In this document: piece by piece, positions 1 to 64,000 of the stretch | How the letters are laid out: each line of letters starts with the position of its first letter | Numbering within the stretch: the first letter of the stretch is position 1 | Source of the DNA: Blastocatellia bacterium | GTDB taxonomy: Bacteria; Acidobacteriota; Blastocatellia; UBA7656 | Reading direction: 5' to 3' | Assembly (NCBI GenBank): GCA_045807765.1 | Contig: JBJMGU010000271.1 | Span: 1,200 to 65,199 of the forward strand | DNA: 64,000 nt | The notes under the pieces: generated by a model | What the model was told of the DNA's origin: nothing | Seen by the model: only the letters and a program-made list of their open reading frames with translations | Database searches by the model: none | Made by a program: the position numbers and the translations under genes

Positions 1-276
1 CGCCAAGCTGTTTGAAGACGATGGTCTGATTCTGCAACTGGCCCTTGAGCAAACGGGTGACGTTGACTTTGACGTAGGTGTTAATGGTCTGGTGATCGGC
101 ATCCCATTGGGCTTTGACTGATTGCACATCGCCGATCAGGATGACGCGCGACGAAGCAATCAACTCTTCGTCCGTGAGCATCACCGCCGTCGTCGCCGTG
201 CCGATGTTGGCAGCAAACAACAGAGCCAGTAGTAGTGCGAAAACCTGAGCCGCAGGCTTTAAGATCGAATGTTTCA
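1..276 (-). CDS. Hypothetical secreted protein, partial: only the N-terminus lies in the window and the gene continues past position 1
   Basis: Minus-strand ATG at 276-274 is preceded by GAGGAG about 8 nt upstream. Translation begins MKHSILKPAAQVFALLLALLFAANIGTATTAVMLTDEEL..., a signal-peptide-like N-terminus. The reading frame stays open to the window edge. It is absent from the ORF track because it is truncated. Confidence 0.5.
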
Positions 277-645
277 TCAAGCGAATCTCCTCTATGAAGT
301 TTCCGAGGCGCGACACGCGCCGCACGGGGACACTGGTTCGTAATCGGGACGGACGAATTGCAGGCCGATGATTCAAAGCACGAGTGAATCAACGCGAAAG
401 GCCGAAGGTGAGGGATTAGTGACCAATCAACCGACTTACCGGGACAACCTGCTGGCTCGTTCTTGCTGTTTTATCGGAACTGAGGCAACCGGGATTTTCC
501 CATAGACCGTGGACGCTGTCAATAATCGCAACATTTTCATCATAATTTGCCGGCCTTATCCGCTCTGCCGGGCAGTGGAAGATTTGTATTCACTCTATAG
601 GGGTGTTGAATTACACTCGCCTCGGAGCCCCGCTCAATTTGGAAG

Positions 646-2319
646 GTGCTGAAGATGCTTGAAACCGGAAGCGTACTGCAAGGCCGCTATGAAATTCTCA
701 AGCCGATTGGCGAGGGCGGCATGGGCGCCGTTTATCTGGCGCGCGATCAGCGGCTCGGCAACACCGTCGCCTTGAAAGAGACCTTCTTTTCGGACACGAC
801 GTTGCTGGCAGCGTTCGAGCGCGAGGCCCGCTTGCTTGCCGGGTTGCGCCACACGGCGCTGCCGAAAGTGATTGACCACTTCGCCGACAACGGTCAGTTT
901 CTCGTCATGGAATACATCCCCGGCGATGACCTGTACGACATGCTCGATGCCAGCATAGACCCGCCGCCGGTGGCCGACGTGCTGCAATGGGCTGACCAGT
1001 TGCTCGACGCGCTCGATTACTTGCACGCGCAAGAGCCGCCGATCATTCACCGCGATATCAAGCCGCAAAATTTGAAGCTGACGGTGAGGAATCAGATCGT
1101 CCTGCTCGACTTCGGCCTGGCCAAAGGCAAGACCGTCGAGATGACCTGTAGCGATTCGAACTCAAGTATCTTTGGTTACACGCCGAGCTATGCGCCGCTC
1201 GAACAGATTCAAGGTTCAGGCACGGATGTGCGCAGCGACATCTATGCGCTGGCCGCGACGCTTTATCACCTGCTAACCGCCCAGAAGCCGGTTGACGCAT
1301 TGACCCGCGCTTCGGCGGTCTTGGATGGACAGCCCGACCCGCTCGCTCCTGCCGCTGAAGTGAACGCGAAGGTAATGGCTCGCGTGAGCGATGTCATCAT
1401 GCAGGGCATGGCTTTGAACAAGAACCAGCGCCTGGCGAGCGCCGCCGAGATGCGCGAAAGGTTGCGCGAGGCGACGCGCCCGAGCCAACCCGAGGCGGCG
1501 AGAACGCCGTCGCCATTGCTCCGCACAGAGATCAACACGTCGGGCGGCCCCGCGGCCTTGCGCGGCGCTTCGACTAATGTCCTCGCTTCTACGCCCGCGA
1601 CTTTTGCGCCGGCGGCAGAGAAACCCGCTCCGCTGCCGATGCGCGCTTCGGCACCCACTTTGAAAAGCGCGGTGCCGGCGCGAATGAATGAAAGCCGCGT
1701 GAACCGCGTTCTGCCGGCGACATCGGCGCAGCGGCGTTCAGCGACCGTCGAGCTATCAAACCGCGACGTCAGCATGTCCAAAGTCATCGCCGCAGGTGCC
1801 ATTCTGGTAGTCGCGGTGGCGCTCGTCGTCTTTGTTTTTACACGCGGCGCAAAACGTGATGAGGCGAGCGCCGCTCCTATCACCCTTCCGAAGAATGAAC
1901 CGGCAACGGCTCCTGCGCCATCGAGCGAGCGCGCGACGAGCGCGGTCGAAGATCGCACAGGGTCAAATGCCGGCGCTCAACCGGTCGCCGCGAGCAAGCC
2001 GGCAACAAGCGCCGAACAACGCCCGCAGTCTGAAGAAACCGCAGCGAAGGAAACGCCGAAAGCAGAAGCGAGCGGCTCGCCTGAAGCCAGGCCGGCAGAG
2101 CCTGTGCGAGCGCAAGGACAGGTTCCGAGCATGCAAGAGCCTGAAGGGACAAAGCCATTGCCGCGCCCTGCGGAAGAAGAGCCGCGGCGCGAGCCTGTGC
2201 GCCAGGAACGGCCCATGCCACAACCGCCCGATCAAGGGCCACCGATGGATCGCATGCATCCGCCGCCACCTTTCCCGCCGCCGGGCGGCATGCCGCCTCC
2301 AGGTCGAAGGCGGCCTTGA
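646..2319 (+). CDS. Serine/threonine protein kinase with a C-terminal TM helix and a Pro/Ala-rich low-complexity tail
   Basis: Hanks kinase motifs are present: [11 protein letters not shown] (Gly loop), VALKE (Lys), HRDIKPQNL (catalytic loop) and DFGLAK. A hydrophobic segment [19 protein letters not shown] follows, then a P/A/E-rich tail. A GGAAGGTG ribosome-binding site lies upstream. Confidence 0.85.
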
Positions 2320-2602
2320 GACAGTTAATCGCCGGCAGGAAAGTTCAAACGCCATCTAAGACTAGATTTGAGCGGCGGGTATGGACTGTCTCTAAACTTG
2401 CCTTCTGATGTATTGCAATCCGGCATAACAAAGGAGTGCAGTATAGGTCACGAATTTCTCAGCCTGCTATTTTCTTGTTGAGTCCCGGCGAGATTCTGCA
2501 TATACTGGGCGCATCTTTTTTCAGGTTGAGACGAAGGGATTCGATGCCGAACCATCGCACCACACCTCGCCACTCTGGCCAAGCATAAGGAGCGCTTGTC
2601 GT

Positions 2603-3079
2603 ATGTCGGGCCTATGCGACCGATGCAATGAAAAGACCAGCCATCTCGTAAACATCACGCGCGTGCAGGAACTCGCCGCCCTTGCGCAGCTTGGCTACCG
2701 CCAGGTCTGCACCGCCTGCTACGACGATCTGCTGGCCGAAGCCAGCGAAGTCGAGGACGCCGACGAAGATCGCCGCTCGGAACGGCGCGCCCAGGTCGCC
2801 ATCAAAGCGCGCGTCGAGGGCAACACCACGCACCTTGCGCCATTTGCTGAAGAGATGACTATCGAAGAGATCAGTCCATCGGGCCTGCGCCTGCACACCG
2901 GGCGCGACATCGAGCCGGGCACCGTGCTGAAAGTCAGCGTGCCGTCATACGATTTTGACGTCACGGCCATCGTTGAAGCCGTCTGGCGCGATGGCGGCGA
3001 GCACAAGGTCGGACTCAAGCTCGTCGAGCCAAGCGAAGGCTGGCAACAATTGTGGAACGATAACGCGCCGGAAGAGTAG
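2603..3079 (+). CDS. PilZ-domain protein (putative c-di-GMP binding) with an N-terminal CxxC...CxxC zinc ribbon
   Basis: The N-terminus carries CDRC...CTAC (two CxxC pairs). The C-terminal half has PilZ-like RxxxR and D-x-S-x-x-G motifs (RRSERR ... DISPSGLRLHTG) followed by a beta-rich segment. Confidence 0.55.
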   Translation: MSGLCDRCNEKTSHLVNITRVQELAALAQLGYRQVCTACYDDLLAEASEVEDADEDRRSERRAQVAIKARVEGNTTHLAPFAEEMTIEEISPSGLRLHTGRDIEPGTVLKVSVPSYDFDVTAIVEAVWRDGGEHKVGLKLVEPSEGWQQLWNDNAPEE

Positions 3080-3186
3080 GGACTAGGGACTAGGGGCTAG
3101 GGGTGTGAGCGAAAGCCAGCGTCTAAAACCAGCCAGTGTTGAGACCAAATAGTGCCTCTTTATCCTAGCCCCTAGTCCCTAGCCCC
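3080..3186. repeat. Long intergenic inverted repeat whose stem is built from tandem GGGACTA/GGGGCTA heptamers
   Basis: Left arm gggactagggactaggggctagggg (3080-3104); right arm cctagcccctagtccctagcccc (3165-3186). The arms are reverse complements with a stem of about 20 bp and a loop of about 60 nt. It lies between the PilZ gene stop (3079) and the thrC start (3210). Confidence 0.6.
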
Positions 3187-3209
3187 TTCCCTCTGCTACC
3201 CTTCCTGCG

Positions 3210-4544
3210 ATGAGCGATACACATTCAACGGCGCGCTTGCGCTGCATCGAAGCGCATTGCGCGGCAACCTACAAAGCAACCGAGCGACTTTATACTTGTA
3301 CACATTGTGGCGGCCTGCTCGATGTCGCTTATGATTTCCGTTTGCCGGCCGGCGTTGCCGAGATGCGAGCGCGCTTCCGCGAGCGCCGCATGGCGAATGA
3401 TGCCATCGAGCGCAGCGGCGTCTGGCGCTTCCGCGAGCTATTGCCCTTCATTGACGACCCGGCGCAGATTGTCACACTGGCCGAAGGCAATACGCCGCTT
3501 TATACGGCGCCACGCTCGGCTGAGTATGCAGGATTAAAGAGCCTGCGATTGAAGCATCAAGGCATGAACCCTACGGGGTCGTTTAAAGATAACGGCATGA
3601 CGACCGGCGTGACCCAGGCCGTCCGTCTTGGCGCGACGGCGGTGGCCTGCGCCTCGACCGGCAACACTTCGGCTTCGATGGCGGCTTACGCGGCGCGCGC
3701 AGGCTTGCGGGCGCTGGTCTTCATTCCCGCCGGTCAGGTCGCTTACGGCAAGCTCTCGCAGGCGCTCGAATACAATGCGACGGTCATCGAGATTGAAGGT
3801 AATTTTGATGACGCCATGCGCATTGTCCGCGAGATTGCCAAAGAGACAGACATCTATCTGCTCAACTCGATCAATCCGTTTCGGCTCGAAGGCCAGAAGG
3901 CCATCGCCATCGAATTGTTCGAGCAGTGCGACTGGCAATCGCCTGATTGGATCGTCCTGCCCGGCGGCAACCTCGGCAATTCGTCGGCGTTTGGCAAAGC
4001 GATTGATGAGCTGGCGGCGCTCGGCTTCATCGAGCGGGTGCCCCGTCTGGCCATCATTCAGGCCGAAGGCGCTTCGCCTTTTTATGAGCTGTTCGCATCA
4101 GCCGATCACGCAACGTTCCGCTCGCAACCGCAGCCTGCGACCCTGGCGACCGCCATTCGCATTGGCAACCCAGTGTCGTGGAAGAAAGCGCTGCGCGCCA
4201 TCGAGCGCACCGGTGGCGTCGTCGAGCGCGTCAGCGAGCAGGAGATTGCCGACGCCAAAGCGATGATCGGGCGTGACGGCGTCGGCTGTGAGCCGGCTTC
4301 GGCGGCGACGCTCGCCGGCATCAAGAAGCTGGTCGCGGCAGGTGTAATCAAAACAACTGACGACGTAGCGGCGGTGTTGACCGGCAACCTGTTGAAAGAC
4401 CCGAGCTACACCGTCGCCTATCACACAGGCAAGCTGGCAATTGATCGTGAAGGCGAGCCGCAAGCCATCACCGGCAGCTTCGCCAATCGTCCCCTGCGCG
4501 TCGCGGCGGACAAGCAACAGATCAAGCGCTTGCTGGGCGCATAG
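3210..4544 (+). CDS. thrC: Threonine synthase
   Basis: 444 aa. PLP-fold motifs FKDNGMTTG (Lys) and [15 protein letters not shown] are present. An N-terminal Cys-rich segment (CIEAHC...CTHCGG) is typical of long-form ThrC. Confidence 0.9.
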
Positions 4545-4632
4545 GGTTGAGCCGCTCGGCGGTCACTTATCACATTCAAGATCGAGACCAATTATCGCAA
4601 TCAGGATCGAGACCGAAGTCGGAGGAGGACTT

Positions 4633-5429
4633 ATGCCGGAATGGTTCAAGCTATTAGGCATCGCTATTGTTGTCATCGGCCTGGCGCTCAAGCTGCGCAC
4701 GACGCTGGTCGTGGTCGTCGCGGCGCTGGTTACGGGATTGCTCGCCGGCATCCCGCTGTTTTCGAGCGCCGGCTTCTTTGAGGGCCTGCCTTATCTGACG
4801 CAGCCGGGCAAAGAAGGCATCATCAACATGCTGGGCCGCGCCTTTGTTGACAACCGTCTGATGACGCTATTTATGCTGACGCTGCCGGCCATCGGCCTTG
4901 CCGAGCGCTACGGCTTGCAAGAGCAATCGGCGCGATGGATTCAGCGAATTCGCGCCGCGACCGTCGGGCGGTTGAGCCTGGTTTATCAGTTGTTCCGCGT
5001 GCTGCACGGCATCATGGGCGTGCGGCTCAATGGCCATCCGCCGTTCGTCCGCCCGCTGGTCTTCCCGATGGCTTTAGGCGCTGCCCAATCGCAAGCGGGT
5101 CGGCAAAGCGCCGACGAGCTGCCCGAAGCAAAGGTCGAAGAGATTAAAGCGGCGACCGCCGCCGCTGAAAACTACGGCAACTTTTATGGACAGAACCTGT
5201 CGCCGGTGCAGCCGGGCATCCTGCTGGTCTTCGGCGTGATGGCGGGCCTCGGTTATCAAGTCAGCGTCTGGCGGCTGGTGCTGTTCACGACACCGATTGT
5301 TGGGTTATCAATTATCCTCGCCGCCCTGCAATTCCACTGGCTCGACCGACGTTATCGAAAAGAGGCGTCCGCCGCCGCGCCGCCAACTTCAGACGGCGAC
5401 GCGGCGCTCGAAGGAAAGGCGGTGTCGGT

Positions 5430-5433
<4 letters not shown>
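4633..5433 (+). CDS. Integral membrane protein, DUF969-like (first gene of a membrane-protein pair)
   Basis: ATG at 4633 is preceded by GGAGGAGG. The protein has multiple TM helices ([21 protein letters not shown]...). Its stop overlaps the next gene's start (ATGA). The family assignment is from memory of DUF969/DUF979 pairs and is not verified. Confidence 0.6.
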
Positions 5434-6413
<980 letters not shown>

Positions 6414-6440
6414 TCGCCGGGCCGCCTGCACGGCCCACGC

Positions 6441-7439
6441 TTACGACACGGCGAAGGCATCAATCATCGCGCGCACGTCGTCGCCGAGCGGGTATAGCAC
6501 AGGGCAGGTGCAGCCGGCTTCGATGTACTCGGCGACTTTGGCGCGGCATTCGTCGGGCGTTCCCGAAGCGGTTATCAGTTGCACGACCTCGTCGGGGACG
6601 AGCTTCATCGCTTCGCGTATCTGATGCTCTTCGGCGGGCCAGGTCAATACGCGGCTGATCTCGTCGAGCAACCCCTGACTAACGCCGCTGGCTTTCATGA
6701 TGTGCGGCTGCTGGCCGAGGTACTGCGTCACCAGCTTGCGGGCGTTATCGAGCGCGCGGCCCCGGTCTTCGTCAAGCGAGCAGACGACCAGTTGCGGGCG
6801 GTCAATTGCGGCCACGGTGCGACCCGCGCGCGCTGCGCCGGCTTCGAGATGCTGCATCGCTTCGCGGTTGTACGCCGGCGACACCAGATAATTGAGCAAC
6901 ACACCGTCAGCAATCTCGCCCGACAGCTCCATCATCTTCATGCCGGTCGCGCCGATGTAGATCGGCACGCGCTTGGGCGAGCGGTCGCCATGCACGATGT
7001 CTATCTCGATTTCTTCGACGTTGACGAACTCGCCTTTGAAGCTGACTTTCTCCATTGCCAGCAGTCGCCGAACGACTTCGACGGTTTCGCGCATGGCCAG
7101 TAGCGGCTTGCGGCGCTGGACGCCGACTTTGGTTGCAAGTGGTTCCCACCAGACGCCCAGCCCGCAGAGAATTCGTCCCGGCGCCAGATCGTCGAGCGTC
7201 GAGAAGGTCTGAGCGATGAGCGCAGCATTGCGCGTCCAGTTGTTGATGACGCCAGAGCCAACCTGTATGCGATTGGTGGTCGCGGCAAACGCCGCCATCG
7301 GCACAATAGCATCGCGCACCAGTCGCGATTCGGCCTGCCACACGGCTTCAAAGCCGCGCGCTTCGGCATAACGCACATACTCGATGGCTTCACTGAGCGG
7401 GTGCTTGTCTTGCAGGTAGAGCGCCACACGATGATTCAT
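6441..7439 (-). CDS. LLM-class (luciferase-like) flavin/F420-dependent oxidoreductase
   Basis: Luciferase-like TIM-barrel sequence features: ...[22 protein letters not shown]...[11 protein letters not shown].... Start chosen at MNHRVALY, with AAAGGAGAAAAG immediately upstream. Confidence 0.8.
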
Positions 7440-7589
7440 CTTTTCTCCTTTTCTGACCGACGACAATAGCTTAGAGCGCCGTCGCGGGGCAAGTTTGATC
7501 GGCTCCGGGCGGCGGCCGCGTTCTCGTGCAGCCGCGTGGCGGCTCTGCTAGACTTGAGCGCGCGGAATCTTGCTACATGGATGAATGTT

Positions 7590-9203
7590 ATGAAGACTCC
7601 AGACCTGGTTTTGAAACGTGGGATAATCTATGACGGCACAGGCCGCCCGCCTGTAACTGGCGACATCGGCATCTTTGGTGACTCCATTCAGGCGATTGAC
7701 GCCGCAGGCGCGCTGCACGGCGCGGACGAGATCGATTGCCAGGGCTTGAGTATCGCGCCCGGCTTCATCGATACGCACAGTCACTCGGACATCCGCGTTC
7801 TGACCGAGCCGCAGTTGCCGATGAAAGTCCGCCAGGGCATCACGCTTGAAGTCTTCGGCCAGGACGGCTTGTCGGTCGCGCCCATTCGCCGCGAGGATCG
7901 GCGGCAGGTGGCCGAGCAGCTCGCCGGCCTTGACGGCAGCCTCGATCACGAGTGGGAGTGGCATACGGTCGCCGAATACCTTGAGGCCATCGAGCGGGCG
8001 CGGCCTTCGCTCGACTGCGCTTACTTGATTCCGCACGGTCAGGTGCGGCTCTACGTGATGGGCATGGAAGACCGCCGGGCAACCGTCGAAGAAATCGCCG
8101 CCATGCAGCAACTCATTCGCGAAGCGATGCGCGATGGCGCGCTGGGATTGTCAACCGGCCTGATCTATCCACCCTGTTGTTATGCGGACACCGCTGAATT
8201 GATCGAGCTGGCGCGCGCGGTCGCCGAATTCGACGGCGTCTTCGTCGCGCACATGCGCAGCGAGAGCGATTACATCGAAGACTCTGTGGCCGAGATGATC
8301 GAGATCGGCCAGTCTGCCCAGGTGCGCGCTCACATCTCGCATTTCAAGATCGCCGGGCGCGAGAACTGGCCGCGCATCAATACGGTGCTCGAGATGATTC
8401 ACGCAGCGCAGGTGGCGGGCCTGCGATTGACTGCCGATCAGTATCCTTACATCGCCGGCTCGACTATGCTCAGCGCCATGCTGCCGCCGTGGGCGCACGC
8501 CGGCGGCGTCAAAGCAACGCTGGCGCGGCTGGTCAGTGCGGACGAGCGCCAGCGCATGCGGCGCGAGATGTTCGACCGCAGCCCGGCGCACTGGGACAAT
8601 TTCTGGAAGTGGTCAGGCCCCGAAGGCATCATCGTCTCTGACATCCCTTCGGGCAATCACCCTGAATACGTGGGCAAGAACCTTGCCGAAGCCGCCGCTC
8701 TGGCGCAACAGGCCGAGCAGGTCAGTGAAGAGGCCGCAATGGAGTTTGCGTTTGACTTGCTGGCCGCAGAGCGCCTGGGCGTCGGCATGATCAGCTTTAG
8801 CCAGTCGGAAGAGGTTGTCCGCAAGATCATCACGCAGCCTTACGTCAATGTCTGCACCGACGGCTTGCTCGGCGGCAAACCGCACCCGCGCGCTTACGGG
8901 ACGTATCCGCGCATCCTCGGTCGCTACGTGCGCGAGCAGAAGCAAATTTCACTTACGGAAGCGGTGCGCAAGATGACGGGGCTTGCGGCAGAGACCTTTC
9001 AGTTGAAACGTCACGGCGTGATCGCCGAGGGCCGACGGGCGAACCTGGTCGTCTTTGACGCCGCGCGCGTGATTGACACCGCGACGTTTAGCGATTCGCG
9101 GCAATACCCCGAAGGCATCGATCACGTTATTGTCGCCGGCCAGCCGGTGATTCGCGACGGCCAATCTTACATCGAAGGCAGCGGCACGGCCATCAAGCGA
9201 TAA
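7590..9203 (+). CDS. N-acyl-D-amino-acid deacylase (D-aminoacylase), amidohydrolase superfamily
   Basis: Amidohydrolase metal-binding motif GFIDTHSHSD and the overall ~540 aa D-aminoacylase architecture. The start is ambiguous among 7536, 7581 and 7590. Confidence 0.8.
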   Translation: MKTPDLVLKRGIIYDGTGRPPVTGDIGIFGDSIQAIDAAGALHGADEIDCQGLSIAPGFIDTHSHSDIRVLTEPQLPMKVRQGITLEVFGQDGLSVAPIRREDRRQVAEQLAGLDGSLDHEWEWHTVAEYLEAIERARPSLDCAYLIPHGQVRLYVMGMEDRRATVEEIAAMQQLIREAMRDGALGLSTGLIYPPCCYADTAELIELARAVAEFDGVFVAHMRSESDYIEDSVAEMIEIGQSAQVRAHISHFKIAGRENWPRINTVLEMIHAAQVAGLRLTADQYPYIAGSTMLSAMLPPWAHAGGVKATLARLVSADERQRMRREMFDRSPAHWDNFWKWSGPEGIIVSDIPSGNHPEYVGKNLAEAAALAQQAEQVSEEAAMEFAFDLLAAERLGVGMISFSQSEEVVRKIITQPYVNVCTDGLLGGKPHPRAYGTYPRILGRYVREQKQISLTEAVRKMTGLAAETFQLKRHGVIAEGRRANLVVFDAARVIDTATFSDSRQYPEGIDHVIVAGQPVIRDGQSYIEGSGTAIKR

Positions 9204-10032
9204 TCAGCCCGGCGTACTGGTCTACGAGTGGCATGACGGTGTCGCGGTCGGCAGGCGGCAGCATCAGGATAGCGCGCTCGACGCCAATGGCTTCGAGTTG
9301 ATCCAGGGCTTCGCGCTCGGGCTTCGCGCCAAAGATGGTAATCGAAATCGCCTGCGGGTCACGGTCCGCCTCTTCAGCGCGGCGGCGCAACTCAGCGATC
9401 TTTTCAGCCAACCCCTCCAGGCGATAACCGATTGGCATCCAGCCGTCACAGAACTCGGCCACGTAATCAAACGTCTTGGACGCAAATCCGCCCATGAAGA
9501 TCGGCGGGTGGGGCTTCTGCACAGGCTTCGGGTATGACCAGACGGGATCGAAGTTGACGAAGCGCCCGTGGAACTCGGCTTCCTCTTTCGTCCAGATCTC
9601 TTTCATCGCCAGCACGCGCTCGCGCAGCAGGCTGAAGCGCGTCTTGTAGGCGGTGCCGTGATTTTCCATCTCTTCAGCGTTCCAGCCAGCGCCGATGCCG
9701 AAGATGAAGCGCCCGTTCGACAGCCGGTCGAGACTGGCGACCTCTTTGGCCGTCGTGATGGGATCGCGCTCGATGATCAAACAGATGCCGGTCGCAACCT
9801 TGAGCTTCGTGGTGACGCTTGCCGCCGCCGTCAGCGCGACGAACGGGTCATAGGTGTGCCAGTACTCTTTCGGCAAATCGGTGCCGCCGGGGTAAGGCGT
9901 GCGGCGGCTTGCGGGAATGTGCGTGTGTTCGGGAACCCAGAGCGATTCAAAGCCGCGCGCTTCAAGCTCGCGCGCCAGATCGTCCGGGCGCATCGCGTAA
10001 TCGGTGGAAAACATGCCGGCGCCGTAAAGCAT
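9193..10032 (-). CDS. LLM-class F420-dependent oxidoreductase
   Basis: Luciferase-like family sequence: ...GFESLWVPEHTHIP...GICLIIERDP.... Start at MLYGAGMFST, with GGAGG 5 nt upstream. Confidence 0.8.
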   Translation of the reverse strand: MLYGAGMFSTDYAMRPDDLARELEARGFESLWVPEHTHIPASRRTPYPGGTDLPKEYWHTYDPFVALTAAASVTTKLKVATGICLIIERDPITTAKEVASLDRLSNGRFIFGIGAGWNAEEMENHGTAYKTRFSLLRERVLAMKEIWTKEEAEFHGRFVNFDPVWSYPKPVQKPHPPIFMGGFASKTFDYVAEFCDGWMPIGYRLEGLAEKIAELRRRAEEADRDPQAISITIFGAKPEREALDQLEAIGVERAILMLPPADRDTVMPLVDQYAGLIIA

Positions 10033-10100
10033 AACTGCCTCCAGTGTGATGATGTGCAAACGCCACCATCATACCGGCAGTCCGGCACAGACAGCAAAGT

Positions 10101-10181
10101 GGAACCACAGATGAACACAGATGAACACCGATAGAAATCTTTTCTTCTTATCTGTGTTCATCTGTGTTCATCTGTGGTTGC
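10101..10181. repeat. Palindromic intergenic element, copy 1: stem built of tandem ACAGATGAAC units (MITE/REP-like)
   Basis: ggaaccacagatgaacacagatgaacaccgata - loop (gaaatcttttcttctta) - tctgtgttcatctgtgttcatctgtggttgc. This gives a ~28 bp stem with one mismatch. The ends are shared with copy 2 at 27146-27222. Confidence 0.7.
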
Positions 10182-10187
10182 TTTTCC

Positions 10188-11060
10188 TTAGGCTACTGTT
10201 TCAGCGAGCGCGACTTCCGTGGGTTCGGCGGCGCGCGCGAAGATGGCACCTTGATAGAGCGCCGCCATCAGCCAGCAGCACGCGAACGTCCACAGCAGGT
10301 ACTGCTCGACGAACGTGGCCGCAGGCTTCGACCATCCCGACAGCAACGCCAGCGCCAGGAACGAACCGTCGCGCGCCACGCCCGCTACGACGACCATGTT
10401 CCAGACGCGCGCCACCGCGCCGCCGCCCATCTGCGAGGCGTAGCGGCGCACGACGATGCACAGCGACGCAATGACCGCGCCCACCGAAACGGCCACCAGC
10501 CGGTAGACCATCATGTAACCGTCCGGATTGGCGATGGCGGCCCGAATCAGATTGCCGCGGAAGATGAAGGTCACCACCGGCAGCGCGCACAGCGCCACGA
10601 CGTAGAAGTAATCTATGGGCAGCAGCTTGAAGGGCAGCCCCGTGCTCTTGTACGAGCGGATAGTGGTCAGCAGCGCGCCGACAAATAGCACATCGCTTGC
10701 GGTGTAGAGGTAGCGCAGCACGACGATGTAAAAGAACAGCGCCGCAGAAGCGCCCTCGTGATACTCAGGCAGAAGATTGAACGAGAGCGTCAACAGTCGG
10801 GCTTCGGCCACCAGGCGGACGGTCATAAAGACGACGATCAGCGTCCAGGTCACGTAGCCTGGATCGCCCGCCGCAAACGCCCGGCGGGCGCGGACGAACT
10901 GCGCCACGGCGAAGACCTCGACCAGCACGGTCGCGGCAAACAGCGTCAAGGTCACGGCGGTGCCGGCGGCGGCGCCTTTCAGGCTCATGGCCGCGGCAAA
11001 GATCGCCGGAAAAATCACGAGTGAGAAGACGAACGGCTTGACCAGAGATTTTGCGCTCAT
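10188..11060 (-). CDS. Polytopic integral membrane protein, function unknown
   Basis: 290 aa with about 8 predicted hydrophobic helices and good coding bias. A small ORF (11065-11295) lies 5 nt upstream. Confidence 0.6.
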   Translation of the reverse strand: MSAKSLVKPFVFSLVIFPAIFAAAMSLKGAAAGTAVTLTLFAATVLVEVFAVAQFVRARRAFAAGDPGYVTWTLIVVFMTVRLVAEARLLTLSFNLLPEYHEGASAALFFYIVVLRYLYTASDVLFVGALLTTIRSYKSTGLPFKLLPIDYFYVVALCALPVVTFIFRGNLIRAAIANPDGYMMVYRLVAVSVGAVIASLCIVVRRYASQMGGGAVARVWNMVVVAGVARDGSFLALALLSGWSKPAATFVEQYLLWTFACCWLMAALYQGAIFARAAEPTEVALAETVA

Positions 11061-11064
11061 TTGC

Positions 11065-11295
11065 TTAGACTCCTTTGCCCAGTCTGGCGATTTCTTCAGA
11101 GGCCCGCAGCGCGCCCGCCGTCCCCAACCAGACGGCCATCATCGGACGCATGGCGCTGGCCAGCTCAGGTACGCGGCTCGGCGCGATGTCGTCAAAGGGC
11201 ATGTGCATCTGTATGCAGTAATGTTTCAGCAAGTTCTTGGCGGTCGCTTCTCCAATCACCGGGGCAAGATAGCCGAGAATTTTTTCGTGCATCAT
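11065..11295 (-). CDS. Small hypothetical protein (76 aa) immediately upstream of the membrane protein
   Basis: This ORF has GC3 bias. Its stop is 5 nt from the downstream start, suggesting an operon arrangement. Confidence 0.45.
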   Translation of the reverse strand: MMHEKILGYLAPVIGEATAKNLLKHYCIQMHMPFDDIAPSRVPELASAMRPMMAVWLGTAGALRASEEIARLGKGV

Positions 11296-11606
11296 GACGG
11301 TTCCCTACCCTTCGCGCCTGTGGCGCAGGTGCAGGCGAATGCTGTCGCTGTAACGACGAAGCTCGAAACCGGGAGCGTTGCAAAGGGCATTGACGAGAGA
11401 AGCCTGAGCCGCGAGGCGTTGCTAAAGGACTATCGCTTACCTGGCGAGTTGCATTATAGTGCGGGCCAACTGCTGGTCAATAGTTTTTGCATGGGCATCG
11501 TCCGTGTGTCACTCAAGAAAGTGCCACACTTCCCCAGACTCGCGACAGCATTGCTCTATAAAATACTTCATCGGGAAGCCAAGAAAAGCTGCCTGCCGGA
11601 GGGACT

Positions 11607-11978
11607 ATGCTGAAGAGGGTTTCATCACTGACGCTGATCTTGCTGGTCCTCAGCACCGTCACGGTCGGACACGCCTACGGAAAAGACAATAAGAATCAGG
11701 AGCGTGCCGCATCGAAAATCAAACAGAAGCTCAACAAGTTTGAATTGCCTGCTCCCGTGATCGTGAAAGCAACTGATGGCAGAGAATGGAATGGCAGTCT
11801 CGTAGAAATCGATGATGATAGCTTCGTGCTTCTGTCGAGCGCGCAGAGAGACAGAATCGTCATCGCTTATTCCGAAGTCAAGCAGGTGAAATATAACGGA
11901 TCGACCGGCGGGGCAAACCTCGGCCCGGCATTCCTGGTCGCCGGTGCCGTGATTCTCTTGATCAGTCTGCTCCGTTGA
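11607..11978 (+). CDS. Small secreted or membrane-anchored hypothetical protein in a low-GC patch
   Basis: Signal peptide MLKRVSSLTLILLVLSTVTVGHA and a C-terminal hydrophobic segment AFLVAGAVILLISLL. The local GC is noticeably lower than the flanks (about 11430-11980). Confidence 0.5.
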   Translation: MLKRVSSLTLILLVLSTVTVGHAYGKDNKNQERAASKIKQKLNKFELPAPVIVKATDGREWNGSLVEIDDDSFVLLSSAQRDRIVIAYSEVKQVKYNGSTGGANLGPAFLVAGAVILLISLLR

Positions 11979-12023
11979 GCGATGCGGCAGCCCGCGCCGC
12001 CAGCAACACTACCCGGCGTCATC

Positions 12024-14795
12024 TTACTGGCTCGTCAGCAGCGCCACAGGGAAGCGGCGCAGCGCGTCGGCGACAACGATCTGTTTGATCGAAGGCAATG
12101 ATTCATCCGTGAACGCGTGACGCCATACGCGTGGCACCTGCTTTGGCAGCTCAACCGCTGTGTCGCCCCACAGATCGCCAATCGGCAACGCCGCCTCATC
12201 AATCAGCGACACCAACAAACGCGGCGCGATGACGACGGCCAGATGATCGCCGTGCCGCCGCGCAAAGGCGATGACATGCGCCGCGTGCTCGCCGGTCACC
12301 GCAAGCGGCAGGTACTCGCCCTGCTCGAACAGCTCGCGATGGTCGCGCCGCGCCTGCAACGCGCGGTGCGTCACAAACAGCTTGATGCGCCCGTCTTCGC
12401 GTGTCCTTAGCAATTCGTCGGCGAGCGTCGCCACGTTCGACTCGGCAGCTCGGCGCAGTTCGTCGAGCAGTCGCCGCCGCTGCTCGTAATCCACAGGCCG
12501 CCGATTGTCCGGGTCTACCAGACTGAAATCCCACAGCTCGGTTCCTTGATACAGGTCGGGCACGCCCGACACCGTGAGCTTGATGACGACCTGCGCCAGC
12601 GAATTGAAAACACCGTAATGCGCCACGCGCTTTTGAAACGCCGTGAAGCTCGCCAGAAACTCCGGCGACGCGATCAACAGCTTCTCCGTAAAATCGAGCA
12701 GCGCCGCTTCATACTCGGCGTTGTTGTCTAACCAGAAGGTGTGCGTCTTGGCTTCGCGCGCCGCCTTGAGCATGTACTGCTTCATGCGCTCGACAAAGCC
12801 ATTGCCCGCGCCCTCGGCAAATGGCCATGCGCCGATGAGCGTTTGATAGAGAAAGTATTCGCGATTGCGGCTCGGCACTTCTTCGTCCTCGACCGCGCGC
12901 TTTAGTCTTTGGTTCAGCTCATGCCATAGCTCGATGTGCCGCTGCCATTCGTCGGGCATCTCTGACAGCACATTGATGCGGGCTCGCATATCTTCACCGC
13001 GCTTGGTGTCGTGCGTCGCCGTGGCGTTCATGGTCTGTGGAAACGAGCGCGCCCGCCTTTCGATGGCTTGATGAAAATCCTCGACCGAGAAGCCAAAGCG
13101 CCCGGGATTGCCGCCGACTTCGTTGAGCGACACCAGCCGGTTGAAGACGTAAAACGCCGTGTCTTCCAGCCCCTTGGCCATCAGCGGCGAAGTGAACTGC
13201 TGGAAGCGCATCACAAAATCGCGCCACTGCGCCCGGTGGTCTTCGGCGAGGTATTCGGGATAATCGAGCAGCAGCACCTGGCGCAGAAAATCGAGGGCGC
13301 GCTCAAGCGATGGATTCCGCAGCTTCGCTTTTTCGATGGCCTCTTTGACCTGACGGCGCTCTTGGCGGCTGATCTCGCCGCCGGCGATGTAGGTTCGATA
13401 GACCGGGAAGACGGCGGCGGCTTCCGTGATCGCCTGCATCAAGGCTTCCCACGCCAGGTCAATGGCATCGCGCGCCGTCGTCGAGATGGTCTTCAGCAGC
13501 GAAGTCAAATTGTCGAGGTCGCCGGTCAGGTGGCGCTCGATGATCAACTTTTTCTTCTCATATAGCAGATCATCGTACGCCAGCGCCTCGCCACTGAAAG
13601 CCGAGTAGATTTCCTGAAAGCGCGCTTCGTTATTCTGATCAACGAACAGCTCATTGACGAAATTCATGAAGTCGTAGCCGGTCGTCCCTTGAACCGGCCA
13701 ATGCTCCGGCAGTTGCTCGCTCAGCTCAAGAATCTTTTCGACAACGATGAAAGCGTCGGGAGCGCGGCGGCGCAAGCGCTCGACGTATTCGGTCGGGTTA
13801 TACAGTCCGTCCACGTGATCGATGCGCAAGCCATCAATCTTGCCGTCACGCAGCAGGCCGAGCGCCAGGCGATGCACGACATCAAAGACCCGTTCGTCTT
13901 CCATGCGCAGCGAGATCAGCTCGTTGATGTTGAAGAAGCGCTGGTAATTGATCTCTTTTGAGGCGACGCGCCAGTAGGTGAATTGAAACCACTGCTGCGC
14001 CAGCATGGCGTCGAGCAGGTTGACATCGCCGTTGAACTCGACGACGCGGCGGTCAACAAATTCGCGCACCGCCGGGTTGTCGCGGTACATCGCCCAGAGC
14101 GCGTCACGCGCCAAAAGCATCTGCGCCGTGCGCGACAGCGGGTCGGCCTGGGCATTGTCGGCGAGGTTGGTCAGCACAACGACGATGCCGAGCATCTTGA
14201 TGAAGTCGGTGTCATCAGCGCCCAACCGCTCTTGCAGCTCGCTCAGTTGATGGCTGATGACCGTCGCATAAGATTCGATGCGCAGCGGGTAGACCGAATC
14301 ATAGTACTTCACGGCGAAATTGCCGTCGCCGTATTGCAAGGCAAGCTCGCCGCTTTCGAGCGTTTCGCCGTAAGGCTTGCCGAGGAATGGCGCGATGATC
14401 TTGCCGCGCAGGTTTTCGCGCAGGTGATTCCAGAGAATGTCGAAGAAGCCGAAGTAAGGCGAGCCGGGGCCTTTCTCGAAGACATCCATCAGCATGCGGT
14501 TGCGGCTGTCGTAAGCCATGTGGTTCGGCACGAAGTCCTGCAACCACGTCATCTCCTGTCGTTGAACCGTGGCAATCAAGGTATCGAACGCTTCCTCGGT
14601 GCCAAGCTCCGGGTTCAAATGATTCGGGTCTGTGATGTCATAGCCATGCGTGCTGCCGGGCCGCGCCTTGAAGATGGGCGAAGCGTAGACGGTCGAAACA
14701 CCAAGCGCTGCCAGGTAATCAATGATCCGCTCTGCATTGGCGAAACCGAACTCTGGCGTAAACTGCAACCGGTAAGTCGCCAGCCACTTGCTCAT
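12024..14795 (-). CDS. treY: Malto-oligosyltrehalose synthase
   Basis: 923 aa. The N-terminal GH13-type sequence YRLQFTPEFGFANAERIIDYLAALGVSTVYASPIFKA...HGYDITDP and the overall length are typical of TreY. Confidence 0.85.
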   Translation of the reverse strand: MSKWLATYRLQFTPEFGFANAERIIDYLAALGVSTVYASPIFKARPGSTHGYDITDPNHLNPELGTEEAFDTLIATVQRQEMTWLQDFVPNHMAYDSRNRMLMDVFEKGPGSPYFGFFDILWNHLRENLRGKIIAPFLGKPYGETLESGELALQYGDGNFAVKYYDSVYPLRIESYATVISHQLSELQERLGADDTDFIKMLGIVVVLTNLADNAQADPLSRTAQMLLARDALWAMYRDNPAVREFVDRRVVEFNGDVNLLDAMLAQQWFQFTYWRVASKEINYQRFFNINELISLRMEDERVFDVVHRLALGLLRDGKIDGLRIDHVDGLYNPTEYVERLRRRAPDAFIVVEKILELSEQLPEHWPVQGTTGYDFMNFVNELFVDQNNEARFQEIYSAFSGEALAYDDLLYEKKKLIIERHLTGDLDNLTSLLKTISTTARDAIDLAWEALMQAITEAAAVFPVYRTYIAGGEISRQERRQVKEAIEKAKLRNPSLERALDFLRQVLLLDYPEYLAEDHRAQWRDFVMRFQQFTSPLMAKGLEDTAFYVFNRLVSLNEVGGNPGRFGFSVEDFHQAIERRARSFPQTMNATATHDTKRGEDMRARINVLSEMPDEWQRHIELWHELNQRLKRAVEDEEVPSRNREYFLYQTLIGAWPFAEGAGNGFVERMKQYMLKAAREAKTHTFWLDNNAEYEAALLDFTEKLLIASPEFLASFTAFQKRVAHYGVFNSLAQVVIKLTVSGVPDLYQGTELWDFSLVDPDNRRPVDYEQRRRLLDELRRAAESNVATLADELLRTREDGRIKLFVTHRALQARRDHRELFEQGEYLPLAVTGEHAAHVIAFARRHGDHLAVVIAPRLLVSLIDEAALPIGDLWGDTAVELPKQVPRVWRHAFTDESLPSIKQIVVADALRRFPVALLTSQ

Positions 14796-14815
14796 GCTCT
14801 ACTCCCAACTTCCCT

Positions 14816-17239
14816 TTATGCGCTCTTGAGGCGCAAATAATCGCTCAAGCGAATGAAGCGCTCGATCCACAAGGTCGCGCTACGGTCGCCATTGGTGTTG
14901 CGCTCGATCATCTCGCCGAGCATCTGTTTGCTGGTCACAAAGAGTTGATTGCGCACCTTGAACAGATCGAGCGCCAGCCCCAGCCCTTCAAGCGCCGTTA
15001 GCATCGCGTGCAACTGTTCGAGCGGCGCGCTCTCTTGCGGGACGCGGCGGAACTGTTCGATCAACGATTGCGCGCGGCGACTGGCGACAAAGCCAAGCGT
15101 CGTGCGGTCAACCTCGAAGCGCCAGCGATTGACCTCTTCAATCAAGCCGGCCACCTGCGCGGCGTCGAACTCCGTCTGTTCAATTGCCTGCCGCAAGTCG
15201 CTGTTGATCGTCATCTCTGCCGTCACCAGCAGGGCTTTCGGAATCGGCGCATGCTGCTCGCGCATCGCCCGCATGATCGGGTAGTGGTGGCCGTAGATGC
15301 TGCGAAACGAGCCGGCCACTTCGTCCAGCGTCGTCTTCAGGATGCGATCCCACACCCGGCGCTGCTCGTCGCGGAACAGGTGCCACAGCGAATAGTTGTG
15401 CGTCTCGAAATGCTTGTCCATCAGGCGAATGATCTCCGCAAGATCGCTGCGGTCAAACGCCTCTTTGATGTCGCGGCGCATAGTGGCGAAGCTCGCTTCG
15501 TCCTTAAGCTCGCAAACGCCGCCGAGCAGGTTGTGATCGCCGAGGTGCAAGACGGCGAAACTTATCAGGCTCTCGGCGGCGGTGACGTTCGAGCGCAGGT
15601 GCGCCGAACCGAGGGCCAGTTTCTGGCGGCCCGCTTCACGGCGCTCGTACGCTCCGCGCTTTGCCTTGTAAGCGTAGATCGTCACCTCGTCGGCGTAATC
15701 TTCAAACAGCGATGACACCGCGTAATGCGCGCCGACGCGCAGCAGATCAACCTGCATCGGCTTGACGAAGCTGTGATAAACATCCGCGCCGGTCGGATGC
15801 TCGGCGAGGTTCGACGGCGCGTGAGCGAGTAGCTTGATGAATTGCGGCTCAAGATCAACGCCGGTGGTCTTGTGAGCCAGTTGGATGGCGCGCGCCGCGT
15901 AGGCCATTACCTGCGTCGTTTCGATGCCGGAGATTTCGTCAAAGAACCAGCCGCAACTGGTATACATCAGCATGGCGTGGCGCTGCATTTCGAGCAGCCG
16001 GAAAGCGCGCACCTCGTCGGCCTTCGACCACTCGCGCACGGCATGGGCCGCGAAAAAGCGCGCGACGTTTTCATCGCCGCGGTCGAGGATAACGCGGATG
16101 TAATCGTCGCGTGCCTGCCACGGGTCGCGGACATATTCGGCCATCGTCTTTGCGTAAAGCACGGCCATCTCGTCGCGCAGCCAGTCCATTGCTTCGCGCA
16201 AGGGCCGACGCCATGCCTGTGACCAGTCCTTGCGGCCCATGTTGCAGCCGCAGTTGCTGCGCCAGCGCTCGACGCCGTGCGCGCAACTCCACGAGGTGTT
16301 CTCGATGATCTCGACTTCGTGGGTCGGCGGGTGCTGTTCGAGGAACTCGCCATAGACCGCCAGCCGCGCCAGATGGTTCGCTTCGATGTGGTGCAGGCAA
16401 TAGGCGAGCGCCATGTCGCCGAAGCGGTGATGGTGGCCGTAGGTTTCGCCGTCGGTGGCGACGTGGGCCAGTTGGGTGTCGTTGCGCCGGGCGTCAAAGC
16501 CGCCGAGCAAACGGTTGGCGAATTCGACGCCGCTGGCGAGCAGCCCGCCGAAAGCGACCTCTTGAGCAATCGGCCCATCATAGAAGAACAGGTTGATCGA
16601 GCGGCCCGACGGCAGGCGGCAGCGATAGGCCATGCGCGAATCGATGCGCCCGCCCGAAGCGTCGCGCCAGCGCCGCAGGTTGCGCTTGCGGACGCGCCCG
16701 GCCTGGCGCGGCGCAAGAATCGTGAAAAGGATTTCCTGTTCGGCGAGCGCTTCAAGCGTCGCCAGATCAACGGCGGTCTCGGCCAGCCACATGCCTTCGG
16801 GCCGGCGACCGAAGCGATGCGCGAAATCTTCGATGCCCCAGATGACCTGCGTGCGCTGATCGCGCGCGCTCGCCAGCGGCATGATCATATGATTGTAGAC
16901 CTGTGCGATGGCTGCGCCGTGGCCGTTGAAGCGCCGCCGGCTTTCGTGATCGGCTTCGACGATGGCCGCATGAACGTCACGGGCGTGACGCGCCATCCAG
17001 CTCATCAGCGTCGGCCCGAAGTTAAAGCTGATTCGCGAATAGTTGTTGACGATTTCAGTGATGCTCTTATCCGCCGCCAGAATGCGCGAGGCGGCGTTCG
17101 GGGCGTAGCATTCCGAGGTGACGCGCTCGTTCCAGTCGTGATATGGGTAAGCCGAATCCTGTAGCTCGACCTCTTCGAGCCAGGGATTCTCGCGCGGCGG
17201 CTGGTAGAAATGTCCGTGAATGCAAATCTGGCGATCCAT
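14816..17239 (-). CDS. Glycoside hydrolase family 57 protein (alpha-glucan-active; long DUF3536-type C-terminus)
   Basis: N-terminal HGHFYQPPRENPW is the hallmark GH57 motif. 807 aa. It sits 20 nt upstream of treY on the same strand. Confidence 0.8.
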   Translation of the reverse strand: MDRQICIHGHFYQPPRENPWLEEVELQDSAYPYHDWNERVTSECYAPNAASRILAADKSITEIVNNYSRISFNFGPTLMSWMARHARDVHAAIVEADHESRRRFNGHGAAIAQVYNHMIMPLASARDQRTQVIWGIEDFAHRFGRRPEGMWLAETAVDLATLEALAEQEILFTILAPRQAGRVRKRNLRRWRDASGGRIDSRMAYRCRLPSGRSINLFFYDGPIAQEVAFGGLLASGVEFANRLLGGFDARRNDTQLAHVATDGETYGHHHRFGDMALAYCLHHIEANHLARLAVYGEFLEQHPPTHEVEIIENTSWSCAHGVERWRSNCGCNMGRKDWSQAWRRPLREAMDWLRDEMAVLYAKTMAEYVRDPWQARDDYIRVILDRGDENVARFFAAHAVREWSKADEVRAFRLLEMQRHAMLMYTSCGWFFDEISGIETTQVMAYAARAIQLAHKTTGVDLEPQFIKLLAHAPSNLAEHPTGADVYHSFVKPMQVDLLRVGAHYAVSSLFEDYADEVTIYAYKAKRGAYERREAGRQKLALGSAHLRSNVTAAESLISFAVLHLGDHNLLGGVCELKDEASFATMRRDIKEAFDRSDLAEIIRLMDKHFETHNYSLWHLFRDEQRRVWDRILKTTLDEVAGSFRSIYGHHYPIMRAMREQHAPIPKALLVTAEMTINSDLRQAIEQTEFDAAQVAGLIEEVNRWRFEVDRTTLGFVASRRAQSLIEQFRRVPQESAPLEQLHAMLTALEGLGLALDLFKVRNQLFVTSKQMLGEMIERNTNGDRSATLWIERFIRLSDYLRLKSA

Positions 17240-17454
17240 TCGCCGTCTCCATCATCTGCCCTGCGAAGCATCCGTGTCGGTCATCAACTCACAGGCTCTT
17301 ACGACCATGCTTAACTATGGCGTAAGCAACCGCCGCGAGCAAGCATGCGCGGGGCGCGTTTCCCACTTGACAGAACCTGACATTCGTAGACGGATAAACT
17401 ACAATGGTGAGCGCCGCGCACCAGCCGGCAATGATTCGTGGTGAGATTGAGCCT

Positions 17455-18090
17455 ATGAGCTTACCGCATTCGCAGCCTCGTTATACAGTCGAAGAATACC
17501 TCGCGCTGGAGCGCGCCGCGGAAGCGCGTCATGAATTTCTCGATGGCCAGGTGTATCTGATGGCGGGCGAAAGCCTGGAGCACGGGACGATCTGCACCAA
17601 CCTCAGCGGCCAGCTTTATAACCAGCTCAGAGGAAAACCCTGTCAGGTGTTTTCCAAAGACATGAAAGTCCGCAGCGGCCCGGAGCCAAAATCGCGCTAC
17701 GAGAGCAAAGGCCTGTACTCGTATCCTGATCTGGTGGTGGTTTGCGGAGAAGCCCGGTTTCATGACGAACATCGTGACGTACTGCTCAACCCGACGGCCA
17801 TCATTGAAGTCTTATCGCCGACGACCGAAGCCTTTGACCGGGGCGAAAAATGGTCGCGTTATCAAACATGGCTGCCGTCGCTGACGCATTACGTTCTCGT
17901 CTCGCAAGCCAAGTCGCAGCTTGAACACTACCTGCGCCAGCCGAATGGCGAATGGCTTTACTCCTCTGTGAAAGAGCGAACGGGAAGTCTCTATCTTGCG
18001 GCGATTGATTCTACGCTACGGCTGGCCGAAGTTTACGACCGCGTCGTTTTTCCCATCCAGTCAGTCGAGCAGCCAGATGAAAAGGGATGA
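17455..18090 (+). CDS. Uma2-family (DUF820) putative restriction-endonuclease-like protein
   Basis: Characteristic Uma2 sequence: YTVEEYLALERAAEARHEFLDGQVYLMAGESLEHGTICTNL...PDLVVVC...EVLSPTT. Start at MSLPHS. Confidence 0.75.
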   Translation: MSLPHSQPRYTVEEYLALERAAEARHEFLDGQVYLMAGESLEHGTICTNLSGQLYNQLRGKPCQVFSKDMKVRSGPEPKSRYESKGLYSYPDLVVVCGEARFHDEHRDVLLNPTAIIEVLSPTTEAFDRGEKWSRYQTWLPSLTHYVLVSQAKSQLEHYLRQPNGEWLYSSVKERTGSLYLAAIDSTLRLAEVYDRVVFPIQSVEQPDEKG

Positions 18091-18110
18091 GCGTTGTCGG
18101 CTCTCGCAGG

Positions 18111-19115
18111 TCAGTCGGCAGTGGCCGCGAACTCGCGCCAGAGCGCCGTCAGGCGCGCTTTCAGCTCGTCATCCTTGAAGCCATGCAGGTAAGGCGAGAA
18201 GGGCTTGCGGCGGGTGTGGTAGAGGTCGAAGTAGCCGAGCATCTTTTCGTCTTCGTTGCGAATCAGCAATCGCGCAAACTGGTTGTTGTAGAGGCGATCA
18301 AAGGCCGCGTCAATTCCCTGCACCATCAAGAACTCGATGAAGCGTTCCTTGCGGTCGAGCAGGGCGATGACCAGCGGGTCGGTCGGCGCGGGGTCGCTTT
18401 CGCCTGCTTCATCGCGCCCGGCCCTCTCGGCGAGCGCGCCCTGTTTGGCGAGCTGGTCGGCGCGCTCGTTCCAGCGATTACCGGTGTGCGCGGCGACCTT
18501 GCGCCAGCGAATGCGTATGCCCGACTGGCGCACCGTTTGGCCATACGCCTGAGTCATTGACTGATTGGCCTTCCACGCGCCGGTCGCCCATTTCTCGACG
18601 CCATAGTAATCGTAAAAAATCTCGACTTCACCGACCTCGTGTTCCCGGCACCAGCCTAAGCCTTCTTCGACGGCGCGCAGCTCGCCCGCGACCTGACGCG
18701 TGCCGTTGACTTCGATTGCTGCGACCGGGCCACACAGCTCGGTGACGACCGCGCCGTCGCGCAAGATCACCACGGCGTAGCCGGTCGCATGGTTGATGTA
18801 CGAGCCGTCAACGTACATCTGCCAGCCGCGCGCCGTCGTTGCGGCTGAGCGTGGCTCGTCGTGCCAGCAATCTTCAAGACGGGCGACGAGTGCTTGGTCT
18901 TTCAGCTCATGCGTCTTCAGCGAAAAGGCGTTGGCCTTTGGGCTGAAATAGAGATTGACGTTTCCGTAATCTCGGCCACCAACCGACACGGCGACCTTAA
19001 CGGTGTAGTCGCGGAAAGAATCATCGAGGATTGCGCCGCTGATGTCGGCGCGAGCGAGCGCAGCAATGAACGCCCTGGCGCGCTCGCGCAGCTTGTCTTC
19101 AAACAGATAGCCCAT
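18111..19115 (-). CDS. RNase H-like domain protein with extra N-terminal (~90 aa) and C-terminal (~100 aa) domains
   Basis: RNase H type-1 catalytic pattern: YVDGSY (Asp), AGELRAVEEGL (Glu), IFYDY (Asp), and AAHTGNRWNERADQLA (His/Asp). The flanking regions have no recognisable family. Confidence 0.75.
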   Translation of the reverse strand: MGYLFEDKLRERARAFIAALARADISGAILDDSFRDYTVKVAVSVGGRDYGNVNLYFSPKANAFSLKTHELKDQALVARLEDCWHDEPRSAATTARGWQMYVDGSYINHATGYAVVILRDGAVVTELCGPVAAIEVNGTRQVAGELRAVEEGLGWCREHEVGEVEIFYDYYGVEKWATGAWKANQSMTQAYGQTVRQSGIRIRWRKVAAHTGNRWNERADQLAKQGALAERAGRDEAGESDPAPTDPLVIALLDRKERFIEFLMVQGIDAAFDRLYNNQFARLLIRNEDEKMLGYFDLYHTRRKPFSPYLHGFKDDELKARLTALWREFAATAD

Positions 19116-19226
19116 CGGTTCGTCTCATCAATCAAGAATTGCCCGCAGCGCCGGCGCGTGGCGCGTGCCTGCGGCGCAATTAAGGATAAGACTTTTTGCG
19201 CGATTCGTCGCCTGCCGGCGCGGCGC

Positions 19227-21458
19227 TCACTCTCTGGCCGAAGTATCTGTGATAGAGGTATTCGGGCGGCTGTATTGAAAATGCGTGGCGTCGCCGTCGC
19301 CGCCCCAACTGAAATCGAACTCGCGGAGAACCGGCACCAGCTCAAGGATGGAGCCGCGCTGGCCGAGCGGCATGGCGTGCTGGCCGGGCTGATTGTATTG
19401 GCGATTGAGGTCGAAGCCAATGCCGAGCGCGTGCGTCGAAGGACCGCCGCCCTGGCCACGCTTGAAGTTGAGGATCAGCGGATCGTCAGGCCGCACAAAG
19501 CCGTAATCCCAGGTCAGGACGCGGTCCAGCAAGCCGCGCGCTTTGATCGCCCGGAACGCCTGCTGCAACTGCGCCGCCGCTATGCGATTGAACTTGATCG
19601 TGCTGTCGTACGGCTGATCGATCTCGCGCAGCTCCGGCACATTAACATCAATGAGGTTACGTTCAATCCAATTGTCGTAAAACTCCATGCGGCCATCGGC
19701 GAGGCGGCGCAATTTAATGTCGCCGACAATCGGGTGCGGATAGGTGACTTCGTCGCCTCGGAAATAGTCGTCAGCAATGTCGAGCAGTTTCTCGTTCTGG
19801 CGACCCAGCGATTCTTCTTGTTGCAAGCGCTCCTCGACGACCTTGTCGCGCTGTTGTTCGACGACGTGCAGGAGCTGGTCTTTGTGCTCGGCCTCGCGCG
19901 CCAGGTTATAGTTTTTAACCAGCGTATAAGCGCCCGCCGAGCCGATCAACAGCAACGGCACGAGGATATAAAAGGTCATCACTAGGTAGCGATGGCGGCG
20001 GCGGCTGATGTCGAGAAAGCTCATCGCCGCAGCAAAATCTTCGTTGTAACGCGCCGCCCACGCTGCCGTCGGCTGCTTCTGCGCCTGCCATTCGAGCGCG
20101 TAGCCGAGCTGCGGATTGCGCCACGGCTTCGAGCGCCCCTCGCGGTAGAGCAGCGCGGCGTCAACGATGCGCAGGTAAATCTTGCGCGATTCGGCTTCGA
20201 GGTTGACCCAGTCGCCGAGCCGTGTCCACTGGCGGATCAAGCTCTCGTGCGAGATGTCTATGGTCACGTCGCCGGTCAACTTGTCTTCGTAGAGGTTGAC
20301 GAAGTTGCGCCGATTCGAGCGGAAGCGCTCGATGATGGCAAGCAGTGGCGGGCGCGCTGCTCCGGTAATGGCTTCGATCTCGCTTAGACGCGCCGGGCGG
20401 CGGATGCGGCGGCCCCGCGCGTCTGTGTCGGTGAGCGCCTGGAACATGCGTTTGGTAATTCTTACCTCGTCGTCGTTCAAGCCGGCGAGGGCCGCCTCGG
20501 CATCTTTCGACAACGCCTCCTTGATGGTGCCGATGTTCTCGTAATGTGTCAGATCAATCGCGCCTTCGCGCGTGCGTTGCCAGTCTTCCCATGTGCGCAT
20601 CAAGGCATGCTGCATGACCGGCAACTGGTCGGACTTATCGCCGGCGTCGTTCAGCACGCGGTCGAGCAGGCGCTGTGAGATGCTCGCGCCGAACAAGCGG
20701 ATCGGCCCTTCGATGGCTTCCTGCCGCTGGCGGCGCGTCAGGCGCGGCACCAGGTATTGACTCTGGTTCATGGCTTCCGGCAGGCCGAAGAAGTTGTCAC
20801 AGTCGCCGATGAAATCCGAGCGCATGGTGAGGACGACGAAGATCGCCAGCTCGCGCTGCGCCGCCAGCTCCAAGATCAGCGCCACGAACTCTTCGGCTTC
20901 GTTGCGCTTTACCGGATCGTCATCACGCAAGGCGAAGCGGAACAGCTCTTCAAACTGGTCAACCAGCAGCAGCAGGTTAGAGTCTTCATCGCCAAGCGCC
21001 TCTTGCAGGCGAGTGATGACGGCCTGCGCGCCTTCGCCGCGAACCGCTTCGACCAGGCTGTTGATGTTCGCCTTGCTGGCTTCGACCGAAGCGGCTTCGA
21101 GCAGCGCGACGGCCATGTTTTCAAGCGGCGCGTCGCCCGGCTTCATGGTGGCGACGTGCCAGAGGTCGCGTTCTTCGACCAGGAAGCCGGCCTTGAGCTT
21201 GGGGATCAACCCGGCGCGCACCAACGACGATTTGCCGCAGCCCGAGCTGCCGACGACCGCGAGAAAGCGGGTGGCGTGCAGCCTTTGCAGCAGCTCGATG
21301 GCCTGCTCGCGCCGCCCGAAAAAGAGCAAGCTCTCTTCGCTCTCGAACGGGCGCAGCCCGACAAATGGGTTCAGCGCCTCGGTGCCGGCATCGCTGCCTG
21401 CAAGCAACGCCGGCGTCTGCTTTAAAGATCTCGTCGTACGCTCCGGTCTCATAATCAT
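19227..21458 (-). CDS. Transmembrane STAND NTPase (nSTAND1-like) with a C-terminal VanY/peptidase-M15-like domain
   Basis: nSTAND1 signature NPFVGLRPFESEESLLFFGRREQ..RFLAVVGSSGCGKSSLVRAGL (Walker A) and LLLLVDQFEELF (Walker B). One TM helix YLVMTFYILVPLLLIGSAGAYTLV is preceded by RRRHR. A coiled-coil region follows, then M15/VanY-like motifs IAAAQLQQAFRAIKARGLLDRVLTWDYGF, STHALGIGFD (SxHxxGxxxD) and DATHFQY ([DE]xxH[FY]xY). Confidence 0.8.
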   Translation of the reverse strand: MIMRPERTTRSLKQTPALLAGSDAGTEALNPFVGLRPFESEESLLFFGRREQAIELLQRLHATRFLAVVGSSGCGKSSLVRAGLIPKLKAGFLVEERDLWHVATMKPGDAPLENMAVALLEAASVEASKANINSLVEAVRGEGAQAVITRLQEALGDEDSNLLLLVDQFEELFRFALRDDDPVKRNEAEEFVALILELAAQRELAIFVVLTMRSDFIGDCDNFFGLPEAMNQSQYLVPRLTRRQRQEAIEGPIRLFGASISQRLLDRVLNDAGDKSDQLPVMQHALMRTWEDWQRTREGAIDLTHYENIGTIKEALSKDAEAALAGLNDDEVRITKRMFQALTDTDARGRRIRRPARLSEIEAITGAARPPLLAIIERFRSNRRNFVNLYEDKLTGDVTIDISHESLIRQWTRLGDWVNLEAESRKIYLRIVDAALLYREGRSKPWRNPQLGYALEWQAQKQPTAAWAARYNEDFAAAMSFLDISRRRHRYLVMTFYILVPLLLIGSAGAYTLVKNYNLAREAEHKDQLLHVVEQQRDKVVEERLQQEESLGRQNEKLLDIADDYFRGDEVTYPHPIVGDIKLRRLADGRMEFYDNWIERNLIDVNVPELREIDQPYDSTIKFNRIAAAQLQQAFRAIKARGLLDRVLTWDYGFVRPDDPLILNFKRGQGGGPSTHALGIGFDLNRQYNQPGQHAMPLGQRGSILELVPVLREFDFSWGGDGDATHFQYSRPNTSITDTSARE

Positions 21459-21466
21459 CTAACGGC

Positions 21467-22984
21467 TCAAACCGCTTCGAGCAGCGGCTTGAGCGCCTGC
21501 GGGTTGCCGAGGTCAGCCGCGTCAAAGGTATAAACCGGGAACAGGCCGAGGCGGAAATCGCTGTCGACGCTCTTGCGCCGCGCGCCCGCATAAAAGACGC
21601 CGCAGGCTTTCAGCGGGCAGCCTTCGGTGATGGCGATCTCGACTGCCGCGCCGAGCCGCGCCCGCACCCATTCCGAAGTCACCGAGCCGAAGACGATGAT
21701 CAGCTTGGTCACCTGCTTCAAGCGCTCTTCAAGGATGCGAATGTTTTTGCGCGGGTCATCTTCTTCAGGGTTGATGTAGGGCTGCACGTTCTTGTCCGAC
21801 AGAAAGCGGATCAGGTCGAGGGCGTAGAGCTGATCTTTGAAGTGCGTATCAACCAGCGCCGCCATCGGCGCGGCATCGGCGGGCGGGCGGCGTTGCGCGG
21901 CTTCGATCTCGTCGAGGATTTCGCGCGGCAACTCGGCGGGCAGGCCGCGCAGGAATTTGTAGGTCGCCTCGCTGCGCTCGCCGTTCTCCAGGCGGTCGAG
22001 GAACTCTTTATACGTGCCGTCTTCAAGCGCCGCCAGATCAAGCGCTTTCGGCACCCAGATGAACTGCGAGCGCGCATGCTCAATGCTCAGCTCGACCTGG
22101 CGCTGGGCATAGGATTTCTCTTCGGCGTCTTCAATCTCGCGGCCCGGAAAGGTGTCGAGCAGATGCACAGCCAGATGCGCGCCGCTAATGGCAGCAATGG
22201 CGCGCTCTTCGTGTGCCGCGGCTTCGTAAGGCGGCGGCACATCGGCGATGACCCGTATGCCTTTGCTCTGTAGCTCGGCGGTGACGCGCCTGCGCAACGT
22301 GCGCAGCGAATCGGCGGTGTCGGCCAGAAAGACCGTGAAGGCGTCCGACGCCGGCGACGCGGCACTCGCGCCAGCGGCGGGCGCCGCCGTAACCGGCGCA
22401 GACGCGACCGACGGCGCCGCGGCGGGTAAGCTCTCTTTCATTGCGCAGAGCGTGCGATAAACCGCTTCGACGAGCTTGCGCATCTGCAATTGAAAAGGTT
22501 TCTCCTGCGGGTCTGCCGGGTAGCCGAAATCGTCCGGCGATTCCGCATCGTGAAACGGAAAGCCGCTCGTGCGCCCGAACTCGGTGGGCCATTCGCCGAA
22601 CGGGATGTTATTGAGCAGCACGTTAAAGATGCGCAGCCGGTCGCCGACCGCCAGCCCCGATGGCTCTTTGCCGGCCTTGGCCTCGAACAAGCGCAGCTCC
22701 TGTTTGCAGTAATCCGAGGCCAGATAACCGGACGAGTTGAGGGCGATGAAGATCGCTGAACTGTTGATGGCGTCTTCGATTGTCTTGTCGAAAAGCTGGC
22801 TGCCTTCGAGCGTCGGGTCTTGCCAGATTTTGACCGCGCCCATGCGCCCAACGCGCTTCGACATTTGCAGGTCGAGGTGTTCGCGAAACTGCGTCACCCA
22901 GCCATCGGCTGCATCAACCGCGGCGTTGTCAACGTGCGCGTAGCTGATAAAAATGTCGTGCTGAAAACCGGGTAAGTACCCCAT
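21467..22984 (-). CDS. TIR-domain protein; the C-terminal half has a second TIR-like/Rossmann-like region
   Basis: N-terminal TIR motifs HDIFISYAHVDN and SSAIFIALNSSGYLASDYCKQEL. ATG at 22984 has GGAGG 5 nt upstream (the longer ORF to 23032 would need a TTG start). Its stop is 8 nt before the STAND gene start. Confidence 0.8.
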   Translation of the reverse strand: MGYLPGFQHDIFISYAHVDNAAVDAADGWVTQFREHLDLQMSKRVGRMGAVKIWQDPTLEGSQLFDKTIEDAINSSAIFIALNSSGYLASDYCKQELRLFEAKAGKEPSGLAVGDRLRIFNVLLNNIPFGEWPTEFGRTSGFPFHDAESPDDFGYPADPQEKPFQLQMRKLVEAVYRTLCAMKESLPAAAPSVASAPVTAAPAAGASAASPASDAFTVFLADTADSLRTLRRRVTAELQSKGIRVIADVPPPYEAAAHEERAIAAISGAHLAVHLLDTFPGREIEDAEEKSYAQRQVELSIEHARSQFIWVPKALDLAALEDGTYKEFLDRLENGERSEATYKFLRGLPAELPREILDEIEAAQRRPPADAAPMAALVDTHFKDQLYALDLIRFLSDKNVQPYINPEEDDPRKNIRILEERLKQVTKLIIVFGSVTSEWVRARLGAAVEIAITEGCPLKACGVFYAGARRKSVDSDFRLGLFPVYTFDAADLGNPQALKPLLEAV

Positions 22985-23122
22985 CACGCCTCCGGTCGTG
23001 CGCAAGGTGGTTGGCTTGCGCAGCGTCTTCAACTTGTTGCTGGTAATCTGTTGAGTGCGGAGTAAGGGTAAGCGAAAACACTGATGAATGCAACGCGATC
23101 AGTAAAGCGGCGGCGTGGTGGC

Positions 23123-25422
23123 TCATTGCTGGAGCCTGGCGTACTCGCGCCTGGCTTCGATCAAGACGGGGATGTCCGCGTCGGCGTCTTTCCACAGCGC
23201 CAGGAAGTCTTTATAAGCCTTGCGGCTTTTGTCTGTCTCGCCGCTGAGCGCCGCCGCGCGTGCGAGTCCGAGGTGCGCAAGGGGATATAGATAAGAAGTA
23301 GGATCCCATCCCCGGTGATCGAGGATCTTTTGGAACTCGGCTCGCGCTTCTGCCCCCGCTTTTTGTCGGAGATAGCCTTGTGCTCGAATATAATTGGGCC
23401 AGAACAACATCGCCGCTTCATAAGGGCCAACCGATTGCAGGAGTTGTATGGCGCCGGCTGTATTATCCTTGCGCAGTTCGATGGCCGCCCGAATCGTCGG
23501 CAGCCAGATGGCGTTGACCCAAGTAACTTTCGGATTCTCATTGGCGAGTTCATTGGCAAGCGATTGCGCCTGAGCGCTTTCGCCACACAACGCGAGCGCG
23601 AGCGCTTCGTACACCTTCGGGGTATCGTTAGGCGCTAAGGTTAGAGCCCGCGCGGCGTTTTCCCGTGCTTGACGGCAATTACCCAGGACAGCGTTTCTCG
23701 CTGCATCCTGCGCAGCCAGGTTTGCCGCAGTCTCTGCGTCACCGGGCTGGGCACGCCCAATCTCGCGATGGGAGAATTCCTGGACCTGTCGCATCTGTCC
23801 CGAAAACGCCGCCGTTAAGGCTTGCCAGGCGAACGCCCCAGAGCCATTTGACGGCTCGCTCGCCCAATCAATTTGTTGCTTCATCGCCGCCGCATCACCG
23901 TCTATGAAAGCGAGCATGTAAAGGTGGTAGTGGAATATTCTGCCATCCCCTTTCATTGTCGGTGCCTGCTCCAGAATCTCCCTGGCCTCGGCGAAACGCC
24001 CGAGATAGATGAGTTGCGCGGCGAGGTTGTCATACGGTAAAGCCCAATTGGGGAGCAGGCTAACGACTTCCCGGAACTCTTCCACGGCGTTTTCGTTTTG
24101 CCCGAGCGTGCCATACAAAATGCCCAGCAGGTTGCGCGCCGGTGGATAACGGGGATATATCTGCTTCAGCCATCCCGCCGCTTCGATGGCGTTTTCCAAT
24201 TCTCCGGAAACGTTTAAGTAGTATTGCGCCGTAATCCAAAGCTTTTCCCGCTCACTTGCTCGCTCGCGCAATTCAAACGCTTTGGTGGCGTATTCGCGAG
24301 CCGCTTTTGTCTCCCCGACGTTAAGGCACGTGACTGCCAGGACGCCGTAGCCAAGGGCGAATTGCGGGTCGAGTGCCACGGCGCTCTTGAGCAGAGGGAT
24401 GGCGTCCCGCTCTTTGCCTTGCAAATGCAGGTCGCGTCCGGCAGAGAAGGCCTTGAAAGCCTCGAGTGACGAAGTCGTGACGGCCATGGGCGCATCGAAC
24501 TTCTGGATCGTGCTCAGCGACTCGCCCAGCTTCTCGCGCAAACGCCTGGCCATCTTGCCCAGCACGCTCAGCACCTGCTCCTTGGTCTCGGCCTCCTCCT
24601 GTTGACGCGCCAGCACATCGCCGGTGCGCGCGTTGGTTGCCTCCAGCGCAATGACGTAGTGGCTGCCGAGATTCGAGACCGATCCCACCAGCACGGCTTT
24701 GATTCCCTGACGTTCGCAAATCTCGCGCGCGATCTCTTTCGTCACGCGCTCGTCGAGCGGGCGTCCCATGTAACGCAGCGTCTCCCGCACGCGCTCGTCC
24801 GAGAATAGATTCAAGAAGGGGGATTGCTCCAGTTGCACCGCCAGCGCCGTCTTCAGCGTGCCGTCAAGGACCGCATCGCCCGTCGTGTTGATAAAGTCCG
24901 CCAGCAGGATGGTGTCTTTATCAGTCAGTGCTGGTGCGCGGTTAAAGTAGAAGAAAAGGCCTGCCGCCGCGACGATCAACGTCGCCACCGCAATCATCGC
25001 TAACCGCTTCGTCCTTTGCCGCCTGGCCACGGCCTTCGCCTTGATGCCTTCATCCGTCGGTTGGCTCTGCGCTGGCGCTGCCGCCGCGCCGTTCTCCTCC
25101 CACGACTCCTTCACGCTGACTTTGAAGCGATAGCCGCGCTTCGGGATGGTCTCGATGTAGGGCGGCCCTTCGCCCAGGGCCTGCCGCAGCGTGAAGATGT
25201 TGCGCGTCAGGTTGCCTTCCTCAACGAAGCTGTCGCGCCACACCAGCCGCATTAACTCGTCTTTCTCGACCACGTGTTCGCTGCGTTCGACGAGCACCAA
25301 CAGCACGTCGAAGGCTTTCGGCGTCAGCCCCACGGGTTGACCATCGCGCCGCAGAACCCGCTCGCCGGCATCCAGGCAGAACGGGCCGAACTCGTACAGG
25401 TGCTTTGTTTTGACTGCCATAA
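23123..25422 (-). CDS. Transcriptional regulator: OmpR/PhoB-type winged-helix DNA-binding domain, TM helix and TPR repeats
   Basis: Winged-helix sequence VGLTPKAFDVLLVLVERSEHVVEKDELMRLVWRDSFVEEGNLTRNIFTLRQALG...IETIPKRGYRF. TM helix MIAVATLIVAAAGLFFYF, then a long TPR-rich C-terminus. Start at MAVKTK, with GGAG upstream. Confidence 0.8.
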
Positions 25423-25604
25423 CGGCTCCAAGAAGTCTGTAAGAACTTTCCAATGATTTTCCAAGCCGATTGAAAGGACTTCCAACCCGCGCTTCGACTA
25501 CGGTCAGCCGTGAGATGAGCCGGTATCGGATGGACAAAGAGTACGGAAACTTGATGCCGCGCCCATTCTAGTCGAAAGCCTCGGTCAGCGAAAGGAGAAA
25601 CCCC

Positions 25605-26273
25605 ATGCGGTGGATCACTCAGCAGGCAAGCGACATTTACGATTCTCTGAAGCAATCAAGCCCAGCGGCAAGGCGCGTCATTGCCAGCACCCTTTCTCCG
25701 GCCCTCCTCATCGCGGCGCTCACTGTCTCGGCGACGACAGCCGCATCCGCGCAACCGAACTCGGATTCGCGAGCGGTTAAGCATTCCCGCTTTGACACCG
25801 CCAGGATCAATGAGCCGGTGGTCAGAGAATTCAACAACGCCTGGCAGAGTGTCGGCTGCGGCGTTCTAAATACAGAAATCGTCGTCTTGATCTTCAAGAA
25901 AGCTGATGGCGCTTACATGGCGGCTTCGCTGGGCATGTCCAACGAGAGTAAGCAATTCAGCTTTGTCTGGAATCCGGCGACGATAGCCCTTGTGCACACC
26001 CACCCGAACACTTGTAACGAACGACCGAGCTGGCCGGACAGGGATATCGCCGATAAGTACCACGTGCCAATCCTCACGATTACTTCCAGAGGCATGTTCA
26101 TGTATGACCCGGAAACGAAGAAGATCAGCAAAGTGCAGGACGGCCTCAATTGGCTCAAGCTCGACAAGTGGGCGCGGAATTCATTGGTTGCTCAGGCCGC
26201 GGCTGCCGCGCCGTCGGTCAGCATCTCCATGAACTTGCGCGCCGCGGCGCTGAAGATCTTCCCTTTGCGGTGA
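25605..26273 (+). CDS. Secreted hypothetical protein with a JAB/MPN (RadC-like) metal-binding motif
   Basis: Signal peptide ...ALLIAALTVSATTAASAQP. The motif HTHPNTCNERPSWPD resembles the JAMM/RadC pattern HxHP-x5/6-PSxxD. It lies in a low-GC patch. Its 3' end overlaps the convergent lysR-type gene by about 80 nt. Confidence 0.5.
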   Translation: MRWITQQASDIYDSLKQSSPAARRVIASTLSPALLIAALTVSATTAASAQPNSDSRAVKHSRFDTARINEPVVREFNNAWQSVGCGVLNTEIVVLIFKKADGAYMAASLGMSNESKQFSFVWNPATIALVHTHPNTCNERPSWPDRDIADKYHVPILTITSRGMFMYDPETKKISKVQDGLNWLKLDKWARNSLVAQAAAAAPSVSISMNLRAAALKIFPLR

Positions 26274-27085
26274 ATGATGCCGATGGGGCGCAGGAAGGTG
26301 TCGTTAAACTCGATGGCCCGCAATGCCCCCGAACGCAGCTCGTTTTCGACGGCGGCGCGCGGGATGATCGTCACACCGAGGCCGGCTTCGACCGAGCGCT
26401 TGATGGTCTCGATGTTGTCGAATTCCATGACGTACTGCACCGTGGCGTCGTTGTCGCGGAGGATTTTATCTACCGCCTTGCGCGAAGACATATCGCGCTC
26501 GAAGCCGACGAAGTGCTGACCGCCAAGGTCGGCAACCGCCAGCCGCTTGCGCCGCGCCAGTTCGTGCTCCGGGCTACAGACAAAAACCAGCCGGTCGCTG
26601 CGGAAAGGGATGATATCGATCTGCGGGCGCGGCACCGGGTAAGCAACGATGCCGAGGTCTATCGTGTGGTTAATAACATCTTCGTAGACTTTGTTGGCGC
26701 GGCTGTATTCGATGTGGATGTTGGCGTGCGGAAACTCTTTGATGAACTGTTTGACGACTGGCGCTAGCTCGTGCAGGCCGACTGTGTAGATCGTCGCGAC
26801 GCGCACCTGGCCGCTGATCGTGTCGCCCAGCCCCTTCATCTCGTCGTTGAGCGAAGTGAAGCGCTCGATGATCTCGCGGCAGCCTTGATAGAAGGTCAGG
26901 CCGGCGGGCGTCGGCACCAGTCCGCCGCCGCGACTGCGCTCGACCAGGCGCTTGTCAAAGCGGTCTTCGAAAGCGCGCACCTGCTGGCTGACCGCCGACT
27001 GCGAGATGAAATTCTTGACCGCCGCCTTCGAGAAACTGCGCGTGTCAATCAAGTCGCAAAACACTTTGAGCGATTCGATATGCAT
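26192..27085 (-). CDS. LysR-family transcriptional regulator
   Basis: N-terminal HTH MHIESLKVFCDLIDTRSFSKAAVKNFISQSAVSQQVRAFEDRF and a ~300 aa LysR substrate-binding fold. Confidence 0.9.
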   Translation of the reverse strand: MHIESLKVFCDLIDTRSFSKAAVKNFISQSAVSQQVRAFEDRFDKRLVERSRGGGLVPTPAGLTFYQGCREIIERFTSLNDEMKGLGDTISGQVRVATIYTVGLHELAPVVKQFIKEFPHANIHIEYSRANKVYEDVINHTIDLGIVAYPVPRPQIDIIPFRSDRLVFVCSPEHELARRKRLAVADLGGQHFVGFERDMSSRKAVDKILRDNDATVQYVMEFDNIETIKRSVEAGLGVTIIPRAAVENELRSGALRAIEFNDTFLRPIGIIHRKGKIFSAAARKFMEMLTDGAAAAA

Positions 27086-27145
27086 AACGTCACCTTATGA
27101 GGGCCATGCCTACCTTTCATTCATACTTATAACATATTTTTTTAT

Positions 27146-27222
27146 GGAACCACAGATGAACACCGATGGAAGGATCAGCGTGAAACTCTCCGCCTTCTCC
27201 ATCGGTGTTCATCTGTGGTTGC
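27146..27222. repeat. Palindromic intergenic element, copy 2 (same family as 10101-10181), in the divergent lysR/MFS promoter region
   Basis: ggaaccacagatgaacaccgatggaagga - loop - cttctccatcggtgttcatctgtggttgc. Stem about 24 bp. The terminal 16-mers GGAACCACAGATGAAC / GTTCATCTGTGGTTGC are identical to copy 1. Confidence 0.7.
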
Positions 27223-27251
27223 TTCTTCTCTGGCTTTGCTAGAATGCATAA

Positions 27252-28586
27252 ATGCAAGAGAGCAGGCCGGGCCGAAAGGTTGGATACGTCGAGCTGTTGC
27301 GCGGCAATCGCCACTTTCGGCGGCTGACGATTGGCCGGCTGATCTCGCAGACCGGCGACTGGTTCAACAGCGTCGCCCTCTTTACCCTGCTCTTGAACCT
27401 CACGGGATCGGGCGAAGCCATCGGCCTCGTCCTTATCATCAAGCTGCTGCCGCAATTTCTGGTCGGGCCGCTGGCCGGCGTCGTCGCCGACCGCTTCAAC
27501 CGCAAAGCCATCATGATCTGGGCCGACTTGCTGCGCGGGGTGCTGGTCTTCGGCTTTCTCTTCGTCAATCGCCCCGAACAGGTGTGGATCGTTTATCTGC
27601 TCGCGGGGCTCGAAATCATCCTCTCATCTTTTTTTGAGCCTGCCGAATCTGCCGCCGTGCCGACGATTGTCAAGCGCGAAGAGTTGATCGCCGCTAATGC
27701 CCTGAGCGGCGCAACCTGGTCACTGACGCTGGCCTTCGGCGCAGCACTGGGCGGCGCGGTGACCGACCTCTTCGGCAGAAATACCGCTTTCGTCATTGAC
27801 GCTATTTCGTTCTTCATCTCTGCCGCCTTCATCTGGGCGACGCACATTCCGCCGCTGCCGAAACGCGAGCGTGACAGCGCCCAGCGCATGTCGTGGCTTG
27901 AGCTGACCGGCATCGCCGACATGATCGAAGGCGCGCGGTATTTGAAGACTAACCCGCACGTCATCGCTCTGCTGCTGGTCAAGAGCGGCTGGGGGCTGGG
28001 CGGCGGCGTGCTGTTGTTGCTGGCCATCTTTGGCCGCGAGATATTTCCGATGGGACATGACGGCAGCGCGTCGATTGGCTTGCTCTATGCGGCGCGCGGC
28101 ACGGGAGCGCTGCTCGGGCCGATGATCGCCACATGGATCACCGACGATTCGCCGCGCCCAATGCGCCGCACGATCAGCATCGCCTTTTTTGTCTCGGCCA
28201 TCTTCTACCTGTTATTCTCGGGCTCGCCGTCGCTCGTGCTGGCGCTGCTGTTCGTCATCGGCGCGCACGCGGGCGGCAGCACCCAGTGGGTCTTTTCGAC
28301 GACGCTGTTACAACTGGCGGTGCCGAATCGTTTCCTCGGTCGCGTCTTCGCGCTAGAGATGGGCTTTCTGACGCTGGCGATGTCGCTGTCAACTTACGTG
28401 ACCGGCTGGGGCATAGACCACGCCGGCCTGAGCGCCCGACAGATGGCCGCCTGGCTTGGCGCGGCTTTCCTGATACCGGGGCTGGCGTGGCTGGCCTTGC
28501 AACGCCAGCTTGATCGCTGGGAACAGAACGAGCGCGGCGCGCTTCTACCCACCACAACCATCGCCGATCAAGAGAGCGCACCCTGA
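27252..28586 (+). CDS. MFS transporter
   Basis: 444 aa with about 12 TM segments and typical MFS loop motifs, e.g. GPLAGVVADRFNRK. Confidence 0.85.
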   Translation: MQESRPGRKVGYVELLRGNRHFRRLTIGRLISQTGDWFNSVALFTLLLNLTGSGEAIGLVLIIKLLPQFLVGPLAGVVADRFNRKAIMIWADLLRGVLVFGFLFVNRPEQVWIVYLLAGLEIILSSFFEPAESAAVPTIVKREELIAANALSGATWSLTLAFGAALGGAVTDLFGRNTAFVIDAISFFISAAFIWATHIPPLPKRERDSAQRMSWLELTGIADMIEGARYLKTNPHVIALLLVKSGWGLGGGVLLLLAIFGREIFPMGHDGSASIGLLYAARGTGALLGPMIATWITDDSPRPMRRTISIAFFVSAIFYLLFSGSPSLVLALLFVIGAHAGGSTQWVFSTTLLQLAVPNRFLGRVFALEMGFLTLAMSLSTYVTGWGIDHAGLSARQMAAWLGAAFLIPGLAWLALQRQLDRWEQNERGALLPTTTIADQESAP

Positions 28587-28752
28587 ATGGGGAAGCCAGC
28601 CACAGGCCATGCAAGAAGCCGTGGCGTCGGCATTCAATCCATGCAGTCAACAGAGTAAACGGCTGCCGGCTCCGGCATGGATAACAGACCGGAGAGAGAA
28701 GAAACAACCAGCGATATTCAGCTATCGGCCCGTGCAGTTCAGGAGAGAGTCA

Positions 28753-30957
28753 ATGAGATTCAGGTTACTTGCTGTGCTTGGGTTCGTTCTTTTTATGGGC
28801 GGTGCCGCCTTCGGCCAGGGGGTCATCATCCCCGACGAATGCCACCGCTGCCCGCCGCTGCCCCACCCGCTGCCGCAACCGCTGCCACGCGTCCTCAACG
28901 TCAAATCGGTAAAGATCACTACAAAGATCGATTCGCAGGTAGCGACGACGAAAGTCGAACAGGTCTTCGAGAACCCGTCGCCTTACCGGCTCGAAGGCGC
29001 TTACTTCTTTCCCATCCCCGAGAGCGCTTCGATCTCGGATTTCGCCATCTATGACGGCGACAAGCGCATGGCCGCAGAGATCGTTGAAAAAGCGCGCGCA
29101 CGGCAAATCTATAACGAGATTGTCCGCCGGCAGATCGATCCCGGCCTGCTCGAATACGTCGGCAAAGACCTCTTTCAAGCGAGCGTCTTCCCCATCGAGC
29201 CGCGCTCGACCAAGAAGATCGAGCTGACCTATTCGCAGGTGCTCAAGAGCGAAGGCGGCACCGTCAGCTACCGTTATGATCTGGGCTCAGGCCGCCGCAT
29301 TCAGCCATCGCCCATCAAAGAGATTGCCGCCTCGGTCGAGATCAACTCGCCGATCGATCTGAAAAACATCTTCTCGCCGTCGCACAAAATCTCCATCACT
29401 CGCGACGGCGAGCGACGAGCGCGTTTGAGCTTTGAAGGCGTCGGCGCTGACACGCAAAAAGATTTCCTGCTCTATTACTCGCTATCGGAAAAAGATTTCG
29501 GGCTGTCGCTGTTGACCAACCGCGAGCCGGGCAAAGACGGTTACTTTTTAATGCTGGTTTCGCCGAAGTCGAACATTGCCGATCAGGAGCGCCTGGCGAA
29601 AGACATCGTCTTCGTGCTCGACACCTCGGGCTCGATGAGCGGCGAGAAGATAGACAAGGCGAAGGCGGCTTTAAAGTTCGGCGTCGAATCCTTAGGCGAG
29701 CGCGACCGTTTCAACGTCATCTCGTTTTCCGGCGAAGAACATCTGATGAAAGCCGGCTTGATCCAGGCCGACCGCGCTGGCAAGCAGGCGGGCGTGAAAT
29801 TCATCGATAACCTGCGCGCCGAAGGTGGCACCAACATCAACGACGCGCTGATCGCCGCGCTCAAACAGTTTCAATCCGCCGAGCGTCCGGCAATGGTGGT
29901 CTTTCTTACAGACGGCCTGCCGACGGTCGGCCCCACAGACGTCAAAGACATCGTCCGTAATGCCGCCGGCGCCAACCGCGCCAATGTGCGGCTGTTCACC
30001 TTCGGCGTCGGCTATGACGTGAACACCAACCTGCTCGACAAGCTGGCGGCGGACAATCGCGGCGTCAGCGATTACATCGAGCCGCAGGAAGACCTCGAAA
30101 TCAAAGTCTCGAACTTCTTCGCGCGCGTCAACTACCCGGTGTTGTCGGATCTGAAGCTCGACTTCGGCGGCGTCGAAGCCGAGCTGCTCTACCCGCGCAC
30201 GCTCGGCGATCTGTTCAAGAACTCGCAACTGGTGATCGTCGGGCGCTATAAGAACAATGTGAGCGCCGCCACCATCCGCCTGACCGGCAAGGTCGGCAAC
30301 CGCGAAGAGACGTTTACTTTCGCGGGTCAGCAGTTTCCCGCCGAGCGCAGCGACAACGCTTTTCTCGGGCGGCTGTGGGCGACGCGGCGTGTCGGCTACC
30401 TGCTCGAACAGATTCGCCTGAACGGCGAGAACACGGAAGTCAAAGACGAGATCATTCAGCTCGGCACGCGCTATGGCATCGTCACGCCGTACACATCTTT
30501 CCTGGTGACTGAAGACATGAAAGACATCGGCAGGATCAGGCGTCCTGGCGAGCCGCTGCCGCCGCCGTCAGCCCGGCGCGCGCTTGACGCCATGACCAAG
30601 GCTGCGCCCGCCAGCGATTCCGGCTTTGAGGGCACGGGGGCGCGACAATCGAGCGGCGAATCGGCAGTCGTCTACAGTCAGGCCGAAAAGAAGATGAAGG
30701 AATCGGACAAAGTAGACAGCCCCGATTCGTACCTGATGAGTGTTCGCACCGTCGCTGACAAGACCTTCAAGCTCAAAGGCGACGAGTGGGTGGACACCGA
30801 GTTCAAAGACACAGGGGCGCTGCCGCAGGTCAACCTGCAATTCGGCAGCGACGAATTCTTCAACCTGATTGCCAAAGAGCCGAAGCTCGCCGAGTACTTT
30901 GCGCTCGGCAAGAAGGTCACGGTCGTCTACAAAGGCAAGGTCTATCGCGTGACATAG
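28753..30957 (+). CDS. Secreted VIT (vault/inter-alpha-trypsin) plus von Willebrand factor A domain protein
   Basis: Start MRFRLLAVLGFVLFMGGAAFG (signal peptide), AGGAGAGAG upstream. MIDAS motif VFVLDTSGSMSGEKIDKAKAAL. The N-terminal VIT-like region precedes the vWA domain. Confidence 0.8.
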   Translation: MRFRLLAVLGFVLFMGGAAFGQGVIIPDECHRCPPLPHPLPQPLPRVLNVKSVKITTKIDSQVATTKVEQVFENPSPYRLEGAYFFPIPESASISDFAIYDGDKRMAAEIVEKARARQIYNEIVRRQIDPGLLEYVGKDLFQASVFPIEPRSTKKIELTYSQVLKSEGGTVSYRYDLGSGRRIQPSPIKEIAASVEINSPIDLKNIFSPSHKISITRDGERRARLSFEGVGADTQKDFLLYYSLSEKDFGLSLLTNREPGKDGYFLMLVSPKSNIADQERLAKDIVFVLDTSGSMSGEKIDKAKAALKFGVESLGERDRFNVISFSGEEHLMKAGLIQADRAGKQAGVKFIDNLRAEGGTNINDALIAALKQFQSAERPAMVVFLTDGLPTVGPTDVKDIVRNAAGANRANVRLFTFGVGYDVNTNLLDKLAADNRGVSDYIEPQEDLEIKVSNFFARVNYPVLSDLKLDFGGVEAELLYPRTLGDLFKNSQLVIVGRYKNNVSAATIRLTGKVGNREETFTFAGQQFPAERSDNAFLGRLWATRRVGYLLEQIRLNGENTEVKDEIIQLGTRYGIVTPYTSFLVTEDMKDIGRIRRPGEPLPPPSARRALDAMTKAAPASDSGFEGTGARQSSGESAVVYSQAEKKMKESDKVDSPDSYLMSVRTVADKTFKLKGDEWVDTEFKDTGALPQVNLQFGSDEFFNLIAKEPKLAEYFALGKKVTVVYKGKVYRVT

Positions 30958-30971
30958 ATCGCCGGCACAGG

Positions 30972-31070
30972 AAATGATGAATGATGAATGATGAACGATG
31001 AATTAGGGAGACCAGTCCCATTGCGGTGGGCGCAAGCTCCGGCAGTTCATCATTCATCATTCATCATTTG
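30972..31070. repeat. Intergenic hairpin with a stem of tandem ATGATGA heptamers
   Basis: aaatgatgaatgatgaatgatgaacgatgaa - ~40-nt loop - ttcatcattcatcattcatcattt. The core stem is 24 bp perfect. It lies between the vWA gene stop and the purD start. The ORF-track 30988 'MMNDE' start is an artefact of this repeat. Confidence 0.6.
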
Positions 31071-31122
31071 CCTTGATGTGGCTTTGTTTTTTCGTAGCGG
31101 CGCGAAGTACAATCGCGATGCT

Positions 31123-32391
31123 ATGAACATACTGGTCATCGGCTCTGGCGGGCGCGAGCATGCGCTCTGCTGGAAGCTCAAACAATCGCCGCGCACCACA
31201 GCGCTCTTCTGCGCGCCCGGCAACGCCGGCATCGCCAGGATCGCCGACTGCTTGCCCGCCGATGTGAAGGATGCGGGCAGCCTCGCCAACCTCGCCGAAG
31301 CCATCAAAGCCGACCTCACCATCATTGGCCCTGAAGCGCCGCTGGTCGCTGGCATCAGTGAAGCCTTTCAGGCGCGCGGCCTCAGACTGGTCGGCCCATC
31401 TGCCGACGCAGCACGGCTCGAAGGCAGCAAGATTTTCGCCAAGCAGTTCATGGCACGTCACCAGATTCCCACGGCGCAATTTACTGCCTGTCATTCGCCC
31501 GAATCGGCGCGCGCCGCGCGTGAGCTTGAATTTCGCTTCCCCGTCGTCATCAAAGCCGACGGATTGGCCGCCGGCAAGGGCGTGCGAATCGCTCAAAATG
31601 AAAGCGAGTTCGACGCCGCGATTCAAGACTTGATGGTTGACCGCATCTTCGGCGACGCCGGGACGCGCATCGTCCTCGAAGAATGTCTTGTCGGGCGCGA
31701 AGCCTCTGTGATGATCTTTACAGACGGGCTGGATTACAAAGTGATCGCCCCGGCGCAGGACTACAAGCGCGTCAATGATCATGACGAAGGGCCGAACACC
31801 GGCGGCATGGGGGCGTTTTCGATGCCGGGGCTGATTGACGAAGCGACGATGGCTCGCATCCGTGCTGAAGTGATCGAGCCGGCGCTCGCCGGATTGCGCG
31901 CTGAAGGTTATCCGTTCAAGGGCTTCCTCTACGCCGGTCTGATGTTGACCGCTGACGGCCCGAAGGTCATCGAGTTCAACGCACGCCTGGGCGACCCGGA
32001 GACTCAGCCCATCCTGATGCGCCTCGATAGCGATCTGGTTGACATCTGCGAAGCCATTGTCGACAGGCGTATCGGCGCAACCGAAGTGCGCTGGAGCGAT
32101 GATGCGACGGTGTGTGTCGTCGCGGCGTCGGGCGGTTATCCCGGCGATTTTGAGAAGGGCAAGGCCATAAGCGGGCTTGATGAAGCGGGCGCGGTCGAGG
32201 GCGTCGTCGTCTTTCATGCCGGCACGGCGCGCGATACAGGCGGCGGCCTCGTGACCTCAGGCGGGCGCGTGCTGGGCGTCACGGCGTGGGCGGCGTCGCT
32301 CGAATCGGCGCGGGCGCGGGCTTACGAAGCAATAGGCAAGATTCACTTCGAGCGAATGCACTATCGCAAAGACATTGCCGCGCAAGGATGA
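31123..32391 (+). CDS. purD: Phosphoribosylamine--glycine ligase
   Basis: MNILVIGSGGREHALCWKL... is the classic PurD N-terminus. ATP-grasp fold, about 422 aa. Confidence 0.9.
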   Translation: MNILVIGSGGREHALCWKLKQSPRTTALFCAPGNAGIARIADCLPADVKDAGSLANLAEAIKADLTIIGPEAPLVAGISEAFQARGLRLVGPSADAARLEGSKIFAKQFMARHQIPTAQFTACHSPESARAARELEFRFPVVIKADGLAAGKGVRIAQNESEFDAAIQDLMVDRIFGDAGTRIVLEECLVGREASVMIFTDGLDYKVIAPAQDYKRVNDHDEGPNTGGMGAFSMPGLIDEATMARIRAEVIEPALAGLRAEGYPFKGFLYAGLMLTADGPKVIEFNARLGDPETQPILMRLDSDLVDICEAIVDRRIGATEVRWSDDATVCVVAASGGYPGDFEKGKAISGLDEAGAVEGVVVFHAGTARDTGGGLVTSGGRVLGVTAWAASLESARARAYEAIGKIHFERMHYRKDIAAQG

Positions 32392-32419
32392 GCTATCCGA
32401 ACCATCGCGAGCGGATCAT

Positions 32420-33361
32420 ATGATGAAAATCACTCGACCGATCACTTTTACCGCATCGTTGCTGCTATCGCTCGCTCTCTGCGCCATGGCGCAGACCGTC
32501 GGCCCGCGTCCGCTGACCCCGGCGACCATGCCTCTGGGCGACCGTATGCGCAAAGAGCTGGCCGAGTTCAAAGGCAAGGCCACTTTATTCGCCAAGAATC
32601 TCGACAGCGGCGCGAGCTTTGGCGTCGGCGAAGACCAGCGCGTCAGCACCGCCAGCACCATCAAAGTCACAGTGATGATCGAAGCCTTTGCCCGCGTCGC
32701 CGAAGGCAAAGCGAAATGGCGCGACGAAGTCGTGCTGACGGACGCCAAGAAAGTTGGCGGCTCAGGCATTCTGCATGACCTCTCGGATGGCCTGCGCCTC
32801 AGCCTGCGCGACGCCGTCACCTTGATGATGACGATCAGTGACAACACGGCGACCAACCTGGTGCTGGACTTTCTCGGCATTGATACGGTGAACGCCCGCA
32901 TGGAATCGCTCGGGCTGCACCAGACGCGTGTGCTGCGCAAAGCCTTCGGCGGCGGTACAAGCCGCGCGGGCGAAGACCCTGCGCTCAAGCCTTACGGATT
33001 GGGCGTGACGACGCCGCGCGAGATGGTGACGTTGTTGGAAAAGCTGGAACGCGGCGAGGTGATCAGCCGCGAAGCATCACAAGAGATGCTGGCGCTGATG
33101 AAGCGCGAGCAGATGCACGACGGCATCGGGCGGACGTTGAACGGCGTCGAGATGGCGACCAAGTCGGGCGCGCTCGATCAACTGCGCAGCAACGTCGGCA
33201 TCATCTACACCAGGCGTGGTCGCATCGCGATGGCGATTACCTGTAATGACATGCCGGAGGTTGATTGGACAGAAGAGAATGCCGGCCTGCTGATGCTGTC
33301 GCGGCTGTCGCTCATCCTCATGGATGGGCTAGGGCAATCGCCCGCTGACCCACATCGGTAA
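32420..33361 (+). CDS. Class A beta-lactamase-related serine hydrolase (secreted)
   Basis: Signal peptide MMKITRPITFTASLLLSLALCAMAQ. Class A motifs STIKV (SxxK), SDN (ISDNTATN) and KSG (ATKSGA). Confidence 0.75.
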   Translation: MMKITRPITFTASLLLSLALCAMAQTVGPRPLTPATMPLGDRMRKELAEFKGKATLFAKNLDSGASFGVGEDQRVSTASTIKVTVMIEAFARVAEGKAKWRDEVVLTDAKKVGGSGILHDLSDGLRLSLRDAVTLMMTISDNTATNLVLDFLGIDTVNARMESLGLHQTRVLRKAFGGGTSRAGEDPALKPYGLGVTTPREMVTLLEKLERGEVISREASQEMLALMKREQMHDGIGRTLNGVEMATKSGALDQLRSNVGIIYTRRGRIAMAITCNDMPEVDWTEENAGLLMLSRLSLILMDGLGQSPADPHR

Positions 33362-33363
33362 GT

Positions 33364-33409
33364 CCCGGCGTTGAAAAGCCGGGCTAAATTCATTGCGCCG
33401 CTACGCGGC
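33364..33409. other. Conserved ~46-nt two-hairpin intergenic element, copy A (copy B at 58883-58929)
   Basis: cccggcg TTGAAAAGCC gggCTAAAtTCATtgcGCCGCtACGCGGC. About 85% identical to copy B. Hairpin 1 is CCCGGC/GCCGGG, with compensatory variation in copy B. Hairpin 2 is GCCGC-NAC-GCGGC. Confidence 0.4.
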
Positions 33410-33447
33410 GACAAACATTGCGAACGCAATGGAGCTCGTTAACTCAA

Positions 33448-33804
33448 TTACTTCGGCTCGACCGCGCCGCCGACATCGAGCCATGCATCGAAGCCGCCTT
33501 CTAAGGCATATGACCGCTGGAAATCATGATCACGGAGTACTTGCGCCACACGGGCGCTTGAGCCTTCGTGCGGTCAGGTGCAATAAGTCACGATCATGCG
33601 GTTGCGCGGCATGTCGGCCAGATGTTGCTCGATTGCATCAGCCGGCACACGCACCGCGCCCGGCAAGCGCGTGTCGGCGGCGGCCCAGGCTTGCGGGTTG
33701 CGCGCGTCAACGAAGTAAACCGCTTCGCCGCGATTCATTCTATCGATCACATCGCTCGCCGAGATTCGCAAAGGCTCTGGCGCATTCTGCACATTGGCGC
33801 TCAT
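33448..33804 (-). CDS. Single-domain rhodanese-like sulfurtransferase with an in-frame TGA at 33576-33574: candidate selenoprotein (Sec at the catalytic position) or nonsense pseudogene
   Basis: The ORF track ends at ...MIVTYCT*. Reading through the TGA in the same frame continues PHEGSSARVAQVLRDHDFQRSYALEGGFDAWLDVGGAVEPK* to a TAA at 33450-33448. The downstream segment aligns with the GlpE catalytic segment (quoted from memory) (C)YHGNSSKGAAQYL...DGGFEAW, with the TGA at the catalytic Cys column. Confidence 0.6.
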
Positions 33805-34031
33805 TTGTGTTACCTCCTGGATGAATTCGCGCTCATCTGAAATTAAAAGGCAATCACTATACCGCGCGCCCGCGGCGTCTGGGTCAACACGGCGCGTCAG
33901 GTTGTATGGTTCGCGCGCTCAGGCTGTCCGATTCGCCGCCATTGACACTGCCTCTGAAGCTCAACTATCATCGGGATTAATGCATTTGACTCGTCTGCGA
34001 ATGCCTTTGACCTTTAGCCAAGGAGAAGCGA

Positions 34032-35711
<1,680 letters not shown>

Positions 35712-35727
35712 TGAAAGGCGATAAGCA

Positions 35728-35946
35728 ATGGGCACCCATCAGCATTCCATACGAGGCGTCATTGAAGGCGGTCAGGTTAAGCTGCTTGAGCCGATCACGC
35801 TTGCCGATGGAACGGTTGTCGAAGTCATGATTACTGTGCCATCGGGAAACGAGCAGGCGCGCGAGCGTCAACGCCAGCTCTTGCGCAGGGGGCTTCATCT
35901 CGGCGGCCCGCCGTATCCGCGGCGTGAGGAACTCTATGAGCGATAG
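35728..35946 (+). CDS. vapB: VapB-like antitoxin (SpoVT/AbrB-like fold)
   Basis: 72 aa. IRGVIEGGQVKLLEPITLADGTVVEV is typical of AbrB-type antitoxins. It overlaps the downstream PIN gene. Confidence 0.6.
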   Translation: MGTHQHSIRGVIEGGQVKLLEPITLADGTVVEVMITVPSGNEQARERQRQLLRRGLHLGGPPYPRREELYER

Positions 35947-36361
35947 AATGCTCGTGGACACGAATATTCTAGTTTATGCTTATGACGTTGATGCCGGATC
36001 GAAGCAAGTGAAGGCGGCAGAGGTTCTCGACAAGCTTTGGGTTCAAGGCAATGGTGTACTTGCCACACAGGTGCTTGCTGAATTCTTTATCACAATTACT
36101 CGCAAGGTCAAACAACCTCTAGCCCTGCCTGATGCCCGACAGATAGTTGAAGATTACTGCAATGGTTGGGCGATTCTAAACACCACGCCCGACTTTGTAA
36201 TCAAGGCGATTGCAGGTGTCGAGCGATACAAGCTATCGTTTTGGGACGCAATGATCTGGGCGGCGGCAGCATTGAACGAAGTGCCGACCATTTATAGTGA
36301 GGATATGCAGCACGGCCAGATCATTGAAGGCGTGCGAATCGAGAATCCCTTGAATATTTGA
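35936..36361 (+). CDS. vapC: PIN-domain toxin VapC
   Basis: [13 protein letters not shown] (first Asp), [10 protein letters not shown], and [10 protein letters not shown] (PIN acidic residues). It lies in a low-GC segment. Alternative starts are at 35924 and 35948. Confidence 0.8.
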
Positions 36362-36365
36362 TCTT

Positions 36366-36785
36366 ATGACTGACCAACGCATCAGAGTGTTGTTAGCCAA
36401 GCCCGGTCTCGACGGCCATGACCGCGGCGTCAAAGTCATCGCGCGCGCGCTGCGCGACGCCGGCATGGAAGTGATCTACACCGGCCTCAGGCAGACGCCC
36501 GAAATGGTTGTCGGGGCTGCCGTGCAGGAAGACGTAGACGCCATCGGCCTGTCCATTCTGTCCGGCGCGCATATGACCCTCTTTCCGCGCGTCGTCGAAC
36601 TGGCGCGCGAAGCCGGGCTCGATGATGTGATCGTCTTCGGTGGCGGCATCATCCCCGACGAAGACATTCCGAAGCTGAAAGAGCAAGGCGTCTCCGCCGT
36701 CTTTACCCCCGGCACACGCATGGAAGAGATCATCGAATTCATCCGCCGCCACGCCCGCCGCGCCACAGCCATCAACAGCAACTAA
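36366..36785 (+). CDS. Cobalamin (B12)-binding subunit of a methylmalonyl-CoA mutase family enzyme
   Basis: 139 aa. B12-binding motif [30 protein letters not shown] (DxHxxG). Confidence 0.85.
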
Positions 36786-36862
36786 ATTCAGAAGCCGTGC
36801 GCCGCGCACCCGGCTGTCATATACTTCGCTCATCGCTAGCGACTAATTATTTGGACAAAGCG

Positions 36863-37444
36863 ATGGGCGAAGGGCTGGCTGATATGATGGACGGCGCGCA
36901 ACTGAGAGAAGCGCTCGAAGCGCACCACCGTGACGCCTGGGGCTGGGCGCTGGCCTGTTGCGTGCGCCATCCAGGGGACGCCGAAAGCGTTTTGCAGATG
37001 GCTTATCTGAAGATACTTGAAGGCAAAGCGCGCTTTGGCGGCGCCTCGTCGTTTCGCACCTGGCTGTTTGCCGTGGTGCGCAACACGGCGAGCGATTATC
37101 GCCGCCGCGAATGGCTCAACCGATTGCGGCTGAGCCGCCACGCCGAGAGCGCGCCGCCACCTGCCGCCCGCCACTTCGACGACGACGTTTATCGTTCACA
37201 AGTGCAGTCACTCTTTCAGCGCGCGCTACGCGCTTTGCCGCGCCGCCAGCAGGAAGCCTTGCAACTGGTCTTTTATCACGACCTCAGCGTGGCGGAAGCG
37301 GCTGAAGTGATGGGCATTACCGTCGGTTCGGCGCGCACACATTACGAGCGCGGCAAGCGACATCTGCGCCGGCTGATGGCCGAGTCAGGAGTTAACGATG
37401 AATCGCAACTCGGAAGAGCAGAAAATCAAGCGATGGTTCCATGA
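36863..37444 (+). CDS. ECF-type RNA polymerase sigma-70 factor
   Basis: Region 2 FRTWLFAVVRNTASDYRRRE; region 4 LPRRQQEALQLVFYHDLSVAEAAEVMGITVGSARTHYERGKRHLRRLM. The start is uncertain between 36797, 36863 and 36884. Confidence 0.8.
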   Translation: MGEGLADMMDGAQLREALEAHHRDAWGWALACCVRHPGDAESVLQMAYLKILEGKARFGGASSFRTWLFAVVRNTASDYRRREWLNRLRLSRHAESAPPPAARHFDDDVYRSQVQSLFQRALRALPRRQQEALQLVFYHDLSVAEAAEVMGITVGSARTHYERGKRHLRRLMAESGVNDESQLGRAENQAMVP

Positions 37445-37934
37445 AGCGCGACAGGCGGACGCCGCGCTTGCGCCTTCGTTTGCAGAGACGGTCACGGTGG
37501 CGCGAGCGAAACAACTACCCGCTGCCCGGTGGTCGCTCGCCTGGCGCTTTGCTCTGGGCGCCGTCGTGCTGGTGGCCATCGGCGTTGCCGCTCTGGTCTT
37601 CTTTAAGCGGTCAACACCGCAACCCAATCAGCAGACCGCCGAACAGGTGGAGATTCCAGAGCCGCCACCGGCCAACGTTGCGCCGGAGATTACTGCCACC
37701 GTTCCCGCGCCAGTAGTCAAAGCGCGTGCGGTGGCTTTGCGGGTCACGCCGCGTCGGCCACGCGCCACCCGGCCACGACCGGAGATTGAGCCGGCAGCGC
37801 TTTTGAGCTTCAAGTGGCAATCGCCAACCGACTTTTTGTTGCGCACGCCGGGCGCTGACTTGCTGAAAACCGTGCCGCGCGTCAACGACTCAGTAGTTCG
37901 CTTCGACATTATTCGCCCTGATGAACAAAACTGA
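37398..37934 (+). CDS. Putative anti-sigma factor (single-pass membrane protein)
   Basis: It overlaps the sigma gene 3' end by 47 nt. It has one TM helix LAWRFALGAVVLVAIGVAALVFF and a Pro-rich periplasmic tail. Confidence 0.55.
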   Translation: MNRNSEEQKIKRWFHEARQADAALAPSFAETVTVARAKQLPAARWSLAWRFALGAVVLVAIGVAALVFFKRSTPQPNQQTAEQVEIPEPPPANVAPEITATVPAPVVKARAVALRVTPRRPRATRPRPEIEPAALLSFKWQSPTDFLLRTPGADLLKTVPRVNDSVVRFDIIRPDEQN

Positions 37935-37946
37935 AATGGAGGATTT

Positions 37947-38378
37947 ATGAGAGGACTCATGAGCCGAAGAATTCTTACCTTAATCACCTTCTTACTCTTG
38001 ACCGTTGCCACAGCGCGCGCCCAACAGCCCGCAACCGATCACCTGGGCGAGGCGTTCTTTTCGCCCGATCTGGTGATGCAGCATCAACAGATCATCGGCC
38101 TAACCGAGCAGCAGAAGTCCATCTTCAAGACTGAGCTGCGCAAGGCGCAAATGCGCTTCACCGAGTTGCAATGGCAACTGAGCGACGAATCGGAAAAGCT
38201 GGTGGCACTCGTCAAACAGGAAGCTGTGGATGAGCAGGCGGTCCTGACGCAACTCGACAAAGTGCTCAACGCCGAGCGCGAGGTCAAACGGACGCAACTG
38301 TCGCTGCTCATCCAGATTCGCAACAACCTGACGCCCGAACAGCGCGCCAAGCTTACCGAATTGAAACGCGAGAAATGA
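37947..38378 (+). CDS. Periplasmic Spy/CpxP-family (LTxxQ motif) protein
   Basis: Signal peptide MRGLMSRRILTLITFLLLTVATARA. Repeated LTxxQ motifs: GLTEQQKSIF and NLTPEQRAKL. Confidence 0.6.
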   Translation: MRGLMSRRILTLITFLLLTVATARAQQPATDHLGEAFFSPDLVMQHQQIIGLTEQQKSIFKTELRKAQMRFTELQWQLSDESEKLVALVKQEAVDEQAVLTQLDKVLNAEREVKRTQLSLLIQIRNNLTPEQRAKLTELKREK

Positions 38379-38470
38379 TGAAGCGAAGCGATGAGTGATG
38401 AACGGATGTGATGACGGCAGGCATCTCGCCGCCTGCCTTCCCGCAATTCATCACTCATCGCCCATCATTA
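38372..38470. repeat. Imperfect long hairpin rich in GATGA units between convergent genes
   Basis: aaatgatgaagcgaagcgatgagtgatgaacggatgtgatgacggcaggc / gcctgccttcccgcaattcatcactcatcgcccatcattatttt. There is a central ggcaggc...gcctgcc stem, and gatgagtgatgaa pairs with ttcatcactcatc. Confidence 0.5.
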
Positions 38471-38842
38471 TTTTTCGCCGCCTTCGGGGCCGTAAAACAG
38501 CACCCACACGGCGAAGTCGTCGCTGAAGCGCTCGAACCAGTGGGCCTCGCCGGCGGCGGCAAACAGGAAATCGCCCGCCTCGAACATCTGCCGCGCACCC
38601 TCGCAGACATACTCGCCGTGACCGCTGACGACAATGTAAACCTCGTCGCGGCTGTGCGGCTTCTGCGGATCGAAGCCACGCGGCGCGTAGACTTCGAGTT
38701 GTAGGCTGCCATGCGTGAATAAAGTCACAAAACGCTGACCGCCCTCTTCGGGGAGTTTGGCCAGCGCTTCTTGAAAGCCAACCTTTCGTCGGCCCTCGAC
38801 TTCGGTATTATCAGTGTTATGGGAAGTGGGATCGTTGCTCAT
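38468..38842 (-). CDS. Cupin-domain protein
   Basis: 124 aa. Cupin motifs G(X)5HxH... are approximated by FTHGSLQLEVYAP...VYIVVSGHGEYV...AGEAHWF. Confidence 0.75.
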   Translation of the reverse strand: MSNDPTSHNTDNTEVEGRRKVGFQEALAKLPEEGGQRFVTLFTHGSLQLEVYAPRGFDPQKPHSRDEVYIVVSGHGEYVCEGARQMFEAGDFLFAAAGEAHWFERFSDDFAVWVLFYGPEGGEK

Positions 38843-39114
38843 CGTCCACCTGAGTCTAATGATGTTCAGAGCCGTTTGCGATTGAGTTTGCCATGTAGCG
38901 CAATCCGATAGATTGCGCTACACCCAATTGAAAACCGCTCTAAGGCAGCTAACCGTGATTGTCCGACAGAACGTTGGGCGAGAGCAAGCGACGCGACGCC
39001 CGCCAGTCCATCGCCGTCATAGCGCCGGACTTTTTCTGTCGTTATAGTATGCTTCGTAGGCGCGATGCTTGAGCAGCCTTTGTGCGCTGCGAGAATCTGG
39101 CAGGAGAGAATAAG

Positions 39115-40062
39115 ATGGAAAAGCGTCAACTCGGCAAATCAGGATTACAGGTTGCCCCGCTCACATTCGGCGGCAACGTCTTTGGCTGGACGGCAGACGA
39201 GCCGACCTCGTTTCGGCTGCTGGACGCCTTTGTCGCCGCCGGCTTCAACTTCATAGACACGGCAGACATCTACTCCCGGTGGAAGCCGGGCAATCAGGGC
39301 GGCGAATCTGAAACCATCATCGGCAAGTGGCTGCGGCAGCGCGGCAACCGAGACCGTGTGATCATCGCCACAAAAGTCGGCCTGGACATGGGGGACGGCA
39401 AGAAGGGACTATCGGCGTCTTATATCCAGCGTGCCGCTGACGATTCGCTGGCGCGTTTGCAGACTGACTACATCGATCTCTACCAGTCACACACGGACGA
39501 TACGGAGACGCCGCTCGAAGAGACGCTAGGGGCCTTCGCGCAGTTGATTGAACAGGGTAAGGTGCGCGCCATCGGCGCGTCGAACTATTCGGGCAAGCGG
39601 TTAGCCGAAGCCCTGGAAGTCAGCCGCAAGCACGGCTATCCGCGTTACGAGAGCCTGCAACCGAACTATAACCTCTACGACCGCGCGGAGTATGAGGCCG
39701 ACATGGAGCCGGTCTGTCTTGAGCACGGCGTTGGCGTTATCAGTTACTATTCGCTGGCCAGTGGCTTTCTAACGGGCAAGTACCGTTCGGAGGCGGACCT
39801 GGCAAAAAGCCCGCGCGGCAAGGGCGTCCAGGCTTATCTGAACGAGCGCGGCTTTCGGATTCTGCGAGCGCTCGACGAAGTTGCCGGCGCTTATCATTCG
39901 ACGCCGGCGCAGGTGGCGCTTGCCTGGCTGATTGCCCGTCCGAGCATCACTGCTCCTATCGCCAGCGCCACCAGCCTGGAACAACTTGACGACCTGATCG
40001 CCGCCGCGCATCTGCAATTGGATCAGCCGGCGATTGAGAAATTGAATCAGGCGAGCGCCTGA
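39115..40062 (+). CDS. Aldo/keto reductase
   Basis: MEKRQLGKSGLQVAPLTFGGNVFGW...DTADIYS...; AKR family, about 315 aa. Confidence 0.9.
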   Translation: MEKRQLGKSGLQVAPLTFGGNVFGWTADEPTSFRLLDAFVAAGFNFIDTADIYSRWKPGNQGGESETIIGKWLRQRGNRDRVIIATKVGLDMGDGKKGLSASYIQRAADDSLARLQTDYIDLYQSHTDDTETPLEETLGAFAQLIEQGKVRAIGASNYSGKRLAEALEVSRKHGYPRYESLQPNYNLYDRAEYEADMEPVCLEHGVGVISYYSLASGFLTGKYRSEADLAKSPRGKGVQAYLNERGFRILRALDEVAGAYHSTPAQVALAWLIARPSITAPIASATSLEQLDDLIAAAHLQLDQPAIEKLNQASA

Positions 40063-40116
40063 GCGCCTGCCCTGATTAACCGATGCGAGCGGCTGACGGC
40101 GCGGCTAGATAGCCTG

Positions 40117-40515
40117 CTACTCTCTGGTCGTGCCGAGCCGCTCTGCTGTTTCAACGCCAATCAACAGGTTCCAGAGGTTGTAATGCACGTCGTCTTTGGC
40201 GACGTAGTAATTCTCAGGCTCCGCCGTCATGTCACCTGTAGCGGTGAACTCGCCGCGCTCCAGGTCCTTCAGATCAACATAGGTCGCGCCCTGCTTCAGC
40301 CGCGCCCCTTCGGGCTGCACGACGATCTGCTTGAGGTCGTCATCGAGCAGATCGTTTAACCGACGGTGCGCGTCTTTGATGTCGTAAGCCGTGCGCGTCG
40401 GAGCCGCAGCCGGCGTACCGATGTTCTGCCCGGCCATCGGGTTCGTGTTCAAGTCGCGCATGTACTCCTGCGGGTGTTTGTCGAGGTCGGCTTCCTGCGG
40501 TTTTTCCTTTGACAT
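40117..40515 (-). CDS. Hypothetical protein (132 aa)
   Basis: Start MSKEKPQEADL, with GGGAGGAG 4 nt upstream. The longer ORF-track N-terminal extension lacks an RBS. Confidence 0.6.
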   Translation of the reverse strand: MSKEKPQEADLDKHPQEYMRDLNTNPMAGQNIGTPAAAPTRTAYDIKDAHRRLNDLLDDDLKQIVVQPEGARLKQGATYVDLKDLERGEFTATGDMTAEPENYYVAKDDVHYNLWNLLIGVETAERLGTTRE

Positions 40516-40660
40516 AACTCCTCCCTGATAGGCAATTGCCCAACAGCGCCCGCTTATCATAATTGCAACGGCCATGCCATGCGCGGCGCGGCTTCTGCGG
40601 CCTTCACCGGCGCAACGGGCTGCCAGGCTGAAACGAAAAAAGACGTATGAGTTTGCTGCA

Positions 40661-40885
40661 ATGTTTGACAATTCTGCCAAAGTCGAAGCGCTTATCAAGC
40701 GGGCCGAGGACTTCCACACACGGCGGCGCGACAGTTTTCCGAATATTGCCGACCCGTTTCCGAAAGTCCACCGGCATACCTTTCACCGCACCGCCACGCA
40801 AGGGAAACAATTCTTTTACTACTATGACCCTGCCGCCTGCGGCTCGGCGAACCCCACCTACGGCACGATCATCATCAAGCCGTAA
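40661..40885 (+). CDS. Small hypothetical protein (74 aa)
   Basis: GC3-biased ORF MFDNSAKVEALIKRAEDFH.... An alternative minus-strand ORF covers the same region, so this call is weak. Confidence 0.35.
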   Translation: MFDNSAKVEALIKRAEDFHTRRRDSFPNIADPFPKVHRHTFHRTATQGKQFFYYYDPAACGSANPTYGTIIIKP

Positions 40886-41078
40886 CCGCCGCGCCACGGC
40901 TGGCGGTCGCTCTGGCCTGAAATGTAAAAAGATGTCCGCTCTCGACTTTCCGTTTGACGACGCCACAAAAAACGCATAGCTTCATCGGTGGAGAGCAGTT
41001 CCCTGCTCTCCACATCTTAACCTGTGGCTGCCGCCCGGTGGTTGCGCAGCCAGGAATCTAACCCGAAAGAGAATTCCG

Positions 41079-42554
41079 ATGAAACATAAACTTGTGACGT
41101 TTGTGTTTCTGCTCGCCCTGGCTGCGCCAGCGGCGGCGCAGGCAAAGAAGACAGAGGCCACAGACTGGCACGATGTCACCCGTGACGTCTTCGTCAACAA
41201 CGATCTGGACCGCGGCGCGCAGGTCTTGACCGCCGATAACCCGACGCGCCTGGCGCTGATCTCGGCCAAGCTCGATGCCGCCATCGTGCTCGATGTCACA
41301 GAGAAGACCATGAGCGCGATGCCGAAAGACGCTTTTCATTTCGCTGCCGACCGCGCCTCGGCGAAATCCGATGCTGGCGTCGAGCTGAAGCCCGCGGGCA
41401 AGTTCACGCGCATCGACGGGCCGATCTATTCGTTTGCAGTCGGCGGCCTGCCGGTGTTGATCCGCGCGCATCCGGGCGCAGTCGGCGAACTGACTTTTGA
41501 CAAGCTCTGGGAGACCGTCCCGGTGTGGCGCGCCGAGATGGAGGCTTACACGCCCGACGCCAGGGCGGTCGCGGCGCTTAAAGCCATTGATAAAGACACA
41601 CAGCTCACTGTGATCTTCGGCACATGGTGTGGCGACAGCAAATACTATGTGCCGCGGCTGCTGCGGGCGTTGAAAGAGGCCGGCAACAACCATCTGCAAG
41701 TTAAGCTCGTCGGCGTAGACAATCAATTTCACGAGCCGGTCGCCACAGTGCAGCCGCGCCAGTTAACCAATGTGCCGACCATCATCGTCGAACGCGATGG
41801 GCACGAGACCGGGCGCATCGTCGAGACGCCTGCCGTCGAGCTGATCGAGCAAGACCTCGCAGACCTCTTGAGCGGCAAGGCAAATCCGCACAAGGGGCGC
41901 TTGGAGCGCGGCGCGAAAATCGCCTCGGGGGCTTATCAATACAAGGACGCGGGCGGCAAGCTGCGCGGCTCGGAAGATTGGGAGATGTTCAACACCGCAG
42001 ACGGTGGCCTGCTCCTGCACAGCCGCGTGGTGATGGGCGATGTCGTCACGGAAGTCTTCGAGCGCACCAACGCGCAGCACGCGCCGACCTATGTCGAGAT
42101 CACCCGCCAGCGCAATGAAGCGCGATCTCGCACCCGCATCAACATTGACAGCCACACGCTGACCGCCCGCATGCGCAGCAGCATCAGCGGCATCATTCAA
42201 CAGACGGTCGAACTGCCTGACGCGTTCAGCCTCCGCCTGCCGGCGATTGCCGCTGATGGCCTGCGGCTCGCCGACCTGAAAAGTGGTGAAACCTACAAGG
42301 CAGCTTGCTACCTCTCGCCGGCAGAGTTCGACGGCGCAATGGGGTCGCTGGCTGAGATGAGGATTGAGAGCAAAGCCGACGAAGCGGTGCGCGTGCCGGC
42401 GGGCGATTTTCAGGCGCGTCATTTCATCCGCAAGGGCGAAAAGGAGACGAGCCACCTGTGGCTGCACCCGCAACTCGGCGTGCCTGTGCGCGGCGAGGCC
42501 AATGGGTTGGCGTTCGTGCTAACCGCGCTTGAGCTTGCGCCGCCAGCGAAGTAA
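41079..42554 (+). CDS. Secreted hypothetical protein with a thioredoxin-like segment
   Basis: Signal peptide MKHKLVTFVFLLALAAPAAAQA. The segment TVIFGTWCGDSKYYVPRLLRALKEAGNNHLQVKLVGVD resembles a thioredoxin-fold beta-alpha-beta unit with a single Cys. Confidence 0.7.
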   Translation: MKHKLVTFVFLLALAAPAAAQAKKTEATDWHDVTRDVFVNNDLDRGAQVLTADNPTRLALISAKLDAAIVLDVTEKTMSAMPKDAFHFAADRASAKSDAGVELKPAGKFTRIDGPIYSFAVGGLPVLIRAHPGAVGELTFDKLWETVPVWRAEMEAYTPDARAVAALKAIDKDTQLTVIFGTWCGDSKYYVPRLLRALKEAGNNHLQVKLVGVDNQFHEPVATVQPRQLTNVPTIIVERDGHETGRIVETPAVELIEQDLADLLSGKANPHKGRLERGAKIASGAYQYKDAGGKLRGSEDWEMFNTADGGLLLHSRVVMGDVVTEVFERTNAQHAPTYVEITRQRNEARSRTRINIDSHTLTARMRSSISGIIQQTVELPDAFSLRLPAIAADGLRLADLKSGETYKAACYLSPAEFDGAMGSLAEMRIESKADEAVRVPAGDFQARHFIRKGEKETSHLWLHPQLGVPVRGEANGLAFVLTALELAPPAK

Positions 42555-42617
42555 GCTATCGGCATCAAAGCTTGCGTGGACTCTCCAAATGTCAAGTTGA
42601 ACCAGGAGGAACCTTCA

Positions 42618-42875
42618 ATGAAGACCCGAATCAGTCGTCGCTCAGTGTTGAACACGATTGTGCCGGCGGCGCTTGTCAGCTTCGCATTTCCGGCGAGCGC
42701 CAAAGCCGCCGACCAGCCACATATGCAAGCGGCGCTCGATGCGCTCAGGCTCGCCAAGCGCGAGCTTGAACAGGCGACCGATGACAAAGGCGGCCACCGC
42801 GGCAAGGCCATCGGCCTGGTCAATCAAGCGATGAATCAGGTCGAGCGCGGCATTCAGTTCGACCGCAGGCATTAA
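42618..42875 (+). CDS. Small secreted hypothetical protein (85 aa)
   Basis: Start MKTRISRRSVLNTIVPAALVSFAFPASAKA (RR-containing signal peptide), with GGAGGAAC upstream. Confidence 0.5.
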   Translation: MKTRISRRSVLNTIVPAALVSFAFPASAKAADQPHMQAALDALRLAKRELEQATDDKGGHRGKAIGLVNQAMNQVERGIQFDRRH

Positions 42876-42946
42876 TCGTCGAGCGGCTGGCGAGTGGCGG
42901 TTGTCATCTTCGCCAGCCGCGCCGCTTGTACGGTGCGCCGCGTCGT

Positions 42947-43828
42947 TCATTGGACGCGGCGGCTGGCCTGCGGCAGCGCATGGCGCTGGAAGAACTCGAC
43001 CACGAGCGGCAGCGCCTCGGTCGGAAATTCGTGGCCGCCCGGATGCAGGTAAGTCGCCAGCTCGATCCCGTCGCTCCCCGGCTCAATTCTTAGATATCCT
43101 TTGCTGACCGCCCGCGCCGCTTCGGTATGCAGCACACGGCGCGCCAGCCCAACGCTTAACATCTGCCCTTCGTAAGGCACGAGCGGATCACGCTCGCCGG
43201 CGATGATGAAGAGGGAGCGCGGCTTAACCTGTTCGAGCAGCCGCCCGCCCTGTCCCGAAGCCGAGCAGAAAGCGGCGAACGGTTCGCCGCGCATTGCCCA
43301 TAAGACGTTCACAAAGCGCGCGCCGTTCGAGTGACCGAGCGCGTAGACGCGGCTCGGATCAACTTTGTAACGCCTTTCAATCTCGCCCTGCATCGCATCA
43401 ACAAAGCGCACGTCGCGGTCATTCATCTCGCCGGGATTCTTCTGCCAGCCATTGCGCTTGCCTTCCGGGTCGGTGATGCCGACGACGCCCGGCAACCCTT
43501 GCAGGTAAGCGACCGTGGCTTGCGGCCACAGCTCGTGCAGGCGCATGCGGCGCGCGACGAGCTGCGCGGTGCCGCCGTGGCCATGAAAGACCAGAACGAG
43601 CGGCGCGCCGCCCTGCGGCACGGGCGACGTGGCGGCAAAGACCAGCGCGGTGCGCGGCGCGCCGTCCACTGTGACCGTCAGGGTCGCCGCTTCACCGCGG
43701 GCGCTAACGAAACTCGCGGGATTGCGGCCCTGCCTTGCGGCGGCGTCCGAGCGCACGCCACAGCCGGCGGCGATCAACAATCCAATTATCAAGCTCAAGG
43801 CTACAACGGTTCGAGAGATGGCTCGCAT
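42947..43828 (-). CDS. Lipoprotein alpha/beta-hydrolase (esterase / PHB-depolymerase-like)
   Basis: Lipobox LLIAAGC. Oxyanion-hole region LVFHGHGG; nucleophile elbow GHSNGA. Confidence 0.75.
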   Translation of the reverse strand: MRAISRTVVALSLIIGLLIAAGCGVRSDAAARQGRNPASFVSARGEAATLTVTVDGAPRTALVFAATSPVPQGGAPLVLVFHGHGGTAQLVARRMRLHELWPQATVAYLQGLPGVVGITDPEGKRNGWQKNPGEMNDRDVRFVDAMQGEIERRYKVDPSRVYALGHSNGARFVNVLWAMRGEPFAAFCSASGQGGRLLEQVKPRSLFIIAGERDPLVPYEGQMLSVGLARRVLHTEAARAVSKGYLRIEPGSDGIELATYLHPGGHEFPTEALPLVVEFFQRHALPQASRRVQ

Positions 43829-44083
43829 GGCATATCCTTTCTACCTTTCATCGGCTGGCGCTGCTTTATTCGGCGCCGTTTCTTTAGACAGTCGCCGGCC
43901 CGCGAAAGTCGTGATAGTTATTTGAAAAGCCGTGCGCCGCGCCCGCCGCTTGCCGCTGATTTTTCGCCGCCGACCGCGCTTGACAAGCCGCGCCGGGTAC
44001 ACGATGCTAATTGTTTGGCTAAGGGCGATAATTTCCGCCCAGTGCGCATCACGAACTTATCAGAACTCATAGGAGACTGTCAG

Positions 44084-46858
<2,775 letters not shown>

Positions 46859-46918
46859 ACAGAGTTTGACAATATTGAGCCTGACGGCGGTGAGTTTGCG
46901 AGCGTTTCGTTTAGCATC

Positions 46919-49900
46919 TCACCGCCCTTTCTTCTTGTGCTTACCCTTTCTTTGCTTGCTAGTCGGGGGTATCCGAAAACCCGGCATCTTTCTCAAAAGT
47001 TCCTGCCTCTGCTCTCTAACCCTTTCGTAACTCGGATGGTCACTGGGAAGCCCCCGAAAGTAATCCTCAATAGTCTGCCGTGCTTCGAGGCGGCGATTTA
47101 GCTGAAAAAGAGAGTACATCACACCCACTACAGAATTAGCCGTATCAGGATGATGCTCTCCAAGTAAATCTCTGCGAATCTCCAGCCCCTTCTGCAGAAA
47201 CTCTAGTGCCCGCTTGTGGTCGCCGAGAGCGCTATAGGTACTACCAACGTTGTTGAACGACAAGGCGGTGTCAGGATGCTTGTCGCCGAACAGCTCCTGG
47301 CGAATCTCCAGCGCCCTTTGTTTAAGCTCCAGCGCCCGCTTGTGATCGCCGAGATCGCCATAAGTGCCGCCGACGTTGTCGAATGATGTGGCGGTGTCAG
47401 GATGCCTGTCGCCAAACAGCTCCTGGCGAATCTCCAGCGCTTTCTGCAGAAATTCCAGTGCGCGCTTGTGATCGCCGAGCTTACCATAACTGCTGCCAAC
47501 GTTGTTGAATGACGCGGCAGTGTCAGGATGCTTGTCGCCAAATAGCTTCTGCTGAATCTCCAGCGCTTTCTGCAGAAATTCCAGTGCGCGCTTGTGATCG
47601 CCGAGCTTACCATAACTGCTGCCAACGTTGTTGAATGACGCGGCAGTGTCAGGATGCTTGTCGCCAAACAGCTCCTGGCGAATCTCCAGCGCCTTCTGCT
47701 GAAACTCCAGCGCCCGCTTGTAATCGCCCAAAGCGGAATAACTAAAGCCAAGATCGTTTAATATATGTGCTTTCAACGCCAAATCGCTGATATTGCTTTG
47801 TTCGAAGGCTGCCCATGCTTTTTCAAGCTGCGTACGAACATCGTGGTAGCGTCCGTGATGATACGACGGATATGCTTGTAGCCACATCAAATGACTTTCG
47901 TATTTCGGCGCATATGCTGAGGCATGTTGCTCCCACGCTTGCAGGTGGTCAATCTCGCTCTCAAAAAACGGTAATTGATTGAACTCTACTCGCTTATCTT
48001 CAAACCATTTTGCCATCCGCTCACAGATTGTAGCTATCCAACTCTCCTGGCCTTTTAGTGGAACATCTTCACGCCGAACTTCGCGCACGAGCCGGTGAAT
48101 GGCATAGCTTTCTGCGGCAAGGGTCTTTTGTAGCAACCGAAGTGCAGTGCCGAGACTCAACGCGCCAGTCAATTCAGCCGGATTCGGAATATCAAGTAGT
48201 GCGCACATCAAAGATAAGCTCATCGGTGCGGAACCGCTCCACGTCAATAAATTCAGAATGTCGCGTAGTAACGGCTCGTCTTGAAAAATCCCCTCGTTGA
48301 TCTTTAGCGTCGAGTAAATGTCTTTTTCATGCTTGGTGAAGCTGCCCAGGAATTTGCCCGAAAGGGCCGCTTTGACGTTCTGTTGTAGAAGTTCCAGGTA
48401 CTGTCGCCAGGGTAGTTGCCGATAGCGGACGTAGGCCCCTGCCAGTTCAAGCGCCAGTGGGAGGCCATCTAACATTCCGGCGATTTCCCTTGCCGCTCGC
48501 GCTTCGTCTTCTCCGGCGGGCGTTTGCTCACGTCCCGCTTCCTGTAACAATAGCTTGAGCGAAAGCTCATGATCTAATAGCTTCAGTTGAACAGGCTTGA
48601 ATCCTGGTTGCTCAAGCCGGCTTGTGATGAGAATGTGGGGGCTGGCTTGCGGCTCAGGCAAGTATGGTTCGATGGCATTGGTCGCTTCAACGTTATCGAA
48701 CACCAGCAGACAATCCGAGTAAGTGCGTATACGTTGCAGGGCAATCTCCAGCTTATATTTATGCTCGGATTCCGGTGCAACCCACCGGGCTTTCTCGGCA
48801 ATGTGGATCAATTGCGAATCAATATCCTGGTCTGCATTCACCCAGATGACACCATTGGGGTATTCATTCTGAAAGCGATACGTATACTCGACGGCGAGTT
48901 GAGTCTTACCTAACCCGCCTAGCCCTTGAAACGCGGCGGTCTGGCCGATCACCGTGCGGCGGCCATTGGTGAGCTGCTCGCGCACTGCCAAAATGGTTTC
49001 CTCGCGTCCAACCACCTGAGTGCCCTTTTGCGGAAAAGGAACGTAGAAGACTGGATTGCGGGGATCGTAGGATGCGATTGGCTGACTACGAGGCGGATCG
49101 GTTTGCTCTGGCTCTGGTTTTTTTCTTGCTGGACCTGCTGCGGCAGCAACCCTGCTCAACTCACGTACTCCCTCTAGCAGCGGTAAGCCGTAATCCGCAA
49201 CCGTGACTGGCTCTACTGGCAGAGCCAATCTCTGTATATTCTCGCGCTCGGCGGCGCGAGTCAGAACGTAATGCGGGCCGGTTGTGCCATTGAAGATGTC
49301 GCTGATGCCGCGCAATTGCACACCGAAATAGGCATCATCGAGGCTGAAGCCGATAAACAAGAATGTGTGCGAGGCCATCAATTGATGCAATGTTGCCAGA
49401 GCTGCCCGGTAGCGGTGTTCAGCTTCTCCCACTTCAGGATAAAGCCGACGATAGCCATCAGGAGTTAGAATCAAATTCGTTGCGTTATGAATATAGCCAT
49501 GAAGATGCCAGACCGTTGGGTGATTTATCTCTCCGCGCAGTAAGCCACTCTGTTCAGCCGGAGCCTCAATGTCCCAAACCACCAGATCATCACGCTGAGG
49601 GCATGCCCAGTGCAGCACACGATCATAGTTGGTAGTAATAACAAGCTGGCTCCCTAATTGCCATACCGCTCTTGCTAGATCAAGACTGCTATCATCAGCG
49701 TCCTTGCTCCTGCGATCAAGATGCTCCTTAATGAACTGAAACCAAACCGGGCCTAATCCTTGCCGCGCCCGCCTTGCCGCATCGAGGTAATCAGGAGGCT
49801 CAATCTGCAATAGGCCACGCACTGTATTTGCATAAGGCGACTTCTTTTCTTCATCAAGCCGGTCTGCCGCTGCCTCAAGCAGATTCTTCCAACTAGGGAA

Positions 49901-50008
49901 AAGGCGCTCGCCATGCTTATCCTTGACGGCCATAGAAACGCCTGCACCAACAAAGGGAATCACTTTGCCTTCGCGAAGACGTTCACCCAATGTTCTTGGA
50001 ATATCCAT
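46919..50008 (-). CDS. STAND protein: N-terminal SIR2-like domain, NB-ARC-type NTPase and C-terminal TPR repeats (antiphage-STAND-like architecture)
   Basis: SIR2_2-like GKVIPFVGAGVS; P-loop GLGGLGKTQLAVEY; Walker B CLLVFDNVE. At least five 42-aa TPR units (ALEIRQELFGDKHPDTA...). The gene sits in a lower-GC island. Confidence 0.85.
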   Translation of the reverse strand: MDIPRTLGERLREGKVIPFVGAGVSMAVKDKHGERLFPSWKNLLEAAADRLDEEKKSPYANTVRGLLQIEPPDYLDAARRARQGLGPVWFQFIKEHLDRRSKDADDSSLDLARAVWQLGSQLVITTNYDRVLHWACPQRDDLVVWDIEAPAEQSGLLRGEINHPTVWHLHGYIHNATNLILTPDGYRRLYPEVGEAEHRYRAALATLHQLMASHTFLFIGFSLDDAYFGVQLRGISDIFNGTTGPHYVLTRAAERENIQRLALPVEPVTVADYGLPLLEGVRELSRVAAAAGPARKKPEPEQTDPPRSQPIASYDPRNPVFYVPFPQKGTQVVGREETILAVREQLTNGRRTVIGQTAAFQGLGGLGKTQLAVEYTYRFQNEYPNGVIWVNADQDIDSQLIHIAEKARWVAPESEHKYKLEIALQRIRTYSDCLLVFDNVEATNAIEPYLPEPQASPHILITSRLEQPGFKPVQLKLLDHELSLKLLLQEAGREQTPAGEDEARAAREIAGMLDGLPLALELAGAYVRYRQLPWRQYLELLQQNVKAALSGKFLGSFTKHEKDIYSTLKINEGIFQDEPLLRDILNLLTWSGSAPMSLSLMCALLDIPNPAELTGALSLGTALRLLQKTLAAESYAIHRLVREVRREDVPLKGQESWIATICERMAKWFEDKRVEFNQLPFFESEIDHLQAWEQHASAYAPKYESHLMWLQAYPSYHHGRYHDVRTQLEKAWAAFEQSNISDLALKAHILNDLGFSYSALGDYKRALEFQQKALEIRQELFGDKHPDTAASFNNVGSSYGKLGDHKRALEFLQKALEIQQKLFGDKHPDTAASFNNVGSSYGKLGDHKRALEFLQKALEIRQELFGDRHPDTATSFDNVGGTYGDLGDHKRALELKQRALEIRQELFGDKHPDTALSFNNVGSTYSALGDHKRALEFLQKGLEIRRDLLGEHHPDTANSVVGVMYSLFQLNRRLEARQTIEDYFRGLPSDHPSYERVREQRQELLRKMPGFRIPPTSKQRKGKHKKKGR
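47160..47770. repeat. 126-bp tandem DNA repeats (about 5 copies; copies at 47453-47578 and 47579-47704 near-identical) encoding the TPR units of the STAND protein
   Basis: cgcttgtg(g/a)tcgccgag recurs at 47202, 47327, 47453, 47579 and 47705. The two central copies differ at only about 8 positions. Confidence 0.8.
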
Positions 50009-50341
50009 TGCTCACTCCAACCCGGCAAACTTAATGGTGCTCGAACCTTTGACCTGTAAATAAGAGAAGGTAACAAATGCCACCTGAGTACAGGCGAAAT
50101 ATATCATTACCTTGCAGTTTATTCCTAGAACTGGTTTTAACTGAGTTGGCCGGTGCGCAACTTGTGATGCGATATATGGCTCTGCACTACATCTGACAAG
50201 TGTTATGGAAACCCTGAGCAAATTGGCATAGTGTCCGCTGATTATCTCGAAGGGATGGCCATTCGTGGTCACCCCGTTTTATTGACACGCCGCACCAGGC
50301 CGCAGATAATCTCGAACAAAATTAGTCTAAGGTGGTGCGGA

Positions 50342-50623
50342 ATGAGTAACGATCCTGACTTTGAACGCCGAATCGACAACCAGTTAGCGACAATCGCTGA
50401 GAATCAAGCACGCTTCGATGAGAAGATGGCTGTTATGCAAGAGGCCATCGCCGGTTTAATTCAGGTGGCGCGCATCCATGACGAGCAGATTGACCGCAAC
50501 AGCCAGCAGATCAAAGAAAACTCTGAGGCGATTAAAGAACTCAGGGAAGGCTTGAGAGATCAGCGGGAAAACATCAACGCCTTGATCCGCGTCGTGGAAG
50601 ATCACGTGACGAATCACCCGTAG
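50342..50623 (+). CDS. Small coiled-coil hypothetical protein (93 aa), divergent from the SIR2-STAND gene
   Basis: Start MSNDPDFERRIDNQLATIAENQARFDEK..., with AAGGTGG upstream. Heptad-like pattern. Lower GC. Confidence 0.5.
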   Translation: MSNDPDFERRIDNQLATIAENQARFDEKMAVMQEAIAGLIQVARIHDEQIDRNSQQIKENSEAIKELREGLRDQRENINALIRVVEDHVTNHP

Positions 50624-50851
50624 GAACGTGAAAGGATTCCAGTTGATTTACCGCCTCGGCGTGACGAGCTTGCGACGGCCTGAGCCGAAGCCGCTCACCA
50701 GCACGGCGCAAACCCTCGTCACACTCGAAACCATCCTCGGCCCATTGCAGGCGGCACTGCTCGCTCTGGCCATTCGCCGCAAGTTCATGCGCTGACCACA
50801 GGCTTTCAGGTATACTCACTCGCTCACACCATCAGGCAGAAGGTTGAAGCA

Positions 50852-51259
50852 ATGAAACGAAAGCGACTGACGGCAAAGCGCAAGTCCGAACTCTGCGTCC
50901 TCTGCGGCAAGTGCTGTATGGCCATGACATTTTACGGCGGCGAGGTGGATGACGAATCGCGCGACGAGATTCACTGGATGGAGCTGCACGGCTTCAAGAT
51001 CGATTACGTCAAGACAGACGACGCGACGGATTACTACTTCAGCATCCCGCAACGCTGCAACGCGCTGCAAGAGACGCGCGGCGATGACGGGCTGATGCGC
51101 TACACCTGCGGCGTCTACGAAACCCGCCCGCAGATGTGCCGCGATTACGATGGCAGTCAGCCGGGGCCGCTTGGCGTCATTGATTGTTTCTGGCGATTGG
51201 AAAAAGAAGGCAAGCCGCTGCCGGTCACCGGTCTCGTACAACTAGAGACTTCGCGCTAG
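50852..51259 (+). CDS. YkgJ-family cysteine-cluster (CxxCxxCC) protein
   Basis: CVLCGKCC near the N-terminus plus additional Cys at CNAL / CGVY / CRDY, consistent with the UPF0153/YkgJ zinc/iron-chelating domain. Confidence 0.7.
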   Translation: MKRKRLTAKRKSELCVLCGKCCMAMTFYGGEVDDESRDEIHWMELHGFKIDYVKTDDATDYYFSIPQRCNALQETRGDDGLMRYTCGVYETRPQMCRDYDGSQPGPLGVIDCFWRLEKEGKPLPVTGLVQLETSR

Positions 51260-51279
51260 CCACTTAAAAACGAATCGCT

Positions 51280-52422
51280 TCAACAGATTCTCGGCAACTG
51301 CTCGCCGGCGAGCATGTCTACGATGCGTGTGCCGCCAAAGCCTGTGACCATCGCAACGATGCCTCTGGGCTCGGCCTTGACTTCGCCGATGATGCACGCC
51401 TCACGGCCATAGCGGCTGCTTGTCATCCGCGCTACCAGCGCGTCAGCAATCTCCCCGGCGACGATGGCGATTAACTTGCCTTCGTTGGCAACGTAGAGCG
51501 GATCGAGCCCCAATATCTCGCAAGCGCCTTTCACCTCTTCTCGCACAGGAATGCGATCTTCGTAAATCTGCACATAGACTTCAGAAGTGAGGGCGATCTC
51601 GTTCAGTGTCGTCGCCACGCCGCCGCGCGTCGGATCGCGCAGACAATGAATCCCGTCAAGAAGCTCGGCGCGGGCGGCCTCATCGAGCATATCGCCGACC
51701 AGCGAGCCGAGCGGCGCGCAATCGCTTTCGATGTCGGTTTCAAGCTCAAGCTCACCGCGCGCAATCATGATCGTCGTGCCATGATCGCCAACCGTACCGC
51801 TGAGAATCACCTTATCGCCGGGACGGGCGCGCGCCGCAGAGATGGTGACGGGCGACTCGATAACGCCGATGCCCGCCGTGTTAATAAATATCTTGTCGGC
51901 GCTGCCTTTCTGCACGACTTTGGTGTCGCCGGTGACGATCTGTATGCCCGCTTCGGCGCTAGCTTCACGCATGGATTGCAAGATGCGCTTCAGGTCTGCG
52001 ATGGCAAACCCTTCTTCAAGAATAAAGCCGGCGGATAGATAAAGCGGGCGCGCGCCGCTCATTGCCAGGTCATTGACCGTGCCGTTGACGGCGAGCTTGC
52101 CGATGTCGCCTCCTGGAAAGAAGATCGGATCAACCACAAATGAATCGGTAGTGAACGCTAGCTTCATAGGTTGCCGAGCGGCAGTAAGCTCCGCCGCCGT
52201 CACGCCGCCGGTCTGTGGAACTTCAAAGACCGCCTGGTCTTCGAGCCGCTCTAGCAAAGGGTTTCTCAAGTACTCAAGGAACAGTCCCTCGACCAGCTCA
52301 TGCATCGCTTTGCCGCCGCTGCCATGAGCCAGCGTAATGTGTGTTTCTCTGATCCGGACTTTTCTTCGCCTTGCTCTCTCGACTCTCGCAAAGAGAGGCG
52401 ATGCGGTGAATTCTTCAGTCAT
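51280..52422 (-). CDS. hypE: Hydrogenase maturation factor HypE
   Basis: AIR-synthase-like fold. Motif HGSGGKAMHELVEG and the C-terminal PRIC tail characteristic of HypE. Confidence 0.9.
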   Translation of the reverse strand: MTEEFTASPLFARVERARRRKVRIRETHITLAHGSGGKAMHELVEGLFLEYLRNPLLERLEDQAVFEVPQTGGVTAAELTAARQPMKLAFTTDSFVVDPIFFPGGDIGKLAVNGTVNDLAMSGARPLYLSAGFILEEGFAIADLKRILQSMREASAEAGIQIVTGDTKVVQKGSADKIFINTAGIGVIESPVTISAARARPGDKVILSGTVGDHGTTIMIARGELELETDIESDCAPLGSLVGDMLDEAARAELLDGIHCLRDPTRGGVATTLNEIALTSEVYVQIYEDRIPVREEVKGACEILGLDPLYVANEGKLIAIVAGEIADALVARMTSSRYGREACIIGEVKAEPRGIVAMVTGFGGTRIVDMLAGEQLPRIC

Positions 52423-52440
52423 AGCTCTATCCGCCGTGCG

Positions 52441-53568
52441 TTATGGCCGCGCTTGCAGGCCCGACCGTTCAGCAACTTTCGAGAGACGCCCGAAGTTGTA
52501 ATACGCCGCGCAAGCGCCTTCCGAAGAGACCATGCAGGAGCCGATAGGCGTCTCAGGTGTGCAGGCGGTGCCGAAGACTTTGCACTCCCAGGGCTTCTTC
52601 ACGCCCTTTAAAATCTCGCCGCACTGACAGGCCTTCGGATCGGCAATTTTCAATCCCGGCACGGCGAACTTCAACTCCGCATCAAACGCTGCGTACTTCT
52701 TCTGCAACTTCATGCCGCTGTGAGGAATCGAGCCCAGTCCACGCCACTCGAAATAATCGCGCGGCTCAAATACATCGAAGATCACTTCCAGCGCCTTGAC
52801 GTTGCCTTCGCGCAGGACGACGCGCGAATACTGATTCTCGACTTCCTTGCGGCCTTCGACCGCCTGTTTGACGATCATATAAACCGACTGCAAAATGTCG
52901 AGCGGCTCGAATCCTGACACCACGATGGGCTTGCCATAGTCGCGCGGCACGAAATCATAACAGCGGGTGCCGATGACCGTGCTGACGTGGCCTGGCCCCA
53001 GGAAGCCATCGAGCTTCAGGTCGGGCGAATCGAGCATCGCTTTGAGCGCCGGCACGATCATGATGTGGTTGCAGAAGACGCTAAAATTTTCGACGCCGTC
53101 TTTTGCCGCCTGCCTTATGGTCATGGCAGTTGACGGCGCGGTGGTCTCAAACCCGAGCGCCAGAAAGACGACCTGGCGGTCGGGATTCTTCTTGGCAATC
53201 TTCAAAGCATCAAGCGGCGAATAGACCATGCGCACGTCGGCGCCAGCGGCCTTGGCATCGAACAGGTTGGTGTTCGAGCCGGGCACGCGCATCATATCGC
53301 CGAATGTGGTGAAGATCACGCCCGGCTTCAAGGCCAGCGAGATCGAATCATCTGTTCGCCCCAGCGGAATAACGCACACAGGGCATCCCGGCCCATGAAT
53401 CATCTCGATGTTCGGCGGCAGCAAATCTTCAATGCCATACTTGAAGATCGTATGCGTGTGACCGCCGCAGACCTCCATCAGCTTGAGCGGCTCGTCGGTC
53501 AACTGCGCAATCTGATCGGCGAGCCGGCGGGCCAGTTCGCTCTGCCGGTATTCATCAACGAATTTCAT
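52441..53568 (-). CDS. hypD: Hydrogenase maturation factor HypD
   Basis: CGGHTHTIFKYGIEDLLP (CGxH motif), GPGCPVCV, and C-terminal Cys motifs. Confidence 0.9.
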   Translation of the reverse strand: MKFVDEYRQSELARRLADQIAQLTDEPLKLMEVCGGHTHTIFKYGIEDLLPPNIEMIHGPGCPVCVIPLGRTDDSISLALKPGVIFTTFGDMMRVPGSNTNLFDAKAAGADVRMVYSPLDALKIAKKNPDRQVVFLALGFETTAPSTAMTIRQAAKDGVENFSVFCNHIMIVPALKAMLDSPDLKLDGFLGPGHVSTVIGTRCYDFVPRDYGKPIVVSGFEPLDILQSVYMIVKQAVEGRKEVENQYSRVVLREGNVKALEVIFDVFEPRDYFEWRGLGSIPHSGMKLQKKYAAFDAELKFAVPGLKIADPKACQCGEILKGVKKPWECKVFGTACTPETPIGSCMVSSEGACAAYYNFGRLSKVAERSGLQARP

Positions 53569-53584
53569 TTGTGCCCCCCTGGTT

Positions 53585-54274
53585 TCAGCCTTCGACCATC
53601 GAGCGATGCTCTAAGTAGGTATGCACCATATCCCACATCGTGTGGTAGAGCGTAACGTGGCTTTCCTGTATGCGATGGATGCTCGAAGTCGGAACGGTCA
53701 AGCAGAAGTCCAGCCGCTCGCTTTCGTGCAGCCTGGCCATCTGTCCTCCATTACCGCCCGCATAAGCAATGGTGATCAGCTTCATCCGCCGCGCAGTTTC
53801 GAAAGCGTGCATTAAGTTTTCGGAGTTGCCACTGGTTGACAGCCCAAGCAGCAGATCACCTTCGCGTCCGAGCGCGATGATCTGCCGCGAGAAGACATCG
53901 GCAAACCCGACATCGTTCGAGACGGCTGTAACCATGGCCATGTCGTTGGTCAGGCAGATGGCCGGCAGCGCTTTGCGCCCGACCGTGATCGGGTGCATGA
54001 ACTCGACGGCGATGTGCTGCGCATCGGTCGCCGAGCCGCCGTTGCCGCAGACCAGCAGCTTGCCGCCGCGTTGAAAACTCCGGGCCATCGCCAGCGATGC
54101 GGCGAGGATGGCGTCGGCGTTGGCTTCAAAGAATTGCTGTTTGACCTCGGCGCTTTCGTGCGCCTTTTCAAGCAGCGAGAAGCGCAGCTCTTCCTGCAAG
54201 TCCTGCGGCTTCTTGTCGGCATCGTGCAGGAAGGGGTAAAACGAACGAGAAAAATCTTCTATCGTTTTTGCCAT
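53585..54274 (-). CDS. SIS-domain protein (GmhA/DiaA-like sugar-phosphate isomerase fold) embedded in the hyp operon
   Basis: SIS motifs KLLVCGNGGSATDAQHIAVEF and LLLGLSTSGNSEN. Confidence 0.8.
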   Translation of the reverse strand: MAKTIEDFSRSFYPFLHDADKKPQDLQEELRFSLLEKAHESAEVKQQFFEANADAILAASLAMARSFQRGGKLLVCGNGGSATDAQHIAVEFMHPITVGRKALPAICLTNDMAMVTAVSNDVGFADVFSRQIIALGREGDLLLGLSTSGNSENLMHAFETARRMKLITIAYAGGNGGQMARLHESERLDFCLTVPTSSIHRIQESHVTLYHTMWDMVHTYLEHRSMVEG

Positions 54275-54283
54275 GTCGCCACC

Positions 54284-54550
54284 CTACTGAATCGAGCCCT
54301 TGAACTGATTCATCTCCTCTTCATATGAACCCAGCTCTTCAAGCAGCCTGAGCGTTTCCCTGGCTTCTTTCTCGTCAATCTTGCTCATCGCGAAGCCGAC
54401 GTGAATCAACACGTAATCGCCGATGCGTGCGTCGTCACGGTCGAGCATGCCGATATTGACATTGCGCCGCACGCCTCCGACCTCGACTTTGGCGATCTGA
54501 TTTTCTTCGTCAACGATCTCGACGATCTTTCCAGGTATGGCAAGACACAT
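54284..54550 (-). CDS. hypC: Hydrogenase maturation factor HypC
   Basis: Begins MCLAIPGKIVEI (conserved MC(L/I)(A/G)IP N-terminus). 88 aa. Confidence 0.85.
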   Translation of the reverse strand: MCLAIPGKIVEIVDEENQIAKVEVGGVRRNVNIGMLDRDDARIGDYVLIHVGFAMSKIDEKEARETLRLLEELGSYEEEMNQFKGSIQ

Positions 54551-56848
54551 TTACAAAATCCTCCCCGCCAGCCATCGGGCGTTAGCGACCACCGCCTGGC
54601 CGAGCGAGATGCCGCCGTCGTTGGGCGGCACGCGATGATGGGTGAAGACCTCGAAGCCATCAGCCGTAAGCCTTCGGCAGGTCTGTTCGAGAAGAAACAT
54701 ATTTTGAAAGACGCCGCCCGACAGGACGACGCGATTGAGCCGGTGTTCGCCTCGCGCTTTGCACGCGACGAACGCAATCAAGCGGGCGACGCCGTGATGA
54801 AACTTTGCTGACACCGATGCCGGAGAAGCGCCGTCGAGCAAATCCGCGACCGCCTGTTGAATCACTGCGTCAGCTTTGATGATGTCGCCCGCCGTGTCGA
54901 ACTCATAGCCGGCGGTTGAATTGCGATCCGCTATCGCTTCCAGCTCAATCGCCGCCTGCCCTTCGAAGTTCACCACGTTGCGCAAACCGAGCAGGCTCGA
55001 CACCGCGTCAAAGAGCCTTCCCATGCTCGAAGTCTGCGGGCTGTTCGTGCCGCTTTCGGCCATGCGCTGAAGCGTCGTCCAACGGCGACGATCAAGCTGT
55101 TGCACAAACGGCAAATCCAGATTGAGGAATTCATTGCCCATTGTACGATGCAGGTAGATTGCCGCCATGCGCCAGGGTTCGCGGATGGCGCGCGCGCCGC
55201 CGGGCATCGGCACATAATCGAGATGCGCAATCCGTTCGGCGTTGACGAAGTCGGCGACAAAAAACTCGCCGCCCCAGAACCGGCCATCAGAGCCAAATCC
55301 AAGTCCATCCATCGCCACGCCGATCACCTGGTCTTGAATGCCGTTGTCGGCCATGCAGCTTGCGATGTGCGCGTGATGATGCGGCACGCCGACCTTGATG
55401 GCGATGTCGTCAAGCGCCAGCGCGTACTTGCTCGACAGGTATTCCGGGTGCAAGTCGTAGGCAATCATCTCAGGGTGAAGATTGAAGAGTTGCTTGAAGT
55501 GGGCGATGCCTTGCTCGTATGAGCGGAGCGTTTCGAGGTTTTCCAGGTCGCCGATATGATGACTGACAAACGCATAATTCTCATGCGTCAGGCAGAAGGT
55601 ATTCTTCAGCTCCGCCCCGCAGGCGAGAATCTCTTGTGCAAATCGAAACGCGCAGCGGAGAGGCGCGGGCGCATAACCGCGCGAGCGCCGCAAAATCATC
55701 GCGCGCCCATTGAACACGCGAGCGACTGAATCATCCGAACGCATGTGTATGCGCCGGTCGTGCAGCAAGAGCGCATCGGCGATCTTGCCGATGCGTCGGC
55801 CAGCGTCTTCGTCCTCGTAACAGATCGGCTCATCAGACAGGTTGCCACTGGTCATCACCAGCGGGCGCTCCAGACCATCGTGCAGCAGGTGATGCAGCGG
55901 CGAGTACGGCAACATGAAGCCGAGCGAGCGGACGCCGGGCGCAACCGCCGCTGGGATCGTTGAATCGGGCTTTCTTTCAAGCAAGACGACGGGACGCTGC
56001 GCCGACCGCAGCAACGCCGCTTCAGCCTCGGATACGAAGCAATGTTCCAAAAGCAAATCTATTGAAGCGGCCATCAAAGCGAAGGGCTTATCTTCGCGGT
56101 ATTTTCTTTGTCGCAAGCGCGCCACCGCTTCCGCGTTCAGCCCGTCGCAGGCGAGATGAAAGCCGCCGATGCCTTTGATGGCGACAATCTGTCCGGCGAG
56201 TAACCGGGCGCGTGTCCTCGCGATGGCGTCTTCACCGCTCGCCGCATCGCTAATGATTTCGTGTCCATTCTCATCGGCAAGAAAAACCCGCGGGCCGCAA
56301 GCCGGGCAAGCAGTCGGCTCGGCATGAAAGCGGCGGTCGAGCGGATTCTCGTACTCGGCGCGACAGGCCGCGCACATCACGAATTCCCACATCGTCGTCT
56401 TGTCGCGGTCATACGGCACGTCTTCGATGATCGTGAAGCGTGGGCCGCAGTTCGTGCAGTTGATGAACGGATAGCGGTAGCGACGATCCGCGGGGTCAAA
56501 CAATTCTTTGAGGCAATCATCGCAAGTTGCGATGTCTGCCGAGATGGGAATGAACTTCTCGCCGGCAGCGTCGCTCTCGACGATGCGGAAGTCGGCGTAG
56601 TTGGCAGGCGTCAGATGATCGCGGCGCTCGACCGATTCGATCACAGACAGTGGCGGCGGGCTTAATCTGATTTCGTCAATGAGCTGGCCGATGGCGTCGA
56701 TCTCGCCTTCAACGTCTATGAACACGCCTGTCGTGTTGTTCAGGACGCGGCCCTTGAGCGCCCGCCGCTGCGCCTGCGAGAAGATGAACGGGCGGAAGCC
56801 GACCCCCTGGACAATGCCCCGCACCAGTATTTGAACGCGCGCGTCCAT
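54551..56848 (-). CDS. hypF: Carbamoyltransferase HypF
   Basis: Acylphosphatase domain VRGIVQGVGFRPFIF; two CxxC...CxxC zinc fingers; YrdC and Kae1-like domains. Start chosen at MDARVQ. The ORF-track extension to 56947 overlaps hypB. Confidence 0.9.
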   Translation of the reverse strand: MDARVQILVRGIVQGVGFRPFIFSQAQRRALKGRVLNNTTGVFIDVEGEIDAIGQLIDEIRLSPPPLSVIESVERRDHLTPANYADFRIVESDAAGEKFIPISADIATCDDCLKELFDPADRRYRYPFINCTNCGPRFTIIEDVPYDRDKTTMWEFVMCAACRAEYENPLDRRFHAEPTACPACGPRVFLADENGHEIISDAASGEDAIARTRARLLAGQIVAIKGIGGFHLACDGLNAEAVARLRQRKYREDKPFALMAASIDLLLEHCFVSEAEAALLRSAQRPVVLLERKPDSTIPAAVAPGVRSLGFMLPYSPLHHLLHDGLERPLVMTSGNLSDEPICYEDEDAGRRIGKIADALLLHDRRIHMRSDDSVARVFNGRAMILRRSRGYAPAPLRCAFRFAQEILACGAELKNTFCLTHENYAFVSHHIGDLENLETLRSYEQGIAHFKQLFNLHPEMIAYDLHPEYLSSKYALALDDIAIKVGVPHHHAHIASCMADNGIQDQVIGVAMDGLGFGSDGRFWGGEFFVADFVNAERIAHLDYVPMPGGARAIREPWRMAAIYLHRTMGNEFLNLDLPFVQQLDRRRWTTLQRMAESGTNSPQTSSMGRLFDAVSSLLGLRNVVNFEGQAAIELEAIADRNSTAGYEFDTAGDIIKADAVIQQAVADLLDGASPASVSAKFHHGVARLIAFVACKARGEHRLNRVVLSGGVFQNMFLLEQTCRRLTADGFEVFTHHRVPPNDGGISLGQAVVANARWLAGRIL

Positions 56849-56864
56849 AATCTTAGTAAAGACC

Positions 56865-57566
56865 TTAGTAATGTGCGGCTCGCCCGCTGCGCGCTTCACC
56901 GCGCAACACAGCCAGGCGCGATTCGAGAAATTGCAAGAACGGCTCAAGTCCCGCGCCGGTCTTCGCCGAAGCTTCGAATACCTGCATGCCTGGACGAACC
57001 GCTTGAATGTTACGGTGCGCCGCCGCCGGATCGAATTCGACGGCCTGCGCCAGATCGATCTTCGTAATCAAGGCGATGTCCGCTGTGTTAAAGATCGTCG
57101 GGTACTTGAGCGGCTTGTCTTCACCTTCGGTCACAGACATCAGCACCAGCCGCAGGTCTTCGCCGAGGTCATAGCTCGACGGGCAAACCATATTGCCGAC
57201 GTTTTCGATGAACAGAATATCCAGGTCTTCCAGTTGCCAGCCGTCGAGCGCGCGCTCGACCATCGCGGCTTCAAGATGACAGACCGTGCCGGTGATGATC
57301 TGCCTGACCGGAGCCTGACTGCGTGCCAACCGCGCCGCGTCATTCTCGGTTGCAAGATCGCCGACCAGCGCCGCCACCGCGTACAACTCGCGAAGGCGCG
57401 TCAGCAGCTTTTCAAGAAACATGGTTTTGCCTGCACCGGGACTTGATACCAGGCTGACGACGTAGACGCCGGCTTCACGGAAACGTTCGCGCAACGAGCG
57501 GGCAAGCTGATCGTTTTGCTTCAGAACCTTTTGCCTGACTTCGACCAGACGTGGTGGCGTGCTCAT
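56865..57566 (-). CDS. hypB: Hydrogenase nickel-incorporation GTPase HypB
   Basis: P-loop SSPGAGKT; CobW/HypB G-domain, ~230 aa. Overlaps hypA by 4 nt. Confidence 0.9.
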   Translation of the reverse strand: MSTPPRLVEVRQKVLKQNDQLARSLRERFREAGVYVVSLVSSPGAGKTMFLEKLLTRLRELYAVAALVGDLATENDAARLARSQAPVRQIITGTVCHLEAAMVERALDGWQLEDLDILFIENVGNMVCPSSYDLGEDLRLVLMSVTEGEDKPLKYPTIFNTADIALITKIDLAQAVEFDPAAAHRNIQAVRPGMQVFEASAKTGAGLEPFLQFLESRLAVLRGEARSGRAAHY

Positions 57567-57907
57567 TGCTGTATCTCCAGGGCGGTCACTTCAAGCTCGC
57601 GGCCACGAACGACCTCAGGCGTCGGGCTGTCGCAAACCGAACAACAGAATCGCTGCACCGAATCTAGCGTGCGCTCGGCCCGACACGCCGGGCAGTAGAC
57701 CACCGTCGGAACTTCCTCAATCAGCAGATGCGAGCCTTCAAGCAGAGTGCCTTCGCAAGCCAGGTCATAAGAAAAGAGCAGCGCTTCTTTGACAACGCCC
57801 GAAAGCGTCCCCAGCTTGAGGTGCACGGCATTGACCTGAACGCCGCGCTCTCTGGCCTCTTCTTCGGCCATCGAGATAATGCTCAGAGCAATGGATAACT
57901 CGTGCAT
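57563..57907 (-). CDS. hypA: Hydrogenase nickel-insertion protein HypA
   Basis: MHELSIALSIISMAEEEA N-terminus (MHE Ni site). Zinc motif CPACRAE...CSVCDS. Confidence 0.85.
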   Translation of the reverse strand: MHELSIALSIISMAEEEARERGVQVNAVHLKLGTLSGVVKEALLFSYDLACEGTLLEGSHLLIEEVPTVVYCPACRAERTLDSVQRFCCSVCDSPTPEVVRGRELEVTALEIQQ

Positions 57908-57936
57908 AGTTTCTCAACGATCAGCCGCCACCCGAA

Positions 57937-58506
57937 CTATTGCCGATAAGCGACGATGTCAAACGAGAACTTCAATTCATCTTTCAGCTTGATCGTGCCG
58001 CCGACGGCGCTGACCTGCTTGATATTGAAATCGCTCTGCCGCAGCGGGAATTCGCCATTGGCGCGCAGCGTGTCTTCGCCGGCGATCACCTGCGCATCGA
58101 TCACACACTGGCGAGTGACGCCATGCATAGACATGTTGCCGCTGATCCGCGCGCGGTACTGGCTGTCCATCACCTTTTCCGCAGCGACGCTGGTGCTCTC
58201 GAAAACGATCTCCGGGTAACGAGCGGTTTCGAGCACTTCTTCGCGCATCTGCCGTTCCATCTCTCGACGGTCGCTGTCGCGCACATCGTCGGCGACGGCG
58301 AGCGACTCGGCTTTAATCCGCAAGCCGAGCGCGGCGGCGTCGAGGTGATCGGGCGAGAACCGCACCTCGCCCGTGAAGTCGCGGATGGCTATCGTCGGAC
58401 TGTGACCGAAGGCTGAGAGCAGTCCCGTAGCGAAGGCTTTCACGACAAAGCGGCTGCGGCGGCCATCGACACGGTAGCTCGCCGCGCCGGGTTCATTAGC
58501 GCTCAT
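57937..58506 (-). CDS. YceI-like domain protein
   Basis: 189 aa beta-barrel family sequence: ...RFVVKAFATGLLSAFGHSPTIAIRDFTGEVRF.... Confidence 0.7.
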   Translation of the reverse strand: MSANEPGAASYRVDGRRSRFVVKAFATGLLSAFGHSPTIAIRDFTGEVRFSPDHLDAAALGLRIKAESLAVADDVRDSDRREMERQMREEVLETARYPEIVFESTSVAAEKVMDSQYRARISGNMSMHGVTRQCVIDAQVIAGEDTLRANGEFPLRQSDFNIKQVSAVGGTIKLKDELKFSFDIVAYRQ

Positions 58507-58647
58507 CTAATCACCTGTCTTCCCTTCCAGCGCAACCTGACACGGACGCCTGTTCCGCACTCGCCTGCGATAGTTTGCCCAATCCTTGCTCGTTCTTTCA
58601 TGCGAGCCGAACGCCGGAATATCAATCTCATTGCCGCTGGGCTCATC

Positions 58648-58839
58648 TCACATGGTGTGCATTTTTATAAGCCGTTTGATATCTGGAAAATTCGTTACCA
58701 GCCCATAGGCAAGAGCTGCCAGCGTTGTGCCGCCGATGATTTTCCAGACAAGGTGGTTTGACGATGTCTTTTTGTGAAAAAGGTCCATACTGTAAATTCT
58801 CCCCTTCCAAGAATCACTCACAGCACCACACCTTTCCAC
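58648..58839 (-). CDS. Possible small membrane protein (45-63 aa) in an AT-rich patch
   Basis: ORF with a hydrophobic segment IIGGTTLAALAYGLV. Weak coding evidence, low GC. Confidence 0.3.
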   Translation of the reverse strand: MERCGAVSDSWKGRIYSMDLFHKKTSSNHLVWKIIGGTTLAALAYGLVTNFPDIKRLIKMHTM

Positions 58840-58882
58840 GGTACTTTAACAATAGACTCTTTTGAGTGATTCAATCAATCTT

Positions 58883-58929
58883 ACCGGCTTTGAAAAGCCG
58901 GCCTAAACTCATCCCGCCGCGACGCGGCT
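58883..58929. other. Conserved two-hairpin intergenic element, copy B (copy A at 33364-33409)
   Basis: accggct TTGAAAAGCC ggcCTAAAcTCATcccGCCGCgACGCGGC. It sits 16 nt downstream of the hydrogenase protease stop codon. Confidence 0.4.
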
Positions 58930-58945
58930 GACGAGTTGTCGTGAC

Positions 58946-59461
58946 TCAACACGCCGCCCGCTGCCGGCTCTCGTTAAGAATCCCGGCGATCAACGACTCG
59001 ACTACGTGAACCGCATCAGTGACGGCGGCTTCGACCACTTCGCTCAAGCCTAGTTGTCCTTCTTCGGGGCCGAGCGTCGCCGGCTCGCAGCCGACCAGCA
59101 AGATGCGCTTGAACTCGCCGCCCATCGCCTTGACCATCGCCAGCACTTTCATTGGATTCATGCCGTGCGGCTCGACCAGCGCGGCTTGCGCGTCTAATTC
59201 GGCCAGCTCACTCAAGTCAGGCTCGATGGTGTAGAGTGTGCCGGGCTCGGCGCCGCGCGGCGTCGCATCAATAAAAATCGTTACGTCGTAGCCGTCCATC
59301 AGCGCATAGGCGAGATCAAAGCCGCGGATGCCGAAATCAACGACGCGCACTTCACAGGGCTGCGAGCGGCTGGCTAGCTGCCGCGCCACTTCCGAGCCGA
59401 AGCCGTCATCACCGAGAAAGATATTGCCGATGCCGGCGATCAGAATGTGTGGCTGTGTCAT
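58946..59461 (-). CDS. Hydrogenase maturation protease (HyaD/HybD/HupD family)
   Basis: MTQPHILIAGIGNIFLGDDGFGSEVARQL is the classic N-terminus (Asp/Gly motif) of [NiFe]-hydrogenase C-terminal processing endopeptidases. Confidence 0.85.
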   Translation of the reverse strand: MTQPHILIAGIGNIFLGDDGFGSEVARQLASRSQPCEVRVVDFGIRGFDLAYALMDGYDVTIFIDATPRGAEPGTLYTIEPDLSELAELDAQAALVEPHGMNPMKVLAMVKAMGGEFKRILLVGCEPATLGPEEGQLGLSEVVEAAVTDAVHVVESLIAGILNESRQRAAC

Positions 59462-59784
59462 GTATTCTTCTCTTCGGCCTCGCCGGGCAGTAGCGGCTCG
59501 ACCTCTTCGACTGTAAAGAAGAAGCGATGGCCGGGTTGACGAAGCAACCCCAGGTCGCGCCCCGGATCGTCATCAATGATCACCGCCAGGTGAATCTTGT
59601 TTTCATAATCCTGTTCGATGGATTCAATCGTCGCGATCTTTCCGGCAAGCGCCAGATCCAGAATGTCGCCGCCGGGCCGCGGACGCAGGCGTACACGGTC
59701 GCCTTGCTTGAGATCAGTCCCCCACACAGAGACATGATCCAACTGAGTTTTTTCTTCGAGCAGTTGCCACTCCCATTCGTTCAT
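59458..59784 (-). CDS. Conserved hypothetical protein, hydrogenase-cluster associated
   Basis: 108 aa. Overlaps both neighbours by 4 nt (translationally coupled chain). Confidence 0.6.
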   Translation of the reverse strand: MNEWEWQLLEEKTQLDHVSVWGTDLKQGDRVRLRPRPGGDILDLALAGKIATIESIEQDYENKIHLAVIIDDDPGRDLGLLRQPGHRFFFTVEEVEPLLPGEAEEKNT

Positions 59785-60845
59785 CGCTCGTCCTCTTCAA
59801 CAGAACGCCGGCTACGCATCGCGCCATGCATCTTCATCAGTTGCTCGGCTGGCATGGTCTCGGTTCGTTCAAGTATCCGCCGAGCGCGTTCGTCTACGCC
59901 GCGCATGGCGCGTTTCTCTTCTTCGGTCAACGTCAGAATGCGCAGCGTCAGAATCTCATCAATCTCTGTCCCGTCGAAGAGATCGCCAGGACTTTCCGGC
60001 GCGATCTCCGGGTAGTCATACAGGATGATCGGTGATGACAACATGCAATCACGCTCGCCCGCTTCGCCGACCAGCACCGGCCAGGTGCCGACGTTCCGGC
60101 AATCGGCCACTCGCTCGCGCAAGCCTGCGGGCGGGTCGAGCAACGAAACGAACTCGCCATCACGAAGGCTGAGAATCGTGTGCGTTGAAACCAGTGATTG
60201 CATCAATGCCTCGTCGCGGCTCTTCGATGCAGCGTCCTCAAACTGTGTGCGATTCAGTATTCGCACCGTGAACTTAAACAAGTTATCGCCGGCAGGCCGG
60301 GTGGTTATTTCGAGAGTTCCTTTGAGCGATTCTTGCTTGCGGACGATCACGCCGACAATCTTGCCGCTTGCATCACGCAAAGGCTCAATCTCGCGCGACG
60401 ACGGAAAGGCAAACATCAGCCGCCGCGCTTCAGTAACCAGATCATTCAAGTCGAGCGGCGGCGCGCTCGTCTCGCGTTCGACGGCTTCCTGCCAGCTTTG
60501 AAAAAGCTGATCGCCGACCTCAAGACTTTCGACCAGATGAAAATCCGGCTCCGCGCCTTCTGATAACTCGACGACCGGGGTCGTCAGTTTTCCGACTTCG
60601 CGCGCCAGCAGGTGCAGGAAACGTCCCTTCACATCTATCGTCGTATGCGGCCCACCCATCACCAAACATTCTGTCTGCATGCTCCAGGCTTCCGTGCCGC
60701 GCTGCGCATGGCTATAGCTTTCAGGGCAGAGCGCGCCGAAGTTAAAGCGCTGCTGATTCTTCACCGCCGAGGGCCGATAAGGGTAGAGGATGTACCCCTC
60801 GTAGAGCACGGCGTTGACCAGTCTTTCTACCAGCCGGAGATTCAT
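59781..60845 (-). CDS. Conserved hypothetical protein, hydrogenase-cluster associated
   Basis: 354 aa. Coding bias; overlapping start/stop with neighbours. Confidence 0.65.
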   Translation of the reverse strand: MNLRLVERLVNAVLYEGYILYPYRPSAVKNQQRFNFGALCPESYSHAQRGTEAWSMQTECLVMGGPHTTIDVKGRFLHLLAREVGKLTTPVVELSEGAEPDFHLVESLEVGDQLFQSWQEAVERETSAPPLDLNDLVTEARRLMFAFPSSREIEPLRDASGKIVGVIVRKQESLKGTLEITTRPAGDNLFKFTVRILNRTQFEDAASKSRDEALMQSLVSTHTILSLRDGEFVSLLDPPAGLRERVADCRNVGTWPVLVGEAGERDCMLSSPIILYDYPEIAPESPGDLFDGTEIDEILTLRILTLTEEEKRAMRGVDERARRILERTETMPAEQLMKMHGAMRSRRSVEEDER

Positions 60846-61522
60846 CAGTGGACTCTCTCCTCGGTGCCGGGGCGCTCGTGGTCAGGCCGCTCCTCTTCAG
60901 GCAGTAGGCTTTCGAGCGCCTGCTCAAAGGTCGGAATGCCGCGCCGCACCTTGTAACGATACAAACGGTCGAAGACATCTCGGCGCAACGCAAGCCAGGC
61001 GCTATTCGGATAATAGATGTCCATCATCTGCTGCCAGACCGCGACCGGCAGGCGATAGCGCGCTTCCTTGTCCCAGGGAATCTGCGCCACTTGCAGAGCG
61101 CCTTCGTCGGTCGCATAAAAGACCGTGCCGCTGAACAAGAGATTGAGCGACACCTCGCCATCCGTCAGCCCTGCAAAATACTTCGTTGCCGCCACATTGA
61201 AGTCGAAGGTGCAAGGCACCTGTAGATCAACCACAGAGCTTCCGGTGAACGAGGGGACAATGACGCTCGTGTGTGTCCAGAGCATCGGGCGCAGGGTCTG
61301 GCCCCAACGTTCCGGCTCGCCGAACAGATCGCGCAAGCGCTCCTGCTCATCATCCTGATAACGGCGTCGCGCCGGATCGATCATGATCTGGCAGCGCAGC
61401 GCAATCGTGTGAATCGGCTCACCTACAACCGCGTTGCTGACACACAGCTTGAAAGCCAGCAACGGCGCGGCGGCATAGGGAACCGCTTCTGCCGTTTCCA
61501 CCTCGAAGCTCAGGTCAGGCAT
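60845..61522 (-). CDS. Conserved hypothetical protein, hydrogenase-cluster associated
   Basis: 225 aa. Translationally coupled with neighbours. Confidence 0.65.
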   Translation of the reverse strand: MPDLSFEVETAEAVPYAAAPLLAFKLCVSNAVVGEPIHTIALRCQIMIDPARRRYQDDEQERLRDLFGEPERWGQTLRPMLWTHTSVIVPSFTGSSVVDLQVPCTFDFNVAATKYFAGLTDGEVSLNLLFSGTVFYATDEGALQVAQIPWDKEARYRLPVAVWQQMMDIYYPNSAWLALRRDVFDRLYRYKVRRGIPTFEQALESLLPEEERPDHERPGTEERVH

Positions 61523-62174
61523 TCGCTTTTTCTCCGACGGCGACCGCTCGCTCTTTTAAGCGATTAAAGAAGACGGCAATCTCTTCCCAAACTTTGGTGC
61601 CGCCCGATAGGCCGCGCCAGTGCGTGCGAATCAATCCCACCAGCTTATAGCATTCATCAATCGGCACGAGATAATACTGCGCCTCATTGTAGCCGCGGGC
61701 GCTGCCGACGCGATTGACGAGCAGCGCTTCGGTATCCGGCTCTATCTGGTTGAGAATCGGGTTGGCTTGCACGATCTCGTCCCAGGCGTCGAGCGTCAGC
61801 AGCGATTCGGTCGGGCCGGCGGGACTGGGATAGAGGGCAATGACGTGCCCCGCGGGCGTGCTGTGAAAGAAGAACGCCAGATTGATCGGGATCATCAAGC
61901 TCTCCCATTGCGCATCCGACAGTTGAAAGCTCGTCAACGCGCGAATGCGCCGGGGGACGCGCCGGTATTTGGTCTCTGCCGAGCCGCTGAAGAGAATGGC
62001 GCAGGCATCACAGGCGCAGACCAGCTTGCGGCTTAAAGGTTCGATCAGGTGCGGATGATCGGCGGCCAGTTCATGGCTGCACATCTCGCACCGCTCGACC
62101 GGCGCGCGCTGGCGGATGAACTGGCGCAACGTCGCAAACGAGCTATTCGGCCCTGGTGATCGCCTCGAACTCAT
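61515..62174 (-). CDS. Cysteine-rich conserved hypothetical protein, hydrogenase-cluster associated
   Basis: 219 aa. N-terminal CEMCSHEL...LVCACDACAILF has a four-Cys metal-binding-like pattern. Confidence 0.65.
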   Translation of the reverse strand: MSSRRSPGPNSSFATLRQFIRQRAPVERCEMCSHELAADHPHLIEPLSRKLVCACDACAILFSGSAETKYRRVPRRIRALTSFQLSDAQWESLMIPINLAFFFHSTPAGHVIALYPSPAGPTESLLTLDAWDEIVQANPILNQIEPDTEALLVNRVGSARGYNEAQYYLVPIDECYKLVGLIRTHWRGLSGGTKVWEEIAVFFNRLKERAVAVGEKANA

Positions 62175-62259
62175 ATTGGTTTAGGCATCCACGAATGACA
62201 CGGAGGAGCAAAGCAGAAAGCCGGGTTCGCGTCCTTCGTGTCATTCATCGAGTTGCTGT

Positions 62260-62484
62260 TTATGACGGCGGCATATTCGGGCTATTCGGGTCTATGGGAT
62301 TGCGATCATCGGGATTGATGCTCGTTGAGTCCCTGGCCGTCGAGCCGCCAGAGGGCCGATTGTCCCCGCTTTGCTCTTTGTCGTGGCGGCCCGATTCTTT
62401 GCCTTCATCGTCAAGAAGCTCTTCGCCCTTTCTCGCACCCGGATGATGCGTCGGCGCGTCGCGTGAAGTATCGTGATCTGCCAT
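62260..62484 (-). CDS. Small acidic hydrophilic low-complexity protein (74 aa)
   Basis: Start MADHDTSRD, with AGGAGGG 7 nt upstream. Highly charged D/E/R/P/S composition. Uncertain. Confidence 0.4.
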   Translation of the reverse strand: MADHDTSRDAPTHHPGARKGEELLDDEGKESGRHDKEQSGDNRPSGGSTARDSTSINPDDRNPIDPNSPNMPPS

Positions 62485-62512
62485 AGTCATTCCCTCCTAT
62501 GCTCAAGTCCAA

Positions 62513-62580
62513 CGGATGTAGCGCAAGGCGGTTAGCTCGCGTGAGTCTCTGCGCAAGCTAACCGCCTTGCGCTACATGGT
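62513..62580 (-). terminator. Strong 23-bp perfect inverted repeat immediately downstream of the NifU-like gene
   Basis: ggatgtagcgcaaggcggttagct - cgcgtgagtctctgcgca - agctaaccgccttgcgctacatgg. It lies 15 nt after the NifU-like gene stop (62595). There is no clear U-tract. Confidence 0.55.
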
Positions 62581-62594
62581 GAAACCGCTCCAGA

Positions 62595-63137
62595 TCATCG
62601 CTTGCTCGAAGACCCGGCCAACTGCACAAGGCCGGACGGAAAGGCTTGCGCCACGCCATCTTCAACCTGGAGCGCCGTGATATCCGGGGCCGCCGCATAG
62701 ATCGCCTCTTCGACCGCCGACCGCAAGCCTTGCGCTGACGACCCGCACCCTCCAGCACTACGGTCAAGGCGCAGCCGCACCACGCCATCATGAACGCTGA
62801 GTAATTTGACCTGCGCCCCATGCGAGCGCAGCTCAGGGCGCAGCCGTTCAAGCGCCTGCGCGACGCGCGATTGCAGATCGAGCGGGTGCAGCCCATACAG
62901 CAAGAGCAGGCTGCCAACCAGATCGTCACGCCCAAGCCGGTCAATGATCGCCTGGCCCGGTTCGCCGGCTTCATAGATGATCGTCATCATGCGCTCGACG
63001 CTGGCCCCGTGAAGTTCCATGACCAGTTGAAAAAGCTCCAGGGCGCTGGTGCGCGCTCCCGTATCGGCCAGGCTCTCGATCTTGTGAACCAGCGCCTCGA
63101 TCTTCTGTATGCGTTGTTGAAACTCTTGCTCTTCCAT
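62595..63137 (-). CDS. NifU-like domain protein (C-terminal thioredoxin-like NifU fold)
   Basis: The C-terminal region RLRLDRSAGGCGSSAQGLRSAVEEAIYAAAPDITALQVEDG resembles a NifU C-terminal domain (typically CxxC). The position next to the hydrogenase large subunit is as in high-affinity-hydrogenase loci. Confidence 0.65.
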   Translation of the reverse strand: MEEQEFQQRIQKIEALVHKIESLADTGARTSALELFQLVMELHGASVERMMTIIYEAGEPGQAIIDRLGRDDLVGSLLLLYGLHPLDLQSRVAQALERLRPELRSHGAQVKLLSVHDGVVRLRLDRSAGGCGSSAQGLRSAVEEAIYAAAPDITALQVEDGVAQAFPSGLVQLAGSSSKR

Positions 63138-63146
63138 AGCGCGAGA

Positions 63147-63262
63147 TCAGAATTCAGAAGTCAGGAGCCAGAAGTCAGAATGAATTTGGAAGGCGCGATA
63201 AGCGGACTCGCTGCCGCCGACTTCCTTGTTTATTCTGACTTCTGACTTCTGGCTCCTGACTC
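63147..63262. repeat. Intergenic hairpin with stem built of CAGAAGT(CAG) units
   Basis: gaattcagaagtcaggagccagaagtcagaatgaa ... ttattctgacttctgacttctggctcctgactcc. About 26 bp of pairing. It lies between the hydrogenase large-subunit stop and the NifU-like gene start. Confidence 0.6.
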
Positions 63263-63272
63263 CTTTCTTCTT

Positions 63273-64000
63273 TCATTTCCCAACCACACCGAACATCGGC
63301 GAATGGTGCGTCTCAAGCACTTTGCCGTTGCCCAGATACATATGCACGCCGCAGGGCAGACAAGGGTCAAAGCTGCGCACGGCGCGCATGATGTCTATGC
63401 CCTTGAATTTATCCGGCCCGTTTTCCTCAAAAATCGGCGTGTTCTGCACTGCGTCTTCATAGGGGCCGGGCGTGCCGTAGATGTCACGCGGATTGGCGTT
63501 CCACGGCGTCGGCGGGTAGGGATGATAATTAGCGATCTTGCCATCGCGGATGACGACGTGATGCGACAGCACGCCGCGCACCGCTTCGTGGAAGCCGCAG
63601 CCAATCGCTTCATCCGGCACCTGAAACTCTGACCACGTCTTCGTCCTGCCGGCATGAAGCTCGCCCATCGCCTTCTCCATGAAGTAGAGCGCCGCGGCGG
63701 CGGCATAAGCCTGGAAGTAAGTCCGCGCGCGGTCGCGTTCAATCGCATTCGACCATTGCGGAACCTTCCATTCGAACTCGACTTCGGGCAAGGTCGCGGA
63801 CTTCGGCAGGTAAATTTTCACGCTGTGGCCGGTGGCTTTGATGTAGCCGATGTCGACGAGTCCGGCGAGCGCCGTTGACCAGAGCCTCGCGATTGGCCCG
63901 CCGCCGGTGTCGAGCGCCAGATGATCGCCGGTGCGCTCGTCGTACCAGCGCGGCGACATCACCCAACTATATTTGTCGTCGAAGTCGCGCTTCTGCGGGC
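63273..64000 (-). CDS. [NiFe]-hydrogenase large subunit, C-terminal part only (5' end lies beyond the window)
   Basis: C-terminal Ni-binding motif FDPCLPCGVHM (DPCxxCxxH) followed by a short extension (substrate of the maturation protease). The frame is open to position 64000 (...DKYSWVMSPRWYDERTGDHL...). Confidence 0.85.
   Translation of the reverse strand, partial: PQKRDFDDKYSWVMSPRWYDERTGDHLALDTGGGPIARLWSTALAGLVDIGYIKATGHSVKIYLPKSATLPEVEFEWKVPQWSNAIERDRARTYFQAYAAAAALYFMEKAMGELHAGRTKTWSEFQVPDEAIGCGFHEAVRGVLSHHVVIRDGKIANYHPYPPTPWNANPRDIYGTPGPYEDAVQNTPIFEENGPDKFKGIDIMRAVRSFDPCLPCGVHMYLGNGKVLETHHSPMFGVVGK

Follow-up and report, generated by a model that had tools for sequence, protein, structure and literature searches.

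Two foldback hairpins and their surroundings

The window (the whole 64-kb stretch of DNA that was analysed) contains two hairpins that share their termini and differ in their interiors. Both had been reported in an earlier reading of the same DNA, which we call the sequence-only reading, and our sequence and arm analysis bears that report out. The hairpins and their neighbours are:

9193-10032, minus strand: luciferase-like monooxygenase gene, with its start ATG at 10032
10101-10181, no strand assigned: copy 1, a gene-less foldback hairpin (5' arm 10103-10133, loop 10134-10148, 3' arm 10149-10179), from arm complementarity and RNA folding
10107-10126, plus strand: two exact tandem ACAGATGAAC decamers in the 5' arm of copy 1, from reading the sequence; they complement 10156-10175
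10182-10187, plus strand: pyrimidine-rich tail 3' of copy 1, from the sequence and an alignment of orthologous spacers
10188-11060, minus strand: upstream host gene of 290 aa with no Pfam domain, which is insertion context and not part of the element
26192-27085, minus strand: LysR gene, flanking copy 2
27146-27222, no strand assigned: copy 2, a gene-less foldback hairpin (5' arm 27148-27170, loop 27171-27197, 3' arm 27198-27220), from arm complementarity and RNA folding
27223-27232, plus strand: pyrimidine-rich tail 3' of copy 2, from alignment with L206 and comparison with L125 and L044
27252-28586, plus strand: MFS transporter gene, which is host context; its 5' leader or promoter region holds copy 2

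Copy 1 has two 31-nt arms (97% complementarity) around a 15-nt loop, and its ends read GGAACC.../...GGTTGC. Each arm consists of two exact ACAGATGAAC decamers and a degenerate third, and every ACAGATGAAC unit contains an ATG, giving a mini-ORF which reads MNTDEHR and then stops. Copy 2 has 23-nt arms (100% complementarity) around a 27-nt loop, with one decamer plus ACCGATGGA as its arm content, and its plus-strand 5' end, ATGGAACC, is the same as that of the gene-bearing cassettes described below. Folded as RNA, copy 1 has a dG of -53.5 kcal/mol (z = -11.6 relative to dinucleotide shuffles), and the corresponding values for copy 2 are -50.5 kcal/mol and z = -9.45. The stems are 23-31 bp long, and the elements are 41-53% GC overall.

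The 18-nt ends of the two copies are identical, and copy 1 equals copy 2 with one additional decamer per arm. The 16-mer GGAACCACAGATGAAC, which starts both copies, has exact matches in the window at 10101 and 27146 only. With one mismatch (GCAACC...) it also occurs on the opposite strand in both 3' arms, and when up to three mismatches are allowed, the window holds 5 matches vs 0.41 expected. Similarity between the copies is limited to the arms (~24-25 nt per side). Their flanks and loops are unrelated, so they are not the product of a local segmental duplication, a source of the two copies that the sequence-only reading had itself raised.

Each hairpin is followed by a pyrimidine-rich tail. 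Together with the final two hairpin bases, the tail of copy 1 reads GCTTTTCC; it spans the gap to the stop codon at 10188-10190 and, by alignment, is missing in the orthologous spacers of relatives. The tail of copy 2, again with the final two hairpin bases, reads GCTTCTTCTCTG, and a similar tail lies 3' of the 3' arm at two other loci, L125 and L044. We treat the copy 2 tail as part of the element because it is missing along with the hairpin in a 96%-identical relative, L206. Neither window copy has a clear polarity. We considered minus-strand polarity for both, on the grounds of a purine-rich leader, and rejected it: full cassettes have outer flanks that form palindromes of their own, and the plus strand has the (A)TGGAACC head and GGTTGCTTCT tail, which is the sense orientation in L125.

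The ORF map agrees with the sequence-only reading that copy 1 sits between two co-directional minus-strand genes. The hairpin end at 10181 is 6 nt from the stop of the 290-aa gene (8 nt if measured from the paired stem), and the luciferase-like monooxygenase gene begins 68 nt away on the other side. The protein of the 290-aa gene matches an NCBI MAG protein at 100%, which places the window in a Blastocatellia (Acidobacteriota) MAG. Copy 2 does not share this co-directional, post-stop position, as it lies in the divergent LysR/MFS region, 29 nt upstream of the MFS ATG. Neither hairpin is followed by a T-run on the gene strand; past copy 1, the sequence of the transcribed strand is CCACUUUGCUG. 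Several further 3'-end hairpins occur elsewhere in the window.

A search of the whole window against Rfam gave no matches at gathering thresholds, and permissive settings returned generic miRNA-hairpin models that scored far below threshold. Several familiar sequence types were also considered and set aside. A Rho-independent terminator would have a short GC-rich stem and a U-tract, both lacking here, and copy 2 is not at a 3' end. Integron attC sites carry RYYYAAC / GTTRRRY cores, while the ends found here are GGAACCACAG / CTGTGGTTGC and the flanks are ordinary syntenic host genes. DnaA boxes, parS, LexA sites, Pho boxes, CsrA sites and DUS did not match on inspection.

The arm family across bacteria

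Genome contigs (one genome per species) were searched at the DNA level with the 14-mer shared by the two copies, CCACAGATGAACAC, which returned at least 120 loci. A random 14-mer is expected to match ~4,400 times in 596 Gb (a rough estimate), so lone matches mean little. However, tandem CACNGAT units are present at the match in 89 of the 120 14-mer loci listed, and the listed loci contain 58 hairpins with a partner arm at no more than two mismatches. The family occurs, among other groups, in Planctomycetota (Phycisphaerae, Planctomycetia and Brocadiia), Acidobacteriota (Blastocatellia, Pyrinomonadaceae, Chloracidobacterium and Bryobacterales), Verrucomicrobiota, Chloroflexota, NC10, Nitrospirota, Gemmatimonadota (Gemmatimonadales) and Gammaproteobacteria, the last including Wenzhouxiangella isolates. 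Gene-less hairpins of this type are widespread between the genes of bacteria that live in soil and sediment and belong to many phyla.

Loops range from ~10 to >200 nt and are unrelated in sequence, and the stem often extends into variable but complementary flanks that are A-rich on one side and T-rich on the other. Other members of the class are built from 7-, 8- and 9-nt units, and L021 and L027 contain nested and tandem arrays, including hairpins within hairpins. Most members lie 10-50 nt past a stop codon between co-directional genes, although these are rough counts from crude gene calls, and no common class of neighbouring gene was seen. Mismatches between paired arms are symmetric (41 G.U-type vs 42 A.C-type), so nothing points to selection on the sense RNA in particular.

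The element does not belong chiefly to phages, since only 20 of the 120 14-mer matches listed from viral contigs have tandem units, compared with 89 of 120 in genomes. On plasmids, genes for the GxxExxY protein introduced in the next section are rare (8 records).

GxxExxY gene-bearing cassettes

At six of the loci (L013, L028, L060, L069, L080 and L120), the arms are ~400-550 nt apart and enclose an ORF of ~125 aa. The ORFs of L028, L060 and L120 match PF13366 (PDDEXK_3) with E about 1e-41, those of L060 and L120 match TIGR04256 ('GxxExxY protein') with E about 1e-43, and those of L013, L069 and L080 match a GxxExxY profile built in this analysis. The gene-bearing form is a ~0.45-kb unit in which the gene occupies the loop of a long hairpin, with its start codon within the 5' arm (ATGAACACAGATGAACACAGA reads MNTDEHR) and the 3' arm following its stop codon. 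These six stand among ~89 family loci from the 14-mer matches listed, so among these matches gene-less hairpins are far commoner.

The window hairpins have the same type of arm: inverted, built from tandem ~10-nt units, and with the consensus CRCAGATGAA. The cassette boundary, (T)GGAACC...GGTTCC(A), is present in both window copies with one mismatch (GGAACC...GGTTGC). However, no GxxExxY ORF exists in the 64-kb window, and no remnant of one was found in the window or in the 15- and 27-nt loops of the two copies.

As an independent test of the link between arm and gene, we took 80 metagenome loci chosen by protein similarity alone. In ~60 of these 80, the gene lies between inverted repeats of tandem ~10-nt units, of the form AACC[G/A]CAGATGAAC... 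/ ...GTTCATCTG[C/T]GGTT. Under a strict unit definition, with at least two units required on at least one side, the repeats were found at 51 of 71 usable loci vs 21 of 554 control windows. Window-type arms surround the gene at L127, L170 and L175, and those of L127 (GGAACCACAGATGAACACAGATGAACACAGATTAA / ...CTGTGGTTCC) are nearly exactly the window's. At the level of sequence, the arms of the window hairpins are the arms of GxxExxY cassettes.

The cassette proteins have a median pairwise identity of 0.52, and yet their arm units hold to the CRCAGATGAA consensus. Conserved units around diverged cargo suggest direct selection on the sequence of the arms. A coding role cannot account for the conservation, because the reading frame changes from one unit to the next. 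Across ~1.2 Mb of loci, GxxExxY was the only cargo found between family arms, with the exception of ordinary host genes that happen to lie between two separate hairpins, where the arms face outward. The cargo can also decay: the genes of L127, L137 and L156 are pseudogenised by internal stop codons.

The GxxExxY protein

An AlphaFold2 model (pLDDT 92.9), for which 40 sequences were aligned, predicts a minimal PD-(D/E)XK fold. D71, E81 and K83 are invariant, as are the E and Y of the GxxExxY motif, giving the catalytic pattern D...ExK. No solved homologue is detectable by sequence. By structure, the nearest solved fold is Cas4 (4ic1; E = 1e-3, TM 0.54), followed by a lambda-exonuclease-like enzyme and the AddAB nuclease complex (4ceh), and Holliday-junction resolvases match weakly. 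The GxxExxY protein is probably an active nuclease. With the hairpin around its gene, it is also a candidate for a nuclease that is structure-specific and would have a defined substrate, either DNA or RNA.

The family is very large: in one search, 7944 of 8000 candidates had E ≤ 1e-10. It has been catalogued as having unknown function and many horizontal transfers (PMC3424549). In the literature that we covered, which was incomplete, GxxExxY, PDDEXK_3, PF13366 and TIGR04256 appeared as catalogue mentions only, the arm sequence had no match as an exact string, and we found no account of tandem-repeat hairpins flanking GxxExxY or of gene-less derivatives, so an earlier description is possible. 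For a protein family of this size with no known function, a selfish foldback cassette would be a testable context.

Gene-less derivatives of cassettes

One locus offers a direct view of how a gene-less hairpin can form. An identical-protein look-up (P0273) returned 19 contigs, all of one locus, and these include L212, which is the same locus as L210, L211 and L213. L212 contains three cassettes in tandem, one gene-bearing and two reduced to gene-less hairpins. The gene-less loops hold the first ~35 nt of the ORF past the arm (AATAGCGATGCGGTAAGTGCGCTGTCTCGC vs AATAGTGACCAGGTAAACGCCCTCTCGCAC) and also the final ~15 nt before the 3' arm. Because both ends of the ORF region are kept, the gene-less copies are internal deletions. 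Gene-less hairpins can therefore be internal-deletion derivatives of gene-bearing cassettes.

For the window copies, a deletion origin would be an extrapolation from L212, made through their membership of the same family. No gene remnant was found in the loops of mid-size hairpins among L001-L120. Loops of copies within one genome are also unrelated, whereas recent copy-and-paste of the whole element predicts that they would resemble each other.

Turnover at orthologous sites

Synteny around both window copies is conserved in relatives. In the comparison below, "site 1" and "site 2" are the positions of copy 1 and copy 2, respectively:

Site 1, window: decamer hairpin
Site 1, L201 (84% identity to the window protein): a different hairpin, with GATGAAT heptamer arms
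Site 1, L203, L204 and L205 (80-81% identity): no such hairpin, but an unrelated 42-nt spacer
Site 2, window: decamer hairpin in an intergenic region of 166 nt
Site 2, L206 (LysR 96%): 88 nt; AGCAAAG-CTGTGG-TTTCAAAAG, with 6 nt of the 3' arm left
Site 2, L209 (LysR 92%): GATGAAT-unit hairpin; its arms match window 30972-31069 and its loop is unrelated
Site 2, L208 (LysR 92%): degenerate decamer-like sequence
Site 2, L207 (LysR 92%): unrelated GC-rich DNA

The CTGTGG remnant in L206 indicates that the hairpin at site 2 was deleted there. Relatives that lack the big hairpin at site 1 carry a small GC stem in its position. Similar changes are seen at other sites: where the window has the hairpin at 30972-31069, L206 has ~550 nt of other palindromes instead, and a CGCAGAG-unit hairpin of L203 and L205 is deleted in the window, with the gene ends fused at 9193-9203. 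Hairpins are thus rapidly lost and replaced at the same intergenic sites. The distribution at each of the two sites requires at least one gain or type switch, but the clean cases among the compared relatives are all loss or replacement, with no clean empty site or clean insertion event. The sequence-only reading had proposed looking for target-site duplications, and there are none in the flanks of either copy, in comparison with L206 or at the other compared sites.

That reading had also argued for a dispersed element as opposed to a private terminator, and on this point it holds up well: the hairpins occur in many genomes, relatives differ at the same sites, and copy 2 occupies the promoter region of two divergent genes. 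Intergenic hot spots which evolve this quickly could serve as strain markers.

Origin of the window hairpins

The window hairpins are probably gene-less ('solo'), MITE-like members of the large GxxExxY foldback cassette family. They would no longer encode anything, and would survive or multiply as non-autonomous copies of a MITE-like kind. Their arms could stay symmetric despite differing unit numbers through intra-strand template switching in folded single-stranded DNA, and template switching at quasi-palindromes is an established mechanism. The conserved arm is a putative recognition substrate, either for the cassette nuclease or for a host factor that is itself conserved, because the same unit family recurs in cassettes whose proteins are ~52% identical. 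To the host, the hairpins may be transcribed stem-loops only, with copy 1 intercistronic and copy 2 in the MFS leader.

A broader proposal, which we offer tentatively and which may well be wrong, is that GxxExxY cassettes are an unrecognised class of bacterial mobile element. A cassette would consist of a minimal Cas4/RecB-like PD-(D/E)XK nuclease gene in a hairpin loop, and 10-nt recognition units in tandem would make up the arms. The nuclease would work on the folded hairpin or cruciform, so that the cassette is moved or copied into further hairpins or into sites just past stop codons, and many gene-less hairpins would be left behind across at least 10 phyla. The heptamer- and nonamer-armed hairpins of the same genomes would then be sister families. 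The window element itself can be classed as a non-autonomous palindromic repeat, and there is a realistic chance that its parent cassette is a new mobile-element class. The link to GxxExxY cassettes also explains a set of intergenic hairpins that might be taken for terminators, REPs or small RNAs.

The main rival accepts the same family assignment and reverses the direction. Here, the hairpin is the primary landing pad, the GxxExxY gene is a homing-type invader that is copied in by arm-homology repair after a cut at the apex, and the window copies are uninvaded targets. This would suit the great excess of gene-less over gene-bearing forms (6 of ~89 among the 14-mer matches listed carry the gene), the identical arms of the two forms, and the many gene-less loops (most of them) with no gene remnant. 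Nested hairpins suggest that loops are insertion targets, and the cargo, judging from its model, is apparently an active nuclease. However, the L212 gene-less loops hold both ends of the ORF region, which is the mark of a deletion and not of an empty site. Homing would also leave the dispersal of the hairpins themselves unexplained, and the nearest fold is that of an end-processing nuclease (Cas4/RecB-like), not of any known homing endonuclease. We therefore regard homing as unlikely.

The hairpins could instead be host cis-elements changing in situ through slippage, namely intrinsic terminators, stem-loops that stabilise mRNA 3' ends, or RNase III sites, with convergent selection making them alike. 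The post-stop position of most members between co-directional genes (from crude gene calls), the small GC stem at site 1 in relatives that lack the big hairpin, and the several other 3'-end hairpins in the window would suit this, and the stems are long perfect duplexes. Long perfect dsRNA duplexes are the kind that RNase III cleaves. Against this, copy 2 is in the promoter region of divergent genes or in a 5' leader, the U-tract is absent (as noted above for CCACUUUGCUG after copy 1), and the sense strand has no G.U bias. Identical arm sequences of 14-30 nt occur in at least 10 bacterial phyla and around GxxExxY genes, and convergence on that scale is implausible. A host cis-element is very unlikely.

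A classical MITE of a DDE-transposase IS, or a REP/REPIN moved by RAYT, with GxxExxY as a passenger effect, is hardly credible for these hairpins. Small elements with inverted repeats at their ends, present in several copies between genes, would be in order, but both copies lack a target-site duplication, and the arms are tandem arrays and not palindromic REP units, with the GTAG head absent. A passenger effect is difficult to square with GxxExxY being the only cargo in ~1.2 Mb of loci (outward-facing-hairpin host genes aside), and the termini are not fixed, as the stem runs on into variable complementary flanks. It is likewise extremely improbable that the arms are helically phased binding sites of a conserved DNA-binding protein, making the hairpins operator-like: the 10-bp period does equal one helical turn, the unit sequence is better conserved than the cargo protein, and copy 2 adjoins the LysR/MFS promoter, but other class members have 7-, 8- and 9-nt units, relatives with 96% identity do without the sites, and no shared class of neighbouring gene was seen.

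Comparison with known systems

The solo-cassette reading that we favour places the window hairpins near several known elements without making them identical to any. The sequence-only reading had called them MITE-like, and part of that description stands: they are short, non-coding and multi-copy, their inverted-repeat ends are those of a longer gene-bearing element, and an internal-deletion origin, as in MITEs, is seen directly in L212. The part that does not stand concerns mobility as MITEs have it. The window elements have no target-site duplication, their arms are tandem 10-nt arrays, and the full-length form encodes a 125-aa PD-(D/E)XK nuclease and no known transposase. Unlike MITE copies, window-type copies in one genome have unrelated loops.

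REPs and REPINs are dispersed extragenic palindromes that form hairpins, often at gene 3' ends, and they are thought to be moved in trans by a single-copy RAYT gene. Each REP unit is an imperfect palindrome of 20-40 nt with a GTAG-like 5' tetranucleotide, and units occur as inverted doublets. The window hairpins resemble them in being dispersed extragenic palindromic repeats that fold into hairpins. In the strict sense, however, the label REP-like given by the sequence-only reading is not supported, because the arm is a tandem array with no REP palindrome and no GTAG-type head, and the doublet structure is absent. The associated gene also differs: it is inside the hairpin, encodes a PD-(D/E)XK nuclease and has many paralogous copies.

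The 23S rRNA IVS is an element whose terminal inverted repeats form a stem around an ORF, and RNase III excises it. FB elements of Drosophila have long inverted repeats of short tandem units, variable arm lengths and heterogeneous centres. The likeness of the window hairpins to FB transposons is in architecture only, as the latter are much larger elements of eukaryotes with no sequence relationship to them. The IVS of Coxiella burnetii, whose ORF is S23p, is described as a selfish element of ~430 nt with a small ORF of unknown role (PMC4990558); the GxxExxY cassette would likewise be a small selfish element with a small ORF. The window elements differ from the IVS in lying outside rRNA and in having arms of tandem repeats, and the cassette cargo is GxxExxY, in contrast to the four-helix-bundle S23p.

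Apparent loss of a hairpin-bearing spacer

In the window, the luciferase-like gene and the amidohydrolase gene are convergent and share an overlap at 9193-9203. In L203 and L205 (relatives' loci at site 1, that of the decamer-arm hairpin at 10101-10181), a spacer of 117-158 nt separates the two genes (L203 4325-4441, L205 4321-4478). This spacer carries a hairpin of CGCAGAG/CGCAGAAGG units, nested within an outer stem of the GATGA type. On this sequence comparison, the spacer and the original stop codon appear to have been deleted together in the window.

Other hairpins in the window

The following palindromes also occur in the window:

3073-3192, TAGGGAC tandem-heptamer hairpin (arms 29 nt, 90% complementary; loop 62 nt)
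30972-31069, GATGAAT heptamer-arm hairpin (arms 25 nt, 100% complementary; loop 48 nt)
38388-38461, GATGAGT/GATGAAC tandem-unit hairpin, between convergent genes
62188-62251, CACGAATGA/CACGGAGGA-unit hairpin
62516-62577, non-tandem palindrome (26 nt, 96% complementary), separate from the preceding hairpin
63149-63271, CAGAAGT/CAGGAGC heptamer-arm hairpin, between co-directional minus-strand genes

Where a period-7 unit contains TGA or TAG, each of the three reading frames is given a stop codon. The plus-strand ORF 2603..3079 ends with a TAG codon located within the 5' arm of the TAGGGAC hairpin, and the next plus-strand gene starts downstream, at 3210. The GATGAAT hairpin comes shortly after the stop codon of the plus-strand ORF 28510..30957. 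The elements at 62188-62251 and 62516-62577 flank a small minus-strand ORF, and the units of the former are in the style of the CACGAA-type arms of L004, L052 and L058 (genome loci fetched with the arm 14-mer).

Counterparts in relatives

A hairpin related to the GATGAAT element is found at site 1 in the relative's locus L201. At the LysR/MFS site (site 2, with the window's hairpin at 27146-27222), L209 has arms near-identical to those of the GATGAAT hairpin around an unrelated loop. At the position equivalent to 30972-31069, L206 has ~550 nt of other palindromes.

L206 4956-5513, cluster of small GC-rich REP-like palindromes, including AGCCCGCTTCAGCGGGCT, CCAGCGCTTTTAGCGCTGG and others

These REP-like palindromes, laid out as large nested inverted repeats, represent another family of palindromic repeats within this lineage. 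In relatives, variable genes encoding TIR_2, nSTAND1/AAA_16, Uma2 and RNase_H domains lie downstream of the LysR gene (L206 11269-16946; L207 and L209 2959-4894); they may form a variable defence-type island adjoining the hairpin hot spot. The corresponding stretch of the window is 25605..26273 and onward.

Nested arrays and GxxExxY arrangements

Nested and tandemly duplicated hairpin arrays occur in two further 14-mer-fetched loci: two tandem decamer cassettes are enclosed by GAGTCAG-heptamer arms in L021 (4565-5174), and a CACAGAT-type hairpin is enclosed by CGCAAAT-type arms, the 5' arm triplicated, in L027 (783-1360).

Genes of the GxxExxY nuclease family are more varied in their arrangement with hairpins than one cassette plan. 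Those in the metagenome loci L138 (1094-1650) and L163 (1422-1500) have no single enclosing hairpin; complete gene-less hairpins flank them on one or both sides, and the arm order is therefore reversed. In L212/L213, one locus with a gene-bearing cassette and two gene-less hairpins in tandem, an inverted second copy of the same 127-aa GxxExxY gene is called at 1494-1877, where it overlaps the first copy's 3' end. The contigs are ~2 kb long and the inverted copy sits at their end; it is probably a fold-back assembly artefact due to the hairpin.

Follow-up and report, generated by a model that had tools for sequence, protein, structure and literature searches.

The locus, from a soil bacterium, lies in a 64,000-nt window, by which we mean the whole stretch of DNA that was analysed, and its features are collected in Table 1. 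The central gene encodes a 743-aa protein with the architecture nSTAND1, transmembrane (TM) helix, amphipathic helix and LAS/M15_4 domain, and its homologues align over the full length at 55–96% identity. A gene for a TIR protein is located 8 bp upstream, and an RNase H-like gene 111 bp downstream. A scan for promoters and terminators between the three genes gave no convincing signal, as the number of hits did not exceed that in shuffled sequence; this is compatible with an operon but says nothing further.

Table 1. Features of the locus and their positions in the window.
Feature	Residues	Position	Strand	Basis or remark
Gene for nSTAND1 - TM - helix - LAS/M15_4-like protein		19227..21458	(-)	743-aa ORF, ATG start
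nSTAND1 NTPase module	31-442	20133..21368	(-)	Pfam PF20703, E 7.7e-94
Walker A, GSSGCGKS	70-77	21228..21251	(-)	Translation; columns at least 90% conserved (alignment A1)
Walker B, LLLLVDQFEE	162-171	20946..20975	(-)	Sequence; D-Q-F-E-E columns at least 90% conserved
Single TM helix, YLVMTFYILVPLLLIGSAGAYTLV, after RRRHR	491-514	19917..19988	(-)	Kyte-Doolittle 2.08
Charged amphipathic helical linker; possible coiled coil	515-566	19761..19916	(-)	
LAS-fold Peptidase_M15_4-like domain with N-terminal beta-subdomain, putatively extracytoplasmic	567-733	19260..19760	(-)	
Predicted zinc ligand 1	H676	19431..19433	(-)	His in 43/45 homologues; codon verified
Predicted zinc ligand 2	D683	19410..19412	(-)	Asp in 43/45 homologues; codon verified
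Predicted zinc ligand 3	H726	19281..19283	(-)	His in 44/45 homologues
TIR partner gene, 505-aa product		21467..22984	(-)	N-terminal TIR and two further TIR/flavodoxin-like domains
Candidate catalytic Glu of partner, motif S-D-Y-C-x-Q-E-L	E112 (521-aa numbering)	22697..22699	(-)	Codon verified
RNase H-like gene, 334 aa		18111..19115	(-)	Pfam RNase_H E 2.5e-9; PDB 2kq2 E 2.4e-17

The STAND protein, its TIR partner and their surroundings

The nSTAND1 module, which is presumably cytoplasmic, matches positions 1–375 of the 379 in the Pfam profile with 315.8 bits (gathering cutoff 27.1), and both of its Walker motifs are intact. About 30 residues precede the module, and apart from the C-terminal domain no part of the protein is a candidate for the sensor. 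Outside the NTPase core, only the TM helix is strongly hydrophobic; a second hydrophobic peak is found inside that core, at about residues 190–212. The linker that follows the TM helix is 40% charged and has a strong hydrophobic periodicity at 3.5–3.6 residues, which together point to an amphipathic helix; judging from its sequence, formation of a coiled coil is plausible. The order of nSTAND1 module, linker, TM helix, charged helix and M15-like domain, and the RRRHR stretch immediately before the TM helix, are as described in an earlier interpretation made without database searches (hereafter, the sequence-only reading).

That reading also took STAND NTPases to be soluble, a premise that does not hold. 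Bacterial NACHT proteins with TM segments have already been described, and a TM helix is the rule in the present nSTAND1 subclade: of the 120 top-ranking nSTAND1 relatives, about 103 have one at the equivalent place, including forms in which it precedes WD40 or TPR repeats. The anchor is therefore family-wide and not peculiar to the 743-aa protein. Lys and Arg residues are richer on the N-terminal than on the C-terminal flank of the helix in 88 of the 103 TM-bearing members, and in a sister protein the equivalent helix is followed by CHASE2, an extracytoplasmic sensor domain. The positive-inside rule and this context predict a C-out topology with the C-terminal domain in the periplasm, and so lend support to the earlier placement of that domain outside the cytoplasm.

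The TIR partner matches TIR_2 with 40.7 bits against a Pfam cutoff of 28. Its start is probably M17 of a 521-aa ORF that reaches position 23032. E112 is invariant in 40 sequences, and we take it to be the counterpart of the catalytic Glu of NADase-type TIR domains. In each of 19 loci compared, a TIR protein of about 500 aa is encoded directly upstream of the STAND gene, and this pairing is independent of the ectodomain, since it holds for M15_4, GH19, WD40 and TPR forms. The STAND and TIR genes are thus a strict two-gene cassette. This obligatory partner is absent from the sequence-only reading, and its presence beside the STAND gene changes how the mechanism is to be read.

Only close orthologues have the RNase H-like gene next to the STAND gene, and distant M15 forms lack it. 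It is possibly a lineage-specific third component; because it accompanies close orthologues only, we set it aside as an integral one.

The locus is syntenic across Blastocatellia orthologues down to 55% identity (LysR, MFS, GH57 and TreY-like genes), and the window is composed of housekeeping genes. No defence-island or mobile context was found at the locus, which is vertically inherited. PADLOC models (Avs, bNACHT, Thoeris and others) gave no system match: the STAND protein was hit only at the level of the P-loop, by mad8 and mad3, and the TIR partner only at the level of the TIR domain, by ThsB (E 7e-9). There is no ThsA-like gene in the locus, and an NCBIfam scan gave no system-level assignment. 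With vertical inheritance in a housekeeping neighbourhood and no PADLOC model, the genomic context offers no support for an immune role. Blastocatellia contain many members of the nSTAND1 subclade, and others occur in MAGs labelled Bryobacteraceae and Heliobacteriaceae; there is no cultured host for the cassette.

The ectodomain and its variation

The C-terminal domain carries the motifs S674-x-H676-xx-G679-xxx-D683 and D723-xx-H726, which supply the His-Asp-His zinc ligands of the LAS/M15 superfamily (H-x6-D ... H). These ligands are kept in 43 of 45 homologues, as the sequence-only reading had expected, and its assignment of the domain to the LAS/M15 fold holds; none of the three results that this reading had named as grounds for its refutation was obtained. 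D723, the acidic residue three positions before H726, is a candidate general base. The VanY identity proposed earlier fares less well. Two of the three M15 motifs on which it was based are those given above; the third, the VanY 'SGYRS' Arg motif, is missing, R656 is not conserved among homologues, and there is no Pfam match to the VanY profile (M15B, PF02557). The family that does match is Peptidase_M15_4 (PF13539), although marginally, with 25.7 bits for the whole protein and 28.2 bits for the isolated domain against a cutoff of 25, where free M15_4 relatives score 45–65 bits. The profile comparisons accordingly characterize the ectodomain as M15_4-like and not VanY. An exhaustive HMMER search retrieved 752 homologues of the ectodomain; a word-indexed search with the ectodomain alone returned only three fragments, which reflects the sensitivity limit of the index. 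Against PDB chains, the ectodomain sequence had no match even at E 10.

To judge by their domain composition, the free-standing M15_4 relatives are peptidoglycan hydrolases: PG_binding_1 is present in 33 of 128, and others have SLT, Amidase_2 or SH3 domains. When compared with them, the STAND-fused domains have kept the zinc triad (38 of 40) and gained a loop insertion, while other positions have changed. The family Arg in the 'GSFVPR' strand (column 99), which presumably has a functional role, is present in 121 of 127 free relatives and in none of the 40 fused domains; in the 743-aa protein its place is taken by D658, two residues from R656. At column 108, Arg occurs in 102 of 127 free relatives and 14 of 40 fused domains, and at column 164, which corresponds to D723, Asp occurs in 117 of 127 and 26 of 40, respectively (the fused domains also having N in 8, E in 5 and A in 1). 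The 743-aa protein itself retains the zinc triad, D723 and R667, and with R656 nearby its ectodomain could still be an active peptidase. The zinc ligands are missing altogether from two relatives, P0029 and P0030, the first of which still has an intact STAND gene and TIR partner; the zinc site thus appears to be dispensable in one sub-lineage. Degeneration as a general feature of these fusions was considered and rejected, because the sister ectodomains GH19 (in P0065) and VanY (in P0070, P0074 and P0091) look catalytically intact.

The ectodomain differs among relatives in kind as well as in sequence. WD40, TPR and CHASE2 modules, which are recognised binding or sensor modules, each follow an equivalent TM helix, and one or other of them is present in about half of the relatives. 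Forms with GH19 and forms with WD40 lie in the same neighbourhood, with UvrA-like and GT2 genes downstream, which suggests that ectodomains have been swapped in place. Paralogous cassettes with swapped ectodomains are numerous, sometimes inside one MAG (for example, loci L010 and L015). Identity to four orthologues is 74, 61, 40 and 58% for the ectodomain, compared with 89, 90, 67 and 83% for the NTPase and 91, 89, 64 and 79% for the TIR partner, so that the ectodomain is the fastest-evolving part of the cassette.

There are also proteins in which a TIR domain, a TM helix and an M15_4 domain are joined independently of a STAND module (P0347 and P0308), one with an intact site and the other with a dead one; their layout is receptor-like. 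The second of these fusions was missed by phmmer and by a home-made TIR HMM, and was recovered by the Pfam scan.

Possible modes of action

We suggest that the cassette is an outside-in receptor, in which a periplasmic sensor of a peptidoglycan ligand, a STAND switch and a TIR effector act in series; we put the probability of this reading at roughly 0.45. The NTPase module would reside in the cytoplasm, and the TM segment and long amphipathic helix would carry the LAS/M15_4 domain into the periplasm. Descended from peptidoglycan hydrolases, this domain would act mainly as a zinc-dependent ligand-binding sensor, and its ligand would derive from peptidoglycan, for example stem peptides that become accessible or are set free upon wall damage. 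Ligand binding or clustering would be signalled through the helix and TM segment to free the STAND module, which would then undergo nucleotide exchange and oligomerisation, and the oligomer would bring the partner TIR domains together in a state that is active as an NADase or produces a signal.

Like the C-out topology, the role of the ectodomain as a sensor, its ligand, the way in which the signal runs and the output of the TIR protein are inferred, from several lines of evidence. The variable C terminus is situated where classical STANDs have their sensor, and WD40, TPR or CHASE2 can occupy the same position. A sensor role is also consistent with the relaxed catalytic residues of the STAND-fused M15_4 clade, with retention of the cassette in the lineage that lacks zinc ligands, with the rapid evolution and in-place swapping of ectodomains, and with the TIR-TM-M15_4 proteins that have no STAND module. 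The positive-inside bias fits a sensor placed outside the cytoplasm. Because the TIR protein and its invariant E112 stay constant while the ectodomain varies, the TIR domain is the natural effector. Of the two roles offered by the sequence-only reading, sensor or murein-cleaving effector, both survive, with the evidence leaning to the sensor.

The second of those roles is the best of the alternatives and still a serious one, although we consider it less probable than the sensor. The periplasmic M15_4 domain would be an active zinc peptidase, and the STAND ATPase would regulate its activity or its clustering from the cytoplasmic side, much as the FtsEX ATPase controls periplasmic cell-wall hydrolases. 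Once switched on, the domain would cleave stem peptides or cross-links in peptidoglycan and so bring about lysis or a remodelling of the wall; the TIR protein would be either a further effector or the input. In favour of this role, the triad, D723 and R667 are present in the 743-aa protein, its close free-standing relatives all appear to be peptidoglycan hydrolases, its GH19 and VanY sisters have apparently intact catalytic residues, and the variable C-terminal regions of some NTPase conflict systems have been read as effectors in the literature. However, the WD40, TPR and CHASE2 modules at the equivalent position in about half of the relatives cannot be lytic effectors, the family Arg is lost from every STAND-fused M15_4 domain and the general base is relaxed, the cassette persists in a lineage without zinc ligands, and a constant TIR effector is already there. 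If the cassette were nevertheless an ATP-gated murein hydrolase, it would represent a new way to control autolysis.

It is also conceivable, but unlikely, that the same receptor architecture serves housekeeping rather than immunity, monitoring the cell's own wall synthesis or turnover as PASTA-domain Ser/Thr kinases do and tuning physiology through TIR-derived nucleotides with no abortive infection. The conserved synteny, the housekeeping content of the window and the failure of known defence models to match would all fit this explanation, but it does not sit well with the many paralogous cassettes with swapped ectodomains, a repertoire typical of conflict systems, or with the fast evolution of the ectodomain, and the TIR-STAND pairs characterised to date in the literature are immune systems. 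Least probable of all is an anchor that merely binds peptidoglycan and fixes the STAND-TIR complex at an envelope site, the trigger being cytoplasmic or in the membrane: relaxed catalytic residues with a preserved fold and metal site would suit it, and small C-terminal domains that could act as tethers to endogenous components have been described in bacterial NACHT proteins (Kibby et al., bioRxiv 10.1101/2022.07.19.500537), but it would leave the 743-aa protein without a candidate sensor and the divergence and swapping of ectodomains without an explanation.

If the outside-in receptor is correct, a STAND/NLR switch could respond to events outside the cytoplasm by way of one TM helix, and peptidoglycan-hydrolase folds would have been recruited as bacterial pattern-recognition modules, in parallel to animal NOD1/2. 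The relatives would then provide a natural domain-swap set, one TIR and NTPase with M15_4, VanY, GH19, WD40, TPR or CHASE2, for the study of STAND activation across a membrane. A broader and more doubtful extension is that the entire nSTAND1 subclade consists of outside-in receptors, with these same six kinds of domain as periplasmic sensors and a dedicated TIR output. An implication would be that the present member detects peptidoglycan damage or foreign muropeptides before, or without, invasion of the cytoplasm, candidate sources being phage lysins, type VI amidases and predators, and that NOD1/2-like ligand logic and Toll-like topology are united within one bacterial system. To our knowledge, all bacterial STAND immune sensors characterised to date read cytoplasmic cues, mostly phage proteins. 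We found no demonstration in the literature of outside-to-inside signalling by a STAND, and no description in the searchable literature of the STAND-TM-M15_4 architecture with a TIR partner.

Comparison with known systems

The closest described group is the nSTAND1 NTPases of conflict systems (Kaur, Iyer, Burroughs and Aravind 2021, eLife, PMC8195603), with which the protein has in common a near end-to-end nSTAND1 match; TIR, here the paired domain, is among the effector domains listed for them. In the available sections of that article, the nSTAND1 proteins have effector-associated adaptor domains or FGE/C-lectin sensors, whereas the 743-aa protein has no adaptor at its N terminus, the TIR domain is encoded by a separate but strictly linked gene, and the C terminus is membrane-anchored and has a peptidoglycan-hydrolase fold.

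A predicted response to signals from within the membrane or from the periplasm is shared by the bacterial NACHT proteins that have TM regions (Kibby et al., bioRxiv 10.1101/2022.07.19.500537); for a DGR-diversified NACHT protein, the predicted sensor is a periplasmic C-type lectin (PMC10907252). Neither source contains a mechanistic study of the TM forms. These proteins belong, however, to a different STAND clade and contain either several TM segments or a lectin sensor, and none has a LAS/M15 ectodomain or an obligatory TIR partner gene. Avs1-4 and newer antiviral STANDs (PMC13581612) share the logic in which a sensor acts on an NTPase switch and oligomerisation turns on the effector, but the Avs proteins are soluble, bind phage proteins in the cytoplasm and have the effector fused N-terminally; in the cassette, by contrast, the predicted sensor is outside the cytoplasm, the effector is separately encoded and no PADLOC model matches.

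For the ectodomain, the points of comparison are the LAS peptidases VanY_B (5zhf), LdcB (4jid) and VanX (1r44) and the phage endolysins Ply500 (2vo9) and LysB4 (6akv). Unlike the M15_4/LAS peptidoglycan peptidases, the ectodomain follows a STAND NTPase and a TM helix in one polypeptide, has D658 in place of the conserved Arg and a loop insertion of 6–7 residues, and has no peptidoglycan-binding module. The N-terminal signalling domain of Hedgehog uses its fold non-catalytically and is no more than a precedent for a non-enzymatic LAS fold, as it is a eukaryotic secreted ligand from an unrelated context. Animal NOD1 and NOD2 are STAND-family receptors for peptidoglycan fragments, but they are cytosolic and have LRRs, and the parallel is an analogy only. 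In TLRs, a single TM helix links the extracellular sensor to the TIR domain in the cytoplasm, a layout that P0347 and P0308 resemble, although TLRs have no NTPase and no homology of the sensors is implied.

Architecture and topology of the nSTAND1 protein

Residues 31-442 of the 743-aa protein match the nSTAND1 family over almost the full profile (Pfam, E 7.7e-94), and both the Walker A (GSSGCGKS) and Walker B (LLLLVDQFEE) motifs are intact and conserved in homologues. Outside the NTPase core there is only one strongly hydrophobic segment, residues 491-514 (Kyte-Doolittle 2.08), immediately preceded by RRRHR. The linker that follows (515-566) is 40% charged, with a sharp hydrophobic periodicity at 3.5-3.6 residues; it is predicted to be an amphipathic helix and could form a coiled coil. 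The Peptidase_M15_4 match of the C-terminus is marginal, scoring 25.7 bits where the cutoff is 25 (28.2 bits when the domain is searched alone), and the AlphaFold2 model of residues 560-743, built from 45 homologues, is confident (pLDDT 91.6, pTM 0.86). By ORF, Pfam and hydrophobicity, the architecture described in the sequence-only reading (nSTAND1, TM helix, linker and peptidase-like C-terminus) is real; the observation is confirmed, and the interpretation placed on it is supported in part.

The zinc ligands claimed for the C-terminal domain are indeed conserved across 45 aligned STAND-fused homologues: 43 keep H676, 43 keep D683 and 44 keep H726, the exceptions being two homologues, P0029 and P0030. 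R656, which had been taken for the Arg motif of VanY, is not conserved, the position being R, P, A, S or D. The VanY identity itself is not upheld: the studied protein has no match to the Pfam VanY profile, and judged by sequence the domain is a member of M15_4, not of VanY.

The membrane anchor is not peculiar to this protein. Among the best 120 nSTAND1 relatives, a hydrophobic helix directly follows the NTPase module, at about residues 440-600, in 103 proteins of 600 aa or more. These include forms with C-termini of WD40 (~30), TPR or FHA+TPR (~23), GH19, VanY, bPH and CHASE2; the predicted TM anchor is a trait of the whole family. Because K/R residues are richer on the NTPase-side flank of the helix in 88 of the 103 relatives (mean 5.0 vs 3.0), and because the NTPase requires cytoplasmic nucleotide, an N-in/C-out topology of the family is supported, and with it the proposal that the C-terminal domain lies outside the cytoplasm. 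In the sister protein P0104, a CHASE2 domain and then more hydrophobic segments follow the TM helix; CHASE2 is an extracytoplasmic sensor domain, and further hydrophobic segments after it are its usual layout.

The premise that STANDs are soluble is incorrect, given the family-wide TM helix and because TM-bearing STANDs are already noted in passages of the literature, one of which (in PMC10907252) concerns a NACHT protein for which a C-lectin sensor in the periplasm is predicted. Membrane anchoring of a STAND protein is therefore neither unique nor unprecedented. In the literature searched, we found no account of this particular TM-anchored nSTAND1 family, nor of a LAS/M15 ectodomain on any STAND.

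The TIR cassette and its neighbourhood

The nSTAND1 gene is one half of a two-gene cassette. By tblastn of 20 fetched loci, a TIR partner gene lies directly upstream of it in all 19 with upstream DNA, and the partner accompanies close M15 orthologues, distant M15 forms, and GH19, WD40 and TPR forms alike. The partner family is conserved end to end over ~500 aa. Because M17 (the ATG at 22984) is invariant in the family and has GGAGG 5 nt upstream, it is most likely the true start, giving 505 aa. Also invariant is E112 (521-aa ORF numbering) in the motif S-D-Y-C-x-Q-E-L, a candidate that we take to be the counterpart of the catalytic Glu in NADase-type TIRs.

Coordinates of the cassette and other genes in the window
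Feature	Position	Strand	Remarks
nSTAND1 protein gene	19227-21458	-	ORF, 743 aa
TIR partner gene	21467-22984	-	8 bp upstream of STAND gene; TIR_2, E 3.9e-10
TIR partner, mechanical ORF	21467-23032	-	TTG start, 521 aa
RNase H-like gene	18111-19115	-	downstream of STAND gene
Uma2-family putative restriction endonuclease gene	17404-18090	+	E 2.3e-30; adjoins RNase H-like gene, opposite strand
Trans_reg_C-TPR gene	23123-25537	-	804 aa; OmpR-type winged helix + TPR; between LysR and TIR genes
222-aa ORF	25605-26273	+	signal-peptide-like N-terminus
Second STAND gene	46919-50008	-	1029 aa; SIR2_2 - NB-ARC - TPR

The RNase H-like gene adjoins the STAND gene in close orthologues only, being absent from the distant M15 cassettes examined, and is possibly a lineage-specific accessory. 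The core of its product is closest to 2kq2, an uncharacterised RNase H-related protein, and its N- and C-terminal extensions of ~100 aa are mutually similar (pairwise E 3e-4). In one distant M15-type cassette (P0034), the next gene downstream (L004 9930-11582, +) encodes a cell-wall-related Beta-lactamase/PBP-like protein (PF00144).

The orthologues come from MAGs of uncultured Blastocatellia (Acidobacteriota), where the NCBI name "M15 family metallopeptidase" conceals the NTPase and the frequent JGI name "EcfA2" conceals the peptidase fold. The window is ordinary chromosome, with purD, methylmalonyl-CoA mutase, PPDK, HypF, GH57 and a TreY-like gene. The second STAND, of the classical soluble type, looks like an Avs-type defence gene; it lies in the window's lowest-GC stretch (0.53-0.57 vs ~0.60 elsewhere) and was possibly acquired horizontally. 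The sequence of the 804-aa protein hints at a hydrophobic segment separating its Trans_reg_C and TPR parts. At the corresponding position, loci L002 and L003 lack the gene and L001 carries a short TPR gene; L006 has a similar gene near a TPR-type cassette. The 222-aa ORF, with no Pfam match at E 1e-5, contains a stretch ('HTHPN...S..D') recalling a JAMM/MPN+ metal site.

Origin and divergence of the ectodomain

An exhaustive HMMER search with the ectodomain returned 752 cluster representatives at E <=1e-3, mostly of 170-550 aa. M15_4 was matched in 127 of the 128 sampled for domain content, 33 of them also with PG_binding_1 and others with PG_binding_3, SLT, SH3_3, Amidase_2, GH19 or GH46; by these domains, the sampled free-standing relatives are predicted peptidoglycan hydrolases.

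Conserved columns in free relatives (n=127) and STAND-fused M15_4 domains (n=40)
Column	Free	STAND-fused	Studied protein
99 (Arg)	R 121/127	R 0/40 (D 19, T 5, G 3, K 3, A 2)	D658
108 (Arg)	R 102/127	R 14/40	R667, retained
164 (general base)	D 117/127	D 26, N 8, E 5, A 1	D723, retained
Zinc triad	124-126/127 per ligand	38/40 (39 for H726)	retained

The STAND-fused domains also carry an extra loop insertion of 6-7 residues. Of all parts of the cassette, the ectodomain diverges fastest: compared with the orthologues at L001, L002, L003 and L008, it is 74, 61, 40 and 58% identical, vs 89, 90, 67 and 83% for the NTPase and 91, 89, 64 and 79% for the TIR partner. P0029 has lost two zinc ligands, with the STAND ORF and TIR partner still intact. 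Because a GH19 cassette (locus of P0065) and a WD40 cassette (L005) share the same downstream neighbourhood of UvrA-like (~900 aa) and GT2 genes, the two forms appear to represent one chromosomal site with a swapped ectodomain.

Possible function of the cassette

The most economical reading of the cassette is a receptor, to which we assign a probability of about 0.45. The variable extracytoplasmic module would be the sensor, as in classical STANDs at that position, coupled through the TM helix to the NTPase switch, and the constant TIR protein would be the output; in the studied protein, that sensor would use the retained metal site to bind a ligand derived from peptidoglycan. The estimate is no higher because the catalytic residues of the protein are still nearly all present, so that it may hydrolyse something, and because the GH19 and VanY sister ectodomains seem catalytically intact. 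The main rival, an ATP-gated murein hydrolase or lytic effector, is less probable than the receptor but a serious alternative. A housekeeping role in monitoring the wall would fit vertical inheritance, conserved synteny and the lack of any match of the cassette to PADLOC models, and is less probable again. That the domain is a mere peptidoglycan tether is the least probable of all.

The cassette is a TIR-STAND conflict or signalling system, distinguished by its family-wide membrane anchor, its predicted extracytoplasmic module of peptidoglycan-hydrolase fold and its separately encoded, strictly linked TIR partner. If the receptor reading is true, a STAND that signals from outside to inside would be new, and so would a bacterial NLR-like receptor directed at peptidoglycan. 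Finally, we note two STAND-free proteins in which an N-terminal, predicted cytoplasmic TIR domain is followed by a hydrophobic segment and a C-terminal M15_4 domain: P0347, with a clear TM helix and a complete catalytic set, and P0308, with a weaker, twin-arginine-type segment and the last zinc-binding His replaced by Gly. Their layout is like that of a Toll-like receptor, in bacteria.

Follow-up and report, generated by a model that had tools for sequence, protein, structure and literature searches.

Two copies of an element of about 46 nt, each able to fold into two hairpins, lie close to the stop codons of two unrelated genes in a 64,000-nt stretch of DNA from a Blastocatellia bacterium (the window), and an earlier note on this DNA offered two readings of them, a structural RNA motif of 3' untranslated regions or a small dispersed repeat. 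We asked which of these the copies, here called A and B, represent. Both were found where the note had placed them, and they differ at 7 of 46 positions, in agreement with its figure of about 85% identity; alignment showed that their likeness stops a few bases outside the two hairpins. The 23-nt core that they share (TTGAAAAGCCGGNCTAAANTCAT) was counted twice in the window, whereas 100 dinucleotide-preserving shuffles gave an expectation of 0.00. Both copies folded into the described two-hairpin structure on either strand (z = -2.7 to -3.6), and covariation among further copies, given below, supports this structure. However, the compensatory change that the note had read in hairpin 1 did not hold, as the outermost pair is C-G in copy A and A.C in copy B, so that the pair is lost. 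The positions of the copies, of their parts and of the neighbouring genes are collected in Table 1.

Table 1. Coordinates of copies A and B, of adjoining genes, and of direct repeats found around doublets of one subfamily in related loci (positions with an L number refer to those loci, all others to the window)
Feature	Position	Strand	Description
Copy A	33364-33410	+	Complete two-hairpin module, one solo arm
Copy A hairpin 1	33364-33383	+	CCCGGC / GTTGAAAA / GCCGGG, 6 bp, predicted fold
Copy A linker	33384-33395	+	CTAAATTCATTG, conserved, single-stranded
Copy A hairpin 2	33396-33410	+	CGCCGC / TAC / GCGGCG, 6 bp, predicted fold
Copy B	58883-58929	+	Second solo arm of the repeat family
Copy B hairpin 1	58884-58901	+	CCGGCTT / TGAA / AAGCCGG, 7 bp, fold and alignment
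Copy B hairpin 2	58916-58928	+	GCCGC / GAC / GCGGC, 5 bp, fold and alignment
Serine hydrolase gene	32375-33361	+	Class-A beta-lactamase-like; stop 33359-33361
Rhodanese gene	33448-33804	minus	Stop 33448-33450
Hydrogenase maturation protease gene	58946-59461	minus	Stop 58946-58948
Small ORF	58648-58788	minus	46-aa DUF6893; copy B lies just upstream of its conserved leader
Direct repeats, tailed subfamily	L004:5060-5480		ATTAATC
Direct repeats, tailed subfamily	L032:723-1143		ATTATGT
Direct repeats, tailed subfamily	L034:4171-4311		ACGTAATA
Direct repeats, tailed subfamily	L021:4438-4654		AAGTAA

Copy A sits between two convergent genes, those of the serine hydrolase and the rhodanese, and starts 2 nt past the stop codon of the serine hydrolase gene, a neighbour that the earlier note overlooked. 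The distances given there to the minus-strand genes were reproduced, with copy A 37-38 nt from the rhodanese stop and copy B 16 nt from the protease stop, and the orientation relative to that gene is alike in both. No U-tract follows A or B, as had been stated, and neither copy was called as a terminator on either strand; nor was a promoter-like site or a canonical terminator found at or overlapping A or B. The proteins encoded next to the copies had their best matches in Blastocatellia MAGs, one of them at 100% identity. The stretch that separates copy A from the rhodanese stop contains a weak hairpin that resembles a terminator and has a T-rich tail (33421-33438, minus strand; CGAGCTCCATTGCGTTCG CAATGTTTGT); it may be the actual rhodanese terminator. 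On the side of copy B, about 90 nt between the copy and the DUF6893 gene (58789-58882, minus strand; GTTGATTGAATCACTC...GGTGTGATGCTGTGAGTGATTCT...GGAGA) are strongly conserved in all four genomes compared, including those free of the element, and gave no Rfam match; this block could be a promoter or leader element.

When one genome per species was searched for the exact core, 36 loci were returned, 31 of which are in MAGs of Blastocatellia, Pyrinomonadaceae or Chloracidobacterium, and the remaining five, from other phyla, are evident chance matches; 12 exact-core matches lie within one MAG. The test that the earlier note had suggested, a search for more copies and for covariation, was run with a covariance model (R1) built from 35 copies, mostly from other genomes, and it returned many copies and strong covariation, so that the proposal of a family stood. 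R1 identified 59 strong single copies (arms) in 233 kb of acidobacterial loci, and the further family members recovered from acidobacterial and metagenomic loci exceed 200. Almost all arms are paired with an inverted arm at a distance of 80-170 nt, in a constant internal arrangement, and the complete unit is an inverted doublet of about 200-235 nt. Read inward, the doublet comprises an outer hairpin (GCCGC-GTA-GCGGC type), the linker ATGANTTTAG, hairpin 1, about 22 variable nt, an inner hairpin (CGTCGC-GTCA-GCGACG type) and a short centre (ATTGAAT...ATTCAAT), after which the mirror image follows.

Copies A and B (R1 scores 71.2 bits, E 4e-18, and 66.2 bits, E 1e-16, respectively) represent only the core of such a unit, made up of the outer hairpin, linker and hairpin 1 of a single arm; hairpin 2 of copy A is the outer hairpin of a full arm. 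A search of the 64-kb window with R1, filters off, found A and B only, with no partner arm and no third copy, and no diverged copies or simple palindromes of the hairpin 2 type were found elsewhere in the window. No inner hairpin was found beside A or B, no direct repeats flanking them were seen in the sequence read, and tblastn detected no Y1 transposase gene in the 64 kb. Two candidate remnants of the remainder of a doublet were considered and rejected: a supposed decayed inner hairpin in the 3' end of the serine hydrolase gene (33336-33359, CAATCGCCCGCTGAC...) is conserved coding sequence in relatives free of the element, and TTGAGTGATTCAATC to the left of copy B, a possible remnant of a doublet centre, is part of the conserved DUF6893 leader and is likewise present in element-free relatives.

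All 33 family copies that were examined for context are intergenic, often filling the entire gap; the flanking genes form a tandem pair in 21 cases, a convergent pair in 4 and a divergent pair in 4, and members of the family are found in either orientation. Given these varied settings, the orientation that A and B have in common is not a family trait. Some arms are arranged in head-to-tail arrays with a period of about 69-74 nt (L108:12-217, 3 copies; L053:1918-2252, 5 copies; L122:3612-3775, 2-3 copies), which resemble BIME clusters and the Lentisphaera arrays of the Rfam seed discussed below. Short tandem repeats of another kind adjoin some doublets, of the (CTTGAAAC) type in MAG MNJR01 (L011:2340-2400, L017:575-620, and L033 on the reverse strand) and of the (AAAGGACAGGATTAA)n type at L122:3398-3450.

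Real covariation became visible only with many more copies than A and B. In a set of 148 distinct arms, the alignment of which was fitted to the model and so favours structure, yet leaves a large margin, 96.1% of base-pair cells were standard, both sides had changed in 10 of 14 pairs, and double-change cells numbered 316, against 72 +/- 12 in shuffles. The covariation score was 0.417, compared with 0.104 for shuffled alignments (0 of 500 reached the observed value), and slid partners scored at most 0.071. Variants of the hairpin 1 stem included CCCGGC/GCCGGG, CCGTG./.CACGG and CCAGGC/GCCTGG, across which the hairpin 1 loop (TTGAAA) and the CTAAA that follows were constant, and alignment columns 41-52 of hairpin 2 held CG in 57, UA in 56 and AU in 29 of the arms. 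The CTAAA and TCAT motifs were invariant in the 35 copies, partly because the search pattern demanded them, and were 80-99% conserved in the 148 arms. When pairs were counted in the Rfam orientation, hairpin 1 showed 4 G.T versus 45 A.C, the latter mostly in one column, and hairpin 2 showed the opposite trend (9 G.T versus 5 A.C); taken together, the counts favour neither strand. Covariation combined with a fixed loop fits an RNA and, equally, a DNA hairpin that is read by an HUH enzyme.

The arms were found to flank a transposase gene. At loci L008 and L003, two arms about 670-730 nt apart enclose a 150-aa ORF, and their outer hairpins face away from the gene. The encoded protein matched Pfam PF01797 (Y1_Tnp, 1.9e-26) and NCBIfam NF033573 (IS200/IS605, 1.5e-20), and its best PDB match was the ISHp608 transposase (5e-11), with the HUH and catalytic Tyr motifs aligned; the IMG cluster name, "REP element-mobilizing transposase RayT", is a generic COG label. 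In an independent set of 80 metagenomic loci, which were fetched through the protein alone, R1 detected 198 arms in 230 kb. A minus-oriented arm lay within 200 nt upstream of the start codon in 63 of the 69 genes with enough sequence (median 62 nt), and a plus-oriented arm lay within 200 nt downstream of the stop codon in 49 of 66 such genes (median 42 nt). At least one arm was present at 54 of the 55 genes that were testable, and both arms at 37 of these. The motifs DH[IVL]H, WQ and Y[IV]..Q..HH were found together in 72 of 74 transposase proteins, and 59 of the 74 ORFs were intact, 58 of them of 150 aa and one of 151 aa.

Quentin et al. (2018, PMC6006769) described a TnpA-Y1 subclass 1.2 whose signature consists of DH[IV]H, WQ, a Y motif of the YIKNQKEHH type and a length of about 148 aa, and the flanked transposase carries this signature, a putative assignment made by motifs and length. 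Enzymes of this subclass were reported to be of low copy number, without IS-type ends, with REP scored as "no", and to occur mainly in Cyanobacteria and Bacteroidetes (PMC6006769). In contrast to the subclass as published, for which no repeats are given, the genes found here are from Acidobacteria and have clear cognate arms. Doublets without a gene are far commoner than gene-bearing units (25 were found in relatives) and look like internal-deletion derivatives of the gene-bearing unit.

When the window was searched against Rfam at the gathering threshold, no match was obtained. Under an E-value cutoff, copy A nevertheless matched Acido-Lenti-1 (RF01687) with 30.8 bits (E ~1e-5; the threshold is 37) over model positions 1-46 of 46 and with both stems paired; for copy B no match was reported at E<=1, and it has the same layout as the two-hairpin architecture with conserved linker of RF01687. 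In that architecture an 8-bp stem closed by a tetraloop is joined through a GCUAAnUnAU linker to a second hairpin, of 5 bp and with a 3-nt loop, in the same 46-nt layout as the family described here, and the RF01687 seed includes Acidobacteria, soil sequences close to this family, and clustered copies. Among 40 related loci scanned (40 sources at the gathering threshold: 38 metagenomic or L003/L008 Y1 loci, plus L122), 17 arms passed the curated threshold of 37 bits, with scores of 46.1 in L077, 45.8 in L068, 42.7 in L097, 39.4 in L122 and 38.6 in L003. Above-threshold arms lie directly beside the transposase gene in L077, L068, L097, L003 and L071, and the one in L122 is at the orthologous site of copy A. 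A and B are sub-threshold members of the known Acido-Lenti-1 motif and of a REP-like repeat class, a feature that is real but ordinary.

Weinberg et al. (2010, PMC2864571) reported 89 Acido-Lenti-1 representatives from Acidobacteria, Lentisphaera and soil, rated the motif as "probably RNA" and not cis-regulatory, and noted that it is sometimes found near group II introns in Lentisphaera, which is a loose link. In Rfam and in that paper the motif is described as a trans-acting small RNA of unknown function, whereas the doublets, the inner hairpins and the Y1 transposase that we describe are not mentioned there. A literature search found no paper tying Acido-Lenti-1 to transposases, and its link to a Y1 transposase of subclass 1.2 thus appears to be unreported.

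The family has much in common with the REP, BIME and REPIN sequences and RAYT transposases of E. coli and of the Pseudomonas REPtrons: both are short extragenic palindromes of high copy number, both include tandem clusters and singlet remnants, and in both, as in REPtrons, a Y1 HUH transposase gene is enclosed by copies in inverted arrangement, with gene-free copies far in the majority. Inverted doublets, the usual form of REPs, are also the prevailing form in the relatives examined here, whereas A and B in the window have no partner. However, REPs have a GT[AG]G foot, whereas neither GTAG nor GTGG stands at either stem foot in the consensus of this family, in which GTAG occurs only in the hairpin 2 loop, on the complementary strand. 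REP arms also have one hairpin, compared with three per arm here, and class 2 RAYTs (TnpA-REP) have a Y...NP motif where the transposase found here has an IS200-like Y...Q..HH (72 of 74 proteins, compared with the table in PMC6006769). The PDB search with the 150-aa protein did not return the E. coli RAYT. Because the enzyme is IS200-like and the GT[AG]G foot is lacking, this family is not a canonical REP/RAYT system.

Other relatives were compared in the same manner. The TIRtrons and their TIRYT proteins (Di Nocera et al. 2013, PMC3733652) and the class 3 TnpA-Y1 genes of Solibacter, which have atypical hairpins (PMC6006769), resemble this family in that long, partly self-complementary inverted repeats flank acidobacterial tyrosine transposase genes; the repeats flanking TIRYT and class 3 genes can form repeat families (PMC3733652, PMC6006769). 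Identity with the acidobacterial TIRYTs was considered and rejected, since TIRYT proteins have Y...NP and are therefore different enzymes, the two being set apart by their protein motifs alone. Class 3 TnpA-Y1 is distinguished likewise by protein motif, with YV..EQ (PMC6006769) unlike the Y...Q..HH found here. Elements of the IS200/IS605 family have in common with ours a Y1 HUH transposase of about 150 aa, hairpin-based ends and short derivatives without a gene, but they carry unlike hairpins at their left and right ends, both on one strand, and lack terminal inverted repeats, whereas the ends described here are inverted repeats of about 60-95 nt.

Comparison of orthologous sites bore on the behaviour of the arms over time. 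At the site of copy A, a full doublet and two more arms lie between the serine hydrolase and rhodanese genes of L122 (neighbouring protein 81% identical), and the last of these arms aligns with copy A and occupies the corresponding position ahead of the rhodanese stop. In L121 (83% identical) the rhodanese gene is present and an unrelated spacer takes the place of the arm, and in L117-L120 (87-93% identical) the arm and the rhodanese gene are both absent, in one clean indel of about 580 nt. This indel spans positions 33362-33941 of the window (the arm, the rhodanese gene and its upstream region), and one of its edges falls exactly at the serine hydrolase stop codon. At the site of copy B, a decayed arm (7 bits) was found in L123 (88% identical), which keeps hairpin 1 by means of a T.G pair on the mRNA-sense strand; no arm was found in L124 and L125. 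The presence, decay and absence of arms at fixed sites point to a mobile or formerly mobile repeat. The orthologous-site comparison shows A and B to be old. Counting against inactive remnants, their sequences are still near-consensus (71 and 66 bits), which fits either a recent origin or selection for a host function.

We weighed these results against readings in which the transposase has no leading part. If the element were a functional structured RNA (the 'sRNA' of Rfam), or an mRNA stabiliser or terminator of 3' untranslated regions, the link to the transposase would be secondary. The strong covariation in both hairpins is in keeping with this, as are the rating by Weinberg et al. as 'probably RNA' (PMC2864571), the placement of A and B 16-38 nt past stop codons in like orientation to the upstream gene, the excess of A.C over G.T in hairpin 1 (45 versus 4 in the Rfam orientation), by which the mRNA-sense strand would fold better, and the retention of hairpin 1 through a T.G pair on the mRNA-sense strand in the decayed ortholog in L123. 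However, covariation is equally expected of DNA hairpins that HUH enzymes read, and the A.C excess is due largely to a single column and is opposed by the trend in hairpin 2. The arms, moreover, occur in both orientations, as inverted doublets and tandem arrays and between tandem, convergent and divergent gene pairs alike; they flank the transposase gene at fixed distances, are gained and lost at orthologous sites, and, at A and B, are without a promoter-like site or canonical terminator. We consider a functional RNA unlikely on balance.

Were the element a classical MITE, mobilised through its long terminal inverted repeats by a DDE transposase and with the Y1 gene as a passenger or nested insertion, this would account for those repeats and for four doublets, of a subfamily with ends extending to ...GCAC...CTTCA, that are flanked by differing short direct repeats (Table 1). 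In this tailed subfamily the arms extend to ...TTTATGCAC...CTTCA, and the direct repeats, of 6-8 bp, look like target-site duplications; Y1 transposition is not known to make such duplications. Over 83 doublets, however, flanking direct repeats showed no excess (11 observed, about 8 expected), so that target-site duplications are not enriched across the family; direct repeats are also absent around A and B. In addition, no DDE transposase was seen between or beside the arms, whereas the Y1 gene is flanked by at least one arm in nearly every testable locus (54 of 55), which leaves a MITE with a small residual probability in our estimation. That the likeness of A and B is due to chance, or that they are two unrelated GC-rich terminator hairpins, has nothing in its favour beyond the shortness of the element, and the core observed twice where none was expected, the E values of 4e-18 (A) and 1e-16 (B) against a model built mostly from other genomes, and the more than 200 further family members make it negligible.

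The reading that we prefer, and regard as probable, takes A and B to be solo arms of a dispersed Blastocatellia repeat of the REP/REPIN-like type, the core module of which is Acido-Lenti-1 and the hairpins of which a Y1 enzyme would recognise. They are thus most likely remnants of mobile DNA and not a new RNA regulator. Of the two readings in the earlier note, the dispersed repeat was upheld, in that hundreds of copies are present in Blastocatellia genomes and soil metagenomes, mostly as inverted doublets, and the same arms flank a Y1 gene; the 3'-UTR motif is not needed, given both orientations, the varied gene pairs and the presence or absence of arms between relatives. By analogy to IS200/IS605 and REP/RAYT, the hairpins and the conserved bases of the loop and linker would be single-stranded DNA recognition features for Y1 cutting and rejoining, and recognition of this kind would account for covariation in the stems next to an unchanging loop and linker. 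The adjacency of arms and gene suggests that the Y1 enzyme moves or amplifies the doublets. As the window holds no transposase gene and no partner arm, the link for A and B themselves rests on relatives, and the lack of a partner arm, an inner hairpin or a nearby transposase suggests that they are most likely what is left, now immobile, of older doublets or clusters.

A secondary role in the host is conceivable. REPs of E. coli act as 3'-end stabilising or pausing hairpins, and A and B, which lie just past stop codons and would be transcribed, might speculatively act in the same way, as secondary 3'-end hairpins of the neighbouring transcripts.

We put forward more tentatively, and short of thinking it probable, that Acido-Lenti-1 as a whole is the DNA recognition module of a REPtron/REPIN-type system with a TnpA-Y1 subclass 1.2 enzyme. 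If this were true, it would constitute a new and structurally more complex pairing of REP and transposase, in which each arm has three hairpins, the GTAG foot is lacking and the enzyme is IS200-like and not RAYT-like; the pairing would be widespread among soil Acidobacteria and might extend to the other phyla of the Rfam seed. A role as the ends of a Y1-transposase unit would offer a testable account of a motif that has been an orphan in Rfam since 2010, cognate repeats would be known for a Y1 subclass believed to be free of them, and a defined pair of protein and DNA would now be open to biochemistry. The case also cautions that covariation in short hairpins can stem from recognition by HUH enzymes at the DNA level and not from RNA function. 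For the window itself the consequence is small, namely that A and B should be annotated as Acido-Lenti-1-like or REP-like repeats.

Two further observations were made in the window. The rhodanese gene has an in-frame TGA at 33574-33576, within the active-site loop (..IVTYCT-TGA-PHEGSSARVA..), beyond which the frame is conserved, and the same TGA is present in two relatives, L121 and L122, in which gene callers report the gene in separate pieces. The gene is a candidate for a selenocysteine-containing rhodanese; a hairpin (GCGCC-CGUGU-GGCGC) is located about 20 nt downstream of the TGA, in a region that folds no better than shuffles. The second observation concerns a 126-nt tandem repeat at 47302-47728, present in at least three copies of 85-86% identity, that encodes 42-aa repeats which are TPR-like by eye (...ALEFLQKALEIRQELFGDKHPDTA...). 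It lies inside a 1029-aa ORF (46919-50008, minus strand), in the part of the window with the lowest GC content (0.53-0.57 at 46-52 kb).

Follow-up and report, generated by a model that had tools for sequence, protein, structure and literature searches.

On the minus strand of the stretch of DNA analysed here (64 kb in all, referred to below as the window), 76 sense codons ending in ...RMIVTYCT precede a TGA at 33576-33574, and the same frame continues beyond it for 41 in-frame codons, encoding PHEGSSARVAQVLRDHDFQRSYALEGGFDAWLDVGGAVEPK, up to a TAA at 33450-33448. The first-pass annotation, made from the letters alone, had placed the end of the open reading frame at this TGA after ...IVTYCT and had seen similarity to rhodaneses in the 41 codons that follow. 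Re-reading the sequence gives the same gene structure, and the Pfam Rhodanese profile (PF00581), matched to the protein with the TGA replaced by Cys, aligns to residues 15-109 straight across the TGA, with an E-value of 1.8e-13, a score of 51.2 bits against a cutoff of 22.2, and coverage of profile positions 1-100 of 102. The two halves of the protein cover separate stretches of the profile (1-68 and 72-100 of 102), and the loss of similarity in the read-through frame that had been considered at first does not occur, as profile positions 72-100 are matched 3' of the TGA. In GenBank the gene is annotated as a protein of 76 aa (MFL6278277.1), in agreement with gene callers, and the identical 76-aa call is found on an independent 1-kb JGI contig. 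Because TGA is the commonest ordinary stop in the window, closing 23 of the 38 long ORFs, the standard genetic code applies here, and a genome-wide reassignment of UGA is ruled out. The features of the gene are collected in Table 1. Among them, the terminator-like hairpin 3' of the stop has one consensus match, compared with a mean of 0.9 in shuffled sequences, and since such matches do not exceed the shuffle expectation the hairpin is no evidence by itself.

Table 1. Features of the predicted rhodanese selenoprotein gene and their basis (positions in the window).
Feature	Position	Strand	Basis and details
Complete CDS of a predicted 118-residue single-domain rhodanese selenoprotein	33448..33804	(-)	76 codons + UGA/Sec77 + 41 codons + TAA; sequence, translation
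Shine-Dalgarno-like AGGAGG	33813..33818	(-)	8 nt 5' of the ATG (33804-33802); read from sequence
TGC codon, Cys75, conserved, probably the canonical rhodanese active-site cysteine	33580..33582	(-)	conservation, homologue model
In-frame UGA, predicted selenocysteine 77, C-T-U motif	33574..33576	(-)	TGA/Cys alternation in homologues
SECIS-like hairpin	33543..33557	(-)	stem 33557-33553 (GCGCC) with 33547-33543 (GGCGC); loop 33552-33548 (CGUGU)
True stop TAA	33448..33450	(-)	sequence; pN/pS of 0.95 past the TAA
Weak terminator-like hairpin, uncertain	33421..33438	(-)	3' of the stop; one consensus match

The window gene is solitary, with a convergent class-A beta-lactamase-like gene on one side, a divergent methylmalonyl-CoA mutase gene on the other, and purD also nearby. 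At 14 other loci of the family a generic class I SAM methyltransferase, scoring below all curated cutoffs, lies 3' of the rhodanese gene, while the loci with a cysteine codon at the TGA position have in common an upstream FdhF/YdeP-type molybdoenzyme, a GAF protein and a pirin. Neither in the window nor at the compared loci did the gene neighbourhood provide a functional clue.

Homologues show how the TGA position varies across the family. Of the 97 homologues found by a protein search with the window protein, about 70 are database clusters that stop at ...YCT after 64-76 aa, and about 20 extend over the full length of 110-126 aa with the sequence TYCT-C-PHE(G/A)SS. Scanning at one genome per species yielded 52 loci, mostly from Blastocatellia and Pyrinomonadaceae, with two from Terriglobales and one from Acidobacteriaceae. 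Aligning homologues for Cys or Sec at this column had been proposed as a check on the original reading, and in the 50 species-level loci where the codon was counted it is TGA in 30 and TGC or TGT in 20. In every TGA locus the frame is open to a stop at the equivalent position, and the combination of TGA, open frame and hairpin recurs in 30 other species-level genomes. In a rough neighbour-joining tree, the putative Sec-type genes are deep and widespread, and the Cys-type genes form a nested Pyrinomonadaceae clade together with two distant outgroups. One related contig encodes Trp at the site (P0001); its codon is TGG, which rules out that this Trp is a TGA read under genetic code 4.

The pattern of substitution indicates selection on the protein on both sides of the TGA. 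Pooled pairwise substitution counts over the 31 TGA-type genes give a pN/pS of 0.37 for the 20 codons 5' of the TGA, 0.11 for codons +1 to +5 after it, 0.35 for codons +12 to +38, and 0.95 past the real stop. Metagenomes provide a further set of sequences, in which a scan by a DNA pattern covering the UGA and the hairpin matched at least 120 contigs. At least 38 codons are open 3' of the TGA in all 118 of these that hold enough sequence; the motif GG(F/L)xAW is kept in 103 of the 118, which together encode 107 distinct downstream peptides.

The RNA element that accompanies the UGA is a hairpin, GCGCC-CGUGU-GGCGC, at 33557-33543. The first-pass annotation had described it as beginning about 17 nt past the UGA, and it is indeed present, its stem separated from the UGA by 16 nt. 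A gap-free alignment of all 31 TGA-type genes reads A-G-Y-G-C-C / N-G-U-K-U / G-G-C-R-C at nucleotides +18 to +33, and the spacing is constant throughout the 31 loci, at 16 nt from UGA to stem and 21 nt from UGA to loop. RNAalifold finds exactly one conserved helix in these loci, of 5 bp, with 155 of 155 cells paired in 31 of 31 loci. One pair is compensated, C-G being replaced by U-A in five of the 31 loci and by U-G in one, and in the loop the G is invariant and the U that follows it is present in 29 of the 31. RNAalifold detected neither a conserved lower stem nor a bulged U among the 31 TGA loci, the stem being only 5 bp long and covariation being confined to one pair.

Constraint on this element differs sharply between the two kinds of gene. 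Third codon positions within the hairpin have an entropy of 0-0.7 bits in the TGA loci versus 1.5-1.8 bits in the 20 Cys loci, and those just outside it vary as freely in the one set as in the other; pS amounts to 0.27 in the hairpin codons versus approximately 0.69 in the flanking codons. All five pairs can form in 31 of 31 TGA genes versus 4 of 20 Cys genes. The argument for a SECIS is therefore based on the comparative contrast between TGA and Cys genes, and not on the fold of the window sequence alone, which is unremarkable (z -1.47). The hairpin that had originally been called not convincing on its own proves to be the conserved element across the 31 TGA loci. By the features of bacterial SECIS elements with which we compared it (summarised in PMC1088965 and PMC9312934), it is what a bacterial SECIS looks like, a candidate element that is kept only where the codon is UGA. 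The same two publications describe the standard comparative features of bacterial selenoproteins, and those found here are a frame 3' of the TGA that is conserved under purifying selection, Cys homologues at the TGA and a SECIS-like stem-loop with a G in its small loop.

The combination is confined to this family in the sequence that we scanned. A search of the window for other genes with an in-frame TGA, by codon-usage score, gave 23 candidates, all of which except the rhodanese gene are antisense shadows or ordinary stops; the window yielded no second selenoprotein gene. When the window and the loci were scanned for a UGA followed by a GU-loop hairpin in an open frame, the rhodanese family alone was recovered. 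An extra conserved pair of UGA and hairpin at two loci (L018 and L025) is the antisense shadow of an ORF of 333-345 codons.

The UGA, the downstream frame and the 15-nt GC-rich N-G-U-K-U hairpin are thus conserved together across many Acidobacteriota. On this basis the locus very probably represents a functional 118-residue single-domain rhodanese in which the UGA at 33576-33574 is recoded as selenocysteine. We conclude that the UGA is translated, because neither a pseudogene, nor a split gene, nor a sequencing error can explain the comparative data. The first-pass annotation had preferred a selenocysteine-containing rhodanese to a nonsense pseudogene, and the TGA/Cys pair in 50 genomes, the purifying selection and the TGA-only hairpin bear out that preference. 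Were the gene a nonsense pseudogene, or the 76-residue MFL6278277.1 its genuine product, the downstream frame would be a decaying remnant. Gene callers and NCBI do give 76 aa, TGA is the usual stop in the window, and the source genome is only presumed to encode Sec machinery; yet 30 other species and no fewer than 120 metagenome contigs share the TGA, always with 38-45 open codons downstream of it, pN/pS downstream equals that upstream and lies far under the value past the real stop, and a product of 76 residues would end short of the final strand and helices of a rhodanese, all of which make this explanation very improbable. Still harder to credit is a split into two genes, with an N-terminal part ending at the TGA and a C-terminal part translated from an internal start. 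A suitable start exists, the GTG at 33549, which opens a same-frame ORF of 33 codons (33448-33549), but it comes after PHEGSSAR, where purifying selection is strongest (pN/pS 0.11), every locus keeps the frame of the codons directly 3' of the TGA, and the Cys-type homologues are single polypeptides. An error at one base in sequencing or assembly, by which TGC or TGG was read as TGA, deserves equally little credence: the source is a metagenome-assembled genome and one related contig does carry TGG, but the identical 76-aa call stands on the independent JGI contig, 30 independent genomes and the metagenome contigs (at least 120) show the TGA, and the window gene has the hairpin that is conserved only in TGA-type genes.

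The machinery that would decode the UGA was sought both at the locus and in related sequence. Scans of the 64-kb window for tRNA-Sec and Rfam families returned nothing, nor was any tRNA-Sec detected when tRNAs were sought at the 52 genome loci, at three selB loci and at 120 metagenome loci; across the window, approximately 0.9 Mb of genome flanks and 0.57 Mb of metagenome flanks, we found no selA, selD or tRNA-Sec. With E. coli SelA, SelB and SelD as tblastn queries, to which an acidobacterial SelB was added for the metagenome loci, a search of the window and all loci found SelB alone, and this only at two Cys-type loci. It lies 3-8 kb from the Cys-type rhodanese gene in two Pyrinomonadaceae genomes (L041 and L044), and the Pyrinomonadaceae SelB passes TIGR00475 with 359 bits against a cutoff of 242. 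A search with this SelB gave at least 8000 candidates at E <= 1e-60, the best 120 of which are at least 67% identical to it. Given this abundance of close SelB homologues, Sec decoding is common in the clade, and selenoproteins have been recorded in Acidobacteria (PMC1794560). Seven SelB records were traced to assemblies, none of which corresponds to a TGA-type locus or to the source MAG; the traced sources are JBHEMV01, JALZOO01, DATEPB01 (the source of L044, Cys-type), DASQKG01, DASYKX01 and JGI/Logan contigs. At one locus (L022), the TGA-type gene has an irregular tRNA-like element at a distance of 3 kb. As a tRNA-Sec or suppressor tRNA this element was rejected, because its similarity to the tmRNA model is confined to the ends of that model and it gives no UCA anticodon call.

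Because SelB was not traced to an assembly with the TGA and irregular tRNAs occur in Acidobacteria, a small room is left for recoding without selenocysteine. The amino acid inserted could be Cys, through a SelB-delivered, tRNA-Sec-like tRNA-Cys(UCA), Ser, through an acidobacterial UCA allo-tRNA, or Trp, through near-cognate read-through stimulated by the hairpin. Acidobacteria have irregular 8/4 and 9/3 "allo-tRNAs", possible nonsense suppressors, and a tRNA-Cys(UCA) compatible with SelB is known in other phyla (PMC5389517). No Sec machinery was linked to a TGA-type genome among the loci and the traced SelB records, and the L022 element and the TGG (Trp) contig could also be taken in favour of such a reading. 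Several points count against it. Codons for Cys and TGA alternate at a redox motif, and a hairpin with a GU loop follows at the distance of a SECIS, a combination that is the classic mark of Sec. In addition, SelB is common in the clade, and the L022 element lacks a UCA anticodon call and resembles the tmRNA model at its ends only. The selC* type of tRNA-Cys has not been reported in Acidobacteria (PMC5389517), and insertion of Cys would leave little reason to keep a TGA and a SECIS over deep divergences. We therefore consider translation as an amino acid other than Sec unlikely. The narrower proposal that an irregular suppressor-type tRNA or a SelB-delivered tRNA-Cys(UCA) reads the UGA with the hairpin as its recoding signal, which would amount to a widespread and conserved site of non-Sec recoding in soil Acidobacteriota, is a shade less likely again.

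Under the preferred reading, in which UGA specifies selenocysteine, the position of this residue relative to the active site can be considered. The first-pass annotation had put the TGA at the catalytic-Cys position by a gap-free alignment to GlpE. That alignment, with the TGA on Cys65, is reproducible, and the canonical Cys falls on U77 in a gap-free alignment to 6mxv as well; nevertheless, it is not the sole defensible alignment, since those with Pfam, 3tp9 and BH2092 place the canonical Cys on C75, where the N-terminal Pfam match also ends. Conservation points in the same direction as the latter. An exhaustive profile search gave 30,126 matches at E <= 0.001, and 59 single-domain sequences, namely representatives of the best 150 and family members, were aligned. 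Of these, 50 have Cys at column 75 and 32 have it at column 77, the latter never without Cys at column 75, which stands alone in 18; among the genome loci Cys75 is invariant (50 of 50). The AlphaFold model (pLDDT 90) of a Cys-form homologue that is 55% identical to the window protein (P0006), whose best Foldseek matches are all rhodanese domains, has the alpha/beta fold with the active-site Cys at the junction of central strand and helix: residues 71-75 form the strand, C76-T77-C78 follow, and residues 79-93 form the helix. Taken together, conservation, model topology and the alignments lead us to regard C75, rather than U77, as probably the canonical active-site Cys, and the assignment of the TGA to the catalytic position is accordingly probably wrong, given Cys75 in 50 of 59 representatives, the P0006 topology and the Pfam, 3tp9 and BH2092 alignments. 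Because C75 is favoured as the canonical residue, the motif would be C-x-U, in which Sec would serve as a second redox residue where the helix begins. As to the related claim that selenocysteine takes the place of the catalytic Cys, as in rhodanese-type selenoproteins, homologues do have Cys at this column, but the predicted arrangement is a C-x-U like that of form 3 of these proteins and probably not a simple swap as in forms 1, 2 and 4.

Reviews list five forms of rhodanese-type selenoproteins (PMC13188914, PMC9312934). Forms 1, 2 and 4 have UxxS or UxxG motifs and form 3 has the motif CxU (PMC13188914); the latter corresponds to "COG0607 form 2" and to the NCBIfam model NF041203 (rhodanese_LYCAU), with TKB26178.1 as an example, and a 2022 review credits it to Zhang & Gladyshev 2005, the bSECISearch paper (PMC13188914, PMC9312934). 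NF041203 is the best NCBIfam match of the window protein, with 84.4 bits over profile positions 20-126 of 126, as it is of all 12 members of alignment A1 (the window protein and 11 others) and then of 9 of 10 further representatives. Its curated equivalog cutoff of 115 bits is reached by none of 20 relatives (76-100 bits, best E-value 2.7e-27), nor by the window protein. Both groups consist of single-domain rhodaneses of about 120 residues with Cys-x-Sec near the active site (here C75-T76-U77), and both are known by prediction only. They differ in that the acidobacterial motif is (T/A)YC(T/S)-U-P(H/N)E, TYCTU in the window, and not LYCAU, and in that the acidobacterial branch occurs in Blastocatellia, Pyrinomonadaceae and Terriglobales and is annotated throughout as truncated proteins of 64-76 aa. 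Since NF041203 is the best match and yet its cutoff is missed, we place the acidobacterial TYC(T/S)-U/C-P(H/N)E proteins beside the known CxU rhodanese selenoproteins, as a sister branch that still lacks curation; they are taken to work in the manner of that family but fall outside NF041203 as now defined.

Other known systems resemble the locus in part. Forms 1, 2 and 4, which include Geobacter WP_010941598.1 and the Sargasso Sea "rhodanese-related sulfurtransferase" (PMC13188914, PMC1088965), share the rhodanese fold, the pairs of Sec and Cys homologues, and a SECIS hairpin that follows the UGA immediately and has a G in its small apical loop. In those proteins Sec replaces the canonical Cys of the C-R-x-G-x-R loop, whereas here C75 is probably retained and Sec lies at +2. 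The E. coli single-domain thiosulfate sulfurtransferases GlpE and PspE (PDB 1gmx) are alike in fold and size, with Cys65-YHGNSS of GlpE aligned on U77-PHEGSS and a Foldseek TM of approximately 0.64. GlpE has a single Cys and a cradle loop of six residues, unlike the two predicted redox residues here and a loop longer by two residues when counted from C75, and the GlpE model NF001195 gives 41.1 bits against a cutoff of 102. The best profile matches are two structural-genomics rhodaneses, Bacillus halodurans BH2092 (PDB 3nhv/3o3w) and the rhodanese domain of Alicyclobacillus 3tp9 (E-values of 6e-12 and 1e-10), which are also the best structural matches (Foldseek E approximately 1e-8, TM 0.71-0.74). 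BH2092 aligns without gaps through TYC-WGP-AC, having the TYC and a Pro at +3 in common with the window protein. Neither has Sec, and in BH2092 the second Cys comes at +5 instead of +2. As in the fdhF-type SECIS/SelB system of E. coli (overview in PMC9312934), the stem-loop lies inside the coding sequence just 3' of the UGA and has a small G-U loop, but here only the 5-bp stem and the pentaloop are conserved, without a bulged U or a lower stem.

These comparisons suggest how the gene may be expressed and how its product may work. SelB recognises the GU-containing apical loop of fdhF-type bacterial SECIS elements. The hairpin at the locus would act as a bacterial SECIS during translation, with SelB carrying Sec-tRNA(Sec) binding the GU loop as the ribosome reaches the UGA, and SelB would deliver Sec in competition with release factor 2. 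In the protein, a C-x-U redox pair would be made up of Cys75, where the central strand ends, and Sec77, where the next helix begins. The chemistry that we prefer, on the basis of the motif and the fold, is that Cys75 bears the persulfide (or perselenide), like other rhodaneses, and that Sec77 could attack the persulfide or an acceptor adduct to form a transient selenenylsulfide, with faster release or reduction of the sulfur. Paralogues with Cys in place of Sec would follow the same chemistry more slowly. The reverse assignment, in which Sec77 is the primary nucleophile, may apply instead.

The kind of selenoprotein to which the gene belongs, a CxU rhodanese, is already known, and our findings do not overturn current understanding; it is the acidobacterial branch that is unannotated. 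Acidobacteriota are not mentioned in a review of selenoproteomes (PMC13188914), and a predicted Sec-containing rhodanese is widespread and anciently conserved in this phylum (Blastocatellia and Terriglobia), mostly in soil metagenomes. For annotation, this means that the window gene (MFL6278277.1) and about 70 related protein clusters stand in databases as fragments of 64-76 residues that NF041203 misses, and hundreds of annotations in soil metagenomes would be put right by a lower cutoff for this model or by a sister model. The compact conserved hairpin of 15 nt is a convenient minimal candidate SECIS for studies of acidobacterial SelB. Finally, the natural occurrence of putative Sec and Cys versions within one family would offer a clean system in which to address the role of Sec at a C-x-U motif, next to the probable catalytic Cys.

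The truncated annotation of the window rhodanese gene, a 76-aa 'rhodanese-like domain-containing protein' in both the GenBank and JGI records, is repeated in about 70 homologous protein clusters that end at the same point (64-76 aa), a systematic annotation gap across this subfamily.

Coordinates of the features discussed, in the window and in fetched genome or metagenome loci (L)
Feature	Location	Strand	Remark
Window rhodanese gene, annotated part	33574-33804	-	GenBank protein MFL6278277.1
selB	L041:13531-15450	-	Pyrinomonadaceae, Cys-type rhodanese locus
selB	L044:16640-18541	-	Pyrinomonadaceae, Cys-type rhodanese locus
Further selB loci	L057-L059, L181-L187		
Class I SAM methyltransferase after rhodanese gene	L010:10440-11201	+	Equivalents in 13 other loci
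Neighbour genes, further rhodanese locus	L043:5740-8196 and 8973-9755		
tRNA-like element, 79 nt	L022:13471-13549	-	ARAGORN, Rfam
P0001 rhodanese gene	L180:169-501, variant codon ~372-374	+	572-bp ENA contig
Two TGA-type copies in one MAG (JBJMGP01)	L006:10001-10333 and L007:6391-6726		
Divergent metagenomic TGA-type relatives	L067, L068, L093	-, +, -	

Two Pyrinomonadaceae genomes (L041 and L044) encode the selenocysteine-specific translation factor SelB at a distance of 3-8 kb from their Cys-type rhodanese gene. The conserved surroundings of selB comprise genes for NifU-like, GT4/BshA-like and acidobacterial VWA proteins, selB itself, two small unannotated ORFs (~71 and ~115 aa) and a GH5 enzyme; neither selA, selD nor tRNA-Sec adjoins selB in these loci. 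A single JGI soil metagenome (3300018469) yielded both a contig with a TGA-type rhodanese gene, the predicted selenocysteine form (L118, Ga0190270_10507476), and a Pyrinomonadaceae selB contig (L181, Ga0190270_10000106), which shows co-occurrence of the two genes at the level of the sample, not of the genome. About 3 kb from another TGA-type gene, in L022, we found a tRNA-like element whose CCA end is encoded in the DNA and whose folding energy is -37 kcal/mol (z -2.0). ARAGORN reported it as 'tRNA-???', the anticodon loop being irregular, and Rfam matched only both ends of the tmRNA model; the 35.8 bits of that match fall short of the gathering score (47). We rejected it as tRNA-Sec; it is reminiscent of irregular acidobacterial tRNAs (PMC5389517).

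Immediately 3' of the rhodanese gene, 14 loci (5 Sec-type, 9 Cys-type) encode a SAM methyltransferase that is weakly ArsM/UbiE-like, under every curated cutoff. Cys-type loci also have three upstream genes in common, which code for an FdhF/YdeP-family molybdopterin oxidoreductase, a GAF protein and a pirin. None of these four lies near the window rhodanese gene.

In P0001, a homologue 77% identical to the window protein, TGG (Trp) replaces TGA on a single contig, and the SECIS hairpin is fully intact; the variant reflects either a sequencing error or a substitution of Trp for Sec that happened very recently. The two TGA-type copies in the JBJMGP01 bin differ in contig and in sequence, and may represent paralogues or strain heterogeneity. 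Three divergent metagenomic relatives carry the motif ...(L/V)FCT-U-PNEASSARVAL..., with Phe for Tyr ahead of Cys. Since they keep the hairpin of the other TGA-type genes, also at a spacing of 16 nt, the Sec-type family is wider than the genome set indicates.

Follow-up and report, generated by a model that had tools for sequence, protein, structure and literature searches.

A PIN-type toxin-antitoxin-like gene pair between the catalytic and B12-binding subunit genes of an acyl-CoA mutase in Blastocatellia

How does a gene pair with the look of a toxin-antitoxin module come to lie between the genes for the two subunits of one enzyme, and what keeps it there? The question is raised by a mutase locus in a stretch of 64,000 nucleotides from a Blastocatellia bacterium (contig JBJMGU010000271.1; the whole stretch is called the window here), in which four co-oriented genes follow each other in the order mcmL-antitoxin-PIN-mcmS with junctions of 16, -11 and 4 nt (Table 1). 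A preliminary description, made from the letters of the DNA, had the catalytic-subunit gene end at 35711 and the B12-subunit gene start at 36366, and had seen the gap of about 650 bp filled exactly by a co-oriented vapB/vapC pair. Open reading frames were found at these positions, the pair is borne out by their layout and by the match to PF01850, and the antitoxin and PIN genes take up the gap of 654 nt with spacers of only 16 and 4 nt. The reading favored here, with a probability of roughly 0.7, is that the pair is a functional, selfish PIN-type toxin-antitoxin cassette, which lives on the expression signals of the mutase operon, was gained once by a subclade of Blastocatellia and behaves as an exchangeable allele.

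Table 1 Features of the mutase locus (positions in the window)
Feature	Position	Strand	Evidence
Promoter candidate, sigma-70-like, TTGACA-18-TATCAT (11/12), 5' of mcmL	33942..33971	+	consensus match only
mcmL, acyl-CoA mutase large (catalytic) subunit, 559 aa	34032..35711	+	PF01642 738 bits, TIGR00641 752 bits
Spacer, 16 nt, Shine-Dalgarno-like GAAAGG	35712..35727	+	sequence
Antitoxin candidate, 72 aa	35728..35946	+	PF01954 20.5 bits (cutoff 21.6)
PIN-domain (VapC-like) toxin candidate, 141 aa	35936..36361	+	PF01850 41.8 bits, E=1.9e-10
mcmS, mutase B12-binding small subunit, 139 aa	36366..36785	+	PF02310 91.9 bits, TIGR00640 178.7 bits
Terminator-like stem-loop, 3' of mcmS	36826..36842	+	consensus match only

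The assignment of the flanking genes to a split acyl-CoA mutase is clear, with 752.5 bits for TIGR00641 (cutoff 303.8) and 178.7 bits for TIGR00640 (cutoff 57.45). Among solved structures, the large subunit is closest to the 2-hydroxyisobutyryl-CoA mutase HcmA (4r3u, 577 bits), and the methylmalonyl-CoA mutases score 455-478 bits. On alignment, it has RQFAGF and IAQKEW where methylmalonyl-CoA mutases have RQYAGF and MVRNTY; Phe stands at the position of Tyr89 of MutB, Gln at that of Arg207 of MutB, and Ala at that of Asp117 of HcmA. We take Tyr89 and Arg207 (P. shermanii MutB numbering) to be the substrate-carboxylate-binding signature of methylmalonyl-CoA mutase, and the combination of Phe, Gln and Ala in the large subunit to be the pattern of isobutyryl-CoA mutase. 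The enzyme is thus probably no true methylmalonyl-CoA mutase, and annotators should be warned that an "MCM-family" enzyme such as this one bears specificity residues of the isobutyryl-CoA-mutase type.

The second gene of the pair encodes a member of a PIN family for which more than 1000 relatives were recovered by homology search. It clears the PF01850 cutoff of 23.6 bits, and an alignment of 28 homologs (49-88% identity) shows no variation at its four catalytic acidic positions, D8, E49, D104 and D123. The start of the gene was placed at the ATG at 35936, which is directly preceded by GAGGA and gives an overlap of 11 nt with the 72-aa reading frame; the N-terminus MSDR/MNDR is conserved in all orthologs and fits this start. 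When the family profile was compared with the PDB, only PIN proteins were found, the accessory nuclease PcrIIC1 (8wmm, E=6.5e-11) ahead of M. tuberculosis VapC43 (7vwo, E=0.002); in PcrIIC1, the positions aligned with the acidic residues are acidic as well. With 20.2 bits against a cutoff of 73.6 for TIGR00028 (Mtu_PIN_fam VapC), the protein is outside this mycobacterial subfamily. An exact look-up returned no gene on record with the identical product, and near-identical homologs were found by homology search. The dN/dS ratio of 0.04-0.14 indicates purifying selection on vapC.

The first gene is less easily placed. Its product scores just below the cutoff of PF01954 (AF2212-like, formerly DUF104/COG2880), and a weak match to the same family was seen in 8 of 12 homologs. 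In an AlphaFold model of moderate confidence (pLDDT 70.7), a small beta domain at the N-terminus is followed by a single helix and an extended C-terminal tail, in which a stretch of 16 residues is conserved. In a Foldseek search of the PDB all matches of the model were non-significant and AF2212 (2NWT) was not recovered; the sequence itself had no match in the PDB. Homologs carry the JGI name 'predicted DNA-binding antitoxin AbrB/MazE fold protein', and the dN/dS ratio of 0.09-0.34 shows the gene, too, to be under purifying selection. Each of the 15 fetched contigs with the pair, whether at mutase or non-mutase loci, has the gene directly 5' of the PIN gene, and the overlap is always the same; this constant pairing, whatever the neighbors, is the behavior of a two-gene toxin-antitoxin unit. 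The label "vapB/vapC" given earlier to the pair was right in that the toxin is PIN/VapC-like, but the antitoxin is a weak COG2880/DUF104 match and no demonstrated classical VapB. The pair is best explained as a functional type II toxin-antitoxin module, in which a VapC-like PIN RNase would be toxic and a small COG2880/DUF104-like antitoxin would neutralize it.

The base composition of the region was profiled against the 55 open reading frames of 100 aa or more that the window contains (mean G+C 0.595, sd 0.033). The vapC gene, with a G+C content of 0.484 and a GC3 of 0.52, is the lowest of all 55, and the profile dips to 0.50 at 36000-36300, the surroundings being at about 0.60. The lower G+C content stated earlier for the pair is thus confirmed, with the toxin gene as its source; the antitoxin gene has an ordinary G+C content of 0.598, and it is in its GC3 of 0.63, against 0.78-0.82 in the mutase genes, that it differs. 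In three diverged relatives that were measured, vapC likewise has a G+C content of 0.47-0.48.

It had been supposed that the two subunit genes are normally adjacent or fused. This was compared with a survey of 160 split-mutase loci, 80 from a genome scan and 80 from a metagenome scan, in which genes 220 nt or less apart were counted as adjacent. The genome scan gave 19 adjacent loci, 14 with genes between the subunits, 34 with no partner within 4 kb and 13 undetermined; the corresponding figures for the 80 loci among the matches listed in the metagenome scan were 27, 5, 11 and 37. The latter scan was made with the small subunit, and among the matches listed all had 74% identity or less, a range that offers no basis for allele counts in close relatives. 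Adjacency was thus found in 46 of the 110 informative loci, which supports the supposition in part, but 19 were occupied by other genes and in 45 the partner was absent within 4 kb. For annotation, this means that the subunit genes of split acyl-CoA mutases are often non-adjacent. The occupied slots of relatives hold a secreted protein of about 255 aa, an alpha/beta hydrolase, HhH-GPD glycosylases, a thioesterase, a DUF4126 membrane protein, a glyoxalase-family (epimerase-like) protein, and PD-(D/E)XK and AbiEi-like genes. In two Acidobacteriaceae loci (L035 and L072) a PIN-plus-antitoxin pair occupies the slot on the opposite strand. The idea that it is the same insertion, inverted, was rejected; it is an independent event, because its proteins have no detectable similarity to the PIN protein of the window.

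Comparison of synteny in related genomes, which had been proposed as a check, placed the pair as an insertion relative to an outgroup and as a lasting feature of one clade. The order antitoxin-PIN-mcmS was found with all PIN homologs of at least 78% identity, and the pair lies 5' of mcmS in at least seven independent contigs whose large subunits are 88-97% identical to that of the window (96-97% in L002 and L083-L085, 93% in L087, 92% in L086 and 88% in L088). In L087, the genes 3' of mcmS differ from those of the window. In L088, two M16 peptidase genes separate mcmL from the antitoxin gene and the pair is still joined to mcmS; the pair therefore travels with the small-subunit gene, which could hint at a functional tie instead of pure selfishness. 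PIN homologs of 73% identity or less (144-aa forms) have unrelated neighbors, such as Band_7 and endonuclease V genes, and upstream spacers of 161-184 nt. In the outgroup L003, the nearest Blastocatellia genome beyond this clade, with a large subunit of 85% identity, the subunit genes are 121 bp apart, with no cassette and no substantial open reading frame between them; the inverted repeat (hairpin) of this empty site is absent from the window.

A neighbor-joining tree of the mutase genes gave, from the root, the empty L003, L088, L086 with L087, L097, the window, and the sister tips L096 and L083. The deep branches L088, L086 and L087 are all vapBC carriers, and vapC, with identities of 99, 88, 84 and 78% across carriers, has diverged roughly in step with the mutase operon. 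From this branching order and the joint divergence of cassette and operon, the best explanation is a single gain of vapBC in the ancestor of a Blastocatellia subclade, earlier than the branching of L088, after which the cassette was mostly passed on together with the operon. Horizontal acquisition is the best reading of its origin because the composition is foreign, the pair is absent in L003 and its distant homologs stand in unrelated contexts. The proposal of a horizontally acquired module in an operon is hence upheld as regards the insertion, measured against the 121-bp gap of L003, and the foreign composition, but the module is neither private to this genome nor recent, being spread over the whole clade. 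The same proposal was said to fail if relatives had the insertion as a conserved ancestral arrangement with no compositional deviation; the arrangement is indeed conserved in relatives, but the low G+C content of vapC persists in them. A search around the cassette found neither a target-site duplication nor direct or inverted repeats, terminal ones included, and the neighborhood has no recombinase gene. An integron cassette, a transposon and an insertion sequence were therefore rejected as vehicles, the junctions being 16 and 4 nt. The window holds no other copy of the pair, nor one of the alternative cassette described below.

The tight junctions leave the pair little space for signals of its own. 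A consensus scan of the forward strand from 33300 to 38500, for which it should be kept in mind that Acidobacteriota promoters may differ, returned only the promoter-like site 5' of mcmL, and consensus scans gave no forward-strand promoter-like or terminator-like site between mcmL and mcmS. As for an autoregulated promoter and operator belonging to the pair, only 16 nt lie between it and the mcmL stop, and no forward promoter-like site was seen from 33971 to 36785; a free-standing homolog of the pair has a promoter-like site in its longer upstream spacer. Hence, the pair is most likely transcribed from the mutase promoter. The mcmS gene begins 4 nt past the vapC stop with no obvious Shine-Dalgarno sequence of its own, and its translation now probably follows on from that of the toxin reading frame. 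Since relatives with adjacent subunit genes commonly space them at -18 to about +50 nt, translational coupling of the subunits is probably ancestral and would now run through vapC. An effect of the cassette on mutase subunit stoichiometry, which had been suggested earlier, is plausible from the 4-nt spacing.

The slot between the subunit genes is polymorphic: in very close relatives it is occupied by another cassette of two genes, also of low G+C content. A soil contig of 982 bp (L001) encodes a small subunit that is 100% protein-identical to that of the window and has a different gene upstream. The closest relative found, a 33.7-kb contig (L096), is syntenic with positions 28056-46200 of the window; its large subunit is 98.9% protein-identical (96.5% nucleotide identity over the large-subunit region), and its small subunit is 100% identical in the aligned part, the called gene being 136 aa long (3 residues shorter) with 95-96% nucleotide identity. 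Homology to the window ends at the mcmL stop (35711) and returns at 36365, one base before the mcmS ATG. The intervening 503 nt encode a basic 65-aa protein and an acidic protein of 86-96 aa, both unrelated to vapBC. The same alternative cassette was found in an NCBI Blastocatellia metagenome-assembled genome (L097), with junctions of 4, 2 and 6 nt. Its G+C content is 0.48-0.50, against 0.62-0.64 in the flanks. The model of the acidic 96-aa protein is a confident helical hairpin (pLDDT 84), for which the structure search returned generic coiled-coil matches only; no Pfam, PDB or convincing PADLOC relative was found, and among 1.84 billion proteins only 32 cluster representatives matched.

Carriers of the alternative cassette (L096 and L097) are interleaved with vapBC carriers (the window and L083) in the mutase-gene tree. 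The two copies of the alternative cassette share 81.6% nucleotide identity, and since they are so well diverged, the vapBC and alternative alleles must both be old. Between the window and L083, 7 differences were counted in 653 nt of the cassette (1.1%) and 47 in 974 nt of flanking mutase sequence (4.8%; Fisher p=1.4e-5), a 4.5-fold lower divergence inside the cassette; at synonymous sites the divergence is 0.02-0.04 there, against 0.17-0.19 in the flanks. The comparison of L002 with the window shows the same tendency, with 9 differences over 363 nt of mcmL and a stretch of 267 nt of the cassette that is identical (p=0.012). In deeper comparisons the divergence of the cassette equals or exceeds that of the flanks, and lower mutability is for this reason no explanation for the deficit. 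The simplest reading of these differences, which come from a few short metagenome contigs, is a recent transfer of cassette alleles between lineages through homologous recombination in the conserved mutase genes.

The course of events that would account for these observations can be outlined as follows. The ancestor of one Blastocatellia subclade would have acquired the pair horizontally, and the pair would have become embedded co-directionally in a two-gene split-mutase operon without destroying it. Having no room for a promoter, it would be expressed from the mutase promoter by co-transcription. The four cistrons would be chained by their 16-, -11- and 4-nt junctions, and translation of mcmS would follow, and perhaps be coupled to, that of the toxin reading frame. 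The pair would persist as a selfish, possibly addictive cassette that takes no part in the chemistry of the mutase, and it may move between lineages by homologous recombination, for which the conserved mutase genes would serve as homology arms. A bolder form of this scheme, which is offered as a speculation and is rather unlikely to hold in full, regards the locus as a promoter-less 'cassette slot' in which rival addictive modules displace each other through recombination in the mutase genes, the 65-aa/96-aa pair being a new, orphan toxin-antitoxin-like family. If true, the position of mcmS 4-6 nt past the cassette would make expression of an essential enzyme subunit hostage to translation of the cassette, as a second layer of addiction.

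The persistence of the pair could also be due to usefulness, the pair being a domesticated regulator that tunes the mutase operon to the benefit of the host, by RNA cleavage that sets the subunit ratio or by a response to B12 or acyl-CoA stress. The linkage to mcmS, kept throughout the clade even at a synonymous divergence above 1 or where genes split mcmL off, is what such a role would predict, as are the lack of room for an own promoter and the 4-nt junction that ties translation of mcmS to vapC; a parallel is provided by the arrangement mutA-mutB-mazE4-mazF4-Rv1496 in M. tuberculosis (PMC8477398). Nevertheless, L096 has an unrelated cassette although it matches the window in 99% of the large-subunit protein and throughout the aligned part of the small subunit, the pair is absent in L003 and in most Acidobacteriota, and homologs of 73% identity or less adjoin unrelated genes. 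Domestication is for these reasons considered improbable.

Small odds are likewise given to the proposal that the pair is an anti-phage module of the abortive-infection type in a small defence hotspot, with the alternative cassette as another defence or counter-defence pair. Presence and replacement at the strain level, low G+C content and recombinational exchange are all typical of defence loci; the closest solved structure belongs to PcrIIC1, a PIN-type nuclease of type II-C CRISPR systems, and among the occupants of the slot in other relatives are an independent PIN pair, an AbiEi-like gene and PD-(D/E)XK genes. Set against this, none of the four cassette proteins has a significant PADLOC match, the best E-values being 0.008 and 0.034 for the 96-aa protein; the antitoxin and the PIN protein have no matches in PADLOC-DB 2.0 at E up to 1. 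The neighborhood is free of CRISPR and other defence genes, and most occupied slots in relatives hold ordinary genes (hydrolase, glycosylase, thioesterase and epimerase).

That the pair is a decaying or inert remnant, a dead toxin-antitoxin module that merely fills intergenic space, might be suspected from the sub-cutoff scores of the antitoxin in Pfam and of the toxin for TIGR00028 (20.2 against 73.6), but it is very improbable, as every carrier has intact reading frames, the catalytic residues do not vary and the dN/dS ratios are well below 1. A chimeric assembly can practically be dismissed: the window probably derives from a metagenome-assembled genome and an NCBI Blastocatellia assembly of this kind contains an identical antitoxin, but the arrangement is no assembly artefact, because the same junctions were seen again in other, independent contigs, which come from no fewer than six samples and from four sources (ENA, JGI, Logan and NCBI).

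Should the selfish-cassette reading be true, the locus would be a compact natural case of a chromosomal toxin-antitoxin module inside a metabolic operon that is left unbroken. Co-occurring soil strains with alternative cassettes in precisely this slot would then offer a test bed for addiction versus usefulness as the cause of persistence, for mutual exclusion of rival cassettes, and for the question of whether chaining through a toxin reading frame alters the stoichiometry of a two-subunit enzyme. The pair itself would be an instructive, yet essentially ordinary, selfish gene module.

Among known systems, the pair comes nearest to the VapBC-like modules of the PIN-COG2880 class, a pairing of PIN with COG2880/DUF104 proteins that was predicted to be toxin-antitoxin by Makarova, Wolf and Koonin (2009; PMC2701414). 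Common to both are a small upstream gene with a putative AF2212-like beta domain at the N-terminus of its product, its overlap with a PIN gene of about 140 aa with four acidic residues, and the occurrence as a two-gene unit in many unrelated contexts. The pair described here differs in that the match of its antitoxin is sub-threshold and in that the 16 nt upstream leave no space for the usual autoregulated promoter and operator. PcrIIC1, the PIN-type accessory nuclease of type II-C CRISPR-Cas9 systems (8wmm), is the closest solved structure by sequence profile; it is of similar length and its acidic residues align, but the similarity is distant, and the PIN protein of the mutase locus has no CRISPR-Cas genes nearby and is paired with an antitoxin-like gene. 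With variable defence and accessory hotspots the locus shares non-homologous cargo of low G+C content between conserved flanks, precise breakpoints and signs of recombinational exchange. It departs from them in that the slot is part of an operon and separates the genes for the two subunits of a single enzyme, and in that the cargo is only about 0.5-0.65 kb long, without promoter room, an integrase, attachment-site-like repeats or duplications.

The nearest parallel in position is the mutA-mutB-mazE4-mazF4-Rv1496 locus of M. tuberculosis, in which the MazEF pair begins 13 nt past mutB and 4-nt overlaps occur (PMC8477398, Table 3). There, too, a toxin-antitoxin pair is tightly and co-directionally embedded in the operon of a B12-dependent acyl-CoA mutase, but the module is MazEF and not a PIN pair, and it is placed after the fused catalytic/B12 subunit and before Rv1496, whereas here it separates the catalytic from the B12-binding subunit. 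Rv1496 is presumably the MeaB-type G-protein chaperone, and we know of no alternative cassette at the mutAB-mazEF4 locus. Since the mutAB-mazEF4-Rv1496 arrangement is published, a toxin-antitoxin pair in a mutase operon is not new in itself; the novelty lies in its placement between the catalytic and B12-binding subunits, in its retention throughout a clade and in the alternative cassette at the same codon-precise slot.

In the closest relatives of the window (contigs L096, L097 and L001), the vapBC pair between the two mutase subunit genes is replaced by a different two-gene cassette, encoding a 65-aa basic protein and an 86-96-aa acidic protein, the latter being modelled as a helical hairpin. 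The cassette has a G+C content of 0.48-0.50 and its junctions measure 4, 2 and 6 nt. It constitutes an orphan family, for which 32 cluster representatives were matched in 1.84 billion and no assignment was found in Pfam, PDB or PADLOC; the two genes may make up a novel toxin-antitoxin-like pair.

Other occupants of this slot were also observed. A PIN gene and its 80-87-aa partner were found there in L035 and L072, on the opposite strand; the two copies share 54% identity with each other, similarity to the window's PIN protein was not detectable, and judging from sequence the pair is independent of, and unrelated to, that vapBC. In L088, a relative carrying vapBC, a run of CAGTTCT/CAGTTTT heptamer repeats (~5680-5720) lies directly past two M16 peptidase genes. 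The 'empty' inter-subunit spacer of the outgroup L003 (1614-1720) is predicted to form a long hairpin of ~33 base pairs (-62 kcal/mol, z=-8.1) composed of G-rich heptamer-like units. This hairpin, which is absent from the window, may represent either a repeat element or an RNA structure between the cistrons.

Features in and around the mutase locus (coordinates of the window unless a contig is named)
Feature	Coordinates	Strand	Remarks
579-nt segment	33362-33940		contains the rhodanese-domain ORF
Rhodanese-domain ORF	33574-33804	minus	76 aa
~850-nt segment	40064-40914		contains the 200-aa ORF
200-aa ORF	40117-40719	minus	no known family
ECF-type sigma factor	36797-37444		overlaps the 178-aa ORF
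178-aa ORF	37398-37934		no family match
Metal_resist protein	37947-38378		PF13801; follows the 178-aa ORF
Alternative cassette	L096:7764-8266; L097:924-1424; L001:1-362		slot matching window 35712-36364
PIN + 80-87-aa pair	L035:7752-8437; L072:7779-8440	minus	two Acidobacteriaceae genomes
Two M16 peptidase genes	L088:2613-5792		between large-subunit and antitoxin genes

Variation extends beyond the slot. Both the 579-nt and the ~850-nt segments are missing from L096, which is elsewhere syntenic with the window, and the latter is missing from L083 as well. The 579-nt segment, with its rhodanese-domain ORF, was found in L086; at the equivalent position in L087 there is a 76-aa ORF. Immediately 3' of the mutase operon (36797-38378) lie an ECF-type sigma factor, a 178-aa ORF, possibly an anti-sigma factor, and a Metal_resist protein; this trio is kept in L083, L086 and L096, with other genes in its place in L087.

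The 'MCM-family' large subunit (34032-35711) carries Phe and Gln at the positions of MutB Tyr89 and Arg207, and Ala at that of HcmA Asp117, a pattern that we take to be an isobutyryl-CoA-mutase-like signature and not a methylmalonyl-CoA mutase one; its top match among solved structures is HcmA (4r3u). For the PIN subfamily of the window (35936-36361), the nearest solved structure is PcrIIC1 (profile E=6.5e-11), which serves type II-C CRISPR-Cas9 systems as their PIN-type accessory nuclease; no crystallised VapC is as near.
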